Positions 1 to 64,000 are shown, numbered from the stretch's first letter. The stretch: DNA of 64,000 bases from Nitrospirota bacterium (GCA_963796125.1 CAWCKM010000022.1:7269-71268), one strand, 5' to 3'. Numbers and translations are program-made. Notes: generated by a model not told the origin, from the letters alone.

Positions 1-618
1 AATAAATAATGAGCTATTTCATACAGAGGGTGTTAAGGCATTATTGGATGATTATATCTATTTCATAGATGCCTTGATTGCTGCCTATGAGGTTACAGGT
101 GATACATCTTATCTTCAAGTAGCAGATAAGACATATGGAACTCTGTATAGAGAAATTCTGGGACAGCGAAGGAGGATTTTTTGATACGGGTGAGGAAGTA
201 ATAGGGCTGAGGCTCAAAGGGGTAGAAGATATTCCTCATCCTTCAGCAAACTCTTTGGGAGTCATTTTGTTGCTAAAACTTTACCAGATTACCAATAAGG
301 ATTCATATCAAGACTACGCGGAAAAAGCATTAAAGACATTTTCTCTGAGGGCTTATGACATGGGAATTCACGCAGGATATTATTTATGTGCAACGGATGC
401 ATATTTTCATATGCTTCGACTTACTATGGAGTCATTACCTGAAAGCGAGTTAACTGAGAGCGCTCTCTCATTTTCTAGTTCCCTATATGAGTATCATATA
501 TGGAGAGGATAGGGGACGTATTGTTCCGTGCTTTAAAAATGTATGTTATGAACCGATTAAGAGTGCTGATGTCCTGAAGGATTTTTTGATGAATAAATAT
601 CCTGCAATGAAGGCGTAG
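1..618 (+). CDS. Thioredoxin-domain/DUF255 (YyaL-like) protein, C-terminal part; 5-prime end outside window; at least 2 apparent frameshifts (about 130 and 505)
   Basis: The frame is open from base 2 (ALLDDYIYFIDALIAAYEVTGDTSYLQVADKT). It continues in ORF 135-512 (FWDSEGGFFDT...PHPSANSLGVILLLKLY) and then in a third frame to TAG 616-618 (GRIVPCFKNVCYEPIKSADVLKDFL). These blocks are typical of the YyaL C-terminal alpha-toroid domain. Confidence 0.6.
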
Positions 619-821
619 AGAATTCCTACAAATAGGTTATAAGTAAGACCACATTGGTTTTAGATTCCGTCATTGCGGCTACTCCGGCAATCCTCTGTTA
701 TTGCGGCTTGTCTGCGAGTCTTAAGAGAAATTACTCTCTACTAGCCGAAAGGCTCTGCTAGGTAGCAGATTTCCTTTTTGGCAAAGAAGGGAAAAGGGAG
801 ATTTTCCGATATATGCATTCC

Positions 822-1090
822 TTACTGAGGATTTGCAAGGCAGTGATTGTTCATAAGACAAGAGGCATGGCAGAGCCAGTTATAACGCTTATCGACCTGA
901 GACAGTGTGTCAAGAATATCTCGCTCTCTTGTTTTTGAATATGAGTTTCTTTTCGTTTCCTCTGTGGTGATATGGTACACTGCACCAGGGTATTCTATGC
1001 GTAAGGGACGCGCCATGACAGCAACTTTATCATATTCCTATTATAATGAACAAGAAAATAAGACTGACTCTTTATGCCGCCCTTTATGCC
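822..1090 (-). pseudogene. 5-prime remnant of RayT-like/IS200-like Y1 transposase gene with its upstream flank
   Basis: ORF 822-1016 begins MARPLRIEYPGAVYHIT...VDKRYNWLCHA, near-identical to the first 65 codons of the full copy at 1836-2693, and then degenerates. The upstream flank 1017-1085 matches 2694-2755, including a degenerate copy of the flanking repeat. Confidence 0.75.
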
Positions 1091-1247
1091 GATGCGTTGT
1101 TCAGGAAGGAACTGACGCTCAAGCTGTTATAGGTAGGATAACGCTTTCTATGTGTGGATGTGGTCTTTACTATTGGTGATAGCATTATATAGGTGATTAC
1201 ACAATAATTGCAAAATCTTTGAGAACGTATCATATAAAATTCTCATT

Positions 1248-1673
1248 CTATCTTATAAATATCTTTAATCCTACCCTATATATATCTTTCTCAATTTCCC
1301 TTGCACATGTTACAGTCGAAACCATTGTTTTAGAGTCATTAACCTTTATCTCTGGCTCAAAAAACAAAATATCTCCTTTTTTGAGAGGGAAGTCAGTTAT
1401 CATTCCAAGACCTCTTTCGCTGATGTCAACTGTAACACCTTCACAAGTAATGTCCGTTGATTTTTCCAAGTTGTGGTGGTATGGGAAATACCTTATAACC
1501 TGAACAAATGGTCTCCTTGCATATTTACGCTTTTCTTGCCCTTTGTATCGTGATATTACGAGCTTCTCTGCTTCAAGCCAATTATCGAGGTCACGACCTT
1601 CCACCCTTCCACTTTTCTCATAGAGTTCAAATGCTACTTTAGCAATTTCTATGTGTAAATTGATGTCATTCAT
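1248..1673 (-). CDS. DUF2934 N-terminal domain fused to PilZ (c-di-GMP binding) domain protein
   Basis: N-terminal IAKVAFELYEKSGRVEGRDLDNWLEAEK is a DUF2934 signature. It is followed by RRPF...DISERGLGMI...GDILFFE, a PilZ-like RxxxR / D.S.GG pattern. The gene is paralogous to 20619-21426. Confidence 0.7.
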   Translation of the reverse strand: MNDINLHIEIAKVAFELYEKSGRVEGRDLDNWLEAEKLVISRYKGQEKRKYARRPFVQVIRYFPYHHNLEKSTDITCEGVTVDISERGLGMITDFPLKKGDILFFEPEIKVNDSKTMVSTVTCAREIEKDIYRVGLKIFIR

Positions 1674-1814
1674 ACCATTTCTCTTTTATAACTTCATTGT
1701 TGTATCAATTATACAAATAATTATCAAAGACTTATGCATCTTGATGTAAGCTTTTGTTATGTACCAATAACCTACCCATAAATTACTATTTAAAATCTGC
1801 AGTAGGGAGCAGTC

Positions 1815-2749
1815 AAAGGGGTCAGGTCTATTTATTTAGCATTTCCCTCTTTCACGGAGAATCCTGCTTATTGAGGTAAAGTGCATTTCGAGATAGTCGG
1901 CTACCTCTCGCTGTCGATATCCGTGTCGTCGCACTGCTTCCGAAATCTTTCTATTCCTTTTGCTGATATCCTTAAGGATATTTTTTGAAAAGATTTTCTC
2001 AAGGCTCGGCCTGTCTATATATCGCTGACTTTTCGGGAGTTCAGCAATATCCTTTTTCCCTCTGAGGTAATCTGTGAGAGTGGCTGTAAATTCCTCCTCT
2101 CCAAGAATGCTCTGAGCCCTGACTGCTTCCCATATCGATTCTTGCTTTATACCATCTTCTACGAACTTTCGGTATGCTTTCTCGGCAATCCTCCTCGTGG
2201 AGCCGAACTGATTCAGAATCCACTCTGTAGACAGGCATGGATGCGGTTTTTCAATTCCCGCAGTTGCCTGATAGCTACTCCATCTCCATTGCTCAGGTTT
2301 TTTAACTGCTTTTGCCCGAACAGGATTGAGAACCACATACCTGCAGACCTCAAGAAGATGGCTGTCTTTCTGTATAAGAATCCCTTTGTATCTCCCCTGA
2401 AAGAGGTGTCCAACCCGGTTATGCTGCCTGTTGAATGCCTGAGTGTATACACCATTGAGCTGCCTCATGCCGGCCGATAGGTTTCCATCAGGGGTCTCTA
2501 TGATGAGATGGTAGTGATTGTTCATAAGACAATAGGCATGGCAGAGCCAGTTGTAGCGCTTATCGACCTGAGACAGGGTATCAAGAAATATCTCTCGATC
2601 TCTCTCGTCTTTGAATATGAGTTTCTTTTCGTTTCCTCTGCTGGTGATATGGTACACTGCACCAGGGTATTCTATGCGTAAGGGACGCGCCATGACAGCA
2701 ACTTTATCATATTCCTATCATAATGACAAGAAAATAGACCTGACCCTTT
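1815..2749 (-). mobile_element. RayT-like Y1 transposase unit bounded by 18-19 bp inverted repeats (REPtron-like)
   Basis: Left flank 1815-1833 is aaaggggtcaggtctattt. Right flank 2732-2749 is aaatagacctgacccttt, its reverse complement with a 1-nt difference. Together they enclose the 285-aa transposase gene. Confidence 0.6.
1836..2693 (-). CDS. IS200-like/REP-associated (RayT-like) tyrosine transposase with C-terminal DnaA-type HTH
   Basis: HUH motif NNHYHLIIE, plus GHLFQGRYK and YVVLNPVRA blocks typical of Y1_Tnp-family proteins. The C-terminal REVADYLEMHFTSISRIL is HTH-like. The 285-aa ORF is intact. Confidence 0.8.
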   Translation of the reverse strand: MARPLRIEYPGAVYHITSRGNEKKLIFKDERDREIFLDTLSQVDKRYNWLCHAYCLMNNHYHLIIETPDGNLSAGMRQLNGVYTQAFNRQHNRVGHLFQGRYKGILIQKDSHLLEVCRYVVLNPVRAKAVKKPEQWRWSSYQATAGIEKPHPCLSTEWILNQFGSTRRIAEKAYRKFVEDGIKQESIWEAVRAQSILGEEEFTATLTDYLRGKKDIAELPKSQRYIDRPSLEKIFSKNILKDISKRNRKISEAVRRHGYRQREVADYLEMHFTSISRILRERGKC

Positions 2750-2895
2750 ATGCCGCCCCCTGCAGGGCTCTTTTAAAAAAAATGGAAATTTATTTCCGAT
2801 CAGGATCGCTTTTTCTTTTGACAGAGCGGAGCCTTATAAGTGTTAGGCATGGTATCCTCAACTATTATTCACTTCCATGCCAATTACTTTTGTTT

Positions 2896-3954
2896 CTACT
2901 CTTTTATCCATACACCCTCGAAATATCCCGAAAGTCTTTTATGAGCTTGCCATGCTTTATGCTCTTCCCGTACAATATATCCTGAAAGTAATGCATTATA
3001 GTCATCAAAAGTAATCGGATTCTCTACGTGAGTTTTCCCAGTTGTTTGTTTGCCATGTCTTGCCTGTAGAAGATAGATCCATCGAGCATTTCCTTTAATA
3101 TAGTTCAGATAATTCGCAACGACATCTGGTTCCATTTCGCCAAAACTGGCAGCATTCCAAAATATATCAAACTGTAAATCTTTAAGTAAAGGAATCTGCC
3201 AGTTCCCAAAACAATGGACGCGCCCCTTTTTGATGCCTGATAGGTTACCCCATTTAAGTGTTACATCTGTTCCAACAACATTCTCTTCTCCTAATGCCTG
3301 TGAAAGATAACTTTCGCAGAGATAAATCTGAGCTGGTAGGTCAAAGCATAAAACAGTGATATACGGATATAATTTTTTTAAAACCTCAATTTGATAGCCA
3401 GAACCTGATCCAAGCTCAACTACGATTTCGTCTCCTTTGAAAGAGATATGTTTCTGCACAAAACAATAGCGCAGATAGTAACTAAGAAACGCTACTGTAT
3501 ACTTTTTTCCGTTTATCTCAAAAACATCTTGTGGGCAACCAAATGTGGATACCTCAATAGTACTGATCGATTTTGCGTTGCTAAGGTTACCAATTAATTC
3601 GCAGTGATGATAAGCTATTTCTCGAATATCCGATATTTTGATTCCATATGGAAGAATGCTCCTATGTTTGATCAAATAATGGTGGATGAATTTGCGAATT
3701 GCCTTTTTCCAAAAAGGTAAGTTGGGGTGGTATGTATATATGCTATCATTAAATCCAAAAGTGGCAAGTATTGGATATTTTCCGGACCGCAACCGACTTA
3801 GATCTATTGAACAAACTGTATCAAGTATGCGCTTTTCATAAGAATCCCAATAACTTGTCGCGTGAAATTCCTTCGGCGCGTTTCTGTATTCTTGGAGCAG
3901 ATCTTTCAGTTTATCTTTTTTCATTTGGTTACTCCTTATTTGTGTGCCTAACAT
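2896..3954 (-). CDS. Class I SAM-dependent methyltransferase (sugar O-methyltransferase-like)
   Basis: 352-aa ORF with motif I VVELGSGSGYQIEVL. The overall layout resembles putative sugar O-methyltransferases. Confidence 0.6.
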   Translation of the reverse strand: MLGTQIRSNQMKKDKLKDLLQEYRNAPKEFHATSYWDSYEKRILDTVCSIDLSRLRSGKYPILATFGFNDSIYTYHPNLPFWKKAIRKFIHHYLIKHRSILPYGIKISDIREIAYHHCELIGNLSNAKSISTIEVSTFGCPQDVFEINGKKYTVAFLSYYLRYCFVQKHISFKGDEIVVELGSGSGYQIEVLKKLYPYITVLCFDLPAQIYLCESYLSQALGEENVVGTDVTLKWGNLSGIKKGRVHCFGNWQIPLLKDLQFDIFWNAASFGEMEPDVVANYLNYIKGNARWIYLLQARHGKQTTGKTHVENPITFDDYNALLSGYIVREEHKAWQAHKRLSGYFEGVWIKE

Positions 3955-4427
3955 TATTTTTTATGCTTATTCGATATTTCATAAGAAATATAATAACCGT
4001 AGGGACTGATTGTCAATGTTTCAGGGGTCAAATGCTAAATCCATGAGGTCATTATTCAATAAAGTGTGTCTATCAGGAATATTATATTGCAGCAGTATAA
4101 TTCTTTGAAAAATTATCTCTGAGCTGTTGATTACCTTCTATGTAGAATCAACATCATTAGGGCTGTCTTTAGAGATATTGAGGATAGGAAGTACTTCATA
4201 TTGAAGACCTGAAGACGACTACTATATTTGAACGATATTTCTATATTTGATATTTTGTCTCAAATGTGTAATGACGCCTTTTAATCAACTTCGTGTGCGG
4301 CTAAAAACATTGCTTTCTGTAGGGCAGAGAAAAAATGCTGATACGGCTCAGGATCATCAACAGGAGTTGTCTCATATTGTGCATTTGCATAACTGTTCCT
4401 TCTTATCATCCCTTGTTATAAGCTTTT

Positions 4428-5240
4428 TCAGCATAGCACAGGAGGAATGAGTTTATATTGTTCAACAGGAGGCTCCCAGAAAGGCCCTGTTGACTTTCGT
4501 GGCAGAATCTTAAACCTTTTCCTGCGGCTCTTTCCGTTCTTAAGAATGTGGTTTACAGTCTGGCTTGCAAGAGTAGGGCTGTTATTCTCTTTACTCAGAT
4601 GCCCGAGCCAGAACTCAGTTGCCGGATTCGGATGGTTGAGAATTACATTACCTGTTGTCTCATTGGAGAGATGCCCTGACGCAGCAATTCTTCTTTTCAC
4701 AGGGTAGGGATACTTTCCCTGAGAAAGCATGAGATTGTCGTAGTTTGAATCTATGATTACAAGGTTTGCATCTGCAATTTCCGTCATGTGCTTCTCATCG
4801 ATCCTCACGGTATCAAGGAGATAAACAACTTTGTGTTTACGATGGACAATACTGAATCCAACAGGTTCCGCTGCATCATGGTGGACATGAAACGGTTTTA
4901 TTTCTGTTTTTCCTATACCAAACACTTCACCGGTAGTAAATGTCTCACTCCTTATATGGCTGCCTTCTTCGAGATCAAGTCTGTAAAGAGTAGGGGCGTT
5001 AGCATGGATAGTTACCGGGGATCTCTTACTGAAGCTATTGATGCCGGAAGTGTGATCCCAATGCTCATGGGAGATCAATACATGAGAGGGAAGTGAATTG
5101 ACTTTAAAGAATTCCAACTTCCGCATAAGATTTGCAGGAGCTATTCCGAGGTCTATAAGAAAATTCTCCTCACCCGCGATGACGAGAAAGCAATTTCCTT
5201 CAGAGCTGCTGGCAAGAGATATTATCCGAAACTTGGTCAT
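4428..5240 (-). CDS. MBL-fold metallo-hydrolase (YycJ/VicX-like)
   Basis: HxHxDH motif ISHEHWDHTSG. The N-terminal LASSSEGNCFLV...IDLG is typical of YycJ-like beta-lactamase-fold proteins. Confidence 0.8.
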   Translation of the reverse strand: MTKFRIISLASSSEGNCFLVIAGEENFLIDLGIAPANLMRKLEFFKVNSLPSHVLISHEHWDHTSGINSFSKRSPVTIHANAPTLYRLDLEEGSHIRSETFTTGEVFGIGKTEIKPFHVHHDAAEPVGFSIVHRKHKVVYLLDTVRIDEKHMTEIADANLVIIDSNYDNLMLSQGKYPYPVKRRIAASGHLSNETTGNVILNHPNPATEFWLGHLSKENNSPTLASQTVNHILKNGKSRRKRFKILPRKSTGPFWEPPVEQYKLIPPVLC

Positions 5241-5586
5241 TGTTTTTTTTCTTAGAGATTATAGCAGATACGGGTTGATATGCATTCATTTTATTTCTAC
5301 TGTAATCTGATCGGATTCCATCTCTCCAGTCCAAACATCCACAAATCTGAGCACAATTCTGATGCCTTAAAAATAACAAAAGCGAATAAAATCAGAATAA
5401 GTTTTTTCGTATTACCTCAACAAATACAAGTTTTTACTCAAGAGGGGCACGGCATAAGGAAGTCGCTGAAAGAGCTTTTTCATCACGCCTGCTTCACAAA
5501 ATGACATCATATTCTGCAACTGGTGGGATATCTGAGGAAGATACTATGTCAGGAAAAGAAGAATGAGAAGAAGCTAAGCTCTTATA

Positions 5587-6612
5587 CTAATTCATCGCTA
5601 CCTGTTTTATAAGGTCTAACTCACCGAGTAGCTTGCCAACTCCCCGGATAACAGCACCGAGAGGGTCTTCCGACACAATGACGGATATCCCTATTTCATC
5701 TTGTATAAATTGGTCAATGCCTCTGAGAAGGGCGCCGCCACCAGCAAGAATGATCCCTTTGTCCAATATATCGGCTCCGAGTTCAGGAGGGGTGTTTTCA
5801 AGAGTAATTTTAATCGTGTTAAGTATTGCATTAACAGGTTCAGCAAGGGCCTCACGGATTTCTGATTCATGAATCGTTATAGTTTTAGGTATGCCTGAGA
5901 AGAGGTCTCTTCCCTTTATTTCCATCATGCGTCCATTATGTCCCGATTTATATGCGGAGCCTATCTCGATCTTTATGTGTTCTGCAGTTCTATCCCCTAT
6001 CAATAAGTTGTACTTACGTTTGACGAAACCCAAAATAGCTTCATCCATTTTATCGCCACCGATGTTCACGACTTTGCTGAAAACTATCCCGTCTAATGAT
6101 ATGACCGCAATGTCTGTCGTGCCTCCACCGATGTCGACAATCATGTTGCCCGACGGCTCGCCTACCGGGAGTCCTACTCCAATGGCAGCCGCTATTGGTT
6201 CACTAACAAGGTATATCTCCCGTGCCCCGGATGCCTGAGCAGCATCTTTTACAGCCCTTTGTTCGACCTGTGTTATACCTGAAGGTACTCCAATGATTAC
6301 TTTTGGTGCTACAAAACTCCTCCCGTTATGAACCCTCTTTATAAAATACTTGAGCATCGTCTCTGTTGCGTCAAAATCAGCAATAACACCGTCCCTCAGG
6401 GGTCTTATGGCTACCATCTCGATGGGGGTCTTACCTAACATCTTTTTTGCTTCAGTCCCCACTGCTACGATTTTCTTATTGTCCATCCTCATTACAACAA
6501 CAGACGGTTCATTACATATGACGCCTTTCCCTTTTACATAGACAAGGGTGTTTGCCGTCCCCAGGTCTATTGCAAGGTCATTTGAAAACCAACCGAGCAC
6601 ATTACCTAGCAT
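5587..6612 (-). CDS. mreB: Rod shape-determining protein MreB
   Basis: DLGTANTLVYVKGKG, EPSVV, DIGGGTTDIAV and ILAGGGALLRG are actin-fold MreB signatures. The ORF is 341 aa. Confidence 0.95.
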   Translation of the reverse strand: MLGNVLGWFSNDLAIDLGTANTLVYVKGKGVICNEPSVVVMRMDNKKIVAVGTEAKKMLGKTPIEMVAIRPLRDGVIADFDATETMLKYFIKRVHNGRSFVAPKVIIGVPSGITQVEQRAVKDAAQASGAREIYLVSEPIAAAIGVGLPVGEPSGNMIVDIGGGTTDIAVISLDGIVFSKVVNIGGDKMDEAILGFVKRKYNLLIGDRTAEHIKIEIGSAYKSGHNGRMMEIKGRDLFSGIPKTITIHESEIREALAEPVNAILNTIKITLENTPPELGADILDKGIILAGGGALLRGIDQFIQDEIGISVIVSEDPLGAVIRGVGKLLGELDLIKQVAMN

Positions 6613-6786
6613 TAATACCCCCTTGTTACTGTCTTATCATTTAATGTTGCTATTTTTGTTTCCCTTTTTTGCACTTCTAATATCATTTCATTCTGAGCTT
6701 AAGAAATGAGGTGATATAAATCACTTTAACGGAAAACTGATAGGCGGTACGGTTATTTAAGATACAAAACGGAATGAAGACTAATT

Positions 6787-7032
6787 ATGGATTTGTCAGA
6801 AATAATCGATAGCATCCTTACCTCTTTAGTAGATAATCCGCTCGTTACCATTACTATTGCAATATTACTTATCATTATGCTTTTCCGAAAACCGAAAATT
6901 TTCTTTATGATCTTTTTTGTCACCTTGCTTTTAAGTGTGATACTTTATGTGATTTCAATTGTATCTTCTACTGGGGTATCTCAAAAAAAGGAATTGATTC
7001 ATAAATCAACAAAAGATTTACCTAAAGAGTAA
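6787..7032 (+). CDS. Small membrane protein (two predicted TM helices), unknown function
   Basis: 81-aa ORF with hydrophobic stretches VTITIAILLIIMLF and FFMIFFVTLLLSVILYVISIV. No recognisable family. Confidence 0.4.
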   Translation: MDLSEIIDSILTSLVDNPLVTITIAILLIIMLFRKPKIFFMIFFVTLLLSVILYVISIVSSTGVSQKKELIHKSTKDLPKE

Positions 7033-7074
7033 ATCCATAAATTACGATTGATTGGGAAGCCTTAGCTTTTATGC

Positions 7075-7990
7075 TTAATCTCCAGCATGAATTTCCAGAA
7101 GCCTCTTATTAATCTCAATAGCTGCAATTGCACCTTCACCTGCAGCAATCACTACCTGGTCATTGCCGGTATTCAAAGGACCAACGATATAAAGACCCGT
7201 CAGGGATGATTCGTAGTTCTGTTCTTGTAACATACTTAAATCCATGGCTGTCTTTTTTGAGTGACAGTTCTGAGAGGAATTCATCATTGAGTCTGTACCC
7301 AAGGTTCGACATGATAACTTCACATTCAACTTTTCTTCCGTCTTTCATCTCAAGAGCCTCCATTTTTTCCTGTCCGATTATCCTCAAGGGCTCTCCGATC
7401 AACAAGCCTATGTTTTCCTCTCTTAATTCTTCTTCATAACCTGGTAAGGATAAACTGCTGTAAAGTATGATAGTTATATCTTTTGTATACATCTGTTTCA
7501 TGGCAAGCGCAAGACGGAATGTCTTTTCGGAATTGCCAATAATGACAAGCTTTTTGTTTGTAGTCCTGAAGCCATCGCAATCTATACAGGTAAAGAAACT
7601 GATACCGAAAAACTTGTGAAGGTTTTCGATAACCGGAAGATTGTCCATTACGCCTGTGGATACAATGACGAATAGAGAGAAAAAAGTACGGCCGTCTTTG
7701 GTAGATACCTCGAAAAGATTCTCTTTGTTCTTGATGACCTTTGAGACAACTGCCTTCTGATACTCTGCGCCGAAATGCATGACCTGACTGAGGCCTTTTT
7801 CTATAATTTCCCTGCCTGAGATAACTGTATGGGTAAGGAAGTTTTCAATGTGTTTTGCATGCCAGGTTCTGCCTCCGGTCCTGTCAATAATAAGAACACT
7901 CCTGTTATATCGGCAGAGGTAGATAGCTGCCTGAAGTCCTCCGGGACCTGCTCCTATGATAATACAGTCATAGATTTTTTCTTCTATCAA
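7075..7990 (-). CDS. Thioredoxin-reductase-like FAD/NAD(P) oxidoreductase; apparent frameshift near 7240
   Basis: IIIGAGPGGLQAAIY dinucleotide fold and a TrxR-type redox motif CIDCDGF. The C-terminal GLYIVGP...QVVIAAGEGAIAA lies in overlapping ORF 7075-7329. Confidence 0.75.
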
Positions 7991-8112
7991 ATAAGGTCTC
8001 GTAATTCTGTTTTTTCTAAATGCTAGAAATAACGTAGTATATCATCAAAAGTATTAACCTTGAATATTGTTTCTCTTGTAGGATAAACACTTACGGATAA
8101 TATGCTGAAAAT

Positions 8113-8143
8113 CTTACAAAAAAATCAGACTTATACCGATATT
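8113..8143 (+). promoter_or_regulatory. Promoter-like motif YTACAA-N18-GATAYY with conserved spacer AAAAATCAGAC, upstream of gnd operon
   Basis: Sequence cttacaaaaaaatcagacttataccgatatt. It is one of six co-oriented copies in the window and lies about 160 bp upstream of the gnd start. Confidence 0.4.
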
Positions 8144-8303
8144 TTTGCTGTTTCCTGTAGCGTACAGTAATAATGTGAAAAGACCAGGCATTGCTCTGAT
8201 TTTCTTGGGTCTGCAGGTTTTTGAACAGCCTGCCGCTGAAATAGAGGTATAATCTATTCATCAAAAAAATGGCTAAACTTGAAGCAGGGAGAAAAATAAA
8301 ACG

Positions 8304-9219
8304 ATGAAGCTTGGATATATTGGCTTAGGGAAAATGGGATTCAATATGGTGGAGCGGCTTCTGGAAAAAGGGTATGAGGTTGTTGTGTTTGGAAGGAATG
8401 AGAAAGTGGTAAGAGATATCACAGGAGCGCGGGGCAGAGCCAGCCAGTTCAATACAAGTCCTTGTTTCTGCACTTCCGCTGCCACGCCTCATATGGCTTA
8501 TGATCCCCTATCAGGCAGTTGAAGGAGTCCTCAAAGAACTTGTCCCATACCTTGATGAGGGGGATACCATCATCGATGGGGGGAATTCCCCTTTTAAAGA
8601 TTCAATGAAGCGCGCCAGGGAATTGGAAGAAAAAGGCGTGCATTTCCTGGATGTCGGCGTAAGTGGCGGTCCAGGCGGGGCACGGAATGGAGCCTGTATC
8701 ATGGTAGGAGGGAGAAAGGAAATCTATAGAAAATTCAAAAGCCTTTTCCGTGATTTATCAGTTAGAGGAGGGTATGATTATATGGGGAAATCGGGTGCCG
8801 GGCATTTCGTGAAGATGGTCCATAACGGCATTGAATATGGAATGATGCAGGCTATTGCAGAGGGTTTTGCAATAATGAAGGCATCCCCTTTTGATCTGGA
8901 TTTAATGAACGTGGCAGAAATATATAACCATCGGAGTGTCATTGAGTCAAGGCTGGTCGGCTGGCTTAAGAATGCATTTGACGAGTATGGACAAGATTTA
9001 GAAGATGTTTCCGGTTCTGTTGCGCATACTGGCGAGGGGGCATGGACAGTTGAGGTTGCGAAAGAGCTTGGGGTTCCAGCCCGTACTATTGAAGAGGCGC
9101 TTTTATTCAGAATCGAATCACAAAAGAATCCAAGTTATGCAGGGCGGATTCTTTCTGCCTTAAGGAATCAGTTTGGCGGGCATGAGGTTTTTGAGAAAAA
9201 AGACGAAAGATATATATGA
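8304..9219 (+). CDS. gnd: 6-phosphogluconate dehydrogenase (decarboxylating, short Gnd/YqeC type); apparent frameshift at GGGG run near 8432
   Basis: MKLGYIGLGKMGFNMVERLL begins the N-terminal ORF. The second frame continues ASSIQVLVSALPLPRLIWLMIPYQAV...GGNS...GVSGG...GAGHFVKMVHNGIEYG. Confidence 0.85.
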
Positions 9220-11058
9220 TTGACAGAGAAAAAATCGATAAACTGGAACAATTAGCCAAACTGATCCGCTACTACATTCTCGCTTCAACGACAGAAGCCG
9301 GCTCAGGTCATGCCACTTCTTCTCTGTCGGCAACTGAGCTGATGACGGCCCTCTTGTTTGGGGGAATCTTCAGATTTGATATAAACAACACAGGACATCC
9401 TAACAATGATCGCCTTATATTCTCAAAAGGTCATGCCTCTCCGCTTCTCTACTCCTTGTGGGCTTCTGCTGGAAAATTAACTGAAGAGGAACTCATGACC
9501 ATGAGAAAATTTAAGAGTCCTCTGGAAGGACATCCTACTGTAGCGTTTCACTATGTTGAAGCTGCCACAGGGTCTCTCGGACAGGGACTTTCTATTGGGC
9601 TTGGCATGGCATTGAATGCCAGATATCTTGACAAACTCCCCTACAGAACGTATGTCTTACTCGGTGACAGTGAAATGTCTGAAGGCTCTCAGTGGGAGGC
9701 TATCCAGGTTGCTGCACATTATAAATTAGACAATCTCATTGGTGTCCTTGATGTTAATCGCCTTGGCCAGCGCGGAGAAACAATGTATGGTCATAATCTT
9801 GCTGCATATGAGAAAAGAATTTCTTCATTTGGATGGGAAACGATCCTAATTGACGGTCATTCATTTACAGAAATCCTCAATGCCTATGAAAAGGCATTTT
9901 CCGTTTCCGGCAAACCCGTAATGATTATTGCCAAGACAATAAAAGGAAAAGGAGTTACTTTCCTCGAAGACAAAGACGGCTGGCATGGTAAAGCTCTCAA
10001 CAAAGTAGAGTTTGCAATAGCTCTCAAAGAACTTGATACAGTCGATACCTCCCTCAGAGGAGACATAGCAAAACCTGAAGACCTGTGGCCGGGAAAAAAG
10101 ATACCTCAAAATATGAAAGGAGTTTCTTATCAGGCTGACAAAACTGTGTCTACCCGGAAGGCTTACGGCAATGCCTTAGTACGTATCTTTCCACAATTTC
10201 CGGATATGGTTGTTTTAGATGCCGAGGTGAGTAACTCGACGTATGCTGAATTATTTAAGAAGGCATACCCGGACAGATTTTTTGAGATGTTTATTGCGGA
10301 ACAGAATATGGTGGGGACTGCATTAGGTCTCTCCCGCCGGGGAAAAATCCCTTTCATTTCCACCTTCGCAGCATTCTTTACACGGTCATTTGACCACATC
10401 AGGATGGGTCAGTATTCTGATTCTCATATTAAGTTTATCGGTTCACACTCAGGAGTATCTGTCGGCGAAGATGGACCTTCCCAGATGGGTCTTGAAGATA
10501 TTGCCATGTTCAGAACAATTTTAGACAGCGTAGTTCTCTATCCTTCTGATGCAATATCGACTGAAAAATTAGTTGAGAAGGCTGCCGAACACAATGGAAT
10601 GGTATACATACGAACTACCAGAAAAGATACCTCTCTTATCTATAGTCCGGATGAAGAGTTTACCATCGGTGGGAAGTAAGGTATTAAGGAAAAGTGGTAA
10701 AGATCTGATAACTGTTATAGCAGCAGGTATAACGCTCCATGAAGCGCTTATTGCTTATGAAGAACTAAAAAAGGATGGAATTATGGTCCGCTTAATTGAT
10801 CTTTATAGTATCAAACCTATTGATAATGAAACCCTTAAAAAGGCAGCAATTGAGACCAAAGCGATCATCACAGTTGAAGACCATGTTGCCGAAGGCGGTC
10901 TTGGAGAGGCAGTAAAGAGCGCCCTTGCCGATATCGCTATACCTGTGCATTCCCTGTCAGTACGGAGAATTCCAAAAAGTGGAAAACCAGAAGAGCTTCT
11001 TGAGTATGAGGAGATTTCAAAGAATGCAATTATCAAAAAAGTAAAGGAACTTATATGA
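9216..11058 (+). CDS. tkt: Transketolase; apparent 1-nt frameshift near 10672
   Basis: GSGHATSSLSATE, GHPT..., GSLGQGLS and LGDSEMSEGS are TPP-binding motifs. The C-terminal domain continues in ORF 10573-11058 (SKVLRKSG...ITVEDH). The ATGA start overlaps the gnd stop. Confidence 0.9.
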
Positions 11059-11919
11059 GACCTAAACAACTTAAGACAAAAATATTTTTAGATGGAGGGG
11101 ATTCTCAGGAGACAAAAACAATTATCAATCTCCTGGGGTTTCTTGATGGGCAGACAACAAATCCAACCCTTATCTCAAAAAATCCAGAAGCCAGCCGGCG
11201 CCTCGAGCGAGGAGAGAAATTTAGCGAAGAAGAGATTTTTCATTTTTATCACAACGTGGTAAACGAGATCTCTGTCTTGATCCCTGAAGGATCGATCTCG
11301 ATTGAAGTATATGCAGATCTTTCTACGTCCGCAGAAAAAATGCTGCAGCAAGGGAAAGAGATGTTTTCCTGGATACCGAATGCTCAGATTAAATTTCCAA
11401 CATCAAAAGAAGGATTGAAAGCAGCAGAGCAGGCAGTCAAAGAAGGTATGCGGATCAATATGACCCTCTGTTTCTCACAAGAACAGGCTGCTGCTGTATA
11501 TGCAGCAACGCAAGGCGCAAAGAAGGGCGGTGTCTATGTTTCACCTTTTATTGGGAGACTTGATGACAAAGGAGAAAATGGGATGGATCTGATAGCACAT
11601 ATTATCAAGATGTATCGGGAAGGAGATGGACATGTAGAGGTCTTGACTGCAAGTGTGAGAAACATTGACCATCTCCTTTATGCCCTCAGGCTCGGCTTCG
11701 GATATCATTACCGCACCCTTCAAGGTGCTGAAGGAGTGGGGTGAAAAAGGGCTTCCCGTCCCGGGAAATGACTACGTCTATAATTCGAAGGACTTAAGAC
11801 CAATCTTGTTGAAGGATGTGAGCCTTACGAAGAATTGGCATGAATATGATATTCATCACGAACTTACAGACAAAGGTATGGAGCAGTTCTCTGCAGATTG
11901 GAATAAACTGGTTCAATGA
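11055..11919 (+). CDS. tal: Transaldolase; apparent frameshift near 11695
   Basis: FLDGGD...GQTTNPTLI, IKFPTS and VSPFIGRLDD (Schiff-base lysine region) are present. The C-terminus DIITAPFKVLKEW lies in ORF 11665-11919. The start overlaps the tkt stop. Confidence 0.85.
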
Positions 11920-11920
11920 A

Positions 11921-13469
11921 ATGGAAAATATCGGCGGAAAGTCTGACATAGAATTACTGTATCGTGAAATAGGTGGATGTGAGATTGAAATTTCAGGCCC
12001 CTGTTGTCTCGTTGTCTTCGGCGCATATGGAGACCTTGCAAAGGGAAAGCTCATTCCTTCACTTTACCTTCTCAGTAAGAACAGACTCATTTCGGAAAAC
12101 TTTTTTCTTCTCGGAATTGGCCGCCAGGAGATGAGTCGTGAGCAGTATTTTGAGTTGATGCAGACTGCTGTGAAGAGTGCATACCCGAAAGATTACGATG
12201 ATGCTGCCTGGTCTGAATTTGCGATGAAACTGTATTATTCCTCCTTTGATTTTGACTTCTTCTGAGCTTTATATCAAATTTCTCAAAGAGAAACTTCCAC
12301 CTTTAGAAAAGAAACATCAGACCAGAGGAAACCGTATATTTTATCTGGCCACTCCTCCATCGGTTTTCGAACCTATCATCTTAAACCTCGGTATGGCAGG
12401 TCTTTCTGATGAAGATGAAAGTTACAGTCATGTTGTCATTGAAAAGCCTTTCGGCAGAGATTTCGATTCGGCAAAGAGATTGAACAGTGTCCTCCAGAAA
12501 TATTTTAAAGAGAGACAGATTTTCCGCATAGATCACTATCTCGGTATGGAAACAGTTCAAAATATGCTCATGTTCCGTTTTGCAAACTCAATCTTTGAGC
12601 CACTCTGGAACAGGAGATATGTCGATCATATTCAGATAACAGCTTCAGAAACACTGGGAGTCGGGTATAGGGCAGGCTATTACGAAGAAGCAGGTGTGAT
12701 AAAAGACATGTTCCAGAGCCATATTCTTCAGCTTCTTGCACTGATAGCCATGGAACCTCCTGTAGCATTCGAGGCGGATAGGGTAAGAGAGGAAAAGATC
12801 AAAATCTTTCGTTCTATACGACCATTTGCACTTGACAGGCTTAATGAGCACATTGTTATTGGTCAATATGGGAAGGGTGAAATCAATGGGAAAGAGGTAT
12901 CAGGTTACAGAGAAGAGACAGGAGTTTCCAGTGGATCCATTGTACCGACATTCGCTGCCATGAAGGTCTTCGTTGACAATTGGAGATGGAACGACGTCCC
13001 TTTCTATATCCGTTCGGGTAAGAGACTATCAAACAAGAAGACTGAGATATCGATACACTTCAAATCAGTCCCCCATCTGATGTTCTCAAGAGTTATGAAG
13101 GAATCCATAGACCCCAACATTCTTGTATTCAGGTTGCAACCTGATGAGGGTATTAGTCTCACCTTTCAAACAAAAAGAAAGGGGTCAAGGCTCTGTCTGG
13201 AGCCGGTCTTCATGGACTTTATATACCAGAAGGGTGTCCTCATGAGCGCTTATGGGTGGGTCCTCCTTGACTGCATGCGGGGGGATCAAATGTTATTTTT
13301 AAGACAGGAAGGGGTGGAACTGACATGGTCATTACTGACCCCTATTATAGAAAGGCTTGAATCCTCTACAAAAGCTGAAATATTCCCGAACTATGAAGCT
13401 GGTTCATCAGGACCGGAGGAGGCGAAAAGCTTGATCGAAAGAGACGGCCGTTCATGGAGACCCTTATAA
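11921..13469 (+). CDS. zwf: Glucose-6-phosphate 1-dehydrogenase; apparent frameshift near 12255
   Basis: VVFGAYGDLAKGKLIPSLY dinucleotide motif (ATG at 11921), then EKPFGRD and RIDHYLGME in ORF 12246-13469. Confidence 0.9.
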
Positions 13470-13500
13470 TTTCGTTCTTCAGGTAATTGTACGGATAAAG

Positions 13501-13673
13501 CCTCCCTTTGGAAAAGGGGGGTGAGGGGGGATTTAAAAATAACAATGCTCCGTTACAACAAGAATCTTAAAAGATATTTCAAATCACTCGGAGTAAATAT
13601 GAATGATGAAAGGGTATGGGATATATGTAATTCTTAAAATCTCCCCTTTCCCCTCTTTTCCAAAGAGGGGTTT
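13501..13673. repeat. Inverted pair of G-rich repeats enclosing a decayed DUF559-like N-terminal remnant
   Basis: Left arm 13501-13535 is cctccctttggaaaaggggggtgaggggggattta. Right arm 13636-13673 is aaaatctcccctttcccctcttttccaaagaggggtttt. The interior reads MLRYNKNLKRYFKSLGVNMNDE, resembling the start of DUF559 endonuclease-like genes. Confidence 0.55.
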
Positions 13674-13719
13674 TAGAGTATCAAGAGAAAAGCCTAAAGA
13701 ACCATAGTTTTATCTTTAT

Positions 13720-14448
13720 ATGCAGATCATAGTACTACCAACCTTAGAAGATCTCAGCCGTAAGGCTGCAGAAATCTTTGTTGACATATCAAGAGCATGT
13801 ATTATCTCAAAAGGAAGGTTTACCGTTGCAGTCTCGGGTGGTTCCACACCGAGAAGGTTATATGCCCTCCTCAGCTCGGATTCTTATAGAGAAAAAATTG
13901 ACTGGAGTCATGTCTATTTTTTCTGGGTAGATGAACGGTGCGTGCCGAAGGAGCATGAAGACAGCAATTACGGGCTTGTTTTCGAAACACTTTTATCAAA
14001 AATTCCAATACCGGATGACAATATACACAGAATTAGATGTGAGAAAGGATCTGAAAAAGCTGCGAAAGCATACGAAGAAGATTTGAGAACTTTCTTCGGG
14101 AAAAATATCTTGCCAGTTTTTGATCTTATTCTTCTTGGAATTGGAAAAGACGGACATACTGCTTCACTCTTTCCTGATTCAGAAGCACTCAAAGAGACTG
14201 ACAGGCTTGTTGTTCCAGTTTTTATTGAGAAGCAACAAAAACATAGAATAACGCTGACACTTCCTGTTCTGAACAATGGTTCTCATGTAATTATATTAGC
14301 ATCAGGTTCGGCAAAAGCAGATATCATCCAGGAGATTTTAGGCAGGAAGGATAGGGCGATGCAGTATCCTGCCGGCCTTGTTCAGCCTATCCGGGGCAAT
14401 ATACTGTGGTTAGTTGACGAAGAAGCTGCGAAAAAATTAAAGAGATAA
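13720..14448 (+). CDS. pgl: 6-phosphogluconolactonase
   Basis: SGGSTP, WVDER and LLGIGKDGHTASLFP motifs. The 242-aa ORF is intact. Confidence 0.9.
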   Translation: MQIIVLPTLEDLSRKAAEIFVDISRACIISKGRFTVAVSGGSTPRRLYALLSSDSYREKIDWSHVYFFWVDERCVPKEHEDSNYGLVFETLLSKIPIPDDNIHRIRCEKGSEKAAKAYEEDLRTFFGKNILPVFDLILLGIGKDGHTASLFPDSEALKETDRLVVPVFIEKQQKHRITLTLPVLNNGSHVIILASGSAKADIIQEILGRKDRAMQYPAGLVQPIRGNILWLVDEEAAKKLKR

Positions 14449-14474
14449 GCTACAGAGCGGCAAACATTTTTTCT

Positions 14475-14517
14475 GTAAGATAAATACTTACAAAAAAATC
14501 AGACTTCTCCTGATACC
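14475..14517 (+). promoter_or_regulatory. Promoter-like motif copy upstream of GH15 gene
   Basis: Sequence gtaagataaatacttacaaaaaaatcagacttctcctgatacc, about 170 bp upstream of 14690. Confidence 0.4.
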
Positions 14518-14689
14518 TTTTATTTGTCTTTTCCCGTAGAATCTTATGTGAAAAGGAGGTGAAGGGGAGAAGCGAAGAGATTATGTCTTTTCCTATCCCT
14601 TTATAAAGAGAACTGTTATGCCTATATTCTTATTGAAGTCTTTTTTATCATCGCTTTCTTAAATACTCTTTGAAGGAAGGAATTATACG

Positions 14690-16715
14690 ATGCCACGCGA
14701 TATTCCTGTTGGGAATGGTTGTCTTCTGATCACCTTTGATCAGGACTATTGCCTGAGAGATATTTACTATCCGTATGTCGGCAAGGAGAACCATACTGAC
14801 GGACACAGATTCAGGTTTGGTGTCTGGGCTGATGGAAGATTTGATTGGGTGAAAAGAGAGAGTTGGGATCTCAATCTTGAGTATGTCCATGAAAGTCTTC
14901 TGACAAACGTCACAGGAAGAAACGAAACCCTTGGGATGTGGTTTTCATTGTAATGACGTTGTTGATTACAGTGAAAATATTTATATAAAGAGGATAATCC
15001 TGAAGAACCCTCTTGACAGGGAAAGGGAAATCCGCCTGTTTTTCCACCATGACTTCCATATCCTTGCGTCTCAGATAGGGGATACTGCCTATTTTGATCC
15101 TGATGAAAAGGCGATAATACACTACAAGGGCAATCGTTATTTCCTGATGAGTGGCATGAAGAACGGTATTCGCGGGATCGATCAATATTCAACAGGCATA
15201 AAAGAATTTCGTCTTCTTGAAGGAACATGGAGAGATGCAGAAGATGGAATACTCGAAGGCAATACAATATCACAGGGTTCTGTAGATTCTACTCTCTCCT
15301 TCAATATTCACATACCTCCCCAGGGAGAAAAAACACTCTATTACTGGATAACAGCCGGACACGATTATGCAGAAGTAAGTCGTTTGCACAAATTAATCCT
15401 CGGACATGGACCGGAATATTTCATGACAAGGACAGAGAATTACTGGAGGGCATGGATAAATAAAGAGCAGTTTAATCTTACGAACTTGCCCGAGGAGGTC
15501 TTAAGGCTCTATAAAAAAAGTCTCCTTATCCTGACGACGAATATTGATATACATGGAGCTATTATTGCAGCAAACGATTCTGACATTCAGCACTTTGCAA
15601 GGGACACCTATAGTTATATGTGGCCTCGTGATGGGGCCTTTGCAGCCTATGCACTCGATATGGCCGGCTATCACGGCTTGACAAGACAATTTTTTGATTT
15701 TTGTCTTGACATAATCAGTAAAGGTAAAGAATCAGTAGGATATTTCCTCCATAAATATAATCCTGACGGTTCCCTCGGAAGTTCCTGGCATCCATGGATA
15801 AGTGGCAATGAGAAAAAATTGCCGATACAGGAAGATGGCACAGGTCTTATCCTCTGGTCTCTCTGGCATCATTTTGACAAGTTCAGGGACATAGAATTTA
15901 CCATCAGGCAGTATGAGAACATGGTCATTCGCTGCGGAGATTTCCTCGCATCTTACAGGGACAGTGCCACAGGGCTTCCTCTTCCATCCTATGACCTGTG
16001 GGAAGAAAAATGGGGAATCCATACATTTACAGTCTCAGCCGTCTATGGCGGCCTTAAGGCAGCAGAGAAATTCAGCACATTTTTTGGAGATACAAGAAGG
16101 ACAAAGATTTACAAGAAGGCATCAGAAGAGGTAAGGAACGCAATGGACAGATATCTTTACAGCAGGGATCTTAAAAGGTTTTTGAAATCAATAATCCCGC
16201 GGGATAACAGCTCCTTTGATACAGACCTTACCATTGATGCCAGTATCTATGCACCATTCTATTTTGGCGTTTTCGATCCAAAAGATGAGAGGGTCGTTAA
16301 TACAATGATTTCTATAAAAGAACGTCTATCTGTACAGACTGACGTTGGAGGCATTGCGAGATACGAAGGAGATGGTTACCATAAAGTCACAGATAACGTA
16401 CATGGAGTTCCAGGCAATCCCTGGTTTATTTGTACCCTCTGGCTTGCACAGTGGTATATCGCAAAGGCCGAACACCTTGAGGAGTTACAGGAAGCAATTC
16501 CTATCCTTGAATGGGTGAGTTCAAGGGCATTGCCATCGGGAGTGCTTGCAGAACAGGTCAACCCGTACACTAATCAACCCCTGTCGGTATCTCCCCTTAC
16601 CTGGAGTCATGCTGCCTTTGTGGCGACTACCCTTGAATATCTGAAAAAGATGGAGAAGATTTATATCTGCCCAAGTTGCGGGCATCCGCTCTACAAATAT
16701 GAAAGGGGGAAATAG
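14690..16715 (+). CDS. Glycoside hydrolase family 15 (glucoamylase-like); apparent frameshift near 14935
   Basis: N-terminal MPRDIPVGNGCLLITFDQDYCLRDIYYPYVG, then ORF 14931-16715 with YMWPRDGAF, LPIQEDGTG and GNPWFICTLWLAQ, which are (alpha/alpha)6 GH15 blocks. Confidence 0.85.
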
Positions 16716-16767
16716 ATAATCCGTAATGGCGTGGAATAAGAATAAAGAGTAAAAAGGAGGTGATGGA

Positions 16768-16989
16768 GTGTCGAAAGTAGATGATACCTATGAGAATGAA
16801 ATAATATGTATTAAATTCTGCGGTGTTTGCCCGACGTATCCAGGCGTTAAGGGAGAGTTACTTTTCTGTGCAAGGGGAAAGAGCAATTCACCAAAGCAAA
16901 AAGCAGGTTGCAATTGCGGTCTCTGTGATGTCTGGAATAAGTATGAACTTACTGATTTTTACTATTGCATTGAAGGAGCAGCAACGTAA
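16768..16989 (+). CDS. DUF2769-like cysteine-rich small protein
   Basis: Pattern C..CP.YP....ELLFCARGKS......GC.C..C.V......YYC matches my recollection of DUF2769. Confidence 0.55.
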   Translation: MSKVDDTYENEIICIKFCGVCPTYPGVKGELLFCARGKSNSPKQKAGCNCGLCDVWNKYELTDFYYCIEGAAT

Positions 16990-17011
16990 AAAGAATTATA
17001 GGAGGTGTAAG

Positions 17012-17305
17012 ATGATGTCACAAATCCCCATAAGACTCGAAGGGATGAAAAAAGAAGATATTGACAGAGAGATACTGAGAGCGGGAATCATTGCCGAACT
17101 GGATGCCGTCAACCTGTATGAACAGATGGCAGCCATGACACAAAGGAAAGATATCAAGGCAATTCTCATGGATATCGCAAAGGAAGAAAAAACACATGTT
17201 GGTGAGTTCCAGACCCTGTTATTGAGATTAGACAAGGAGCAGGAGAGGGAATTGGAAGAGGGCAGAAAAGAAGTTGAGGAGATAACAAAAACAAAATCCA
17301 AATGA
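17012..17305 (+). CDS. Small ferritin-like/rubrerythrin-family protein (EncFtn-like)
   Basis: AELDAVNLYEQMAA...AKEEKTHVGEF resembles EncFtn di-iron ligand helices. GGAGGTG RBS lies at 17001-17007 with ATG at 17012. No C-terminal encapsulin targeting peptide and no shell gene are seen. Confidence 0.5.
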   Translation: MMSQIPIRLEGMKKEDIDREILRAGIIAELDAVNLYEQMAAMTQRKDIKAILMDIAKEEKTHVGEFQTLLLRLDKEQERELEEGRKEVEEITKTKSK

Positions 17306-17339
17306 ATTTTGTAGGATTAACACCGACATATAAATAAGC

Positions 17340-17376
17340 TTAATTCCTACAGAAAAAAAAGAATTATGCTGATATC
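17340..17376 (+). promoter_or_regulatory. Promoter-like motif copy (degenerate spacer) upstream of small ORF
   Basis: Sequence ttaattcctacagaaaaaaaagaattatgctgatatc, with the same CTACA-N18-GATATC geometry. An inverted ttttgtagg lies at 17307-17315. Confidence 0.35.
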
Positions 17377-17429
17377 ATTTTATAGTATTTCCTTCTTATA
17401 TTATGAATAAAGGAAGGAGGTGAATGAGC

Positions 17430-17534
17430 ATGAAAAAGCCTTTGAGCAAAAGGGCATTTCAACTTGAGGCTTCCTTGTGGAATAACCTTAAAAAAGCCTT
17501 AAAGGATAATCCGGCCAAGGTATGCCAAAAGTGA
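17430..17534 (+). CDS. Putative 34-aa basic small protein (MKKPLSKRAFQLEASLWNNLKKALKDNPAKVCQK)
   Basis: GGAGG at 17416-17420 sits 9 nt before the ATG. A promoter-like motif lies upstream and a hairpin plus T-run lies downstream. It is below the ORF-track length cutoff. Confidence 0.35.
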   Translation: MKKPLSKRAFQLEASLWNNLKKALKDNPAKVCQK

Positions 17535-17590
17535 AAGGCCTGAAAGAGCTAAGGTTGCTGGTCAAGCAACATAAGAGTGAAAGCAGGTAT

Positions 17591-17648
17591 GGCAGATGAT
17601 CAACGGAAACAATGTGTAAATGACGTTTGCCATATCTGCTTCTTTTTT
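17591..17648 (+). terminator. Putative intrinsic terminator after small ORF
   Basis: Imperfect stem ggcagat...atctgc followed by ttctttttt. Confidence 0.4.
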
Positions 17649-17747
17649 GATTCTTCAGAAAATTGTGTGGACAAAATCCTCATCTGCCATGGATTATATG
17701 TTATTAATCTTCAAAGATCTTAAAAGTTGTTTAAGTTTTTCTGTTTC

Positions 17748-17815
17748 TGTCATTGCCCAACTTGATTGGGCAATCCAGAAAAAGAACTGGATTATCCGGT
17801 CAAGCCGGATAATGA
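17748..17815. repeat. MITE-like palindromic element (GTCATT...AATGAC family)
   Basis: Sequence gtcattgcccaacttgattgggcaatccag...ctggattatccggtcaagccggataatgac. Each arm has its own 7-bp hairpin. Confidence 0.6.
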
Positions 17816-17890
17816 CAATCATTGGAACAGGGTTCAGGGTTCGCTATGAATAGTCTGATTATTTCACTTGTGAACAAACTGAGGTAATTT

Positions 17891-18934
17891 ATGGCTATAA
17901 CACATTCATTTGATTTCTTTGTCCAGTGGCACCTGACTGAAAGATGTAACCTCCGATGCAAGCACTGCTATCAGACCGGCTCAGGAGGTCAGGAAATATC
18001 TTTATCTGAAGTACATGCTGTGGTCAGTGAGGTAGCGGAAATGTTGGCGGAATGGGAAAATCGATACGGGATTGTATTCTCTCCAAGTTTCAACATTACA
18101 GGCGGGGAACCCTTTTTGCGACACGATATCTTTGAAATTCTCCGTTTAATCACAAGCAGAGGTTTTGATGCCTATCTTCTCTCAAATGGTGTTCTCATTG
18201 ACAGAGAAAGAGCACAAAAGATATCAGACATCGGGGTGAGAGGAGTTCAGGTGAGCATTGAAGGTCCGGAAAAAGTCCATGAGATGATCCGTGGCAGAAG
18301 TAGTTTCTCATCAGCTATGAGAGGAGTTCAGCATCTTCTCGATGCAGGCGTTACAGTTACCCTCAACGTCACCCTGTCTGATATCAATGCTGACCATTTC
18401 ATGGAGACGATTGAGCTATCGTCCTTAGCAGGTGTGCAGCGGCTTGGTTTTTCAAGACTTGTTCCGTCAGGCAGAGGTACAGGCCTCTTCCAGAACATGC
18501 TCAGCAAAGAAAGGTTAAAACAACTATATGAGTCTATCCTTCCTCTGAAGGTAAAGGGGCTTGAGATTGTAACAGGGGATCCGATTGTAGGACAGATGTC
18601 TCCGGATATTACAGAAGACAATGGTTCCGTTCCCACCGGAGGGTGCGCAGCAGGCGTTTCAGGAGTTACTATCTTGCAGGATGGGACAATAACACCCTGC
18701 AGAAGACTGAACATTCCAATAGGGAACGTACGGAGGGACTCTCTCAGAGAGGTATGGGCAACATCAAAAGTCCTGATGAAATTAAGGGACAGACAATCTT
18801 ATACTGGAAAATGCAGGAGATGCCACAGGTGGGCTTCATGCAGAGGGTGCAGGGCGATAGCATATGCCTATTCATGCATGATGAGGAAAGAAAGTTTCCT
18901 TTCCGAGGATCCACAATGCTTTATTGAAGGTTAA
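17891..18934 (+). CDS. Radical SAM/SPASM-domain protein (NirJ/AhbD-like)
   Basis: WHLTERCNLRCKHCY is a CxxxCxxC motif, followed by GGEPFL. The C-terminus is Cys-rich SPASM-like: GGCAAG...CRRCHRWASCRGCRAIAY. Confidence 0.85.
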   Translation: MAITHSFDFFVQWHLTERCNLRCKHCYQTGSGGQEISLSEVHAVVSEVAEMLAEWENRYGIVFSPSFNITGGEPFLRHDIFEILRLITSRGFDAYLLSNGVLIDRERAQKISDIGVRGVQVSIEGPEKVHEMIRGRSSFSSAMRGVQHLLDAGVTVTLNVTLSDINADHFMETIELSSLAGVQRLGFSRLVPSGRGTGLFQNMLSKERLKQLYESILPLKVKGLEIVTGDPIVGQMSPDITEDNGSVPTGGCAAGVSGVTILQDGTITPCRRLNIPIGNVRRDSLREVWATSKVLMKLRDRQSYTGKCRRCHRWASCRGCRAIAYAYSCMMRKESFLSEDPQCFIEG

Positions 18935-18936
18935 CT

Positions 18937-19512
18937 ATGCTTGATCTTCTCGCCTTTGTGACAATTATCCTCTGGCCCATCGTTCCTCTGTTCTGGATTC
19001 CTGTGCACGGTCTTTCAAGGATTTTTAAAAAGCTTGGTCTCCTGACCTATGGTATGCCTCTTTTTACTTGGGTCCCTTTAGCATATCTTATATACAGGAA
19101 TAAAGGATTACTGCTTTCCTGGAAAATAGATTTCTCTGTCGGCATACATGCTTTGGGTTTTATTCTCTTAGTCCTTGGGACTGTGCTCCATCTCTGGACC
19201 GGTAAACTCCTGGGCCTATGGGGGTTGATAGGACTACCAGAGGTATCAAGGAGGATAGAAGGAAAACTAATTACAACAGGACCATTTTCTGTGGTCAGAC
19301 ACCCGACCTATCTCGCCCATACCCTGATGTTTTCCGGTATTTTTCTCCTAACAGGAGCAGTAGCTGTGGGCGCTATTACCTTTATTGATCTCATCCTTGT
19401 CTATGCATTAATTATCCCTCTTGAAGAGAAAGAGCTTTCAAAACGTTTCGGTAATGATTATAATCTCTATAAAAAGAAAGTACCGAAATTCTTACCCCGG
19501 TTTCATTTTTAA
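18937..19512 (+). CDS. ICMT/PEMT-family membrane methyltransferase
   Basis: Multi-TM 191-aa ORF with VVRHPTYLAHTLMFSG and EEKELSKRFGNDY..YKKKVP, a typical C-terminal catalytic region. Confidence 0.7.
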   Translation: MLDLLAFVTIILWPIVPLFWIPVHGLSRIFKKLGLLTYGMPLFTWVPLAYLIYRNKGLLLSWKIDFSVGIHALGFILLVLGTVLHLWTGKLLGLWGLIGLPEVSRRIEGKLITTGPFSVVRHPTYLAHTLMFSGIFLLTGAVAVGAITFIDLILVYALIIPLEEKELSKRFGNDYNLYKKKVPKFLPRFHF

Positions 19513-19537
19513 TTATTGAACAGTAGAGAAATAGAAC

Positions 19538-20320
19538 ATGCGACTGAAAGGAAAAGTGGCTATCGTAACAGGTGCGGGAAGAGGACTGGGGAGAGCCTCT
19601 TCTCTTGAGATGGCAAAAGAGGGCGCGTCTCTTGTGATTTTAAGCCGCACACCTTCAGAACTGAGGGAGACTGCAAAGGCCATAAGAACTTCAGGTGCAG
19701 ACGTCATCTCCATAAAGGCTGACGTTGCAAACCCCGGAGACATTGAAAAAGTTGTTGACAAGACTATCAAACACTTTGGAAAAATCGATATACTCATGAA
19801 CAACGCATCAATAATCGGCCCCGTGAGCCCTCTTTTTATGATTGATCATAAAGAATGGGATGAAACTATGGACATAAATCTCAGGGGCCCCTATCTCTTT
19901 GCAAAAGCGGTCATCCCTTACATGATCAAACAGAGCAGGGGAAAAATAATTAATGTTACATCCGGACTCGGAGAGATGGTGATGCCGACTTTTGCGGCTT
20001 ATTCTGTGGCGAAGGCAGGGCTGATCCATCTTACGAAAATAATGGCAGAAGAGCTTGAATACCATAACATTCAGGCAAATGGTCTTGACCCGGGTGTAAT
20101 GGATACAAGGATGCAGGAGGAGATAAGGGATTTAGGTCCTGAGATATTGGGTGAAGAGATTTATCATGAATTTTTATCCATGAAGGAAAACGGTATTCTT
20201 GAGCCACCTGAAAAGGCAGCGCGGTTAGGGGTATTTCTTGCCTCGAAGGAATCAGATTCAATAACAGGGGAAAACGGTACGGGAACATACTATAAGCGAT
20301 TCGGCTATAAAGGGTATTAA
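19538..20320 (+). CDS. SDR-family oxidoreductase
   Basis: TGAGRGLG cofactor motif, NNAS, and YSVAK (YxxxK) catalytic motif. Confidence 0.9.
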   Translation: MRLKGKVAIVTGAGRGLGRASSLEMAKEGASLVILSRTPSELRETAKAIRTSGADVISIKADVANPGDIEKVVDKTIKHFGKIDILMNNASIIGPVSPLFMIDHKEWDETMDINLRGPYLFAKAVIPYMIKQSRGKIINVTSGLGEMVMPTFAAYSVAKAGLIHLTKIMAEELEYHNIQANGLDPGVMDTRMQEEIRDLGPEILGEEIYHEFLSMKENGILEPPEKAARLGVFLASKESDSITGENGTGTYYKRFGYKGY

Positions 20321-20435
20321 GAGAACAAACTGATTCCAAAAATGCTGGATGCTGAAATGAATTCCGTATGGTCGCAGACAGCGCAACAACCTCTTTATAA
20401 TATACTAAGACGGCTATAAGTAAAGCTACATAGAT

Positions 20436-20499
20436 GTCATTCCCGCTTGTCGGGAATCTTTCTGAAAAACCAGAAGGATTGCGGACAAGCCGCAATGAC
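20436..20499. repeat. MITE-like palindromic element
   Basis: Sequence gtcattcccgcttgtcgggaatctttct...agaaggattgcggacaagccgcaatgac. The 28-nt arms are inverted repeats of each other. Confidence 0.65.
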
Positions 20500-20618
20500 A
20501 GAAAGTGATAATGATGTCGCCTTACTAATGAACGAATTAGTAATTTGTCGTTATTTAGATTTTTACGTTGACAGGGGTAATCATTTTTTGATTTATTAAA
20601 ATAAAAAGGTGGAATGGA

Positions 20619-20927
20619 ATGAAGGAAAAGTCTTTTGGCGAAAAACGCAGATATGAACGGAAACCATTTTTTCAGAACATACGATATTATCTCCATGCCC
20701 CTCACCGGGACAAGGACAGAATCTATAGCTATGGTGATTCTACTGACATCAGTGAAGGCGGGCTTGGAATGATAACCTACTTTCCCCTCATGAGAGGAGA
20801 TACGTTGTTTTTTGAGCCTGAGCTTAAGGTAAATGGCATTATGGCAAGATCCTCTGTGGTAAGGTGGGTACAAGAATTTGACGATGATCGAAAATATCGG
20901 GCGGGCATGGAATTTATCAATCATTAA
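20619..20927 (+). CDS. PilZ domain protein
   Basis: RRYERKPF...DISEGGLGMI...GDTLFFEPELKV. Closely related to the PilZ half of 1248-1673. Confidence 0.7.
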   Translation: MKEKSFGEKRRYERKPFFQNIRYYLHAPHRDKDRIYSYGDSTDISEGGLGMITYFPLMRGDTLFFEPELKVNGIMARSSVVRWVQEFDDDRKYRAGMEFINH

Positions 20928-20943
20928 GCAACGAAAAGACAGT

Positions 20944-21426
20944 ATGGATAATAATTTGCACGACGAAATCGCTCAATTGGCATATGAACTGTATGAGAAG
21001 AGTGGCCGGATAGAAGGACGTGACATTGAAAACTGGAGTAAGGCAGAGAGAATCGTGAGGTCACGATATACGGTAGGGCGGAATAATGAAGCGATTGCAT
21101 CCGATAACAGAAAATATAACGGACATGAGAACAGAAGGCATAAAAGAGTAGCCGTGAAGGGAGTCCGGGGGTATATGTCACCTTCCTTAAACACAAAAAT
21201 AATCAACATCAGTGCTGAAGGAGCAGCAGTTGAGACAACAAAGAGGCTTATAATAAATAAAGAATACAATGTAAAGATCAATCACGGAGGATATGCTTTA
21301 CGAGTGAAAGGTCGTATAGTCTGGTCTTTGCTAACCAATATAGAGAGGAAACAATCAGGGGATATCATTGCTGTATATAAAGCCGGCATGAAATTTCAGC
21401 ACCCTTTGTTTAAAGTAAAGTTGTAA
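20944..21426 (+). CDS. DUF2934 plus PilZ domain protein
   Basis: IAQLAYELYEKSGRIEGRDIENWSKAER is the DUF2934 part. RRHKRV...NISAEGAAVE is PilZ-like. The ATG at 20944 is preferred over the ORF-track start at 20878. Confidence 0.7.
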   Translation: MDNNLHDEIAQLAYELYEKSGRIEGRDIENWSKAERIVRSRYTVGRNNEAIASDNRKYNGHENRRHKRVAVKGVRGYMSPSLNTKIINISAEGAAVETTKRLIINKEYNVKINHGGYALRVKGRIVWSLLTNIERKQSGDIIAVYKAGMKFQHPLFKVKL

Positions 21427-21684
21427 AAGAGAAGATTTGTTCCATCAGACAGTGTAAGACTTACTGTTAGTTTCTTCATCAACTGCGCACAGTGATCATT
21501 TCTGATTAGGTGCGCATGACACCTACTTGTCCGCACTCAATATCTACAGTAAAAAAAGTAACGATTACGGATGGAAAGTGAGAATGAAATGAGGTCGAGG
21601 AAACTCTCAGCCCCGTCTCTCAGGAAAATTAATGCTACTCTATGAGCCGCCATAGATTCAATACACTTACTTGTATATTTTAGT

Positions 21685-23711
21685 TCACTGCGTTGTTGCA
21701 CTTTTACAGCTTGAGTATGAAGAATAACCATAAGCATATGGCATAGCAGATGACTTCTGTATAGGCCCGCGACCCTATACGAATATGTTGTGCCTGAAGT
21801 TAGTCCTGTATTGCTATATGATGTGCTATTTGGGACCTTTGTATTTATCCTCTCCCAGGCAGTTGGTGAAGAACAGGCACCGAATTTCCTGTATATCTGG
21901 AAACCTGTCTCATTGGTGCTGTGGTCTGTCCATGTGAGGTTTATTCTGCTTGATGATACGGCAGATGCAGTAAGATCTATTGGTTTGTGTGGGACAATTG
22001 CTGTATTGGTACTCGGAGAACAAGGCATTGCTGTTACAGGCTTTCACGTAATAACTGTATGTGGTTGTTGTTGTATTGTCATCATGCACTGTCCATCGGT
22101 GTGGCTCACTGTACTAACCCCTGTTGTGGTTAGTAGAGTCCCACGGTTCTGTACCTTTCTTTCTGTATATCTTAAACCCTGTCTCGTCTGTGGAGTTATC
22201 TGTCCACGTCAGCTTTATCTGGCTTTCCGATAGTGGACGTTGCCTCAGGTTTGTTGGTGCATTTGGTGTTCCTGAAAGGGCTGTTTTAGCTGATGCACAA
22301 TTGGAATAGGCAGAGTTGCCACTTGCATTGTACGCCCTTACACGATAGGCGTATGTGGTATTTGCTGTTAGGCCTGTGTTGGTATGAGTTGTTACGTTTG
22401 CTCCTTTTGTTGCAATCTGTGTCAAAGTAGTTGCAGAATCACTGCAACTTCTTTTCTTTCTATCTTAAAGCCTGTTCATTGTTGGAGTTATCTTTCCACC
22501 CAAGGACTTTGCTTGATGAAGTAGCTTTTGCCGTGAAGTTTGAAGGTGCAGAAGGGGCCGGCAAAATACCCTGTCCATCGCGTACTGGCCAAACAAAAGA
22601 ATAGTCGACTGCCTTATTGCCGCCACCCGAAATAACACCATCTCCCATACCGATGACCCAAACATGATCCGGCGACCCTGAGACAGTAGTAGACGTCCAA
22701 TAGTAGTGTGGCGCGACATCTGTAAAAGGGTCTCCCTGCGTCCATTGCCCATTGCCCATTGTATTGGAAATCGCCGGATCGAGATATTTAAAATCAATAA
22801 GGCTTTCCAATTCTACCTGGTTCGGCAGCCGCCAATTTCCTGCCGACGACCCATCGGTCAGCCCGCATTGGCCATGTGCAAGCGCATTTGAATCAGTCAA
22901 AGCTTGGCTCCAGGATACTTGACCAAAACATTCTGCATTCTTGAGCCAGATCAAGCTGGTCAAATTATCTGATACCGTTCCATTGCTGTTGTCGTGAAAT
23001 CGAGGCGATGGCCAAGAAACTCCTCTTTGAAGAGCTCCGTCATCTCCCGAATGTTGGGACTGCGTCATACCCGTCTTCCATATGTTTGAAACATACAAAG
23101 GATCAGAAGCCCCAAACTGCCCGCCGCGCACCGGCCAGGCATATCCAACTTCGCTTGGATCGTTCCAACATAACACCCCTCCATCATCATACATGACAAC
23201 ATTCCAATAGGGGGTAGATGACCAGTAGAACCATGATTGTACTCCACTCAAGCCATATGTGTTGAGCCATTCAAGATCCATGAGCCGCATGGCAAACTGC
23301 CACATGTCTCTTCTCTGTAACCGGCATGCATAAGACTCCGAAGCTCATTTACGTTCGGGAGCCTCCGTTAGTCATACCGCAGAGCCCGCCGCTGCTATTG
23401 ATTGATGAAACATAATCCAGTGTCTGTGACCACGTCATCATATATGTAAACGGCAAGGCTCTTAACCACGTAAGCCCTGTGAGGTAGTCAATAACGCAGT
23501 TACCATTTTGTAAAAACCGTGGGTTCGGCCAGGCAACGCCTGCTTTAATGTCCCCATCCTGCCCCGTACCTGTACAGCTTATGACATTGCCGTCCGTGTC
23601 ATAACACTGCTTTTGGCCGGTCCGAGGAAGTTGAACCGTGCCAGCAAAGGAAACTGCCGGAATTAAAAACAATGCTCCTAAAATTATTAACCAAAAAATC
23701 TTTTTAACCAT
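21685..23711 (-). pseudogene. Secreted DUF1566 (Lcl C-terminal-like) plus three FN3 repeats surface protein, multiply frame-disrupted
   Basis: Signal peptide MVKKIFWLIILGALFLIPAVSFA, then TGQKQCYD...GTGQDGD...WPNPRF and WRLPNQVELESL (DUF1566). FN3 units follow: LTWTDNSTDETGFKIYRKK and LTWTDHSTNETGFQIYRK. The gene is spread over at least 5 ORF fragments. Confidence 0.7.
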
Positions 23712-23996
23712 AACTGTACCCCCCTCTTTATGAATCTTAATTTTATCTATGACAGAAATAAGAAACCGACCTTCCACTCTTGGCGGCTCGAACGATTGGT
23801 TGGACGGTCATTCTTCTATTCCTTTTCCCTCTCTATAAATGGTTAAAGTGGCAACGGCCTAAAGAGACCCTTTTATTTACAACGCCCTGCATTATACCCG
23901 TCGAATAAAATCCATTTGCTCAATTGCCCATTAACAAAAACAAGCTTATATGCAGAAACTAAACAGAAACTAAAGGGGTCAAATATAACTATAACT

Positions 23997-25049
23997 AAAG
24001 GGGTCGATTCTTTCATATTGACAATCGTTGCTCCAGCCGTTTTATTAGGGTTTTTATCTCAGGCTGATTCTCCACTCTCTCCCTTAATCGTCTCCTTCCC
24101 TGGCTAACTGTGCTGTAATCTAATCCGAACATCTTCCCGATTTCAACTCCGGTCATGCCTCCCATCCGATATAACAGATCCATTGATATTTGCCTGTAAA
24201 GCCCTCCTTCTGTTTTCAAATCTCCAAAAACCTTGCCCGTCATTTCCTCGATAACCTTTATAATCTCTTCTTTTGCCCGATAGCTCTTTATCTTGTTCAG
24301 CGCAGGACATTCCCTATCCACCTTACTTTTCAAGAATTGATTCTTTATCCATCCGATAAACTGCTCCCCTCCAAGTATACTCTGCCCCACGATGCTGTCC
24401 TTTATTTCAAGTCCGGAGGAAATATCCCCCTAATTCTCACCCTGTAAGCCTTTCTCCCTTTGTCGTTGTCTCCACCGTATTCACCTAATACCGTTTCGTA
24501 ATGGATGCCTTTTTGTTTACTGTTACTATCAATATATCCCGGCAGACTGCTCCACTGATAGTCCGCGAGATACCCCATTTTCTGTTCTTCCTGCAGGCTC
24601 TTTGTCTTTTTCGTCCTGATTGGGTTTAGATGGATGTAACGAGAAAGAACTGAAAGATAGGCATCCTTGTCAACGATAATACTTTTGTATCTGCCCTGAT
24701 AGAGATGTCCCGTCCTCCTATGTCGACGATTGAAATAGCTCGTATAGGTTATGTTGAAGTGTCGCATGAATGCCCCGAGATTACCAAGAGGTGTCTCCAC
24801 AAGGAGATGAAAATGGTTGTTCATAAGCACATAGCTGTAAAGAATTACACTGTATGTATGAAGGGACTGAAAGAGAATTTTGAGAAACTGCTCACGGTCA
24901 AGATCATCTTTGAAGATTTCTTTCCTTTCATTGCCGCACTTGTCACATGATAGACTGCGTTGGCGTATTGTATTCTTAAGGGTCTTGCCATGCCTATTTT
25001 TATAGCATAGTTCCCTATCACTGTCAAGAATAAAGAATTGACCCCTTTT
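23997..25049 (-). mobile_element. Second RayT-like unit bounded by about 17-bp inverted repeats
   Basis: Left flank 23997-24013 is aaaggggtcgattcttt. Right flank 25032-25049 is aaagaattgacccctttt (reverse complement aaaaggggtcaattcttt). Extra GGGGTC cores occur at 23972 and, inverted, at about 23861. Confidence 0.55.
24013..25027 (-). pseudogene. RayT-like/IS200-like Y1 transposase, diverged paralogue, about 3 frame fragments
   Basis: Fragments are MARPLRIQYANAVYHVTS (24845-25027), NNHFHLLVETP...GHLYQGRYK...YIHLNPIR (24402-24830) and a C-terminal HTH-like fragment (24013-24390). Confidence 0.75.
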
Positions 25050-25562
25050 TACCTTCTTCTTGTTGCTCTTTGTTAGAGAAGAAATTGGTAATAGTTAGTT
25101 CTTTCTTACATGTACTACAGAGTTTTGTTGCATCTGGATACTTTTCATAATAAATCTGTGGGGTCATCCCATGATACATTTTTCAGGTGATTTCTAAGTT
25201 CTCTATTAGAACTATTCTCCTATGACATATTTTACAGTGCATACTTATTGCATAACAGATAATTTCTTTTTTAAGTTCACCTTCGGCAGTTCGGCCTCAC
25301 CCTCCGCTTTCTTGAATTTTTAGGCTTAATACTAAATATCGGGGCCTATTGTTTGTAGATAATCTTGAATAATTTTTAGTTTAGATCAATTTTTAATCCT
25401 CTGTGGAGTTTAACAAGTTACTTTAAATGTGCGAAAGATCCGTCAAGGGAATTTGTAGTATTGGGGATGTTTAGTTCTGATGGCGCTTATAAGTAAAAAG
25501 ATATGGCAAGTTATTTTTAAGACTTCTATATGCTGCCCTTAATAGGACGTTGTCCCTTTCTT

Positions 25563-26950
25563 TAGTTGAAGTAAGAAGCACCCGTTAAACATATCTTAAG
25601 CTGCCTTCTCCTTTACATCAATAATTGATCTCCGTTGCAGGGTCATCAGCAGTTTCGGTATTTCCTGATATCCATTCACACGTCTGAATTTCTTCTCCGC
25701 TCTGAGAATCGCTGCAACAGCCCATCTCTGAATCATGTCACCTTTTCGCCACCGTTTCACACGGTCAGTAACTGTCCTCATAATGGAAAAACAAGATTCT
25801 ATTGGATTGGTGCTGGAAAGGACTTTCTTTAAATGGCCTGTGATACCTAACCGGTGAACCGTGAGCGTCTCCTCCAATCCTTCTTCTAAACTCCTCGCTG
25901 CACTGGGATTTAGCCGCTCCAGATACTTCACGGTTAACTCTAAGGACTTCTTTGCGTCTTCATAGTTGGCCATATTATAAGCTGTGCGAAGACGGGTATC
26001 AATCGTTCCTTGATGTTCCGGGGGAAGGTGCTCCTTCACATTCCTTCTTTTATGTTGCTGACATCTCTGCACCGATGCGTCTTTACCAAATATTTTTGTC
26101 ACCGCCGACCGTAACGCCTTCGATCCATCGAGAACAAACAGATAATCCTTGCTCGTATCCAGACCTCTGCCCTGCATATCTTCCAGAAGATTTCTGCAGA
26201 TCTCTGTATTTTCTGTCGCCCCTTGCCATAACCCCATCACGTGTTTCTTTCCCGTCACATCTATCCCCAACGATACAATAAGATGCTCTCCTTTGAATTC
26301 TATCCCATCAATGAATATCACACAGATATCCAGATCGGCGAGCGTGCGCTCCAGAAAATCCTTCATCTGCTCAGTCGTAGCCTGGATGAAATGACGGCTT
26401 ACGCTGGACTTCTTTATCCCGTATCCCTGAATAAGCTTTTCAATTGTCTCTTCGTAATTCCGAGATGATATCCCTAAGACCATATCCTTCAGAAGTGTGC
26501 TCCTCATTCGCTGAGGATTCTGAAATGCACTGTATGTATCAAGAGAAACCTCTTTGCCGGCTTTGCTTCGAATCCGAGGCCGATCTATCAAGACCTTCTG
26601 CCCCTCAAAACAGACCGTACCAACCTGACTTCCCCACCAGTGAGCTTGCCGCATAGGGTTCCTTGCATGCTTTTTACCAGCTCTCTGCTCTGCCTCAGAT
26701 TCTATAACAGCAGAGATAACCATTAACCCTATCTCACGACCAAGCTCTTCGACGATCCCTGTCGTCCCAGATAAAACCTCAGCTATCGGAAGAGGCACCT
26801 CAATGGTTACCTGTCCCTCCCTGATTTCCCTGATTTTACCGTTTGCTTTCCGTGCCATTTTCCGGTATTCTCTTTTCATAAGCGACTCCTTTAAATTTGA
26901 TGGTTAATAAGGTAAATCAGTTTAATCGAGTCGCTTACTTACTTCAACTA
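25563..26950 (-). mobile_element. IS256-family insertion sequence
   Basis: Terminal inverted repeats are tagttgaagtaag (25563-25575) and cttacttcaacta (26938-26950). They enclose a Mutator-type transposase gene. No clear target-site duplication was seen. Confidence 0.8.
25596..26879 (-). CDS. IS256-family (Mutator-type DDE) transposase
   Basis: 427 aa with FIDGIEFKG...SLGIDVTGKKHVMG, VLDGSKALRSAV, QRCQQHKRRNV and STNPIESCFS blocks typical of Transposase_mut. Confidence 0.9.
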   Translation of the reverse strand: MKREYRKMARKANGKIREIREGQVTIEVPLPIAEVLSGTTGIVEELGREIGLMVISAVIESEAEQRAGKKHARNPMRQAHWWGSQVGTVCFEGQKVLIDRPRIRSKAGKEVSLDTYSAFQNPQRMRSTLLKDMVLGISSRNYEETIEKLIQGYGIKKSSVSRHFIQATTEQMKDFLERTLADLDICVIFIDGIEFKGEHLIVSLGIDVTGKKHVMGLWQGATENTEICRNLLEDMQGRGLDTSKDYLFVLDGSKALRSAVTKIFGKDASVQRCQQHKRRNVKEHLPPEHQGTIDTRLRTAYNMANYEDAKKSLELTVKYLERLNPSAARSLEEGLEETLTVHRLGITGHLKKVLSSTNPIESCFSIMRTVTDRVKRWRKGDMIQRWAVAAILRAEKKFRRVNGYQEIPKLLMTLQRRSIIDVKEKAA

Positions 26951-27044
26951 TTTGAGGGACATGCTCCTACAAGAGATTGAAATGCGTAATGAATTAATAA
27001 GTTCAGACATATTTCGTGATAAAATACAAAGTATGGCTCTTGAT

Positions 27045-28043
27045 TTAGACAGTCACTTCTACACGGTTTCTGCCTTTCTTCTTTGCTTCATACATGGCAT
27101 CGTCTGCCCGTTTTATCAAACCGTCCTCTGTATCATTTTCCCTGAATTCTGTTACGCCAAAACTTACTGTAACTTTTCCAACATCTTCAAACGTGGAGTT
27201 TTCTATTATTTCCCTTATTCTCTCTGCCAATGCAGAAGCCTCTTTTAAATTGGTTTCTGAAGAAATTATCATGAATTCTTCACCACCCCATCTAACAAAG
27301 TAGTCTATTTTTCTTATGCTCTCTCTTACAATATCAGCTATGGTTTTTAATACATAGTCGCCGGCACTATGCCCGTATCTGTCATTTACTTTCTTAAAGC
27401 GGTCAATATCAAATATTATTATGGATAATGGTTGATTGTGTCTCTTAACTCTCTCTATTTCTCTTTCTAATATTTCATGACACTTTGTTCTGTTATAGGC
27501 TCCTGTCAGTTTGTCTGTTGCTGCAAGTCTTCTGAGTTCCTCCTCCGCCAGTTTACGCCCGGTGATGTCTTCAATTAACCCGTCATAATGCGTCATCAGT
27601 CCTTGATGATCACGGTGGGGCACCATGGTGTTGCGAATCCAAACCACTTTACCATCACGGCGGATTATCCGATGTTCAATGGGCGGAACCTCATTGCCGG
27701 CGAGTATCTTATTGATCGAATTTTCTACCATCACCTTGTCATCCGGGTAGATCATCCTGTGCCATAAATAGGGATTGGATTCGTAATCCTCAGGATGGTA
27801 CCCTGTGATTGGAAGACATCCTATGCTATGGCTTGTAGAGATTGCATACCCATCTCTGACTTCTACTGAATAAGTATAGGCGGTAACTGCATTGATCAAC
27901 CGTTTGTAGCGTTCTTCACTTTCTCTAAGCGCCTGCTCTGTTTGCTTGCGCTGTGCTTCCAATCTTTCAAAATCAGCAATCCGCTGACGTAATGCCTCCA
28001 ATTCATTTATAAGCTGCTCTTTTGTGTACTCTTCATTTGTCAT
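27045..28043 (-). CDS. Coiled-coil/PAS sensor diguanylate cyclase (GGDEF)
   Basis: RWGGEEFMII active site and RYGHSAGDYVLK. A PAS-like region (RIIRRDGKVVWIRN) precedes it. Confidence 0.9.
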   Translation of the reverse strand: MTNEEYTKEQLINELEALRQRIADFERLEAQRKQTEQALRESEERYKRLINAVTAYTYSVEVRDGYAISTSHSIGCLPITGYHPEDYESNPYLWHRMIYPDDKVMVENSINKILAGNEVPPIEHRIIRRDGKVVWIRNTMVPHRDHQGLMTHYDGLIEDITGRKLAEEELRRLAATDKLTGAYNRTKCHEILEREIERVKRHNQPLSIIIFDIDRFKKVNDRYGHSAGDYVLKTIADIVRESIRKIDYFVRWGGEEFMIISSETNLKEASALAERIREIIENSTFEDVGKVTVSFGVTEFRENDTEDGLIKRADDAMYEAKKKGRNRVEVTV

Positions 28044-28117
28044 GCGTATAATGGATAATAGAAGGCGAATTCATACATATTTGTTTCAATTATAATATAC
28101 ATAAAGTGTCTTTGTCC

Positions 28118-28212
28118 GTCATGCCCGCAGGTTCCCTGCTTACAACTTGCGGGGACAGGCTCCAGCGGGCATCCAGGTTTTTCTGGATTCCCTGGTCAAG
28201 CCGGAAAAAGAC
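28118..28212. repeat. MITE-like palindromic element, diverged copy
   Basis: Sequence gtcatgcccgcag...ccagcgggcatccag...ctggattccctggtcaagccgg, with the same architecture as the other copies. Confidence 0.5.
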
Positions 28213-28298
28213 AAAAACAAATCCTCTGAGTTCAAATTGCCCGCAACAATTTCTTTTATTCGTGAAATGTTATACGATTAGAGGCCGGGGGTAACATT

Positions 28299-29318
28299 AT
28301 GAAATTTAAATATCTCTTTACCGTGCTTCGTACAATGAAAATACCCGGTCTGTTTCCGATCATTAAAGACTGGCAATCTTTCCTGAGGATGCATTTTATC
28401 TATGCTGCAATTGAATCAGGTCTTCTTGAAGCTTTGGGCACTCCCTCCTCCAGAGAGGAGTTGGTTCAAAAACTTAATGTAAAGCGGCCGGAGATCCTTG
28501 ATGCACTCCTTGATGTCGGGCTTTCAGTCAAAGAACTCGCATATAAAAACGGCTCATACAGTATTAAAGGGAAAAGATCCAAAGCTGTTATAGGTAGCAA
28601 AGGCGATGTGTTGGTGTCTATGATTCAAGCTAATATAACTTATTACAGTTCTGCATATCGTGGCGCAGCAGACCGTATGCACGGAGCTCCGCTTGGTAAT
28701 GATCTTGAGAAAATAGGCGGCTTGGTCGCAAGATTCTCAAAAATCGGCGAACCTTTCATTAAGGAGTTTATCGAAGATATTGTTATTGGAAAAGATTCCA
28801 TGAGGATTCTGGATGTCGGATGTGGGTCAGGAATATTCCTGCAAAGTATTTTTAACGCCAATCACGCGGCAATCGGCATCGGCATCGATATAGACAAGGT
28901 GGTAGTCGAGCAAGCCAGGCAAAACATTGAAAAATGGGGACTGAATGATAAGTTCAGGATTATCGCAGGAGATATCCGTGTTTCTCCTGATAGTCTCGAC
29001 GGCCCTTTTGACTTAATAACATTGTTTAATATTCTTTACTATTTCCCTTCTGAGGAACGTCTTGAATTGCTACGGAGACTTCGTTCAATCCTGGCCCCTC
29101 GTGGCACAATAGCTATTGCTATGAATTTGCGGAGCAGAGGCAAAGACCTTGGAGCGGCAAATCTTAATATGGTTAATGCTTCCCTTAAAGGATTAACGCC
29201 TTTGCCTGATCTGGATGAAATTACAATTCAGTTAAAGAGCAGCGGTTTTAATAAGATCAAGCCACAAAGACTTATTCCGACAAGCACATTTTATGGAATT
29301 GCCGCCAATATTGAGTGA
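28299..29318 (+). CDS. Class I SAM-dependent methyltransferase with N-terminal dimerisation/wHTH-like domain (O-methyltransferase-like)
   Basis: ILDVGCGSGIFL motif I and FDLITLFNILYYF motif. 339 aa. Confidence 0.75.
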   Translation: MKFKYLFTVLRTMKIPGLFPIIKDWQSFLRMHFIYAAIESGLLEALGTPSSREELVQKLNVKRPEILDALLDVGLSVKELAYKNGSYSIKGKRSKAVIGSKGDVLVSMIQANITYYSSAYRGAADRMHGAPLGNDLEKIGGLVARFSKIGEPFIKEFIEDIVIGKDSMRILDVGCGSGIFLQSIFNANHAAIGIGIDIDKVVVEQARQNIEKWGLNDKFRIIAGDIRVSPDSLDGPFDLITLFNILYYFPSEERLELLRRLRSILAPRGTIAIAMNLRSRGKDLGAANLNMVNASLKGLTPLPDLDEITIQLKSSGFNKIKPQRLIPTSTFYGIAANIE

Positions 29319-29543
29319 TTAATTTCAGGCTTAGCAATCTGTGATATATATGCCATCTGTCAGTTCGGGAATCGCTGTTTTCACTGGTATTTTTCTGTAT
29401 ATTTAAGGCTGGCACTTAGAATGTTGACCTCTCTTTAAGGTGCCGAATTGGTACCTTAAAAGCTCATCATATTCTTTTTTGTTGAGTTGAAACATGCAGT
29501 AATGGAAAACGTCTTTATGTTGCGTCTCACATAAGTTAATTTT

Positions 29544-29586
29544 GTAAGACAAACACCTACAAGAAAATCAGAAAAACACCGATACT
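29544..29586 (+). promoter_or_regulatory. Promoter-like motif copy
   Basis: Sequence gtaagacaaacacctacaagaaaatcagaaaaacaccgatact, about 130 bp upstream of 29711/29726. Confidence 0.4.
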
Positions 29587-29710
29587 CTAATCTGTTTTTT
29601 TACAGTATACATTATCTGGGAGTAAAGATTTCGAACAACTCAAATGATAAGAAAAGAGGATTGCATGTCAAAAAGAATCATACAGAGAGCACTATATTTA
29701 AAAACCTCAA

Positions 29711-29986
29711 ATGAAAGGATTTACTATGCCGTCTATAGCTATATTCACCTTCGATCCTCAGAAGTTCGATGAAGTTTTTGAAAGACGAAAGCAAGAACGA
29801 GCGTCCGCATGCGGAAAAACAAAAATACTTGGTGAGTGGTGCGATACAAAAAATGGCCGAGTAGTTCGCCTTGTTGAAGGTGGAGATCTTGGAGCAGTCT
29901 TAGCTGCTTACCGCATGTGGTCTGATCTTGGAACCCTGAAAATATTTCCTGTAACGGATACGACAGAATTGATTGACCATGTTTGA
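29711..29986 (+). CDS. Small conserved-looking protein (possibly DUF3303-like); the true start may be ATG 29726
   Basis: 86-91 aa ORF. The C-terminal WSDLGTLKIFPV resembles my recollection of DUF3303. The family assignment is weak. Confidence 0.4.
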   Translation: MKGFTMPSIAIFTFDPQKFDEVFERRKQERASACGKTKILGEWCDTKNGRVVRLVEGGDLGAVLAAYRMWSDLGTLKIFPVTDTTELIDHV

Positions 29987-30404
29987 AGAGAACAATTCCC
30001 CTCCTTTCTTTTGAACTTCAAAGTGTAGCTTTGTAGGCGCAGCCCTCGAAAATGCTATGTTTAGTTCGGGGCGGGGCGAAGATGCACAGAAATTCATAGA
30101 CTCATGAGAGTCATCTTTGCAATGCTGTCGCACAGAACATATTTTCAGGAGGAGTGTATATAGTTGACTGAAACAAACGCTTCCTAATATCTCGATAGAA
30201 AGCAAGGGTTCACTTAAAAGTGAATGCCTTGCAGGGTTTTTGATCTGCGTCGAGAACTTACCAGAGTGTGATTTTTTAAATATCTTCTCACAACATAACA
30301 TTTCAAACAGAAATCCTTACCCACATTTAAAATATTTGTTTACAAATCCTTCACAAGAAAAGTACAATTATCTAAATTTTTTTGGAAAAGGGGGTGAGGG
30401 AGGT

Positions 30405-30762
30405 ATGATGAGAAACAAAATCATCGCTATGTTTATCATTCTTGGTCTTGTTGTCGGCGGATCGTTGAGTGTTTATGCTGCTGAAAAAGGGGTGGTCTGC
30501 TGAGCCCGCAAAAAAGGAGATGACAACTCCTCAGAAGCAACCTGCTAAGGTTGCACCAGAGAATCAGCCTGCTGGCAAAAAGGAAGCTACAACAGAAACA
30601 CAGCCTCATATGAAAGCTGCTCTCGAATCGTTACGGAAAGCTCTGGCAGAGTTGGAGAAAAGTTCCTCTGATAAAGGCGGACACAGGGAAAAGGCGATCG
30701 ACCTCGTCAGGCGTGCTATTGATGAAGTGAAAGAGGGCTTGCAATACGATGTCAAGCACTAA
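30405..30762 (+). CDS. Secreted small helical protein; apparent frameshift near 30490
   Basis: Signal peptide MMRNKIIAMFIILGLVVGGSLSVYA in ORF 30240-30503. The mature part (HMKAALESLRKALAELEK...) lies in ORF 30469-30762. RBS GGGAGG precedes the start. Confidence 0.5.
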
Positions 30763-30779
30763 GTAATCTCTTAAAAAAA

Positions 30780-30810
30780 GGCCCTGCCTTTTGTCAGGGC
30801 CTTTTTTTTT
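30780..30810 (+). terminator. Rho-independent terminator
   Basis: Sequence ggccctg-ccttttgt-cagggcc followed by nine T. Confidence 0.8.
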
Positions 30811-31120
30811 ATGAAATGTATTGATATTTTCAGCCTATAATAATGTCTTCGAGTTTAAAAACCCAGAGGGTGACAACTAACGAGTTTTTAGACAGGCTCC
30901 CACATCCTATGTTCTTCAAGCATGTTTTCTCTCTTGTAGATCCTGAAATAGATTCAGTATGACAGGCTGGAAAATTCTGACCCTTCATTTAGTACTTCCT
31001 GCAGTGTGATTTTTAAATATTGCCCCGCAATGCAGCATTTCAAACTTAAATCAACAGCATAAACAAGTCAGCATTTTCTATACCAAACAGGGTAGAAATT
31101 ATTTTTCATCACCACACACC

Positions 31121-31964
31121 TTGATTGTTTTCAATTATGGAAATAATATTCTCGCCATCTATCCATTGCAGATCACTGGAACAAACTACTCTGAATTCTC
31201 CATATTGAATGACAACTGTTCAGGAAAGATTTTAATGCCATTCGAGAATTGTCCCGTAGATTTGGTATTTTCACCAGCATCAGAAGGCCCTAAAAATGCC
31301 AATTTAAGTATCGTATCCAACGACCCTGATACCCCTACACTGGATGTGCCATTGCGTGGTACAGGAATGCCCTTAGGGAATGCACCCATGGCACCCACAA
31401 ATCTTAATGCAACATCTATATCTGCAAGCGTGATAAAACTGACATGGACAGATAACTCCACAGATGAGACGAGTTTCAAGATTTACAGAAAGAAGGATTC
31501 AGGTTCATGGAAACTTATAGCGACGAAAGGGGTGGATATCGTAAGCCACACTAATTGGACGGCGACAGGAAATACGTACCACAACCACTTACAGTTATTA
31601 CGTGACGGCATGTAACAGTAGTGGATGTTCACCTTGCAACCAAATGGGCAGGTTGTTCCATACAAACCAATGGCTCTTTCAGCAATTGCCTTATCATCTA
31701 ACCAGGATAGACCTCTCATGGACTGACACAAGCAACAATGAGACAGGGGTTCAAATATACAAGAAGACAGGGAGTTGTTCATCCACAAATTCCTGGGTAG
31801 AGATAAAAACAACGGGGCCTAATATTACCTCATACAGCGATACAGGATTAACTTCAGGTACAACATATTCGTATAAGGTGAGGGCATACAAGGAGTCATC
31901 GAATATGCCCTATGCATATGGTTATTCTCTCTATACGGGTTGTAAAAGTGCAACAACGCCGTGA
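31121..31964 (+). pseudogene. 5-prime-truncated, frameshifted surface protein fragment (ASH/choice-of-anchor-D-like beta domain plus 2 FN3 repeats)
   Basis: ITGTNYSEFSILNDNCSG...SNDPDTPTLDVPLRGTG, then LTWTDNSTDETSFKIYRKK and LSWTDTSNNETGVQIYKK...GTTYSYKVRAY. There is no signal peptide or start upstream. The 3-prime end is about 80 percent identical by eye to the 3-prime end of 21685-23711. Confidence 0.65.
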
Positions 31965-32360
31965 GTTAAAATAACAAGCAAGTGTAATTGAACCTTTGGC
32001 GGCTGTTATGCGGAATTGATGAAGAAGCTGACAGTCTATCTAATGTAGTGCGGCCAAGGCTCTTTACTTATATGTGGCGTCAACATCCGTCATTCCTGCG
32101 AAGGCAGAAATGCATAATGAACAATTCAAGGGACATCATAGAGATTAGAGAGTGAATTAGGCAGAACACTGCAGCGACGAAAACCCGGCCCAAAGATAAA
32201 GAATAGGAAGAATTAAGCGGTGTCCCAGGAATCAAGGTTCCCAATAATCCACGCAATTTATAAATGATTGACTTAATATTCTTTTCACATCGTCTTCATC
32301 ATTTCTTCATAAGTTTTATATATAATATTAGAAAATATTTATTTTAAAGGAGAGCTGATA

Positions 32361-33164
32361 ATGTCCATTATCACAATTTCGCGAGGCTCTTATAGCAAAG
32401 GAAAAGATGTAGCAGAGAAAGTAGCTCAAAAATTGGGCTATGAATGCATTGCAAGAGATGCTATTATCGAGTCTTCAAAAGAATTTAATATTCCCGAAAT
32501 CAAACTGATTCGGGCCATTCACGACGCCCCTTCCATTCTGGAAAGATTTAACTGCTCCAAGGAAAAATATCTGGCCTATTTGCATGTTACCATGTTGGAG
32601 CATTTTCAAAAGGATAACGTGGTTTACCATGGTCTTGCTGGCCATTTCTTCATAAAAAATATCTCTCATGTGCTTAAGGTTAGAATTATCGCTGATATGG
32701 AAGATCGCGTGAAGCTTGAGATGGAACGTGAGGGAATTGCAAAAAGAGAGGCATCGCGCCTTCTGAAAAATGATGACAAAGAAAGACGTAAATGGTGCAA
32801 ATACATATATGGAATTGACAAATGGGATCCCAATCTCTATGACTTGGTTATCCATATTAAGAAAATTACAGTAAATGATGCGGCAGATATTATTTGTCAC
32901 ACTGTTGGATTGGAGCAATTTAAAGCAACTCCAGAATCACAAAAAGCTCTGGATAGCATGTTAATTGCTGCAAAAGTTAAGGCTGCAGTAATAGATGTGA
33001 AACCAGACATTGAAGTAGTTGCTGAGAATGGCACTATCTCAATAAAAGCCAAATACACAAAATTTAAAGATGAAGAAATGATTCATAAAATTGAGGAAAT
33101 AGCGAAAAGCGTTCCGGGAGTAAGAAGCGTTGAAGTTGATTTATTTGCTCATTTACGTGATTAA
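32361..33164 (+). CDS. Cytidylate-kinase-like family protein with C-terminal BON domain
   Basis: MSIITISRGSYSKGKDVAEKVAQKLGYECI is the Cytidylate_kin2-type N-terminus. The C-terminal VPGVRSVEVDL is BON-like. Confidence 0.7.
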   Translation: MSIITISRGSYSKGKDVAEKVAQKLGYECIARDAIIESSKEFNIPEIKLIRAIHDAPSILERFNCSKEKYLAYLHVTMLEHFQKDNVVYHGLAGHFFIKNISHVLKVRIIADMEDRVKLEMEREGIAKREASRLLKNDDKERRKWCKYIYGIDKWDPNLYDLVIHIKKITVNDAADIICHTVGLEQFKATPESQKALDSMLIAAKVKAAVIDVKPDIEVVAENGTISIKAKYTKFKDEEMIHKIEEIAKSVPGVRSVEVDLFAHLRD

Positions 33165-33190
33165 GGGTTGAGAAATCTCAATACAGCAAA

Positions 33191-33219
33191 GGGGCGAGAT
33201 AACTATCTCGCCCCTTTTT
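33191..33219. terminator. Bidirectional-looking intrinsic terminator between convergent genes
   Basis: Sequence ggggcgagat-aact-atctcgcccc followed by ttttt, and preceded by aaa. Confidence 0.7.
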
Positions 33220-33343
33220 AAATGCATATTTCAACAAATAATTATCAACAGCGAGGTCAAATGGTCGCGATCATAAAGTTTTCCACTCCTGTCTCATGTG
33301 TTCCATGAGGACTCCGGACATGACCCTGTTAATGGTCGTCCCG

Positions 33344-33589
33344 TTAACGTCCATCACGTCTTTCGCGTCCGTCGTCTCGTCTGTCAAACCTGTCGTGGTC
33401 GTCGCGTCCCCCTCTGAAGTAATATGGTGAATAGTAACCATACGGGTAATTATAGTAATCGTAATACCTGTAATGCGGATCGTCATAATATGGGTAATCA
33501 TAGTAAGGGCCGTGTCCAACGTAACCGACACAGGCGCAACATGCGATCAGCAGGCTCATAACGAAAATTATGCCAAGCCTTCTTTTCAT
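33344..33589 (-). CDS. Tyr/Pro/Asp-rich small lipoprotein
   Basis: Signal peptide with lipobox LIAC, then GPYYDYPYYDDPHYRYYDYYNYPYGYYSPYYF (17 Tyr in 81 aa by my count) and an Arg/Asp-rich tail. Confidence 0.5.
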   Translation of the reverse strand: MKRRLGIIFVMSLLIACCACVGYVGHGPYYDYPYYDDPHYRYYDYYNYPYGYYSPYYFRGGRDDHDRFDRRDDGRERRDGR

Positions 33590-33605
33590 TTTGTCCTCCT
33601 TCGGG

Positions 33606-34274
33606 TTATTCGCCGCCTTCCTTCATCTTTTTTCCTCTTTCCATCATCATCTGTCCTTCTTGCATCATGATATCCCCTCTCTCCATCATTATCGTGCATT
33701 CTTCCTCCATCATATCCTTATCCGACATCATGGCATCTCTTGCTGTCATCGTCTGGCCCTCTGTCATCGCCTTTGCTTTTTCCGTCATCTTCTCACCCCT
33801 CTTCATCATCATCTCCCCGCTCTTTGTCAATAACGATCCTTCTTTCATCATCATGTTCTTATCCAGATAGATCCCCTCCGTCAGCATCTTCCCTTTCTCT
33901 GCCGGTATCTCGCCTTCTTTAATCTTCTTTCCTCTCTCGGTCAGCATCTTTCCTCTCTCCATCATCAGTTTCCCTTTTTCCATCAACGTTTCCCCTTCTT
34001 TGATCTGGAGAGCCTGATCTATCATCCGGCCTTCTTTCATCGCTTTCCCTTTTTCCATCAACAGTTCTCCCTCTTTCACCTGAATCTTGCCCTCTTCTAT
34101 CCGCTTCTCGCCTTCTTTCATCATTATGCCGGCTTTCTCAATCATGGTCTCACCTTCTTTTGCCATCATGTCCTTGTCCGGCATTACTTCAGCGCTTTCA
34201 ACGGATGTAACCTGTGAGGAGAGCATCAAAGCAATAAAGATAACAGCAGTCAATAATATGTATGCCTTTTTCAT
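33606..34274 (-). CDS. Secreted Met/Glu/Lys/Gly-rich repeat protein
   Basis: Signal peptide MKKAYILLTAVIFIALMLSS, then reiterated M-x-E/K-G-E/K units (MMKEGE, MEKGK, MMERGK, MMMKEG). About 37 Met in 222 aa by my count. Confidence 0.65.
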   Translation of the reverse strand: MKKAYILLTAVIFIALMLSSQVTSVESAEVMPDKDMMAKEGETMIEKAGIMMKEGEKRIEEGKIQVKEGELLMEKGKAMKEGRMIDQALQIKEGETLMEKGKLMMERGKMLTERGKKIKEGEIPAEKGKMLTEGIYLDKNMMMKEGSLLTKSGEMMMKRGEKMTEKAKAMTEGQTMTARDAMMSDKDMMEEECTIMMERGDIMMQEGQMMMERGKKMKEGGE

Positions 34275-34436
34275 CCTAATTCCTCCTTCCGAAAAATGAG
34301 ATAGTTTTGATGTCTTAACGGTCCCGCTTTGCTGATAAAGTTGTCGTGTTCCTCAATAGACAAGCAAGATAAACCTCCTTTCAGTTGTTCGACTTCAGAT
34401 CCAATGTCGATACTATATATCTAAAAAAAGAATTGA

Positions 34437-34503
34437 TGTATCAGCATACGTCTGATTTTTTTGTAGGAGTTTGTCTTTTTGTTTTGTAGGAATTTGTCTT
34501 ACG
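34437..34503 (-). promoter_or_regulatory. Promoter-like motif copy (minus strand, with a tandem upstream half-site), upstream of Met-rich protein gene
   Basis: The reverse complement reads cgtaagacaaattcctacaaaacaaaaagacaaactcctacaaaaaaatcagacgtatgctgataca. Confidence 0.4.
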
Positions 34504-34590
34504 ATAACAAATGCAGCGTCGGGGAGAGTCTTGATATTGTGTATAGACAGAGAATTCCTGTGTTAATATAGAGTCACTTTTGGAAAGCCT

Positions 34591-36036
34591 ATGGCATATA
34601 AAGACCTGAGAGAGTTTATTCGTTTACTGGAAAAGAAGGGGCTTCTTAAGCGCATAACTGCAGAGGTTGATCCTGTCCTTGAGATAGCCGAGATAAACGA
34701 CCGGGTTGTGAAAGAGGATGGACCTGCTCTCTTTTTCGAGAAACCAAAGAATTCAAAGTTCCCTTGTGTGGTAAATCTCTTTGGCTCATTTGAACGGATG
34801 AAGCTTGCTCTTGAAGTAAACAGTCTTGATGAAATTGGTCATCGGATGCTTGAGTTCCTCGAACCTGATATCCCTACGAATCTCATAGAGAAATTGAAGG
34901 CCCTGCCAAAACTGAAAAGACTTGCAGACTTCCTCCCAAAGTATGTTAATTCAGGCCCCTGCAAAGAGGTAGTTTTTAAAGATAATCTTTCGCTGAATGT
35001 CTTTCCGATTCTTAAGACATGGCCTGATGACGGCGGGAAATTTATTACGCTCCCCATGGTTTTTACTAAAGATCCTGAAACGGGTATACGAAATTGCGGG
35101 ATGTACAGGATGCAGGTCTACGATCAGAAAACCACAGGCATGCACTGGCATATGCATAAAGACGGGGCAAAACATTACAGGAATGCAGAAAGAACACGGT
35201 AAGAGACTTGAAGTAGCTGTTGCAATAGGTTCCGACCCTGCAGTGATGTATTCTTCTACAGCGCCTTTACCTGAAGGAGTGGATGAAATGCTCTTTGCAG
35301 GATTTCTGAGAGGCTCCCCTGTGGAGTTGATAAAATGTGAAACAGTAAACCTTGAGGTGCCTGCAAATGCAGAGATTGTCCTTGAAGGGTATTGCGAACC
35401 CAAAGAGAGAAGGGATTGAAGGTCCTTTCGGAGACCATACAGGATATTATTCACTCAAAGATGAATTTCCTGTATTCCATATAACCTGCATAACACACAG
35501 AAAGGATGCTATCTATCCGGCAACGATTGTAGGAAAGCCGCCGATGGAAGACTGCTATATTGCAAAAGCAACAGAGAGGATTTTTTTGCCCCTTATTCAA
35601 AAACAGATTTCCTGAAATTGTTGATATAAATCTTCCTATGGAAGGAGTCTTTCACAATATTGCAATTGTTTCTATAGACAAACGCTATCCGGGACATGCG
35701 AGGCGTGTCATGTATGCCTTGTGGGGAATGGGACAGATGAGTTTTACCAAGATGATTGTCATAGTGGATAAAGAGGTCGATGTGCAGAACCCGGGCGAGG
35801 TTATATGGAAGATCGGAAATAATGTTGATCCGAAAAGAGACGTTGTTATTGTGGAAGGTCCTCTCGATGTCCTTGAACATGCCTCAAACATTCCTGCCTA
35901 TGGAGGGAAGATGGGTATTGATGCAACAAAGAAGTGGAAGTCAGAGGGTTTCCTGAGGGAATGGCCTGATGAGATAGTCATGTCAGAGGAGATAAAGAGG
36001 CTTGTGGAGAAACGGTGGAAGGAGTACGGGTTTTGA
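34591..36036 (+). CDS. ubiD: UbiD-family (prenylated-FMN dependent) decarboxylase; about 3 apparent frameshifts
   Basis: MAYKDLREFIRLLEKKGLLKRI...GPALFFEKPK, GMYRMQVYD, GPFGDHTGYY and IVGKPPMED blocks are spread over ORFs 34591-35202, 34997-35419, 35352-35615 and 35560-36036. Confidence 0.85.
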
Positions 36037-36212
36037 ATCAAATTATCTACTGGATTATAGACAAGGGCAGGATACAGTATTTTCGCTCATTCTCGGTCGC
36101 GATCGACCTCCGAGGCTTTTGCCTCTTTATCAAGTAATAGTCTTCAAAGGACTATCGGCAAAAGAAACCGCTCAAATACTATACCCTGACTCTATACGGA
36201 TTTAGATAAATT

Positions 36213-36825
36213 ATGGGAACATACACAATAGCTATAACAGGAGCAAGCGGCAGTATTTATGGTGTAAGGCTTCTCAAATATCTTCTTGAGAAAAAACATA
36301 CAGTATATCTGACGATAACCAAAGAGGGCGGCCTCATCTTGAAAGAAGAGATGGGTTTCAACTGGCAGGGATAAAGCAGAAAGAGATAGAGATAGAGAAG
36401 AAGATCAAAAGAGACCTCAAACTAAAAGAGATAAAACTTCATTACTTTAGTGAAGATAACCTTTCTGCACCATATCAAGCGGCTCAGTTAAAGTTGATGC
36501 CATGGTTGTCATCCCTTGTTCAATGAAGACCCTTTCAGGGATTGCATGCGGATATGCAAATAACCTTGTCGAGAGAGCAGCAGATGTAATGTTAAAGGAA
36601 GGACGCACGCTTATCCTTGTACCGAGGGAAACACCACTCAATAGTATCCATCTGCGAAATATGCTTACTCTTTCAGAGATCGGAGTGAAGATTATTCCGG
36701 CAATGCCTGCCTTTTACAGTTGTCCTGAAAAAATAGATGACCTTGTTGATTTTATGGTTGGAAAAGTCCTTGATTCCTTAGGCATAGAGAACAGTCTCTT
36801 CAGGCGCTGGAAAGGAAACGCTTGA
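36213..36825 (+). CDS. ubiX: UbiX flavin prenyltransferase; at least 2 apparent frameshifts
   Basis: N-terminal IAITGASGSIYGVRLLKYLL (ATG 36213). The C-terminal part is MVVIPCSMKTLSGIA.GYANNLVERAADV.LKEGR.LILVPRETP in ORF 36502-36825. Confidence 0.8.
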
Positions 36826-36867
36826 AATAAGAATTACTAAGTAGTCATAGGTACGGTTATTTAGTCT

Positions 36868-36895
36868 GTCATTCCCGCTTGTCGGGAATCTTTCT
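36868..36895. repeat. Single arm of the MITE-like element
   Basis: Sequence gtcattcccgcttgtcgggaatctttct, identical to the left arms at 20436 and 39877. Confidence 0.6.
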
Positions 36896-36927
36896 TGTTA
36901 GTATCTGGGCCAAAGGAGGTGAAAACA

Positions 36928-37394
36928 ATGGCTGTATACTAATCATGGAAAAATTGCTACAGTAATCCTATTTATTGGGTTTGCCGGTATTGCTATTGCT
37001 TTTATTCTTTCTTTTAGGTCCGCCAAGGTTATTAGCAAGGACTGATACCCCTGGATTCTGTGTAAGGTGCCATGTTATGGAGCCATATTATGAGGCATGG
37101 TTTCATTCAGGTGCGCATAGAAGAAAAGCCTGTGTTGAATGTCACCTTCCCAATGACAGCATTGCAAACCATTACCTTTGGAAAGTAGTGTTTGGGGTTA
37201 AAGAGGTTATGGTTTATTATTCCGGCAAGGTTCCAGAAATAATTAAAATCACTTCTCAAGGAGGGAAGGTTTTACAGACCAATTGTATTCGATGTCATGA
37301 AACTACAGTAATGCTCATCGATTCAGAGAGAAGATGCTGGAATTGTCACAGGAGCATTTCTCATATGCGTGCAGGAATAACGGAAACATTATAA
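36928..37394 (+). CDS. nrfH: NrfH (NapC/NirT-type tetraheme cytochrome c); about 2 apparent frameshifts in the N-terminal TM region
   Basis: Four CxxCH motifs: CVRCH, CVECH, CIRCH and CWNCH. The TM helix KIATVILFIGFAGIAIAFIL is in another frame upstream. GGAGGTG RBS precedes ATG 36928. Confidence 0.8.
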
Positions 37395-37472
37395 TCTATA
37401 TAATCTATTCCCCTTTTTTCTAAAGAGGGTGAAGGGGATATTACGGGGATTAACGAATTGGAGGTGTTTCAA

Positions 37473-38944
37473 ATGCAAAAGAAAAAATATTTAGTGGTTG
37501 GTTTGATTATATTTACTGTGATTGCTGTAATCATTTCTTACGGATGTCAGCCACCTAAAACAGAGCCGGTGAGACCGGTAAAGATCGCTGACGGTGACAT
37601 AGATCCTGCTAACTGGGGGAAGGCATATCCAATCCACTATGACCTCTGGAAGAAGACAGAAGAGCCAACTGAACCTGGAAAAAGCAAATATAAAAAAGGT
37701 TTTGATGCAGATAGGATTATCTACGATAAATTGTCAGAATATCCATATATGGCCCTCCTGTTTAATGGATGGGGGTTTGGTATCGAGTACAATGAACCAC
37801 GAGGTCACGCCTATATGGTAATAGACCAGCTCGATATCGACTCAGGGAAGGGTAAAGGCAGGAGGTGTCTGTCTTACCTGTAAGAGCCCCTATGCTCCTA
37901 AACTTGAAAAGGAAATGGGCATTGATTATTACAAAATGCCTTTCAAAGAGGTTTATGCAAGGATTCCCGATCAGTTCAGAGAAACTCGGGGTAGCATGTA
38001 TTGACTGCCATAACAACAGAGACATGTCACTGAGTATCTCAAGGGGATTTGTATTAAATGCAGCATTTAAAGGATATGGGTGTAGAACCAGAGAAATTAA
38101 CCCGCCAGGAGATGAGAAGCATTCTTTGTGCACAGTGCCATGTTACCTACGACATCATAAAAGATCAGGAAATGAAATCAGTCGGTCTTTTCTTTCCGTG
38201 GCAGGGTAGCAAGATGGGAAATATTTCAGTTGAAAATATCATTAAAAAGATACGGAGCGATCCTTCACTATTTAGAGTGGAAGCAGTCGGTAACAGGCTT
38301 TAAACTGGCCTTTATCAGACATCCGGAATTTGAACTCTTTTCCAACAACAGTGTCCACTGGAAAGCAGGTACAGCCTGTGCAGATTGCCACATGCCATAT
38401 ACAAAAATTGGAACCTATAAAGTATCAAACCATCGCGTTACGAGCCCTCTCAAAACAGACCTGAGGGCATGCATGCAGTGCCATTCAGAGAGTGCTGATT
38501 GGTTGAGAGAACAGGTGGAAAACATTCAGGATAGAACGGTTTCACTCATGATCCGTGCTGGCTATGCAACAGCTACTACAGCGAAACTCATTTGAGAAAG
38601 TTCATAATGCTCAGGCTGCAGGCAAAAACATAGACAAGACACTTTATGATAAGGCCAAAGACTACTATGAAGAGGCTTTCTATCGCGTAATCTTTATTGG
38701 TGCGGAAAACTCTGTTGGATTCCACAATCCAGCCGAGGCTTCAAGAGTCCTGGGAGATTCCCTTGCCTTTGCAGGGAAAGCAGAAGGATATCTAAGACAG
38801 GCTCTTGCCAAGGCTGGTGTTGATGTGCCTCTTAAAGTTGACCTTGAATTAAATAAGTATCTTGAAAGTAGAGGGGAGAAGAAACTGAAATTCAATCCGG
38901 CAGTTGAAATCAAAGATCCCTTCGGAATTCAGGAAAGGTTTTAA
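37473..38944 (+). pseudogene. nrfA: Pentaheme cytochrome c nitrite reductase NrfA, at least 4 frame disruptions
   Basis: CLTCK (CxxCK active-site heme) plus CIDCH, CAQCH, CADCH and CMQCH. The gene is spread over ORFs 37458-37883, 37865-38209, 38058-38303, 38230-38595 and 38555-38944. Confidence 0.85.
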
Positions 38945-38963
38945 CTTTTCTGTGATCTGAAAA

Positions 38964-39621
38964 GTGAAAGAAATAATTAAGACACAAGTTAGAGAACTTC
39001 TGGAAGAAAGAGAATATGACCACCTTGTTGATTTGTGTGTGATAGACAGGCATGCCTGGCAGGAGACTCCGTTTCCGCCTTTATGAAATTGATGAGAGGA
39101 CCCGCTGGTCGGCTATCGAAGCTACTGCAAAACTCATGAAACGATGGTGGGAGTTAAAACAACAGGAAAAGGTAAGAGATTTTATCAGAAACCTCTTCTG
39201 GTCCATGACCGATGAATCCGGAGGGGTTGGCTGGAGCTCTCCTCAAACAATCGCAGAGATTATTGTGAACATTCCTGAGACTCTTGATCCTTACGGGAGC
39301 ATGATGATTGCTTACTCTATCGAAGAGCAACCACTCATGAAAGGAGGTCTTTGGGGAATAGGAAGAATGGGAAAATTGATAGCCGAAGCTGTTGATTTTT
39401 TCCAGGAAAAGATATTGGCAGTCTTCCAGAGTGAAGATACCGAAACCCTTGGGCTTGCTGCATGGGCGATGGGTGAGGTGGGGTTTAAGCCATCTCTGTC
39501 TTATCTAAGAAATTTACAAGAACGAAACGAACCTGTGCGGATTTATATAGATGGTGATTTTTCTGAAAAACCATTGGGACAGTGGGCAAAGGAAGCTATG
39601 GACAAGATAGCAAAGTCATGA
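38964..39621 (+). CDS. Helical-repeat (HEAT/ARM-like) protein of unknown function; apparent frameshift near 39055
   Basis: A GTG-started segment VKEIIKTQVRELLEEREYDHLVDLC joins ORF 39052-39621. No motif is recognised. Confidence 0.4.
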
Positions 39622-39652
39622 TAGAAGAAAGAGGAAAGAAAGGGGAATAAGT

Positions 39653-39841
39653 TTGGAACTTATCATCGTAATTGTCATAATTCTCATTCTTTTTGGAGGA
39701 TGGAGACTACCCAAGATTAGCAGAAGCATTGGACGAACTATTGGTTATCTCAAGAAGGCTACGACTGAAAAGACGGACGGGGAGACTAAGGAAAAGAAGG
39801 AAGAACTGGAGAAAAAAAAGAAGGAGAACAATTCTTCTTAG
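39653..39841 (+). CDS. tatA: Twin-arginine translocase TatA/E
   Basis: ELIIVIVIILILFGGWRLPKISRSIGRTIGYLKKA is the TatA TM-hinge-amphipathic helix pattern. TTG start. Confidence 0.8.
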   Translation: MELIIVIVIILILFGGWRLPKISRSIGRTIGYLKKATTEKTDGETKEKKEELEKKKKENNSS

Positions 39842-39876
39842 ATACTGAGGAGTTCATTAATAGAACCACGCAATTT

Positions 39877-39962
39877 GTCATTCCCGCTTGTCGGGAATCT
39901 TTCTTAAAGAACCGGAAGGATTGCGGATTCATCCGCCTGAGGCGGACAAGAGCCGCAATGAC
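39877..39962. repeat. MITE-like palindromic element (longest copy)
   Basis: Sequence gtcattcccgcttgtcgggaatctttct...ggaaggattgcggattcatccgcctgaggcggacaagagccgcaatgac. Confidence 0.65.
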
Positions 39963-40017
39963 AGAAATCAGTACGAAATGAGGGTTTGTTTTTGATCTTA
40001 TTAGTAATTAGAAAACT

Positions 40018-40338
40018 TCAATATAACACATCATTTTCAAACAACTTAGCAATAAGTTCCCTGTGATAAGGGATGGTGAAGATACCTTTCTTTCTCATCA
40101 AAACATAATAGTCATCCAGGGAAAAACTGTTTTCAAATTTCTTCAGTGTTGTGCGATATGTTATATAAGACATGCTGAGGATTTCATCGGCAAGAAATAT
40201 GAAGGCTGTCTTGTCAGGGGTGATGCTCCCCGGGCCTTCTTTTTCCAGTCTATCCAAAAAGTTTTGCAGATCAAGATAATCATATTCATTTTCTGATATA
40301 AAAGCCTGATTCAATTTCGGACGGTCTGTCTGGTACAT
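40018..40338 (-). CDS. Hypothetical 106-aa protein, overlapping the 3-prime end of the B12-rSAM gene
   Basis: The ORF overlaps the upstream gene by 53 nt as drawn; a later TTG start is possible. No recognisable family. Confidence 0.4.
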   Translation of the reverse strand: MYQTDRPKLNQAFISENEYDYLDLQNFLDRLEKEGPGSITPDKTAFIFLADEILSMSYITYRTTLKKFENSFSLDDYYVLMRKKGIFTIPYHRELIAKLFENDVLY

Positions 40339-41995
40339 GCTTTTGTATGGTTGTAGGTTTTCGCTGACACATGGCCTTCTTAATGCTGAAACACGTCAGA
40401 TCCTCAATAAAGGGAATCCTGAAAAGATAGGATTCATTTTTCATGGTATGGAGCTTCAGGAAATTGAGCAACTCATACTTGTCGAGGGATGCAAATACGT
40501 TTCCGGGCCTGTTTGTATATTCTTCTGTAACAATCTCTTCAATCAGGTCTACCAACAGATTGCCCAGACAATGAATCATGATATGAAACATCTCGTGGAA
40601 GTTATTACCGAGCATCTTGAATATTTCTATCAGGAGTTCACACCTGAAGACGTCTTTTTCAGACAAAGTTTCCGGTATGTAGATAAAGAAATTATTTACA
40701 GGGAAACTGTATGTCTCCTGTGCCCGGATTCTCCTTGCAGATGATATAAGCGTATCAAAATCTTTCGGGTGGTCAACATACTTTTCCCAGTAAAGGCTTG
40801 CTATATCAGTTGACAGGTGGTCGTAATGTACTCGTGCATTTGTCATATTGTGCACGAATAAGTCATGTTGCAAGCGGAAGATGCCGGCGATCTCTTTCTT
40901 CATCTCCGGGTAGGTCTTCAGGGCGTCATGGTATCGGCTGAAAAAGATCGAAACCTTTACGTTGTCTTCCAGGGACCGGTGAATGAGGGAGGTGTTTTCC
41001 CTGAGTTCCTGTATGGAATAAGCAACGCTTTGATTTTTTATTTTCTTTCGGGCTTCATCGTCAAAGACTTCCGGTGAAAGTTCAAAGAGTGGTTTTATGT
41101 CTCTGTCAAAGACGAAAAGATGTTTGTAAAGGTTCAGAAATTCATTATCCGGTAATTGCCAGGCCCCATAGTTTAACTGGAAGGTTTTGATCAGGTCTTT
41201 TTCTCCGAGCATCGCTTCGAATAGTGACTTTATGTAACTCCTGTTATTCTCATAGCATATGTATATCTTTTTCGTAACATCCTTAATCCGTTTCAAATCA
41301 GCAATGACTGAGGCGACACTTCTTAGTACAGAATTTCCTCTTTTGCTATGCAGTGTGAATGACCTCCTGCTGCCCCCGCAATAGGCACAGTTAAATTCAC
41401 ATCCCCGTCCTATAAAGACAGGAAACCCAAGCTTTTCCTCAATTGCCTTTACATACAGTTCATAATCATAAAGATATGTCAAATCACTGAACGATATCTG
41501 TGAGAGGGTCTCTTCGTCAATGAGATAAGAGGTTCCGTTTGAATGAATCTCTGCACTGTCCCTGTAAATCAAATTCGGAATCTCAGAGGGATCTGCACCC
41601 CTGAGGAGAAGTTCCAGAGGCTTTTCAGGATCACCTTTTACAACATAGTCGATAAAACGGCATTTTTGAAGAAGGTTTTCCCCAAAATACCCGGCGGTAA
41701 AGCCGCCACTGATAATTTTCAGATGATTGTAACGGGCCTTTATGTATTCACTAACCCAGAGAGCCCCTTCTGCTGTTTCCTGCCAGTGGAAAATAAGGCC
41801 GATATGGGTAGGTTGAAACTGGTTCAGGTATTCTTCAAGGATAGGTTCTGTATCTGTATTATCGTAGAGGGATAAATTTATGATTTTTACCGGAATGTTT
41901 TTCTGGCCGAGGTAGTCACAGACGCCAAAGGTCCCCATGGGAACATACATAAAATATTCACTCGGACAATTAATAAATAACAGTCGTGATTGCAT
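40286..41995 (-). CDS. B12-binding (class B) radical SAM protein with about 250-aa uncharacterised C-terminal extension
   Basis: N-terminal cobalamin-binding-like domain (LKIISGGFTAGYF...DYVVKGDPEKPLELLL), then GRGCEFNCAYCGG, a CxxxCxxC motif. Confidence 0.85.
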   Translation of the reverse strand: MQSRLLFINCPSEYFMYVPMGTFGVCDYLGQKNIPVKIINLSLYDNTDTEPILEEYLNQFQPTHIGLIFHWQETAEGALWVSEYIKARYNHLKIISGGFTAGYFGENLLQKCRFIDYVVKGDPEKPLELLLRGADPSEIPNLIYRDSAEIHSNGTSYLIDEETLSQISFSDLTYLYDYELYVKAIEEKLGFPVFIGRGCEFNCAYCGGSRRSFTLHSKRGNSVLRSVASVIADLKRIKDVTKKIYICYENNRSYIKSLFEAMLGEKDLIKTFQLNYGAWQLPDNEFLNLYKHLFVFDRDIKPLFELSPEVFDDEARKKIKNQSVAYSIQELRENTSLIHRSLEDNVKVSIFFSRYHDALKTYPEMKKEIAGIFRLQHDLFVHNMTNARVHYDHLSTDIASLYWEKYVDHPKDFDTLISSARRIRAQETYSFPVNNFFIYIPETLSEKDVFRCELLIEIFKMLGNNFHEMFHIMIHCLGNLLVDLIEEIVTEEYTNRPGNVFASLDKYELLNFLKLHTMKNESYLFRIPFIEDLTCFSIKKAMCQRKPTTIQKHVPDRPSEIESGFYIRK

Positions 41996-42230
41996 ATATA
42001 CCCTTTCTCAATGGTAATTGTTGGTTATTATAACAGTTACTAAAAGTTCATAAGTAAGGCATATTCTAACACTCTCCCCTCGACCCCTCTTCCAGCGAGT
42101 TGCCTAGGCTCCCGTCAAGGGAGTGGAAGGAATAACATTCCTCTCCCTTGATGGGAGCTGGAAAGTAGAGGGTGTGTGGTTTTACTATAATTCCTCAGTA
42201 GCGTTCGTAAGACGGATACTGACACGAAAA

Positions 42231-42272
42231 AGTAATAAATACCTACAAAAAAATCAGACTAATGCGAATATC
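42231..42272 (+). promoter_or_regulatory. Promoter-like motif copy
   Basis: Sequence agtaataaatacctacaaaaaaatcagactaatgcgaatatc, about 60 bp upstream of 42335. Confidence 0.4.
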
Positions 42273-42334
42273 TTTTATACTATTTGTGTTCTATAGTAAA
42301 ACAGCATGAAATAGGTAAGAGGAGGTGATGAGAG

Positions 42335-42523
42335 ATGGCAAGACGTATATCAGCTTTGTTAAATGTGATAGTTGATTTAAAAGTTGGTGGACAAGCAGAC
42401 ATCAAGAACCTGATAGAGCGCCTCGAGTGTAATTGTGTTAATGCGAGCGGAGAGGACGCAAAGATTATTGATGTTAAAATTACAGACCGAAAGCTTCTAA
42501 TAGAAGAAGACACCGAGGAATAA
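42335..42523 (+). CDS. Hypothetical 62-aa protein
   Basis: Strong RBS (gaggaggtg) and the promoter-like motif lie upstream. No family is recognised. Confidence 0.4.
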   Translation: MARRISALLNVIVDLKVGGQADIKNLIERLECNCVNASGEDAKIIDVKITDRKLLIEEDTEE

Positions 42524-42777
42524 TTGCAATAACTATCATCAAATACTTTTCAATAAGTATGGCATAATAAAACTGCGAATTATTAACAGTTAACAGTCTC
42601 ATAATTATAAAGACATAGATGATCCCCCTCACCCTTGCCCTCTCCCTCCGAGGGAGAGGGGATTATAGTGATTCCTCCCCCTTGAGGGTCGCCTCAGGCG
42701 ACTCGCGGGAGGGGGAGGGTTGGGAGAGGGTGAAATGTCAATACTATTTTGAGACCGTAAATAATCAGGAGGGTCTT

Positions 42778-43371
42778 ATGAAACTCTTAAGGATGAGCTT
42801 TGCTCTGTTTTTTATTTTGTTACTCAGTTTTCCCGCTCTTGCAGAAATAAAGCAGAAAACATTTACAAAGGAGGAGATTAAGAAGATGGCTGAAACGAGA
42901 GCTGTTATCGAGACAAAGTTCGGGAACATCGAACTGAAGTTTTTCCCTGATGTTGCACCAGGTCATGTAAACAATTTCATTGAACTCGCAAAAAAGGGAT
43001 TTTATGATGGAACAACCTTCCATCGGGTAATCCCGGGCTTTATGATTCAGGGCGGAGACCCTAACTCAAAAGATCCCGATAAATCAAAACATGGCATGGG
43101 TGGGCCCGGTTATACAATCAAGGCTGAATTTAATGAGAAACCTCATAAAAAGGGAACCCTTTCCATGGCAAGGGCTGCACATCCGGACAGCGCTGGTTCC
43201 CAGTTCTTCATCTGTGTTGCTGACGCGCCTTTCCTGGACAGGCAATACACAGTTTTCGGAGAGGTCGTTTCAGGCATGGACGTAGCAGACAAAATTGTGA
43301 ATCAGTCAAGAGACAAGAGCGATAATCCCCTTGAAAGGGTGGAGATGAAGGTTAAGGTTATCGGGAAATAG
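42778..43371 (+). CDS. ppiB: Secreted cyclophilin-type peptidyl-prolyl cis-trans isomerase
   Basis: Signal peptide MKLLRMSFALFFILLLSFPALA, then FHRVIPGFMIQGGDP and GTLSMARA...SAGSQFFI. ATG 42778 with AGGAGG RBS is preferred. The upstream part of the ORF-track call is repeat sequence. Confidence 0.9.
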   Translation: MKLLRMSFALFFILLLSFPALAEIKQKTFTKEEIKKMAETRAVIETKFGNIELKFFPDVAPGHVNNFIELAKKGFYDGTTFHRVIPGFMIQGGDPNSKDPDKSKHGMGGPGYTIKAEFNEKPHKKGTLSMARAAHPDSAGSQFFICVADAPFLDRQYTVFGEVVSGMDVADKIVNQSRDKSDNPLERVEMKVKVIGK

Positions 43372-43386
43372 CAGGAACAAGCCTTA

Positions 43387-44625
43387 TCAGTCCCGGGTTA
43401 GCCGGAAAGATTTACACAACATAATGGCTTCCTCCGTGAATTTCCAGGCTATTTCTTTATCCCTGATTACCGAGAGGACTTCATCGGAATAGATGCTTGC
43501 CGTGTACCAGTTATAAGACTCGGTGATAACTGTCTGATTATCAAAGACAGCAAATTTGTGGTGTAAGGGAGAATATATGTTTTCCCGGTAGTAAACAAAA
43601 GAAATCTCCATCCATGCGTCCTTCAGACGCTGGATGGGTTCCTTCAATGGCCTCCGGAAATCCTTGTCCCACGCTTCTGGCAGCAGCCCGCTATGGGCGA
43701 TCATTCCATTTAAAATGATTTTTACTCTCACACCCCTGTTCCTTGCATTAATTAGGGCGGATATTACATCTGTTTCATAGTTTTTATAACGACCGGTAAG
43801 ATAGTCCATGTCGAACATGACAACGATTATCGAATATTGCGCATTATTTATTTCTGAGATAATGGCGTCCTGCGGTCTGAAGGAATCACCTGACGGCGTC
43901 AGATGACTTCCAAAGCTGTAGTAGAGGTTGTAGCGGCTTTGTGGTTCAACATGGAGTGTCTGTATTGCTCCACCCTTTATAGCATTATATATATTTGAAT
44001 AAAGGAGAGCAAAATCCGCGGAATAATAAACGAGTGCGTTTTCCCAATTACCACCCCAGAGATGAAAATGAAGGTTATAGGAGCTGGAATGAACTATTTC
44101 TCCGTCAAAGATGATGAACTTCGTGTGCATGCTCGCAATCCCTTCTGACGGATTACCCGGAGTGTTACGAACCACACCGTAGACAGGAATGCCTGCACGT
44201 CTCAGCTTCGCAACATTTTCTGTGCAATTCATAGAGCTTACCGATGCCCAGTCGGCAACACAGTCTACCTCGATGCCGTTTTTCAGTGCATATATGAGAT
44301 GTTCAGCGACATGATAATAATCGAAATCAAAGATTGCCATATGGATAAAATGCCTGCTTCGCGGATTATTCTTTTTCCTTTCTATCACCCAGTCGATATG
44401 TCTATGGATTTCGTGGATGGGATGAGCCGGATCCCATGTATTACCCCGTGTAAAAAAGGGGCGAACAGGGAGGTCATTGTATTCATTATTGATTCTTACC
44501 AGGGCGCGCTGGGTTTTTCCCGGATCAAGTTCGCAAGTGCGGTATCGATTCTCTGTCTTGAACGAGGGGTCGTGAAAGTCATCGGGGTCAATCCGGCACT
44601 CTGTGAAATTCATCGAGAGTAGCAA
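43387..44625 (-). CDS. Phospholipase D superfamily protein with two HKD motifs
   Basis: HTKFIIFDGEIVHSSSYN and HHKFAVFDNQTVITESYN. The start is TTG at 44625 or ATG at 44613. Confidence 0.85.
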   Translation of the reverse strand: MLLSMNFTECRIDPDDFHDPSFKTENRYRTCELDPGKTQRALVRINNEYNDLPVRPFFTRGNTWDPAHPIHEIHRHIDWVIERKKNNPRSRHFIHMAIFDFDYYHVAEHLIYALKNGIEVDCVADWASVSSMNCTENVAKLRRAGIPVYGVVRNTPGNPSEGIASMHTKFIIFDGEIVHSSSYNLHFHLWGGNWENALVYYSADFALLYSNIYNAIKGGAIQTLHVEPQSRYNLYYSFGSHLTPSGDSFRPQDAIISEINNAQYSIIVVMFDMDYLTGRYKNYETDVISALINARNRGVRVKIILNGMIAHSGLLPEAWDKDFRRPLKEPIQRLKDAWMEISFVYYRENIYSPLHHKFAVFDNQTVITESYNWYTASIYSDEVLSVIRDKEIAWKFTEEAIMLCKSFRLTRD

Positions 44626-45007
44626 ATTTGTAGTCGTACCGGGATGGAATCGACCTGCCAGCCTTGTGGATGATGTAGGAGAAGGTTATATATTTTATGC
44701 GTCCGTGGGAGCTCTCGTAGGGGAAAAGAGGAAGCTGATGCGTTTGCCATTTCTGCCAGTTATCGCCCCATTCACCGCAATAATACGTGTCAATGATGAA
44801 AACTTCGCATATGCCCTCTTCCCGGTATACTTTCAGGACTACCTTTAATGCCTTTTTATCTGAATAGTTATAGAAGGAAAAACCTATTCCACCGGGGTAG
44901 TTTGAGATCTGCCAGTTCTGCATATTCGATACGATATGTCTTTCCCCGATCCATTTATATGAGGGAAGGGCGAAATCCTCGGCAACAAACTCTTTTCTGT
45001 TTCTCAC
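44588..45007 (-). CDS. Hypothetical 139-aa protein, operon partner of the Fic and PLD genes
   Basis: Intact ORF. Its ATGA start overlaps the Fic stop (45004-45007) and its 3-prime end overlaps the PLD start. No family is recognised. Confidence 0.5.
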   Translation of the reverse strand: MRNRKEFVAEDFALPSYKWIGERHIVSNMQNWQISNYPGGIGFSFYNYSDKKALKVVLKVYREEGICEVFIIDTYYCGEWGDNWQKWQTHQLPLFPYESSHGRIKYITFSYIIHKAGRSIPSRYDYKFATLDEFHRVPD

Positions 45008-46620
45008 TTTTCTATTCTGTACGAGTAATTTAACCCCTTATTATTAAATAGTCTTCCGCCCTCAGGAGAAACGACACAACAGTTTAAATAAGTATAATCG
45101 TAATGGGTATCCTCGAGTTCTACGATAAAATCAATATCAAATACCCTTGAGCCCGGAATGTCAGAATGTATCTCCTTTATGGAGAAATCATTTGTAAGAC
45201 TGAAAACATGCTCCCATTGATCCTGTCTTTTGTGGGAAAAACCACAATGGACGGTCATACCATACAGGGAATATTCATCGGGAAAGACCACTCTGCATTG
45301 ATCCCTGTATTCCCAGCTTAACGGATTGCTGTCATGCATGAGGTAGGCCTGAAAAGCCACTTCCAACTTCCTTCCATCATCAATCTGTCTGAAATGGAAT
45401 CCACAGTCAAAGGAGACGTTATAGATATGTTTATCGAAGAGGCCTGCAGTTTTCAGTTTCTCCCTTTCATAAAAATAAAGGTCTACTGCCTTCATGATCC
45501 TTGTCTTGATATATTCGTGCATATCTTCCATACTGCCTCCGTAACGGGGCAGTGCAAATACTTCCTCTTCGTATTTGAAACTGAGGGGTGGTATCCCCTT
45601 TTTGAGAAACAGGTAATTTAAAAAGCATCTGCCGACTCTTCCGTTTGAATCGCGGAACGGATGTATACCGAGGAACATGTAATATGATCTGGACAGATTG
45701 TAAATGAAGGCATCAAGATCATGAAAGCTCTGACCGGTCTCCCGCAGGACATGCGATAGGTCGCTTATCTCTCTCTGAAAATTGTTAAAATCGAAGGTTA
45801 CGCCGTTCTTGTCAGGGAAATCAAAGGTCCTGAAATTGCCTGCATCAGGGTCGATGTCTTTCGACAGAACGCAATGAATCCTTTTCAGCATGTCAATGCC
45901 TATGTGGGTAAAGGTATGGAGATTCGAAAATATTTCCCGGCATATGGCGAGCAGGTTTCTCGTGCCGGTAAGTTTTAAATCCCTGGGCGAAAGAAGGTTG
46001 TGATATCCCATACAGCCCTTTGTCAAGGTCATGGATGAGTTTCCCAAATTTAAAAACAACCTCTGAAAAATGGCGGTATTTGTCGGCCACGGGGTTTTCC
46101 TCATGACCTGAAAATAGCGGTTCAGGTTCACAGCCGGTGGATATCCGGCCTTTGGAATATTCTTATGAGGAGGTCTCTTAAGCTTTTTACATAACCCGGT
46201 GATAATGTAATCCGAATTCCCTGAGTCGATGGCTTCCTGAGGAAGACGTATAATCCTTTTAACAGAGGGTATATGTTTTTTAAATCTTTCCCGGAGCAGC
46301 CACGAGAGATGTTCGGCATATTCATTTTTTACTGATACCAGTGCCCCGTAAAGATCCCTGTTGACCCCATAACCACGGTACCCCAAAGAATCTATGACGA
46401 ATTGCCTTTTCTGTATCTCGGTGATTGTACGCTGATAGAGTTCTTTGTTACGGTGCCACTTCTTGTAAAAATTAAGGAGGGTTACGGTATCCCGTGCAGT
46501 CTGAAGTTCCAGTTCTCCGAGTTCGCGAGATACGTTTTGGAACCTCTTTCTGATGGACTCCATAAGGGTATAACATCGGTGATCCCATTGGAAGACGAGG
46601 ACAAAATAGCCAGGATACAT
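45004..46620 (-). CDS. Fic-domain protein with large N- and C-terminal extensions
   Basis: Fic motif HPFRDSNGRVGR (HxFx[DE][GAS]N[GK]RxxR). 538 aa; the start may be the internal MESIRK. Confidence 0.8.
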   Translation of the reverse strand: MYPGYFVLVFQWDHRCYTLMESIRKRFQNVSRELGELELQTARDTVTLLNFYKKWHRNKELYQRTITEIQKRQFVIDSLGYRGYGVNRDLYGALVSVKNEYAEHLSWLLRERFKKHIPSVKRIIRLPQEAIDSGNSDYIITGLCKKLKRPPHKNIPKAGYPPAVNLNRYFQVMRKTPWPTNTAIFQRLFLNLGNSSMTLTKGCMGYHNLLSPRDLKLTGTRNLLAICREIFSNLHTFTHIGIDMLKRIHCVLSKDIDPDAGNFRTFDFPDKNGVTFDFNNFQREISDLSHVLRETGQSFHDLDAFIYNLSRSYYMFLGIHPFRDSNGRVGRCFLNYLFLKKGIPPLSFKYEEEVFALPRYGGSMEDMHEYIKTRIMKAVDLYFYEREKLKTAGLFDKHIYNVSFDCGFHFRQIDDGRKLEVAFQAYLMHDSNPLSWEYRDQCRVVFPDEYSLYGMTVHCGFSHKRQDQWEHVFSLTNDFSIKEIHSDIPGSRVFDIDFIVELEDTHYDYTYLNCCVVSPEGGRLFNNKGLNYSYRIEK

Positions 46621-46627
46621 GGATTCA

Positions 46628-48142
46628 CTAACCCGGTCTTTTTATTTCAATCGTTGCAAAGACACCTATATGATCACTCAGGTCAGGATCCTTGAGGATC
46701 AACTCCGCTGAAATGAAATTCACGTCCCCTTTTATCATGATATAGTCGATGCGCTTATGGGGATTTGAGGAATCAAAGGTATTACCTCCTGAGGCGTGAA
46801 GATTCCGAAAAGCATCTTTGAATCCTTTTTTTCTCAAGAAAATCATGGCGGGTGAATCTTCCACATCATTAAAGTCCCCAACCACAACGTAACAATAACC
46901 CTGCTTCTTTTCGAATAACCGATCAAGCTCCCTTAACAATTTTTCAGCCTGTGCAAGCCTGATCTTCTGATCTTCATGATCAAGGTGTACATTTACGAAA
47001 ATAATCTTCTGTTCATATATTTCCACCTCGGATGCTATTGCATATCTTTGAAGGCGAGGGACAGGTCCATCGAGGCCATGGGTCAAATCTATTCTCTGGG
47101 GATTTTTGAGGTCGTGTCTTGCCAATATAGAAAGACCCTCAGGAAACTTGTCCATAAAGAGATGTAAGAAAACGTAGTGTGTACGATAAAAATATCCTGT
47201 CATACGCGACATCCACTCAGCTACCCGGGCACCGGTATTTTCGGGACCATCGCTGCCGATCACTTCCTGAAAGGCACCAAGATGGGGATCAAAGTTACTG
47301 AGTTCTTTTGCGATACGTCTGAATCTCAACCCATTGTTTGTATGGGTTCCGTGAAGATTATAGGTAAAGATACGGATGACCTGAGGATGAATCGAGCGAA
47401 ATCTCTGAAAATCATCATCTGTGAGTATCCCGGTTACCCCGAATTGAGAAAACCTGTCATGAAGTCTCAGGATATATTCTGGAAGGGCATTGTACTGTCT
47501 CGAGATTGTCTGAAGGGGTGTGCCTGACCTGAGCAAACGGATCATTTCGAGCCTTCTTATTATCGGATCATCCTTATTCAGGTTATCGAACCAGTTTCTG
47601 ACGCCGGAGTCCGGTAAAATGCCGGGAATGCCATTCAATGAAAATGAAGCATTTAATCTGTAAGGGTATTCAATATCCCTGTTGAATTGTTGAGCGACCT
47701 TTTCAGGAGGAACACCGATCCTCAAGAGGCGTATCATCTCGAGTCGTCGTAACGTCTCATCTTGACTATCAAGAACATCAAGCCATTTTTCGGCAGTAAA
47801 TTCCCTGCTGAAATCTGTTTTAAGGAATCCTTCCTTCATCCACAGACTGACAAGTTTGTCTGAGAGTGGCTGCTCTTGTGTCATCAGTTTTTTCAACTGA
47901 AAGCGTAGGGCGGCAAGAGAATCCTCTTTATAGGGGTTTTTTGCCGCCTCGAGAAATGCCTCCTTAAGGAACGGCTTTTTATCAATCTCTGGTTTAATAA
48001 TATCCCATGCCGTCTTAGCTATTTCCCAGGCATAAAGACTACTTCCTTCGTCATGGGAATCCCCGTCTCCCTCTAATAGGCGGGATAGGAAAGGTATGAG
48101 GAGAGTGACAAGGACTGAACTCGATAAAGAAATATTATCCAT
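46628..48142 (-). CDS. Endonuclease/exonuclease/phosphatase (EEP) family protein with two tandem HTH-like N-terminal repeats
   Basis: The EEP blocks are IFTYNLHG, FQEV, VVVGDFND, RIDYIM and LSDHIG. Upstream are duplicated RRLEMIRLLR(I/S)G(V/T)P...(L)NGIPGIL/FGVTGIL units resembling transposase-type HTH domains. RBS GGAGGA. Confidence 0.8.
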   Translation of the reverse strand: MDNISLSSSVLVTLLIPFLSRLLEGDGDSHDEGSSLYAWEIAKTAWDIIKPEIDKKPFLKEAFLEAAKNPYKEDSLAALRFQLKKLMTQEQPLSDKLVSLWMKEGFLKTDFSREFTAEKWLDVLDSQDETLRRLEMIRLLRIGVPPEKVAQQFNRDIEYPYRLNASFSLNGIPGILPDSGVRNWFDNLNKDDPIIRRLEMIRLLRSGTPLQTISRQYNALPEYILRLHDRFSQFGVTGILTDDDFQRFRSIHPQVIRIFTYNLHGTHTNNGLRFRRIAKELSNFDPHLGAFQEVIGSDGPENTGARVAEWMSRMTGYFYRTHYVFLHLFMDKFPEGLSILARHDLKNPQRIDLTHGLDGPVPRLQRYAIASEVEIYEQKIIFVNVHLDHEDQKIRLAQAEKLLRELDRLFEKKQGYCYVVVGDFNDVEDSPAMIFLRKKGFKDAFRNLHASGGNTFDSSNPHKRIDYIMIKGDVNFISAELILKDPDLSDHIGVFATIEIKRPG

Positions 48143-48198
48143 TCCACATTTTCCTCCTAAAGGTTATCAGAAGGTTTCTTTTAGAGTCAATTCTTGTG

Positions 48199-50410
48199 CT
48201 ATATTTCAGGTTTGAATATTAAGACAGATAAAGGAGGAAGAACGATATTTATAGAATACGGTCTTCCCTGCCAGGGTATTTCCTCTGAATGTACTCCGCC
48301 GGCATTGCCCAGATTACTTCCCCAGTATATTTGGGAATCGCTGTTCAGTAGTCTCTTTATAGAAACAGTGTTCAGGAACGCCAATTCGGTATCCCATTCT
48401 CGGAACGGGTGTAAAATTACAGACAATCACAAGAAAGTCCGCAGGATTCTTTGCTTTTCTTATGAAGGAAATTACACTATGGTCAGAATCGCGAAAGTCT
48501 ATCCATTCGAAACCCTCGTAACTGAAATCCACCTCATAAAGAGCAGGCTCAGATCGATAAAGATAGTTGAGGTCCATAACATATTTTTGCAGACTACCTG
48601 TGTGGCCTGAATTTCAGGAGGTGCCAGTCGAGACTCTTATCGTGATTCCATTCGTCCCATTGTCCGAATTCTCCACCCATAAAGAGGAGTTTTTTCCCGG
48701 GGTGACTGTACATATAACCATAGAGAAGTCTCAGGTTTGCAAACTTCTGCCACATATCTCCGGGCATCTTGTTAAGCATTGAACGTTTACCATGAACAAC
48801 TTCATCATGTGAAAAGGGCAGGACAAAATTTTCTGTAAATGCATAAAGGAGACTAAAGGTAATATTATTGTGATGATACTTCCTGTGTACGGGTTCCTTT
48901 GACATGTATTCAAGCATATCATGCATCCAGCCCATATTCCATTTCAGACTGAAACCGAGACCGCCAAGGTATGTTGGTCTTGAAACACTCGGCCATGCTG
49001 TCGATTCCTCAGCAATGGTAAGTATCGCCGGGATGATAGTGGTGAGACAATCTCGTTTAAATTTCTTGAGGAAATATATGGCCTCAAGGTTTTCCCTTCC
49101 GCCAAATACATTTGGTATCCATTCACCCTCTTTTCGTGAGTAATCAAGATAGAGCATTGATGCAACGGCATCTACGCGCAAACCGTCAATGTGGTACTTT
49201 TCAAACCAGAAGAGGGCATTTGATATGAGGAAGTTTCTCACCTCATTCCTTCCGTAATTGAATATTTTTGTTCCCCAGTCAGGATGAAATCCTTTCTTTG
49301 GATCCGTATGTTCGAAAAGGCATGTGCCATCAAAATAGCCGAGTCCATGTGCATCGGCTGGAAAGTGCGCAGGCGCCCAATCAAGAATGACCCCTATGTT
49401 GTTCTGATGACATTTATCTACAAAGTACATAAAATCTTCCGGTGTACCATGCCTGCTCGTTGGAGCAAAATATCCAATTGTCTGGTAGCCCCATGACGCA
49501 TCAAGGGGATGTTCAGTTACAGGAAGAAGTTCTATATGGGTATAACCCATGCCTTTTACATAACCTACGAGCCTGTCTGCGATCTCTCTGTACGTCAGGA
49601 ATCTGTTGCCTTCTTCAGGTACCCTCATCCAGGAGCCGAGATGAACTTCGTAGATAGAGACAGGGGATTCAAGCCAGTTCTTTTTCGAACGCATCTCCAT
49701 CCATTTTTTGTCATTCCATTTATACCTGTTTATGTCATAGACGATCGATGCACTCTTCGGCCGCACTTCAAAATAAAAGGCGTAGGGGTCTGCCTTAGGA
49801 GCAATATATTTTTTGGACCTCGATTTAATTTCAAATTTATAAATTTCTCCTTCTTGAAGACCGGGGATGAATATCTCCCATATTCCTGAATGATCCGAGC
49901 ACACGCATCTGATGTCTTCTTCCATCCCAGTTATTGAAGTCTCCGATAACGCTGACGCGTTTTGCATTGGGTGCCCATACAGCAAAGTGAACACCTTTTA
50001 TGCCGTTTATGGTCATGATGTGTGCACCGAGCTTTTCATAGTTTTTGTAATGCCTTCCTTCACCTATAAGGTGGAGGTCAAAGTCAGAAAGCACAGGCAG
50101 AAAGCAATAGGGGTCATAAAATTCAGATATCTTTCCTTCATGAGATTTAATCTTGAGAGAATAAGGGAAGACCCTTTTTTTGTCGATTATTGTCTGGAAG
50201 AAACCGGCATCATGGATTTTTTCCATTGGATAGGATTTCTTTTTTTCCATGTCTACTACCCATGCTTCCTGGGCCTCCGGAAGAAAGGCACGCACCGCTG
50301 TCCTTCTTGTTCTCTCCATCAATAATATGCATGCCGAGAACCTGAAACGGGTCCCAGTGATTAGCATTCACAATGTGCTTTATGTGTTCTTTCAGTTCTT
50401 TTCCGGTCAT
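48199..50410 (-). CDS. glgB: 1,4-alpha-glucan branching enzyme GlgB (GH13); at least 4 apparent frameshifts
   Basis: N-terminal [10 protein letters not shown]. The core ORF 48594-49994 has [44 protein letters not shown] and [12 protein letters not shown]. The C-terminus lies in ORFs 48314-48577 and 48199-48426. Confidence 0.85.
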
Positions 50411-50579
50411 GGTTCTCCCTCTATTATTCTATGAAGATTAGTATATATTATTTGAATTCTTTCAGTGTCAAGTTGAACCCTGAATGAATGTGTCATGCTG
50501 AATTTAGTTCAGCATCTCTTCAGGGCAGGCTTGTTTAAGCATCTCTCAGAACATACCTATGAACTCAGTTCCAGAGGTT

Positions 50580-50647
50580 GTCATTCACGCTGTCGAGAAT
50601 CCTTCTGCAAGCGAAGATAACATTCTGTGCCTCCAATTCACAATGAC
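50580..50647. repeat. MITE-like palindromic element, diverged; a related half-copy lies at about 50492
   Basis: Sequence gtcattcacgctgtcgagaatccttct...cctccaattcacaatgac. Confidence 0.5.
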
Positions 50648-50734
50648 AGAATTGATTAAGACTAGCATAGTTTCAATAATCTTCCAGCATTGACACCTAG
50701 TAGACCCTGGAACACCTTGACTCATCGGATAGTG

Positions 50735-51194
50735 CTAGAGGAGAGACTTTATCTTCTTCGAATCTATCATTATTGTCACCGGCCCATCATTAATGAGATG
50801 CACCTGCATGTAAGCACCAAAGTCACCTGTGGCTACGGTGATATCCTGTTGCTTTAGCATGGCAATAAATTTCATGTACATCTCTCTTGCCTTTACCGGC
50901 TCTTCAGCCCTGTCAAAAGAGGGACGGTTTCCTTTCCTGCAATCCGCTGCAAGGGTAAACTGAGACACAACAAGAATTTCACCCTTTATATCAAGTATTG
51001 AGAGATTCATCTTTCCCTGATCATCTTCGAATATTCTCAGATTGGAGGCTTTTTTTACAAGGTATTCAAGGTCTTTTTCTGTATCATCTTTTTCAACTCC
51101 TAGAAATATGAGAAGACCCTTGCCAATCTTGCCAGATATCTTTCCTGTCTATGTGGACTTCTGAACTTTTTACACGCTGTATAAGTGCTTTCAC
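50735..51194 (-). CDS. dtd: D-aminoacyl-tRNA deacylase; apparent frameshift near 51140
   Basis: GTG start [16 protein letters not shown]..., then [14 protein letters not shown] in a shifted frame. ORF 50735-51010 carries VVSQFTL and NDGPVTI motifs. Confidence 0.85.
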
Positions 51195-51201
51195 GATAAA
51201 T

Positions 51202-51288
51202 AAGGGTTCAAGGATTCGAGGATTCAAGGGTTCAAGGGTTTTTCTGCAGTTCACTTGACCCCTTGAATCCTTGACCCCTTGAATCCTT
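51202..51288. repeat. Large imperfect palindrome built from tandem GGATTCAAGGG(G/T)TCAAGG units
   Basis: Left arm is aagggttcaaggattcgaggattcaagggttcaaggg. Right arm is cttgaccccttgaatccttgaccccttgaatcctt, followed by a T-run. It lies between the GH57 stop and the dtd start. Confidence 0.65.
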
Positions 51289-51299
51289 TTTTTATTTGT

Positions 51300-53479
51300 T
51301 CATTGCCACATCATGGCTTCAAAATCAGGTGTCGGAACAGTAAAGGAAATAAATCCCCTCCATGGACATCTTTCTACTTCTTCACCATTCTTGATGACAC
51401 AAATAAAAATGTTTATTTCATCTCCTTCATGTGCATGCACCATGTTGAAGGGTATTTTTATCTCAAAGATGTCCTGAATTGCAAAATCGGTAATCTCCTT
51501 TGTTTTTCTCCAGACATCGCCATCCTTCTCAAAAAATTCTGCTTTTGAGGATAGGGGTTTCATAGGGACGATAATATTACATAGTGAAGGCTTGAGGATG
51601 AGAATGGAAAATTTCGTATCATCAGGGAACTCGCTGACAGGTATTGCGGTGTCAATACGCAGGAAGAAATTATCCTTATTAAAACCATAAAAAAGTCTTG
51701 ACAACATGCTTTCTGCCCTGTGCATGCTGCCTCCGGTTTTCTTAACATCTATATAAGCGCCCTGATACCATTCGTAATAGCTTGTTACAATGCCGTCGAT
51801 CTTAGGGTCGATAAAACCTCTGATGGTGATTATCGGAGAAATGCCCCTGTCTTCTCTCGGAATCGGGACAAAGAGATGCTGTGGAATTTCCTTTCCCATC
51901 TCTTTATAAACCTTCACAAGATTTAATCTGAATAGTTCATCAAAATCATTCTGTGTCTCTGTTGTGTGTTCATCGCCATACCACCAGTTCCAGTCACTGC
52001 CTTCTGCAACATATATCGATTTCCATGCTTCTGAAATGTTTTTTGAAGGGTTCATTTTCTGAAAGACCTCAAGGTCTTCTCTTGTCTCTGTAAGGTAATC
52101 CCATGCCCTGTTGTCCTCATCGTGACCTATCCAAACCCTGAAGTTTGCATTGATCCATGACCCGGCATGAAGTCTGGGAAGAGGTTCACCCCTGCCATAT
52201 GTACTCAAATATTCTGAGACCGTGACTGGTCTTTAGTCGCTCTTCCCGGGAGAGACCTTCATAGAGATAATGCAGGAAGTCATGACCGTCGTTTTCATAG
52301 TGTTCCCAGGCATTCTCTCCGTCGAGTATGATTGTCAGGAGATGTGGTTTTTCCCTGGACACGGAAGCCTGGGCATGGAGGAATCTGCTGATGAGATCTC
52401 CGGCTGCTTTTTTTGAATCCCATCCTGAATAAACAAAACCGATAAGGTCTGAAAGTTGATGGTCTCTGAAAACGATTGATACATTCTCGAAGGTATGAGG
52501 TTTGTAAAGAATCTCAGGTTCAATGACATTGCCTGGCGCATCCCTGAACCCTTTCCTCAGGGAATTTGACAGGATTTCTTCATCGGTTCCAATCCACTGT
52601 ATTCCTTCTTTGCTTATAATCCTCAGGACTTCTTCACTGACTGAGCCCTCTGAAGGCCACATTCCGGAGGGGCGGTAACCGAAAAGCCCCTCAAAATAAT
52701 CCAGCCCCATCCTGATCTGTTTTTCAGCGTCTTCAGGATGGGAAAATCTCCTCAGGGGAAGTTTTGTATCCGGCATGGCAATTTTTGCGGAATTCGTGTC
52801 GCAGAGCAGAGGAAGTATCGGGTGATAGAACGGTGAGAGGGAGATTTCAATCTGTCCTTTTCCTGCCATCTCTTTATATCCGGGTATTATTTCTCTCAGG
52901 ATCGAGAGTTGCTTCGAGACGAGGAGATGCTTATCTTCCTCTGAATAATCACGTCCTTTTGCAACGAGTGACCTGATGAGAAGGTCTTTTTCTCTCAGCA
53001 GGGGGTCTATCCAGCAGAGGTTGAAGAGAACCTGAAGGTCAAGAAAATCACCGGCGCTGAAATATCTGGTCGTTCTTCCGATGTCACCTTTAACAAGGCG
53101 TAACCCTCTCTTTATGAGGAGCTCGTAGTATCTCGGGAATGGTTTTATCATAGTGTCCCAGTTAGCGAGGAAAAAATTTTCGAGGATGAATGCCTTTTCG
53201 TCTTCATTCAGATCTGACGCCTTCCTGAGGGTAATCACAAGATGTCTGTCAGCAGCGTTCTTATCTGTATAACCCTGAATCTGCTCAAGGAGAGAAGGGA
53301 CAAGATTAAACGTCTGTTTGATATCCGGAAATTCTCTTGAGGATATCTACCATGTCGAGGTAGTCTTTTGTACCATGGAGCCTTACCCATGGGAGCCTGT
53401 ATATGCCGGTCATAGGGTCTCTGTAGAAGGGCTGGTGCATGTGCCAGAGAAAGGCAATGTAAAGCGGTCTATCTGTCAT
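51300..53479 (-). CDS. Glycoside hydrolase family 57 alpha-glucan enzyme (amylase/4-alpha-glucanotransferase-like); about 2 apparent frameshifts
   Basis: N-terminal [21 protein letters not shown]...[12 protein letters not shown] from ATG 53479, then ORFs 52186-53238 and 51300-52208 with [27 protein letters not shown] and [11 protein letters not shown]. Confidence 0.85.
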
Positions 53480-53795
53480 CGTAACGGAAGATATACTCGT
53501 CTGGTCTTGCTAATCCAAATTCTTCTCTTGCATATTTTTCCTTGTAGTAGGGGTCTTCTTTGAGTGACTTTACCTCGGAACTGAGGACCAAGTTTTCTTT
53601 TTCAATCTCATTAATCTGTCTTTCGAGAAAAACCTTTTTTTTGTTGAGCTCGGAATACTTCAGGAGACCCATGTCACCGAAAATGAAACTTACCAGAATG
53701 TATGTGAAACTCAGGAACACAACAGTAAGGAATATGATCCTTCTCCTTCTGCTTTCCAACATAACCTGTTTCCGTAAAAGGTTCGTTTCTGCCAT
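53469..53795 (-). CDS. ftsB: Septum formation initiator FtsB/DivIC family protein
   Basis: N-terminal TM helix, a coiled coil, and the C-terminal [20 protein letters not shown] signature. The stop overlaps the GH57 start by 11 nt. Confidence 0.75.
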
Positions 53796-54065
53796 TACCT
53801 TATCCCTGTACTATTTGCTTCTTCAGACATTCCTGTTAGAACTTGAAACAAGCTTCCTTTTCATTCCCTCTCCTGCAAAATCTTCTTTCCTATTCCCCTC
53901 TTTGGCAAAGAGGGGTTAGGGGAGATTTGTATCTATTAGTAAAGATTTCCATATCTGTTTCCAATACTGCTCCGATATTCTCAAAGATTTCCTATCTGAC
54001 ACAATCTATCATGGGAAGCATTCACTTATCATATTTCCATATCCCTGCTTTTCCAGAGGGGTATC

Positions 54066-55478
54066 TCAATACAGTTCCCTGTAATAGCATATCACTTTTT
54101 TAGGAACATGAATCGCTTCACCGTGTACATCCTCTGCTGCTTCCATCATTCCCTCTGAAAGGGTAGGGTGAGAATGGATTGTTTCAGCAATGTCCCTTGT
54201 CCTGAGACCCGTTTTTATAGCAAGGGCTGCCTCATGAATGAGGTCTGAGGCATGAGGTCCGATAATCTGCACGCCGAGTACTCTGTCAGATGTCTCGTCA
54301 GAAACAATCTTGAAAAACCCCGTGATCTCACCTATTACATGAGCCTTGCCTATGGCCCTGAACTGAAAGTGGCCTGTTTTAACCTTAATTCCCTTCTCTA
54401 TGGCCTGCTGTTCTTTGAGGCCGACAGACGCAATTTCCGGAGATGTAAAGATGGTAGAGGGGACAACGCTGTAGTCCATCTTTTCATCTGCGCCTGCAAT
54501 ATTCCTTGCAGCGACTATCCCTTCACGTGAAGCAACATGTGCATAGAGCAGGCCGCCTGTGACATCGCCAATGGCAAATATACCACCTATGTTTGTTTCC
54601 ATCTTTTCATTGACCGTGATCTCTCCCTTCGGTCCTTTCTGAATCCCTGCTGTTTCGAGACCAATTCCATCCGAATTGAGCGCCCTGCCTACAGAGACGA
54701 GTAATTTTTCAGCGACAAGCTCCTTGCCTCCTTCGAGATATACATGAATTCCGTCAAGTTGACCTTGTACCCCTGTTACCTTTATTCCTGTCATCAGTTT
54801 TATCTTTTTCTTCTTCAGTTCTCTCTCGAGGATTTCGGATATCTCAGGGTCTTCAGTAGACAGGGCCCGCGGCATGATCTCCAGCATGGTGATATCCGTA
54901 CCGAGTTCACTGAAAATGAATGCGAATTCACAACCGATAACGCCGGCGCCAATAATGATAAGAGTCCTGGGAATAGATTTTATGTTTAAGGCGTCATCGC
55001 TCGAAAGAATATGTTCCCCGTCAAAGGGAAACAGGGGTAACTGTGCAGGTCTTGAGCCGGTAGCAATAATTATTTTATCGGCCCCTATGATATCTGTTGA
55101 GCCGTCTTTTTTCTGGACTTCTATCTTATCAGGACTGATGACCATGCCCCTTCCTTCAATCAGCGTTATCCCCCAGCTCTTAAATAAGGAGCGGATTCCC
55201 CTGACCTGTGTTGAGACAACCTTGTTTTTTCTGTCCATGATTTTGGAGAGATTTGGCGTGATCTGTCCTGAGATGTCAATGCCGAACTCCCCGCTGTTCT
55301 TCGTTTTATGCAAGAGTTCGGTTGTAGCCAGTAATGTCTTGGTAGGTATACAGCCTTTATTAAGACAGGTGCCCCCGACCTCTGTATCTTCTATGACAGT
55401 GACCTGTGCTCCGAGTTGGGCAGACTTAATAGCGGCGACATATCCTCCGGGACCGGCACCAAGAATGGCCAGTTTCAT
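54066..55478 (-). CDS. lpdA: Dihydrolipoyl dehydrogenase
   Basis: ILGAGPGGYVAA, the GGTCLNKGCIPTK redox disulfide, and C-terminal HSHPTLSE. Confidence 0.9.
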   Translation of the reverse strand: MKLAILGAGPGGYVAAIKSAQLGAQVTVIEDTEVGGTCLNKGCIPTKTLLATTELLHKTKNSGEFGIDISGQITPNLSKIMDRKNKVVSTQVRGIRSLFKSWGITLIEGRGMVISPDKIEVQKKDGSTDIIGADKIIIATGSRPAQLPLFPFDGEHILSSDDALNIKSIPRTLIIIGAGVIGCEFAFIFSELGTDITMLEIMPRALSTEDPEISEILERELKKKKIKLMTGIKVTGVQGQLDGIHVYLEGGKELVAEKLLVSVGRALNSDGIGLETAGIQKGPKGEITVNEKMETNIGGIFAIGDVTGGLLYAHVASREGIVAARNIAGADEKMDYSVVPSTIFTSPEIASVGLKEQQAIEKGIKVKTGHFQFRAIGKAHVIGEITGFFKIVSDETSDRVLGVQIIGPHASDLIHEAALAIKTGLRTRDIAETIHSHPTLSEGMMEAAEDVHGEAIHVPKKVICYYRELY

Positions 55479-55861
55479 TTTTTCTCCTCTTCAACATATT
55501 TTTCATATTCAGAGGCGTCCATCAGATCATTCACTTCAGCAACGTCATCAATCTCGACGACGGCTATCCAGCCTTTACCGTATGGCTCTTCGTTGATAGT
55601 CTCAGGCGTTTCTGTGAGGTCTTCGTTTACCTCAATAACCCTTCCACTTAAAGGAGAGATTATGGATGAAGTTGCTTTTGTTGATTCTATTTCACCAATC
55701 TCGCTGTTGATCTCAATATTGGCATCTACTTCCGGAAGATCAATGTAGACGATATCGCCAAGCGCATTTTGTGCGTAGTCAGTTATGCCTATTGTTGCCT
55801 TTTTCCCTGAAACCTTGGCCCAGGTATGTTCTTTATGATACTTGAGATCCTCTGGATTCAT
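55475..55861 (-). CDS. gcvH: Glycine cleavage system H protein (lipoyl carrier)
   Basis: YHKEHTWA, GITDYAQ and the IESTKA lipoyl-lysine motif. The stop overlaps the lpdA start. Confidence 0.9.
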   Translation of the reverse strand: MNPEDLKYHKEHTWAKVSGKKATIGITDYAQNALGDIVYIDLPEVDANIEINSEIGEIESTKATSSIISPLSGRVIEVNEDLTETPETINEEPYGKGWIAVVEIDDVAEVNDLMDASEYEKYVEEEKK

Positions 55862-55902
55862 GCATTCCTCCTTTTAAAACATTATAAGCCTGTAATTTCA
55901 TA

Positions 55903-58513
55903 TCATGCGCTTTTCTTTTTTGTCAAGGAAATAGAATATGAGTCAACCTTTTTTTTCAACTCAATAAGTTTTTCGAGCGCCTCTTCGGGTTTCAGCGCCG
56001 TAATATCAAGGTTCATGATTTCTGATACGATTGAGTCAGGCATGGAAGAAAAAAGGTCGAGCTGGACAGTGCTCCTTTTTGTTTTCCTGTGCGCAAATTT
56101 CGGGCTTCCCGTCACATCAAGCTCCTCTTTTTCTAAGTTGGCCAGAACCTCTTTTGACCTGTTTATGATAATTTCAGAGATGCCGGCTAAGCGTGCGACC
56201 TGGATTCCGTAACTCTTGTCTGATGGTCCTTTTTCTATCTTCCTGAGAAAAATGATCTCGTCACCCCACTCTTTCACAGATACATTATAGTTTTTTACCC
56301 CGTTGTGGGTAAGACTGAGTTCCGTGAGCTCATTGTAATGTGTTGCAAAGAGAGTCCTTGCCTGTATATCGTTCAGAATATATTCTGCAACTGCCCATGC
56401 AATGCTGATACCGTCAAAGGTGCTTGTGCCTCTCCCAACTTCATCAAGGAGTATGAGACTTTTTCCCGTTGCATTATGGGTGATATTTGCCACTTCTATC
56501 ATTTCTACCATGAAAGTGCTCTGACCTTTCGTAAGAAAATCCGATGCCCCGATCCTTGTGAATATTCTGTCGGCAATACCGATTCTCGCATCAGAGGCCG
56601 GAACGAAACTGCCGATCTGTGCCATGAGGACAATGAGAGCGACCTGTCTCATGTAAGTGGATTTCCCTGCCATATTCGGTCCCGTAATAATGAGAAGCCG
56701 GTTATCTTCTGTATCGATATACGTGCTGTTGGGTATGAACTTTTCATCTGATGAAATTCTTTCGAGGACCGGATGTCTCCCCTCGGTAATCTCTATAACA
56801 CCTGATTCATCAACTACAGGTTTTACATAGGTATATCGTTTAGCTGTAACAGCAAGAGAGGAGAGGAAATCAATGATGGCTATGGCATGGGCTGTTTTTG
56901 ACAAAAGGGATGACTCTTTACTGACTTCGTCAAGTATTTTCTGGAAGATTTGGTATTCCAGATTTTTCAGCTTCTCTTCTGCGCCGAGTATTTTGCTCTC
57001 GTATTCCTTGAGTTCAGGCGTTATGAACCTCTCTCCACCCACGAGGGTCTGTTTCCGTATGTAATCGTCAGGAACCATATGGAGGTTTGCTTTTGTTACC
57101 TCAATATAGTATCCAAAGACTCTGTTATACCCAACCCGCAGGGAAGATATGCCTGTTCTGTTTTTTTCTTTCAGCTCCAGTTCTGAAAGGAAACCCTTTC
57201 CTTTCGAGGATATCTTTCTGAGGTCGTCTACTTCAATGCTGTATCCGTCCCTGATAATGCCTCCTTCACGCAGGCTTACCGGAGGATTATCAATAATCCC
57301 TTTCTCTATGAGTTTTCTCAGGTCTGAGAATTCCGAGATATTTTCTGAGATTAATCGTACGTGGAGGTTTTTGGAAACACTGAGAGACTTCCTGATTTTC
57401 GGAAGGTTTGTAAGGGAATGTTTGATCCCGATAAGGTCTCTTGCGTGTTGCACTTTTGAAAACAACCCTTGAAGAGAGCCTTTCGATGTCCTGTATTTTT
57501 CGCAGAGATGTCCTGAGCTCTTCAAGCAGTTCATAGTCCTCTATAAGATATTCAACTGCATCCTGCCTCTTTTTTATTTCTTCTCTGTCAATAAGCGGTT
57601 TTAAGAGTGAGGCTCTCAGGAACCTTCCTCCCATCGGGGTGAGCGTTTCGTCGAGAACCCAGAGGAGGGTGCCTTCAGATGAACCGTCCTTGAGGGTATG
57701 GGTAAGTTCAAGATTCCGCTGTGTTGCTGCATCGAGAAACATGTATGAGTCCTGCCTCAGGGTACTTATCTTTCTGAGAATGAATGTCTCTTTCTGAGTA
57801 TCCTCAAGATAGCTGACGAGGGCTCCTGCAGCAGAGATTGCAGCAACCATACCGTCACATCCATAGCCCTCAAGGGAAGAGACCTTCAGATGACGCAAGA
57901 GGGTCTTATATGCATCGGCATAATCGAAATACCAATCTTCATGAAAAGATGTAAAGAATGTATTCAGCGCTTCTTTATAATGGATATTATCCCTGAGACT
58001 CTGGGGCATCAGAATCTCTCTCGGTTCGAACCGGTACAGTTCATCCTCGATATTTTCAGATGTCTCATAGAGGATGAACTCACCTGTCGAGATATCTGCA
58101 ACTGCTATACCGTGTTGATCAGCTGAAGGAAAGATGCTTATGATGTAAGTGTTTTCCTTGGGATTTTCCGGTGTGTGTGTTCCGGGTGTAATTACTTTGA
58201 TGACATCCCTGTGAACAATGCCTTTTGCTTCCCTGGGGTCCTCCAACTGCTCGCAAATAGCCACCTTGTATCCTGCCTTAATGAGTTTAGAAATATAAGA
58301 TTCTGAAGCAAAGTAAGGGACGCCGCACATGGGTATCGGCTCTTCTTTTGATTTTTCTCTTGTTGTGAGCGCTATCTGAAGAATCTTCGATGCTGTTTCT
58401 GCATCCTCTCCGAACATTTCGTAAAAGTCACCGAGTCTGAAGAGAAGGATGGCGTCTTTGTGTTTTTCTTTGACGCTGAAGTATTGTTTCATCAACGGTG
58501 TCAACTCTGTCAT
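55903..58513 (-). CDS. mutS: DNA mismatch repair protein MutS; apparent frameshift near 57445
   Basis: N-terminal TPLMKQYF..K....DAILLFRLGDFYEMF (ORF 57290-58513). The C-terminal ORF 55903-57534 has the Walker A GPNMAGKST and the LLDEVGRGTST and THY motifs. Confidence 0.95.
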
Positions 58514-58587
58514 ATCAACTATTCTTTTCCAATTCAGTTACTAAAAAGGATTTAAGGATTACTAACACGGTCATTAGTATCACCCTC

Positions 58588-58675
58588 CCCTTCATCCCCT
58601 CCCATCAAGAGAGGGGAGATAATTAAGCCCCTCTCCCCTGGAGGGAGAGGGCAAGGGTGAGGGGGTGTGGTTTTA
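58588..58675. repeat. G-rich palindromic repeat (family also at about 42055-42195 and 42619-42735)
   Basis: Sequence ccctccccttcatcccctcccatcaagagaggggag...cccctctcccctggagggagagggcaagggtgagggggtgtggttttact. It shares its tail ggtgtggttttact with the 42.17-kb copy. Confidence 0.55.
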
Positions 58676-58949
58676 CTTATGAACTCCTTAGTAAGTCGTG
58701 ATGAGTGATGTGCGTAACTCTTCAACTCAATACCCTTAACAAATTACACATTAGGGCTTTTGACTCCTTGATCGCCGGAATCCTCATGATCTTATTTACC
58801 TTATCGGAAATGATCATCAATTATTTAATAATATTGGACATCTAAAAGCAATCCCGTTTATAAATCATGTCTGAAATTTTTTCTTTCAAAGTAAATTCTC
58901 TTTCTGTTAGAATCTGAAAACGTATTCTTGCTGACAGTGGGGGTCTGTT

Positions 58950-59126
58950 ATGCAGATAAAAACTGCATCATTCAATTGTCATTTAACTGCCCGTGAGCCA
59001 TTTATCCTTCCTGCCTATAAAGGCTCTACCCTGAGGGAAGAATTCGGATATGCCTTCAATCGTGTTGTCCGTGCGATTCCCTCGCTACCCTCAACCCAAT
59101 TCAATGAGCTTGGCATTCAGATATGA
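58950..59126 (+). pseudogene. cas6: Truncated cas6 5-prime fragment (about 45 homologous codons)
   Basis: MQIKTASFNCHLTAREPFILPAYKGSTLREEFGYAFNRVV parallels the start of the cas6 gene at 59950 (about 80 percent nt identity by eye, including about 60 bp upstream). It then diverges to a stop. Confidence 0.6.
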
Positions 59127-59204
59127 TGATTGAGAAGAAAGAGATATGGATAAATTGTAAGGATTATTATATAATGTAAGAAATATTATAAATAGGAGGA
59201 TAAA

Positions 59205-59468
59205 ATGCCTGTTGCAGTACTAACATCAAAAGGTCAGATGACAATACCAAAGGAGGTAAGGAAAGCTTTAAACCTGAAGCCGTCGGACAAGGTGATCATA
59301 ACTGTTGAAGGAAGGGAGGCTGTCATTAAACCTCTTAGAGGTAATATCCTTGACATAGGAGGCTCTATAAAGATATCTGAAAAAGAAAAACCCGTGGATT
59401 TTCACCGGGTCAGAGAAGAGGTTAAAAAAAGAGTTGTTAAGAAGACAGCTACAGGAAGTAAGATATGA
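59205..59468 (+). CDS. vapB: AbrB/SpoVT-family antitoxin (VapB-like)
   Basis: KGQMTIPKEVRKALNLKPSDKVI is a swapped-hairpin motif. The ATGA stop overlaps the start of the PIN gene. Confidence 0.8.
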   Translation: MPVAVLTSKGQMTIPKEVRKALNLKPSDKVIITVEGREAVIKPLRGNILDIGGSIKISEKEKPVDFHRVREEVKKRVVKKTATGSKI

Positions 59469-59872
59469 AGGAAGCGTTTATTGATACAAATATTTTCCTC
59501 CGATACCTCACCAAGGATGATCCTTCAAAATACGATAAATGCAGAGAAATATTTAAAAAGGGTGTTGAAGGTAAGATAGAACTTGCAACATCCGGAATTG
59601 TAATTGCGGAACTGATATGGACACTTTTATCCTATTATAAGGTGCAAAAAGCCGATGTCATTGATAAAATCTTCATCTTGGTCAGTACAGATAACCTGTA
59701 TATCCCTGACAAAGATATCATTACAGATGCCCTTGTCCTTTACAGCAGAAAAAACATTGACTACATTGATGCCTATAACGCCGTCTTCATGAGACGTTAC
59801 GGTTTTGAGGAGATTTACTCGTATGACGAAGACTTTGACGCAGTTGAAAATATTAAAAGAGCTGAACCATGA
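59465..59872 (+). CDS. vapC: PIN-domain toxin VapC
   Basis: AFIDTNIFLRYL (first acidic residue), with D..DA and YSYDEDFD near the C-terminus. 135 aa. Confidence 0.85.
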   Translation: MKEAFIDTNIFLRYLTKDDPSKYDKCREIFKKGVEGKIELATSGIVIAELIWTLLSYYKVQKADVIDKIFILVSTDNLYIPDKDIITDALVLYSRKNIDYIDAYNAVFMRRYGFEEIYSYDEDFDAVENIKRAEP

Positions 59873-60315
59873 ATAATGTTACCTTTTAATTAAAACCTTT
59901 TCTGTTAGAATTTGCTAAACCTTTTTTCCACTGGCAGTTGGGAGCTGTCATGCAGATTAAAACTGGTTCATTTAGCTTTAATGTAAAGGCATTGGAGCCT
60001 ATCATCCTTCCTCCCTATAAAGGCTCAACTCTAAGAGTAGGATTCGGATATGCCTTCAAGCGGGTTGTCTGCGCAATCAGGGACAAAGAATGTCCGAATT
60101 GTCTGCTTAAAGAGAAGTGCGTTTATTCCTATGTCTTTGAGACTCCTCCACCTTCAGATACAAAAATCATGCGGAAATACAAGAGTGCTCCTCATCCCTT
60201 TGTTATCGAACCGCCATCTGAACGACGACGAGGATATAAACCGGGAGATGAGATAAATTTCGGTCTCATCTTGATAGGCAGAGCAATAGATTATTTACCC
60301 TATTCCATTTATTAT

Positions 60316-60931
60316 GAGATAAAACCACTACCTCTGGTAGTGGTCCAGTAAAGCGGTTTAACCGTAAAAGTAATTAAAATGAACCTCCCTGAAAGGTACC
60401 AAGGGAAGGGAGGTTCAAATGAGTAGATTTAAGAAACTATCACATACGATATATGAATGTAAATATCATGTGGTAATCTGCCCGAAATATTGGCACAGGA
60501 TATTCAAGGGAGAGATAGGAGAGTATGCGAGGCAGGAGATATATGTATTATGTAAGCAGAAGGAGTTATTGGAGGTGCTGGAGTTAAGTATACAGGAAGA
60601 CCATATACATCTTGTGATGTCAATGCCTCCGAAATATGCATTTTCGGAAATAATGGGGTATGTGAAGGGGAAATTATCGCTGAGATTGTTTCAGAGGTAT
60701 GAGAGAGTAGGGAAAAGATATTGGGGTCGGCATCTATGGTCACGTGGATATTGTGTAAGCACAGTGGGACTGACAGAGGAGCTAATAAGAAGATATGTGA
60801 AACACCAGGAGAAAATGGATAAGCAAATAGAAGGACAGCAGAAAGGCTTATTCAAGTAATAACGACAAACACGATGGTACCTTTCAGGACTATATTTTCA
60901 AGCCACCGCCTCTGGCGGTGGGTAGTTGACT
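60316..60931 (+). mobile_element. IS200/IS605-family element (tnpA only) inserted in cas6; boundaries approximate
   Basis: Subterminal hairpins are accactacc-tct-ggtagtggt (60324-60344) and ccaccgcc-tct-ggcggtgg (60903-60921). The cas6 reading frame is interrupted exactly here. Confidence 0.75.
60419..60859 (+). CDS. tnpA: IS200/IS605-family Y1 transposase TnpA
   Basis: YECKYHVVICPKYW, the HUH motif DHIHLVMSMPP, and catalytic Tyr region WSRGYCVSTVG. 146 aa. Confidence 0.9.
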   Translation: MSRFKKLSHTIYECKYHVVICPKYWHRIFKGEIGEYARQEIYVLCKQKELLEVLELSIQEDHIHLVMSMPPKYAFSEIMGYVKGKLSLRLFQRYERVGKRYWGRHLWSRGYCVSTVGLTEELIRRYVKHQEKMDKQIEGQQKGLFK

Positions 60932-61082
60932 CCTTTGATGAACTTGGAAGGATAGGGATAGGTAAGGGCAAAGCCAAAATATGAATTGAAGGATGTTTGT
61001 TGCGACGGACAACATATTTATGACTCCAAAAGCAAAACCCTAAAATCCTTCAGCCCTTCGATTATATCGCTTCCCTTTGGCC

Positions 61083-61232
61083 CTGAGACTGAAACTCCCC
61101 CTTAACATGGGGGGACAAAGAGGGGTTATCAAACAATTCTCCTTTGGAAAACTCGTTCTCCAAGTACCCCACTTTGGCAAAGTTCTCTCCAAATTACCCC
61201 ACTTTGGAAAAGGGGGGTAAGGGGGGATTCAT
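61083..61232. repeat. G-rich composite repeat inserted within cas6
   Basis: Sequence ggggggacaaagaggggtt...taccccactttggcaaag...taccccactttggaaaaggggggtaaggggggattc. It is the same family as the repeats at 13501, 37407 and 53892. Confidence 0.55.
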
Positions 61233-61687
61233 GAAGACTTAATTTGACTCTTGATTTCCTTACCCCTACAAGAATTTTATATGAAAGCCATCTCACTTTC
61301 TCACCTCGAATTTCATATCCTTATAAGAAATTCCTGAGGAGACTTTCTCTCCTCTATTATTTTCACTGCGGTGGAGATCCATCTGAATGGGATTTCAAGG
61401 GAATCATAGAAATTGCTAAGGACGTGAAGGTAAAAAACAGGCCTTGACGTGGTATGACTGGGAGAGGTATTCGACAAGGCAGGATGTAAGAATGAGATGT
61501 GGATTTGTGGGAAATATAAGTTTTGAAGGGAATATTGAACCATTCATGCAACTTATCAAGGCAGGGGAGATTCTGCATGTGGGCAAGGGTACAGCTTTTG
61601 GACTGGGGAAATACAGGATAGAGTAGGAAATGTTGTCGAGATATTGTTTTTCTTGAGTAAAGCGATAAGAGATACCATAATTACGTT

Positions 61688-62830
61688 ATGAAAATTGATA
61701 AATTCAAGGAAGTCCTTATTTTTGTAGCAGGTACAACATCACAAATAATCACAGAAACGATATATGCCTTGATACATCAAAACCCTCCTGTTTACCCTGA
61801 CGAAATCCATGTCATTACAACTACACATGGGAAGAAACTAATTAAAGAAAATCTTATTGAAGGAGGAAGGTTTATAAACTTCTGCAAAGAATTTAGACTC
61901 AGAGAGAACTTGTTAAATGAAGATTCAATTGTTATTGTCAAAGACCATAAAGGAAGTCCGCTCGAAGATATAAGAGATAGACAGGATAACGAATCGCTCG
62001 GAGATTTTATTGCGACTTTTATCAAAGAAAAAGCAGGAGATGAAAGGTCAAGGCTTCACTGTTCCCTCGCCGGAGGGAGAAAGACGATGAGTTTCTATAT
62101 GGGTTCAGCGCTTCAGCTATTCGGTAGACCATGGGATAAGTTATATCATGTTCTTGTTACACCACAATTTGAGTCGAATGTTGAATTCTATTACAAACCT
62201 AAGAAAAACAGGATTCTCAAGAAAAATGGAAGGGAACTTAATACAAAGGATGCCGAGATATTTCTTGCTGAACTACCGTTTTTAAGGCTCAGGGAAAAGA
62301 TTCCTCTTGATGGTAAGAGTTTTAAAGAACTTGTTCAAGAAAGCCAGAAGGAGATTGATACCGCAATGACTCAGTCCGTTCTGGCCGTGAACCTTAATGA
62401 AAGAACTGTCTATATCGGAAATATTCCTGTTGATATGGTGCCATTTCAGTTAATGATTTATACAGCTTATCTTAGACAAAAGGCAGATAATTGCAAATAT
62501 CCTGATAAGGTATATTGTTTTGATTGTGCGGATTGCTTTCCTTCCATAGTAGATCTTTCAAGCAGACCTGCGCTTTAGAAGATGGCTAAGGATTATAAAA
62601 TGATTTATAAAGACCAACCTTTCAGAGCAGAGGAGTTACTCGATAAATGGTCTGATGGCCTGGAGATGAATGCAATCAGACAAAATATAAGCAAGATAAA
62701 CAGGACGATAAAAGAACAACTAAGTAATGAGACCCTTCTGCCATATTACCTTATAACCAGCATCAAAAAATATGCCGGAAGCAGATATGGGGTGAGGGTG
62801 GAGAAGGGGAAGATACGGATTGAACAATAA
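61688..62830 (+). CDS. CRISPR-associated NE0113-family (CARF-type) protein, interrupted by an in-frame TAG at 62576-62578
   Basis: LIFVAGTTSQIITETIYAL and SLAGGRKTMSFYMGSA are signatures of the cas_NE0113/CARF Rossmann-like domain. ORF 62582-62830 is in the same frame and supplies the usual C-terminal region. Confidence 0.7.
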
Positions 62831-62918
62831 GTATAATTTAGATTATAATGGCAATCGCAATTATACTCTAAATTATCAACCTCCTGACATTTAAAGGTAT
62901 GCCCTTTAAGGAAGACAT

Positions 62919-64000
62919 TTGAGATTTGTAAATAGGCAAAATGAATTATCTTTCCTTGAAAAGACCTACCGTACTAAAGACTTTCAGTTTGTGCCTGTCT
63001 ACGGAAGACGCCGTATTGGCAAGACAAGACTGATTCGGGAATTCATTAAAGGTAAAAGGGCTATATACTTTCTTGCCGATAGCGTATCGGAGACCGAGCA
63101 ACTCAGAAATCTTGGTCGAATTGTTGGTGAATATTTCAATGACTCGATACTTATGGATGCGGGCTTCAGAGATCGGTATCAGTTCTTCTCGTACATGAGA
63201 GAAAACAGAAAACAAGGCTGATCTTTGTCATAGATGAATTCCCATACCTTGTTAACTCAAATCCTGCGATATCCTCCATATTTCAAAAGGGAATAGATGA
63301 ATATTTAAAACAGAGCAATGTATTTTTAATCCTGACAGGTTCAAGTATTGGAATGATGGAAAAGGAGGTTTTATTTTACAAGGCCCCGCTTTACGGGAGA
63401 AGGACGGCATCCTTAGAGGTCAAAGAAATGGCTTTCGATGCATTAAAGGAATTCTTTCCTGATAAAGATTTTGAAGAGCTTGTAAAGATATACTCTGTCC
63501 TGGGCGCTATTCCGGCATATATAGAAAAAATTAATCCAGGTCATGACACATTCAGGAATATAAAGGAGTTGATACTTAGTAAAGGGACTTTTCTCTACAG
63601 CGAAGTAGAATATATTCTCCGTGAAGAACTGAGAGAACCAAGAAACTATTTTGTAATTCTTAAGGCAATTGCGAGGGGAAACGAAAACTCTCCGAGATTA
63701 TCAACGAGACAGGTTTTGAAAAGAGTCTTGTTGCAAGGTATCTTGACATTCTGAGAAGCCTTGGATTTGTCGAAAAGGATATCCCTGTTACAGAAAGTAT
63801 CCGGAAAAGAGTAAGCAGGGACTTTACAGGCTCCATGATAAATTCTTCACCTTCTGGTTTAAATTTGCATTCCCGAATAGAAACAGACTCGAAATTGAAA
63901 ATGTTGACTATGTGCTGAAACAGATCAAGGATACCTTTGAGCATCATATCTCAACAATATATGAGGATGTCTGCATGGACATCTGTAAAGACTTAATGAA
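62919..64000 (+). CDS. AAA-type ATPase (archaeal-ATPase/DUF234 family); at least 3 apparent frameshifts; 3-prime end at or near the window edge
   Basis: FVNRQNELSFLE...VYGRRRIGKTRLI is Walker A. VIDEFPYLV (Walker B) lies in a shifted frame. ORF 63353-63754 carries LYGRRT and EPRNYFVILKAIA. The tail GLYRLHDKFFTFWFKF is in yet another frame. Confidence 0.7.

Follow-up and report, generated by a model that had tools for sequence, protein, structure and literature searches.

The stretch of DNA analysed here (the window; 64,000 nucleotides from a Nitrospirota bacterium, GCA_963796125.1 CAWCKM010000022.1:7269-71268) carries an operon of three genes, which in order code for a putative EEP phosphoesterase, a Fic transferase and a two-HKD PLD-type phosphodiesterase/transferase (Table 1). 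CBM21-type domains and a recurring adjacency to branching-enzyme genes suggest that these proteins are an undescribed enzyme set at the bacterial glycogen particle. We give an even chance to the reading that CBM21-type modules anchor the three proteins to the alpha-glucan (glycogen) particle of the cell, where they would act together with branching enzyme.

Table 1. Features of the EEP-Fic-PLD locus (window positions)
Feature	Position	Strand	Basis or remark
GH57 glycoside hydrolase, further upstream; 2 frame breaks	51306..53413	-	Same searches as glgB
glgB (GH13 alpha-1,4-glucan branching enzyme), upstream, probable functional partner; 4 frame breaks	48199..50410	-	Pfam, tblastn
Shine-Dalgarno AGGAGGA, 9 nt 5' of EEP ATG	48152..48158	-	Direct reading
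Gene 1: 504-aa Mg-dependent phosphoesterase of the EEP family, with a helical N-terminal region and two HTH-like repeats	46628..48142	-	Pfam
EEP N-terminal region, residues 1-129; conserved start L-x3-L-x3-L-x-PFLP	47756..48142	-	Alignment A9
HTH-like repeat 1 (TLRRLEMIRLLRIGVPPEKVAQQF...)	47615..47755	-	Weaker of two HTH_23 stretches
HTH-like repeat 2 (IRRLEMIRLLRSGTPLQTISRQY...)	47414..47560	-	Pfam HTH_23
EEP catalytic domain	46643..47386	-	Invariant catalytic residues; solved structures
Gene 2: 538-aa Fic-domain protein, made up of N-terminal region, Fic core and C-terminal beta-sandwich	45004..46620	-	Pfam
Family-specific motif LGYRGYGVN, Fic N-terminal region	46360..46386	-	Invariant, alignment A1
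Fic active-site motif HPFRDSNGRVGR	45628..45663	-	Alignment
Fic C-terminal beta-sandwich, ends in FNNKGLNYSYRIEK; possibly CBM21-derived	45007..45480	-	AF2, Foldseek
Gene 3: PLD-superfamily protein; CBM21-like N-domain and two HKD domains	43387..45007	-	539 codons without base 44598
PLD N-terminal domain (the former "139-aa unknown"), CBM21-like starch/glycogen-binding fold	44599..45007	-	AF2 and Foldseek
Extra base (T, minus strand), PLD frame broken	44598..44598	-	Comparison with L056 and orthologues
HKD motif 1 (HTKFIIFDGEIVHSSSYN)	44074..44127	-	H, K, S, N nearly invariant in alignment A8
HKD motif 2 (HHKFAVFDNQTVITESYN)	43510..43563	-	H, K, D, S, N nearly invariant in alignment A8

Gene count and reading frames

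Four minus-strand ORFs are found, as a preliminary description of this DNA had listed them, at 46628-48142 (504 aa), 45004-46620 (538 aa), 44588-45007 (139 aa) and 43387-44625 (412 aa). However, what was described as an intact four-gene operon is really three genes, in which the 139-aa and 412-aa ORFs make up one PLD gene. The two ORFs align to residues 3-134 and 138-537 of one 537-aa orthologue, and every other genome examined codes for PLD in one uninterrupted ORF (535-551 aa). An extra T at position 44598 is the only gap over 2,429 nt compared with the independent contig L056 (98.3% identical), and three orthologues are also without it. When this base is deleted in silico, a clean 539-codon ORF is obtained, with the mended junction FHRGRIDPDDFHD the same as in the intact protein P0127. 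We infer that the one-base break was introduced in sequencing or assembly, or else arose very recently in the genome, and is no designed feature. The 26-38 nt overlap at 44588-44625, formerly taken as translational coupling, is the frameshift itself, because the 139-aa and 412-aa ORFs form one PLD gene. The module was also said to be unbroken beside broken neighbours; in fact PLD is broken as well as glgB (4 breaks), the GH57 gene (2) and mutS (at least 1), and the module is not spared.

The 7-nt gap between EEP and Fic (46621-46627) is present. The Fic/PLD overlap at 45004-45007 is present too, but its sequence is GTGA (with a GTG start) and not ATGA. The ribosome-binding site noticed before the first gene can be read from the sequence as AGGAGGA at 48152-48158. 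Only about 56 nt lie between the glgB stop and the EEP start, and no promoter-like site was found on the minus strand of this interval.

Domains and catalytic residues of the three proteins

The first protein belongs to the EEP family by its profile (Pfam Exo_endo_phos, 7.8e-15; 55.6 bits vs cutoff 24.5; HTH_23 is matched as well) and by its catalytic set (N, E, an H/D pair, GDxN, D and SDH), and N262, E293, H386, D388, D423, N425, D466, D490 and H491 are invariant in 20 sequences. The nearest solved structures are 3teb (1e-19), the glycan mannosyl-6-phosphatase 4c1r (2e-6), and TDP2 and nocturnin (about 3e-6). Its N-terminal region is missing from the short EEPs of three loci (L038, L043, L049). 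The two RRLEMIRLLR repeats pointed out earlier are indeed located in this protein; the second reaches 29.2 bits against HTH_23 (cutoff 24.6, with the N-terminal fragment as query), with R196 and R197 invariant. EEPs of the Eremiobacterota clade have no HTH region, and CBM21 stands in its place in L050 and L051. HTH-like repeats where distant relatives have CBM21 hint at DNA binding or regulation over glucan binding in the window clade.

These two HTH_23-like repeats could also speak for processing of DNA ends or protein-DNA adducts, in which DNA ends would be cleaned by an HTH-EEP (APE/TDP2-like) together with a TDP1/Nuc-like PLD, and the target of Fic would be a topoisomerase or a repair factor. 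EEP matches TDP2, PLD matches Nuc, NucT and Zucchini, and an Mfd, SMC or PDDEXK_1 protein is found beside some loci, with mutS about 8 kb from the module in the window. We consider such a role very unlikely, as the repair neighbours are lineage-specific, the HTH region is missing or gives way to CBM21 in the relatives mentioned above, and both the CBM21 fold of PLD and the branching-enzyme linkage would be left unexplained.

The second protein is a Fic/Fido member (PF02661; 1.9e-9, 38.7 bits vs cutoff 24), whose full-length family comprises about 120 clusters at 43-93% identity; its motif LGYRGYGVN was one of the patterns used in the locus scan. The active site HxFx(D/E)GNGRxxR is present as HPFRDSNGRVGR; across 14-47 sequences H320, F322, D324, N326, G327 and R328 are invariant, position 6 varies among S, G and A, and the final residue is either R or K. 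In the three proteins of 17 genomes, no conserved occurrence of the inhibitory (S/T)xxxE(G/N) was found, and no small adjacent antitoxin gene is left after the 139-aa ORF is merged into PLD. With no helix in cis and no antitoxin, this Fic falls outside the auto-inhibited classes I-III and the FicT-FicA type. Its C-terminal domain was modelled at an AF2 pLDDT of 91.8, and the top Foldseek match is the CBM21 of PPP1R3B, which is weak (E 2.5e-3, TM 0.37) and followed by generic Ig folds. For the C-terminal WDNNxGxNY-type signature of CBM21, NNxGxNY is present where the domain ends; true CBM21 copies have this motif too, and the window translated in all six frames shows it a single time; hhalign against CBM21 aligned the motif alone (E=0.18, non-significant). 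On this modelled fold, the domain is possibly CBM21-derived.

The third protein contains two PLDc_2 stretches (PF13091, 1.8e-36) and both HKD motifs, defined as two HxK(x)4D(x)6(G/S)SxN motifs making one active site; all the Fic and PLD catalytic motifs given in the preliminary description (HPFRDSNGRVGR, HTKFIIFDGEIVHSSSYN, HHKFAVFDNQTVITESYN) are where it placed them. For the N-terminal domain (AF2 pLDDT 92.6), 8 of the 9 top Foldseek matches against PDB are CBM21 (prob 1.00, TM 0.50-0.59 for the best), including PPP1R3B, PTG with beta-cyclodextrin and the Rhizopus glucoamylase SBD. There is no Pfam match to CBM21 (PF03370) even at E<=10, and neither hmmsearch against PDB nor hhalign with four true copies of CBM21 gave a significant match; the predicted structure is a CBM21 fold, assigned at fold level only. 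The domain is confined to this PLD family (18 matches among 1.84e9 representatives).

Among proteins of solved structure, those closest to PLD are nucleases (Nuc, Zucchini, NucT), and homologues are named [quoted passage not shown] in databases. Remodelling of phospholipid head groups, in which PLD would be the transphosphatidylase, EEP would resemble sphingomyelinase/PLC and Fic would transfer phosphocholine as AnkX does, would fit such cardiolipin-type names and the weak NCBIfam matches to cardiolipin synthase and AnkX. This is highly improbable: the NCBIfam scores are far under the family cutoffs (TIGR04265, 28.6 bits vs 290; ClsB, 15.7 vs 281), lipid or envelope genes do not recur nearby, membrane-spanning segments are not evident by eye, and the PLD profile is nearest to the soluble Nuc/Zucchini type. 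The lipid part of the alternative offered earlier is therefore unsupported, but its other part, a phosphodiester remodelling pathway, goes in the right direction if placed at alpha-glucan (glycogen).

Conservation and genomic neighbourhood

At 33 of 42 species-level loci, EEP, Fic and PLD are contiguous and co-oriented; contig ends cut most of the remaining loci. The hosts are Nitrospirota, Syntrophorhabdales-type Desulfobacterota and Myxococcota, and also Eremiobacterota-type MAGs; for example, the same trio is found in L001, L003, L005, L049, L052 and L053. EEP orthologues lie directly upstream of Fic at every locus examined, and Fic never occurs apart from EEP and only rarely apart from PLD. 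The Myxococcota have Fic and PLD joined in one protein; L037 and L042 carry such fusion ORFs (1,079 and 1,088 codons), and L035 has a Fic-PLD fusion too. From the above, the expected synteny exists, but as a trio, and the catalytic residues are invariant or nearly so in the Fic, PLD and EEP alignments. For all three genes dN/dS is 0.05-0.41 in five species pairs, indicating purifying selection, which agrees with vertical descent by lineage.

Distant relatives such as L050 and L051 are PLD-EEP pairs that have no Fic. The L050 PLD is 37% identical to the window-type PLD over 491 aa, and its EEP contains two copies of Pfam CBM_21 (E 4e-12, 46.8 bits vs cutoff 28.9); an unmarked CBM_21 match is found in the EEP of L051, where the gene order is reversed. 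CBM_21 is absent from the window's own EEP.

Upstream of the module, glgB contains GlgB_N, CBM_48 and Alpha-amylase, with tblastn pieces in frames -1/-2/-3/-1/-2, and the order GH57-dtd-glgB-EEP-Fic-PLD is common to the window and L001. Branching enzyme, with 10 of 133 flanking ORFs, is the only neighbour recurring across phyla; it is of the GH13 GlgB or the non-homologous GH57 type and is placed in at least five different ways. On the strand of the module, GH13 GlgB precedes it in the window, L001 and L041 and follows it in L007 and L008; in 9 Syntrophorhabdales-type loci GlgB comes after the module and is convergent with it. The GH57 type lies downstream in L031, again convergent, and in L049, L052 and L053 it is immediately upstream and overlaps the start of EEP. 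About two-thirds of the loci have no branching-enzyme gene within 7 kb, and no glgA, glgC or glgP was seen among the flanking ORFs.

The same surroundings bear on the toxin, abortive-infection or defence module first proposed for this locus, in which Fic would be the toxin, PLD and EEP nucleases the effectors and the HTH repeats the sensing or regulatory part. We judge it quite unlikely. No small gene for immunity or an antitoxin exists, since the supposed 139-aa partner is a PLD domain; the flanks are mainly variable housekeeping genes and not defence islands, and no full-length homologues were found on plasmids or phages. Strong purifying selection, conservation by lineage, CBM21 modules and branching-enzyme linkage argue against it too. 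What favours defence is the patchy distribution across phyla, which suggests horizontal transfer, together with the variable flanks, a Fic free of the auto-inhibitory helix, a PLD closest to nucleases, and an AAA_21 ATPase or type I methyltransferases adjoining a few loci. PADLOC gives domain-level matches (PDC-S04/SoFic for Fic, DrmC for PLD) but none at system level: Fic-core or HKD-core stretches alone match SoFic, PDC-S04, DISARM and Mokosh, no Drm or Mko partner genes were found, and neighbour matches are mostly SMC or FtsH ATPases. With no description of an EEP-Fic-PLD module found in the literature either, the earlier view that the locus corresponds to no named system stands.

A proposed glycogen-particle function and the closest known systems

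In a glycogen-bound module, Fic, with its canonical NMP-transferase motif and no inhibitory glutamate helix, would attach a nucleotide-derived group, most likely AMP, through a phosphodiester to a hydroxyl at the particle. The acceptor could be a glycogen-bound enzyme, e.g. branching enzyme, or the glucan itself. PLD and EEP would transfer, trim or remove phosphoester groups, and such a write/edit/erase cycle may tune glycogen structure or turnover. Since Fic-less PLD-EEP pairs exist, PLD and EEP would also need a Fic-independent phosphoester substrate at the particle. The EEP-fold glycan phosphatase 4c1r is a chemical precedent. Against the glycogen reading counts the CBM21 assignment in the window's own domains, which is at fold level only (Pfam, PDB-sequence and hhalign comparisons non-significant). 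The weak Fic C-domain fold match, the HTH-like repeats of the window-clade EEP, the nuclease-like PLD relatives, the many loci with no branching-enzyme gene in reach and the lack of glgA, glgC or glgP in the flanks are on that side as well.

Signalling by protein AMPylation would do without glycogen: Fic would modify a cytoplasmic protein, and EEP and PLD, as phosphodiesterases, would take the modification off again; the beta-sandwich domains would serve for contacts with other proteins, and the branching-enzyme genes would be neighbours by inherited chance. The EEP profile touches TDP2, an enzyme that cuts Tyr-5'-phosphodiester bonds, which in chemical terms are equivalent to Tyr-AMP; the Fic motif has the canonical form, the window's own proteins give no sequence-level CBM21 signal, and most loci have no branching-enzyme gene near. 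Even so, we think this unlikely in view of CBM_21 on the EEP of two related PLD-EEP pairs (L050, L051), the dominance of CBM21 in the fold matches of the PLD N-domain, the PLD-EEP pairs without a Fic writer, and the two non-homologous branching-enzyme families that adjoin the module in at least five arrangements across phyla.

For the glycogen reading, the closest analogy is the glucan phosphorylation/dephosphorylation cycle of plants and animals (GWD/PWD; SEX4, LSF2, laforin), where phosphoester enzymes are CBM-tethered to alpha-glucan, as proposed here, and likewise act with branching and debranching machinery; its eraser phosphatase bears a CBM, like the CBM21-EEP of L050 and L051. However, that cycle uses PPDK-like dikinases and dual-specificity phosphatases with CBM20/45/48, whereas the present module is bacterial, with Fic, HKD-PLD and EEP, CBM21 and a predicted glucan activity. 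No DSP (CX5R) domain was found in the three proteins, and the likeness to laforin/SEX4 is a functional analogy only. The PPP1R3 subunits (PTG, GL, GM), the best structural matches of the PLD N-domain, bring a protein-modifying enzyme to the glycogen particle by CBM21, and the same role may apply here by analogy. In PPP1R3 the CBM21 belongs to a scaffold that is separate from the Ser/Thr phosphatase it serves, whereas the module's CBM21-type domain is fused to PLD (probably also to Fic, and to EEP in relatives) and has no sequence similarity to PPP1R3.

The enzymes themselves also have known counterparts. Fic AMP-transferases (class I toxins FicT/VbhT with antitoxins, the single-gene defence protein SoFic, FICD, AnkX) have in common with the module Fic the core and HxFx(D/E)(G/A/S)NGRxx(R/K), and its best solved matches are the 8wt0 Fic, FICD, AnkX and VbhT; the module Fic differs in its length (about 540 aa), a unique 240-aa N-region with the invariant LGYRGYGVN and the C-terminal beta-sandwich, and it has neither an (S/T)xxxE(G/N) helix in cis nor a small antitoxin gene. 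HKD motifs are common to PLD and to Nuc, NucT, Zucchini/MitoPLD and DISARM DrmC, its closest sequence relatives, but PLD carries two HKD halves in a 539-aa chain plus the CBM21-like N-domain, is without DISARM partner genes, and has all equivalog scores far under cutoff. EEP-fold enzymes (Bacteroides mannosyl-6-phosphatase BT3783, PDB 4c1r; TDP2) have the fold and the metal-binding/catalytic residues in common with the module EEP and offer precedents for phosphate removal from polysaccharide or cleavage of Tyr-5'-nucleotide diesters; the module EEP is distant from them (E about 1e-6, partial) and bears a 250-aa N-terminal extension with the two HTH-like repeats.

Gene content of the module and the split PLD gene

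The preliminary description read this locus as an intact four-gene toxin/defence operon, and the four minus-strand ORFs are found exactly where it placed them (Table), together with all catalytic motifs it quoted, the ribosome-binding site (AGGAGGA, 48152-48158) and the 7-nt gap between the EEP phosphoesterase and Fic genes. The Fic/PLD overlap reported as ATGA is actually GTGA, and the start codon is GTG. The 139-aa ORF, taken as a separate fourth gene, has no Pfam match and represents residues 1-136 of the PLD gene, cut by a one-base frame break. In relatives, the PLD protein has 535-551 aa and the module consists of three genes. One 537-aa orthologue covers both ORFs of the window, the 139-aa ORF matching its residues 3-134 and the 412-aa ORF its residues 138-537, and DNA alignment with three orthologues places one extra base in the window. 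Over 2,429 nt, the independent contig L056 matches the window at 98.3% identity, and the sole gap is an extra T (minus strand) at window position 44598. Deleting base 44598 yields a 539-codon PLD ORF, whose junction, FHRGRIDPDDFHD, is identical in the intact homologue P0127 (98-99% identity). Because the repaired gene shows a dN/dS of 0.10 against L056, the frame lesion is either an error or very recent.

A stand-alone partner or immunity protein is ruled out, since orthologues, P0127 and L056 all assign the 139-aa ORF to the PLD gene. A programmed or recurrent split is ruled out as well: the break in L055 lies elsewhere, L054 (a MAG at ~3x coverage) has no PLD body after a 136-aa CBM21-like ORF, and the others carry one ORF. 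As a practical lesson, a single-base frame break can produce a spurious “orphan partner gene”.

The module was also thought to be spared while its neighbours are broken. This view is not tenable, because the window is full of frame breaks (four in glgB, two in the GH57 gene and at least one in mutS) and the PLD gene is among the broken ones. The broken housekeeping genes suggest an indel-prone assembly rather than gene decay. In the same window, the PPIase ORF has an odd low-complexity leader (PLTLALSLRGRGDYSDSSPL...GEGW) before the signal-peptide-like MKLLRMSFALFF; a Met further on is probably its true start, and a translated repeat element may account for the leader.

Coordinates of features in the window and in the compared loci
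Locus	Position	Strand or frame	Feature
Window	40286-41995		B12-binding radical-SAM gene
Window	42619-42780		PPIase ORF, leader
Window	43387-44625	minus	Two-HKD PLD protein, ORF as read (Pfam)
Window	44588-45007	minus	139-aa ORF
Window	44599-45007		PLD N-terminal domain (PLD-N)
Window	45004-46620	minus	Fic protein (Pfam)
Window	45007-45480		Fic C-terminal beta-sandwich (Fic-C)
Window	46628-48142	minus	EEP phosphoesterase with HTH_23-like region (Pfam)
Window	48199-50410	-1/-2/-3/-1/-2	glgB in five pieces
Window	51306-53413		GH57 gene in three pieces
Window	55903-58513		mutS, two overlapping ORFs
L020	10426-12307		AAA_21 ATPase and 209-aa ORF
L021	5966-6893; 8627-9689		Insertions in the module
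L041	7001-8511		Internally deleted Fic
L049	553-1923		B12-binding radical-SAM gene
L049	2152-9623		DUF4912, GH57 branching enzyme, short EEP, long Fic, PLD
L050	6496-9605		Fic-less PLD-EEP pair, two CBM_21 modules at the EEP N-terminus
L051	7001-10177		As L050
L052	589-8626		Five-gene cluster as in L049
L053	561-8626		Five-gene cluster as in L049
L054	1039-1449		136-aa CBM21-like ORF

Conservation and genomic context of the trio

In a scan of 185,579 species genomes, 42 module loci were found, in Magnetobacteriaceae-type Nitrospirota, Syntrophorhabdales or “delta” MAGs and Myxococcales; PLD relatives also occur in Eremiobacterota-type MAGs, which widens the range. The full-length family to which the module's Fic belongs comprises about 120 clusters. 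Synteny is conserved, with the trio contiguous and co-oriented in 33 loci; the remaining nine include six cut by contig ends, two with a short EEP and Fic only (L038, L043) and one decayed (L041). Purifying selection acts on each of the three genes (dN/dS 0.05-0.41, leaving out the window/L056 row for the Fic C-terminus, a mis-framed slice), and the catalytic residues of EEP, Fic and PLD are all invariant. The canonical Fic inhibitory motif (S/T)xxxE(G/N) is not conserved in the module, which rules out canonical auto-inhibition.

In Myxococcales MAGs (L035, L037, L042), Fic and PLD form a single ORF of about 1,080-1,095 codons, in which the Fic C-domain runs straight into the CBM21-like PLD N-domain, and this fusion argues that the two proteins act together physically. 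Distant PLD relatives (37% identity) have a partner EEP and no Fic; for example, L050 and L051 carry such pairs in opposite gene order. The Eremiobacterota-type clade (L049, L052, L053) has a conserved five-gene cluster with an EEP of 258-297 aa, a Fic of 642-673 aa and a DUF4912 gene, a family with essentially no mention in the literature.

Some loci are irregular. L021 contains a HicA/HicB toxin-antitoxin cassette between EEP and Fic and two function-unknown ORFs (168 and 188 aa) between Fic and PLD, with the three module genes intact. In L041, no PLD precedes the PPIase gene. The odd or decayed copies in L041 and L054 come from low-coverage or co-assembled MAGs. One database entry, a 543-aa PLD homologue (P0237, 39% identity), is assigned to a eukaryotic transcriptome assembly, which may reflect contamination or transfer.

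The proposed defence role found no backing in the PADLOC search, which gave domain-level matches only; those among the neighbours are SMC, FtsH or ABC ATPases and two type I methyltransferases, so a known defence system is ruled out. Nor is the setting a defence island: the flanks are housekeeping genes (chorismate synthase, PlsX, FtsH, Mfd, SMC, chemoreceptors, radical-SAM enzymes), and defence genes are only sporadic. In Ca. Magnetobacterium (L019, L020), the module is followed by a 415-aa AAA_21 ATPase and a 209-aa ORF, which together recall small defence or TA-type ATPase systems. A phage or plasmid origin is rejected, as no full-length match was found on plasmids or phages and PHROGs returned only Fic-core and HKD-core families of unknown function. 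The alternative of a phospholipid head-group or phosphodiester remodelling pathway fares no better in its lipid part, since lipid or envelope genes are not recurrent neighbours and the scores against cardiolipin synthase fall far short of the cutoff. The nearest solved relatives are Fic/FICD/AnkX/VbhT for Fic, uncharacterised EEPs, glycan mannosyl-6-phosphatase, TDP2 and nocturnin for EEP, and Zucchini, Nuc and NucT for PLD.

CBM21-type domains and branching-enzyme neighbours

Eight of the nine top PDB matches of the PLD-N model (pLDDT 92.6) are CBM21 modules, a type that binds starch or glycogen, with probability 1.00 and TM up to 0.59, including PPP1R3B, PTG with beta-cyclodextrin and Rhizopus glucoamylase. 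The top fold match of Fic-C is also CBM21, weakly (TM 0.37), and Fic-C ends in NNxGxNY, a signature that also closes bona fide CBM21 copies and occurs once in the six-frame translation of the window. At sequence level, the window's own PLD-N and Fic-C gave no CBM21 match in Pfam (E<=10) or in an hmmsearch of PDB, and when hhalign compared them with first one and then four true CBM21 copies, only NNxGxNY was aligned (E=0.18). No homology between PLD-N and Fic-C was found by hhalign, and the occurrence of PLD-N in other protein contexts is ruled out, the lone outlier (P0258, a GH35 protein, E 2e-4) looking spurious. Pfam detects two CBM_21 copies in the L050 EEP (46.8 bits, cutoff 28.9) and CBM_21 in the L051 EEP. 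The HTH-like repeats of the window-type EEP sit where these EEPs have their two CBM21 copies, and are absent from EEPs of the Eremiobacterota clade.

An alpha-glucan branching enzyme (BE) is the sole neighbour recurring across phyla. In the window, L001 and L041 it is GH13 GlgB, encoded upstream on the same strand; GlgB is also found downstream on the same strand in L007 and L008, and downstream and convergent in nine Syntrophorhabdales-type loci. The GH57 BE, which is not homologous to GlgB, is located downstream in L031; in L049, L052 and L053 its gene comes directly upstream and overlaps the start of the EEP gene. Two-thirds of module loci have no BE gene nearby. Five independent placements are very unlikely to arise by chance, on our own rough estimate that one or two BE genes per genome would fall within 7 kb in <1% of cases per independent placement. 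In the window, co-transcription of glgB and the EEP gene is plausible, as they are separated by about 56 nt without a promoter-like site. A B12-binding radical-SAM gene also recurs near the module (in the window and L049, and upstream in L023, L024, L039, L040 and L045), which may be chance, as such anaerobes have very many members of this family.

A putative role at the glycogen particle

CBM21-type folds, Pfam CBM_21 on Fic-less EEPs and the recurring BE neighbour are three independent lines that suggest a link of the module to alpha-glucan. From the PLD-N fold, the CBM_21 modules of related EEPs and BE adjacency, we give even chances to the reading as a whole, that the module is targeted to glycogen. 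A cytoplasmic phosphoester module would then be tethered to the glycogen particle. Fic has a canonical NMP-transfer motif and no inhibitory helix, and would attach a nucleotide-derived phosphodiester to a hydroxyl there, either on a glycogen-bound enzyme, e.g. branching enzyme, or on the glucan itself. PLD would act through a covalent phospho-histidine and EEP by metal-dependent hydrolysis, and the two could transfer, trim or erase the groups attached by Fic; they must also have a Fic-independent substrate, because PLD-EEP pairs exist without Fic. The HTH-like repeats may serve autoregulation of the operon or protein contacts.

It is rather improbable, in our judgement, that the Fic substrate is the glucan itself, with AMP or another nucleotide-derived phospho-group placed on glycogen glucose hydroxyls and CBM21-tethered PLD and EEP converting or removing the phosphodiesters. 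If so, bacteria would have a glucan-phosphoester cycle whose enzyme families are unrelated to GWD, SEX4 and laforin, and a glycan would be the first non-protein substrate of any Fic enzyme.

In plants and animals, covalent modification at the glycogen particle is familiar from starch phosphorylation, from laforin and its role in Lafora disease, and from the targeting of PP1 through CBM21 subunits; to our knowledge, it is essentially missing from current accounts of prokaryotic alpha-glucan metabolism. In the literature we found neither the EEP-Fic-PLD trio described nor a Fic, PLD or EEP that carries CBM21, nor such a layer in prokaryotic glycogen metabolism, and a comprehensive 2024 review of prokaryotic alpha-glucan metabolism mentions neither CBM21, AMPylation, PLD nor glucan phosphatase. 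The parts belong to known families. The closest analogies, laforin/SEX4/GWD and PP1-PTG, are functional and not homologous; by such analogy the module would fall among the CBM-tethered enzymes that handle phosphoesters in glucan metabolism, and should the glucan itself prove to be modified, it would be new in kind. From a conserved Fic/PLD/EEP operon with CBM21-type modules, placed beside BE genes in four phyla, bacterial glycogen biology would gain a new regulatory or chemical layer, and Fic and HKD enzymes a new cellular arena. Three soluble proteins and commercial glycogen would be enough to test the glycogen idea directly. The bacterial Fic-PLD linkage has a curious parallel, possibly by analogy only, in humans, where the Fic enzyme FICD AMPylates PLD3, an exonuclease of the PLD family (PMC12494813).
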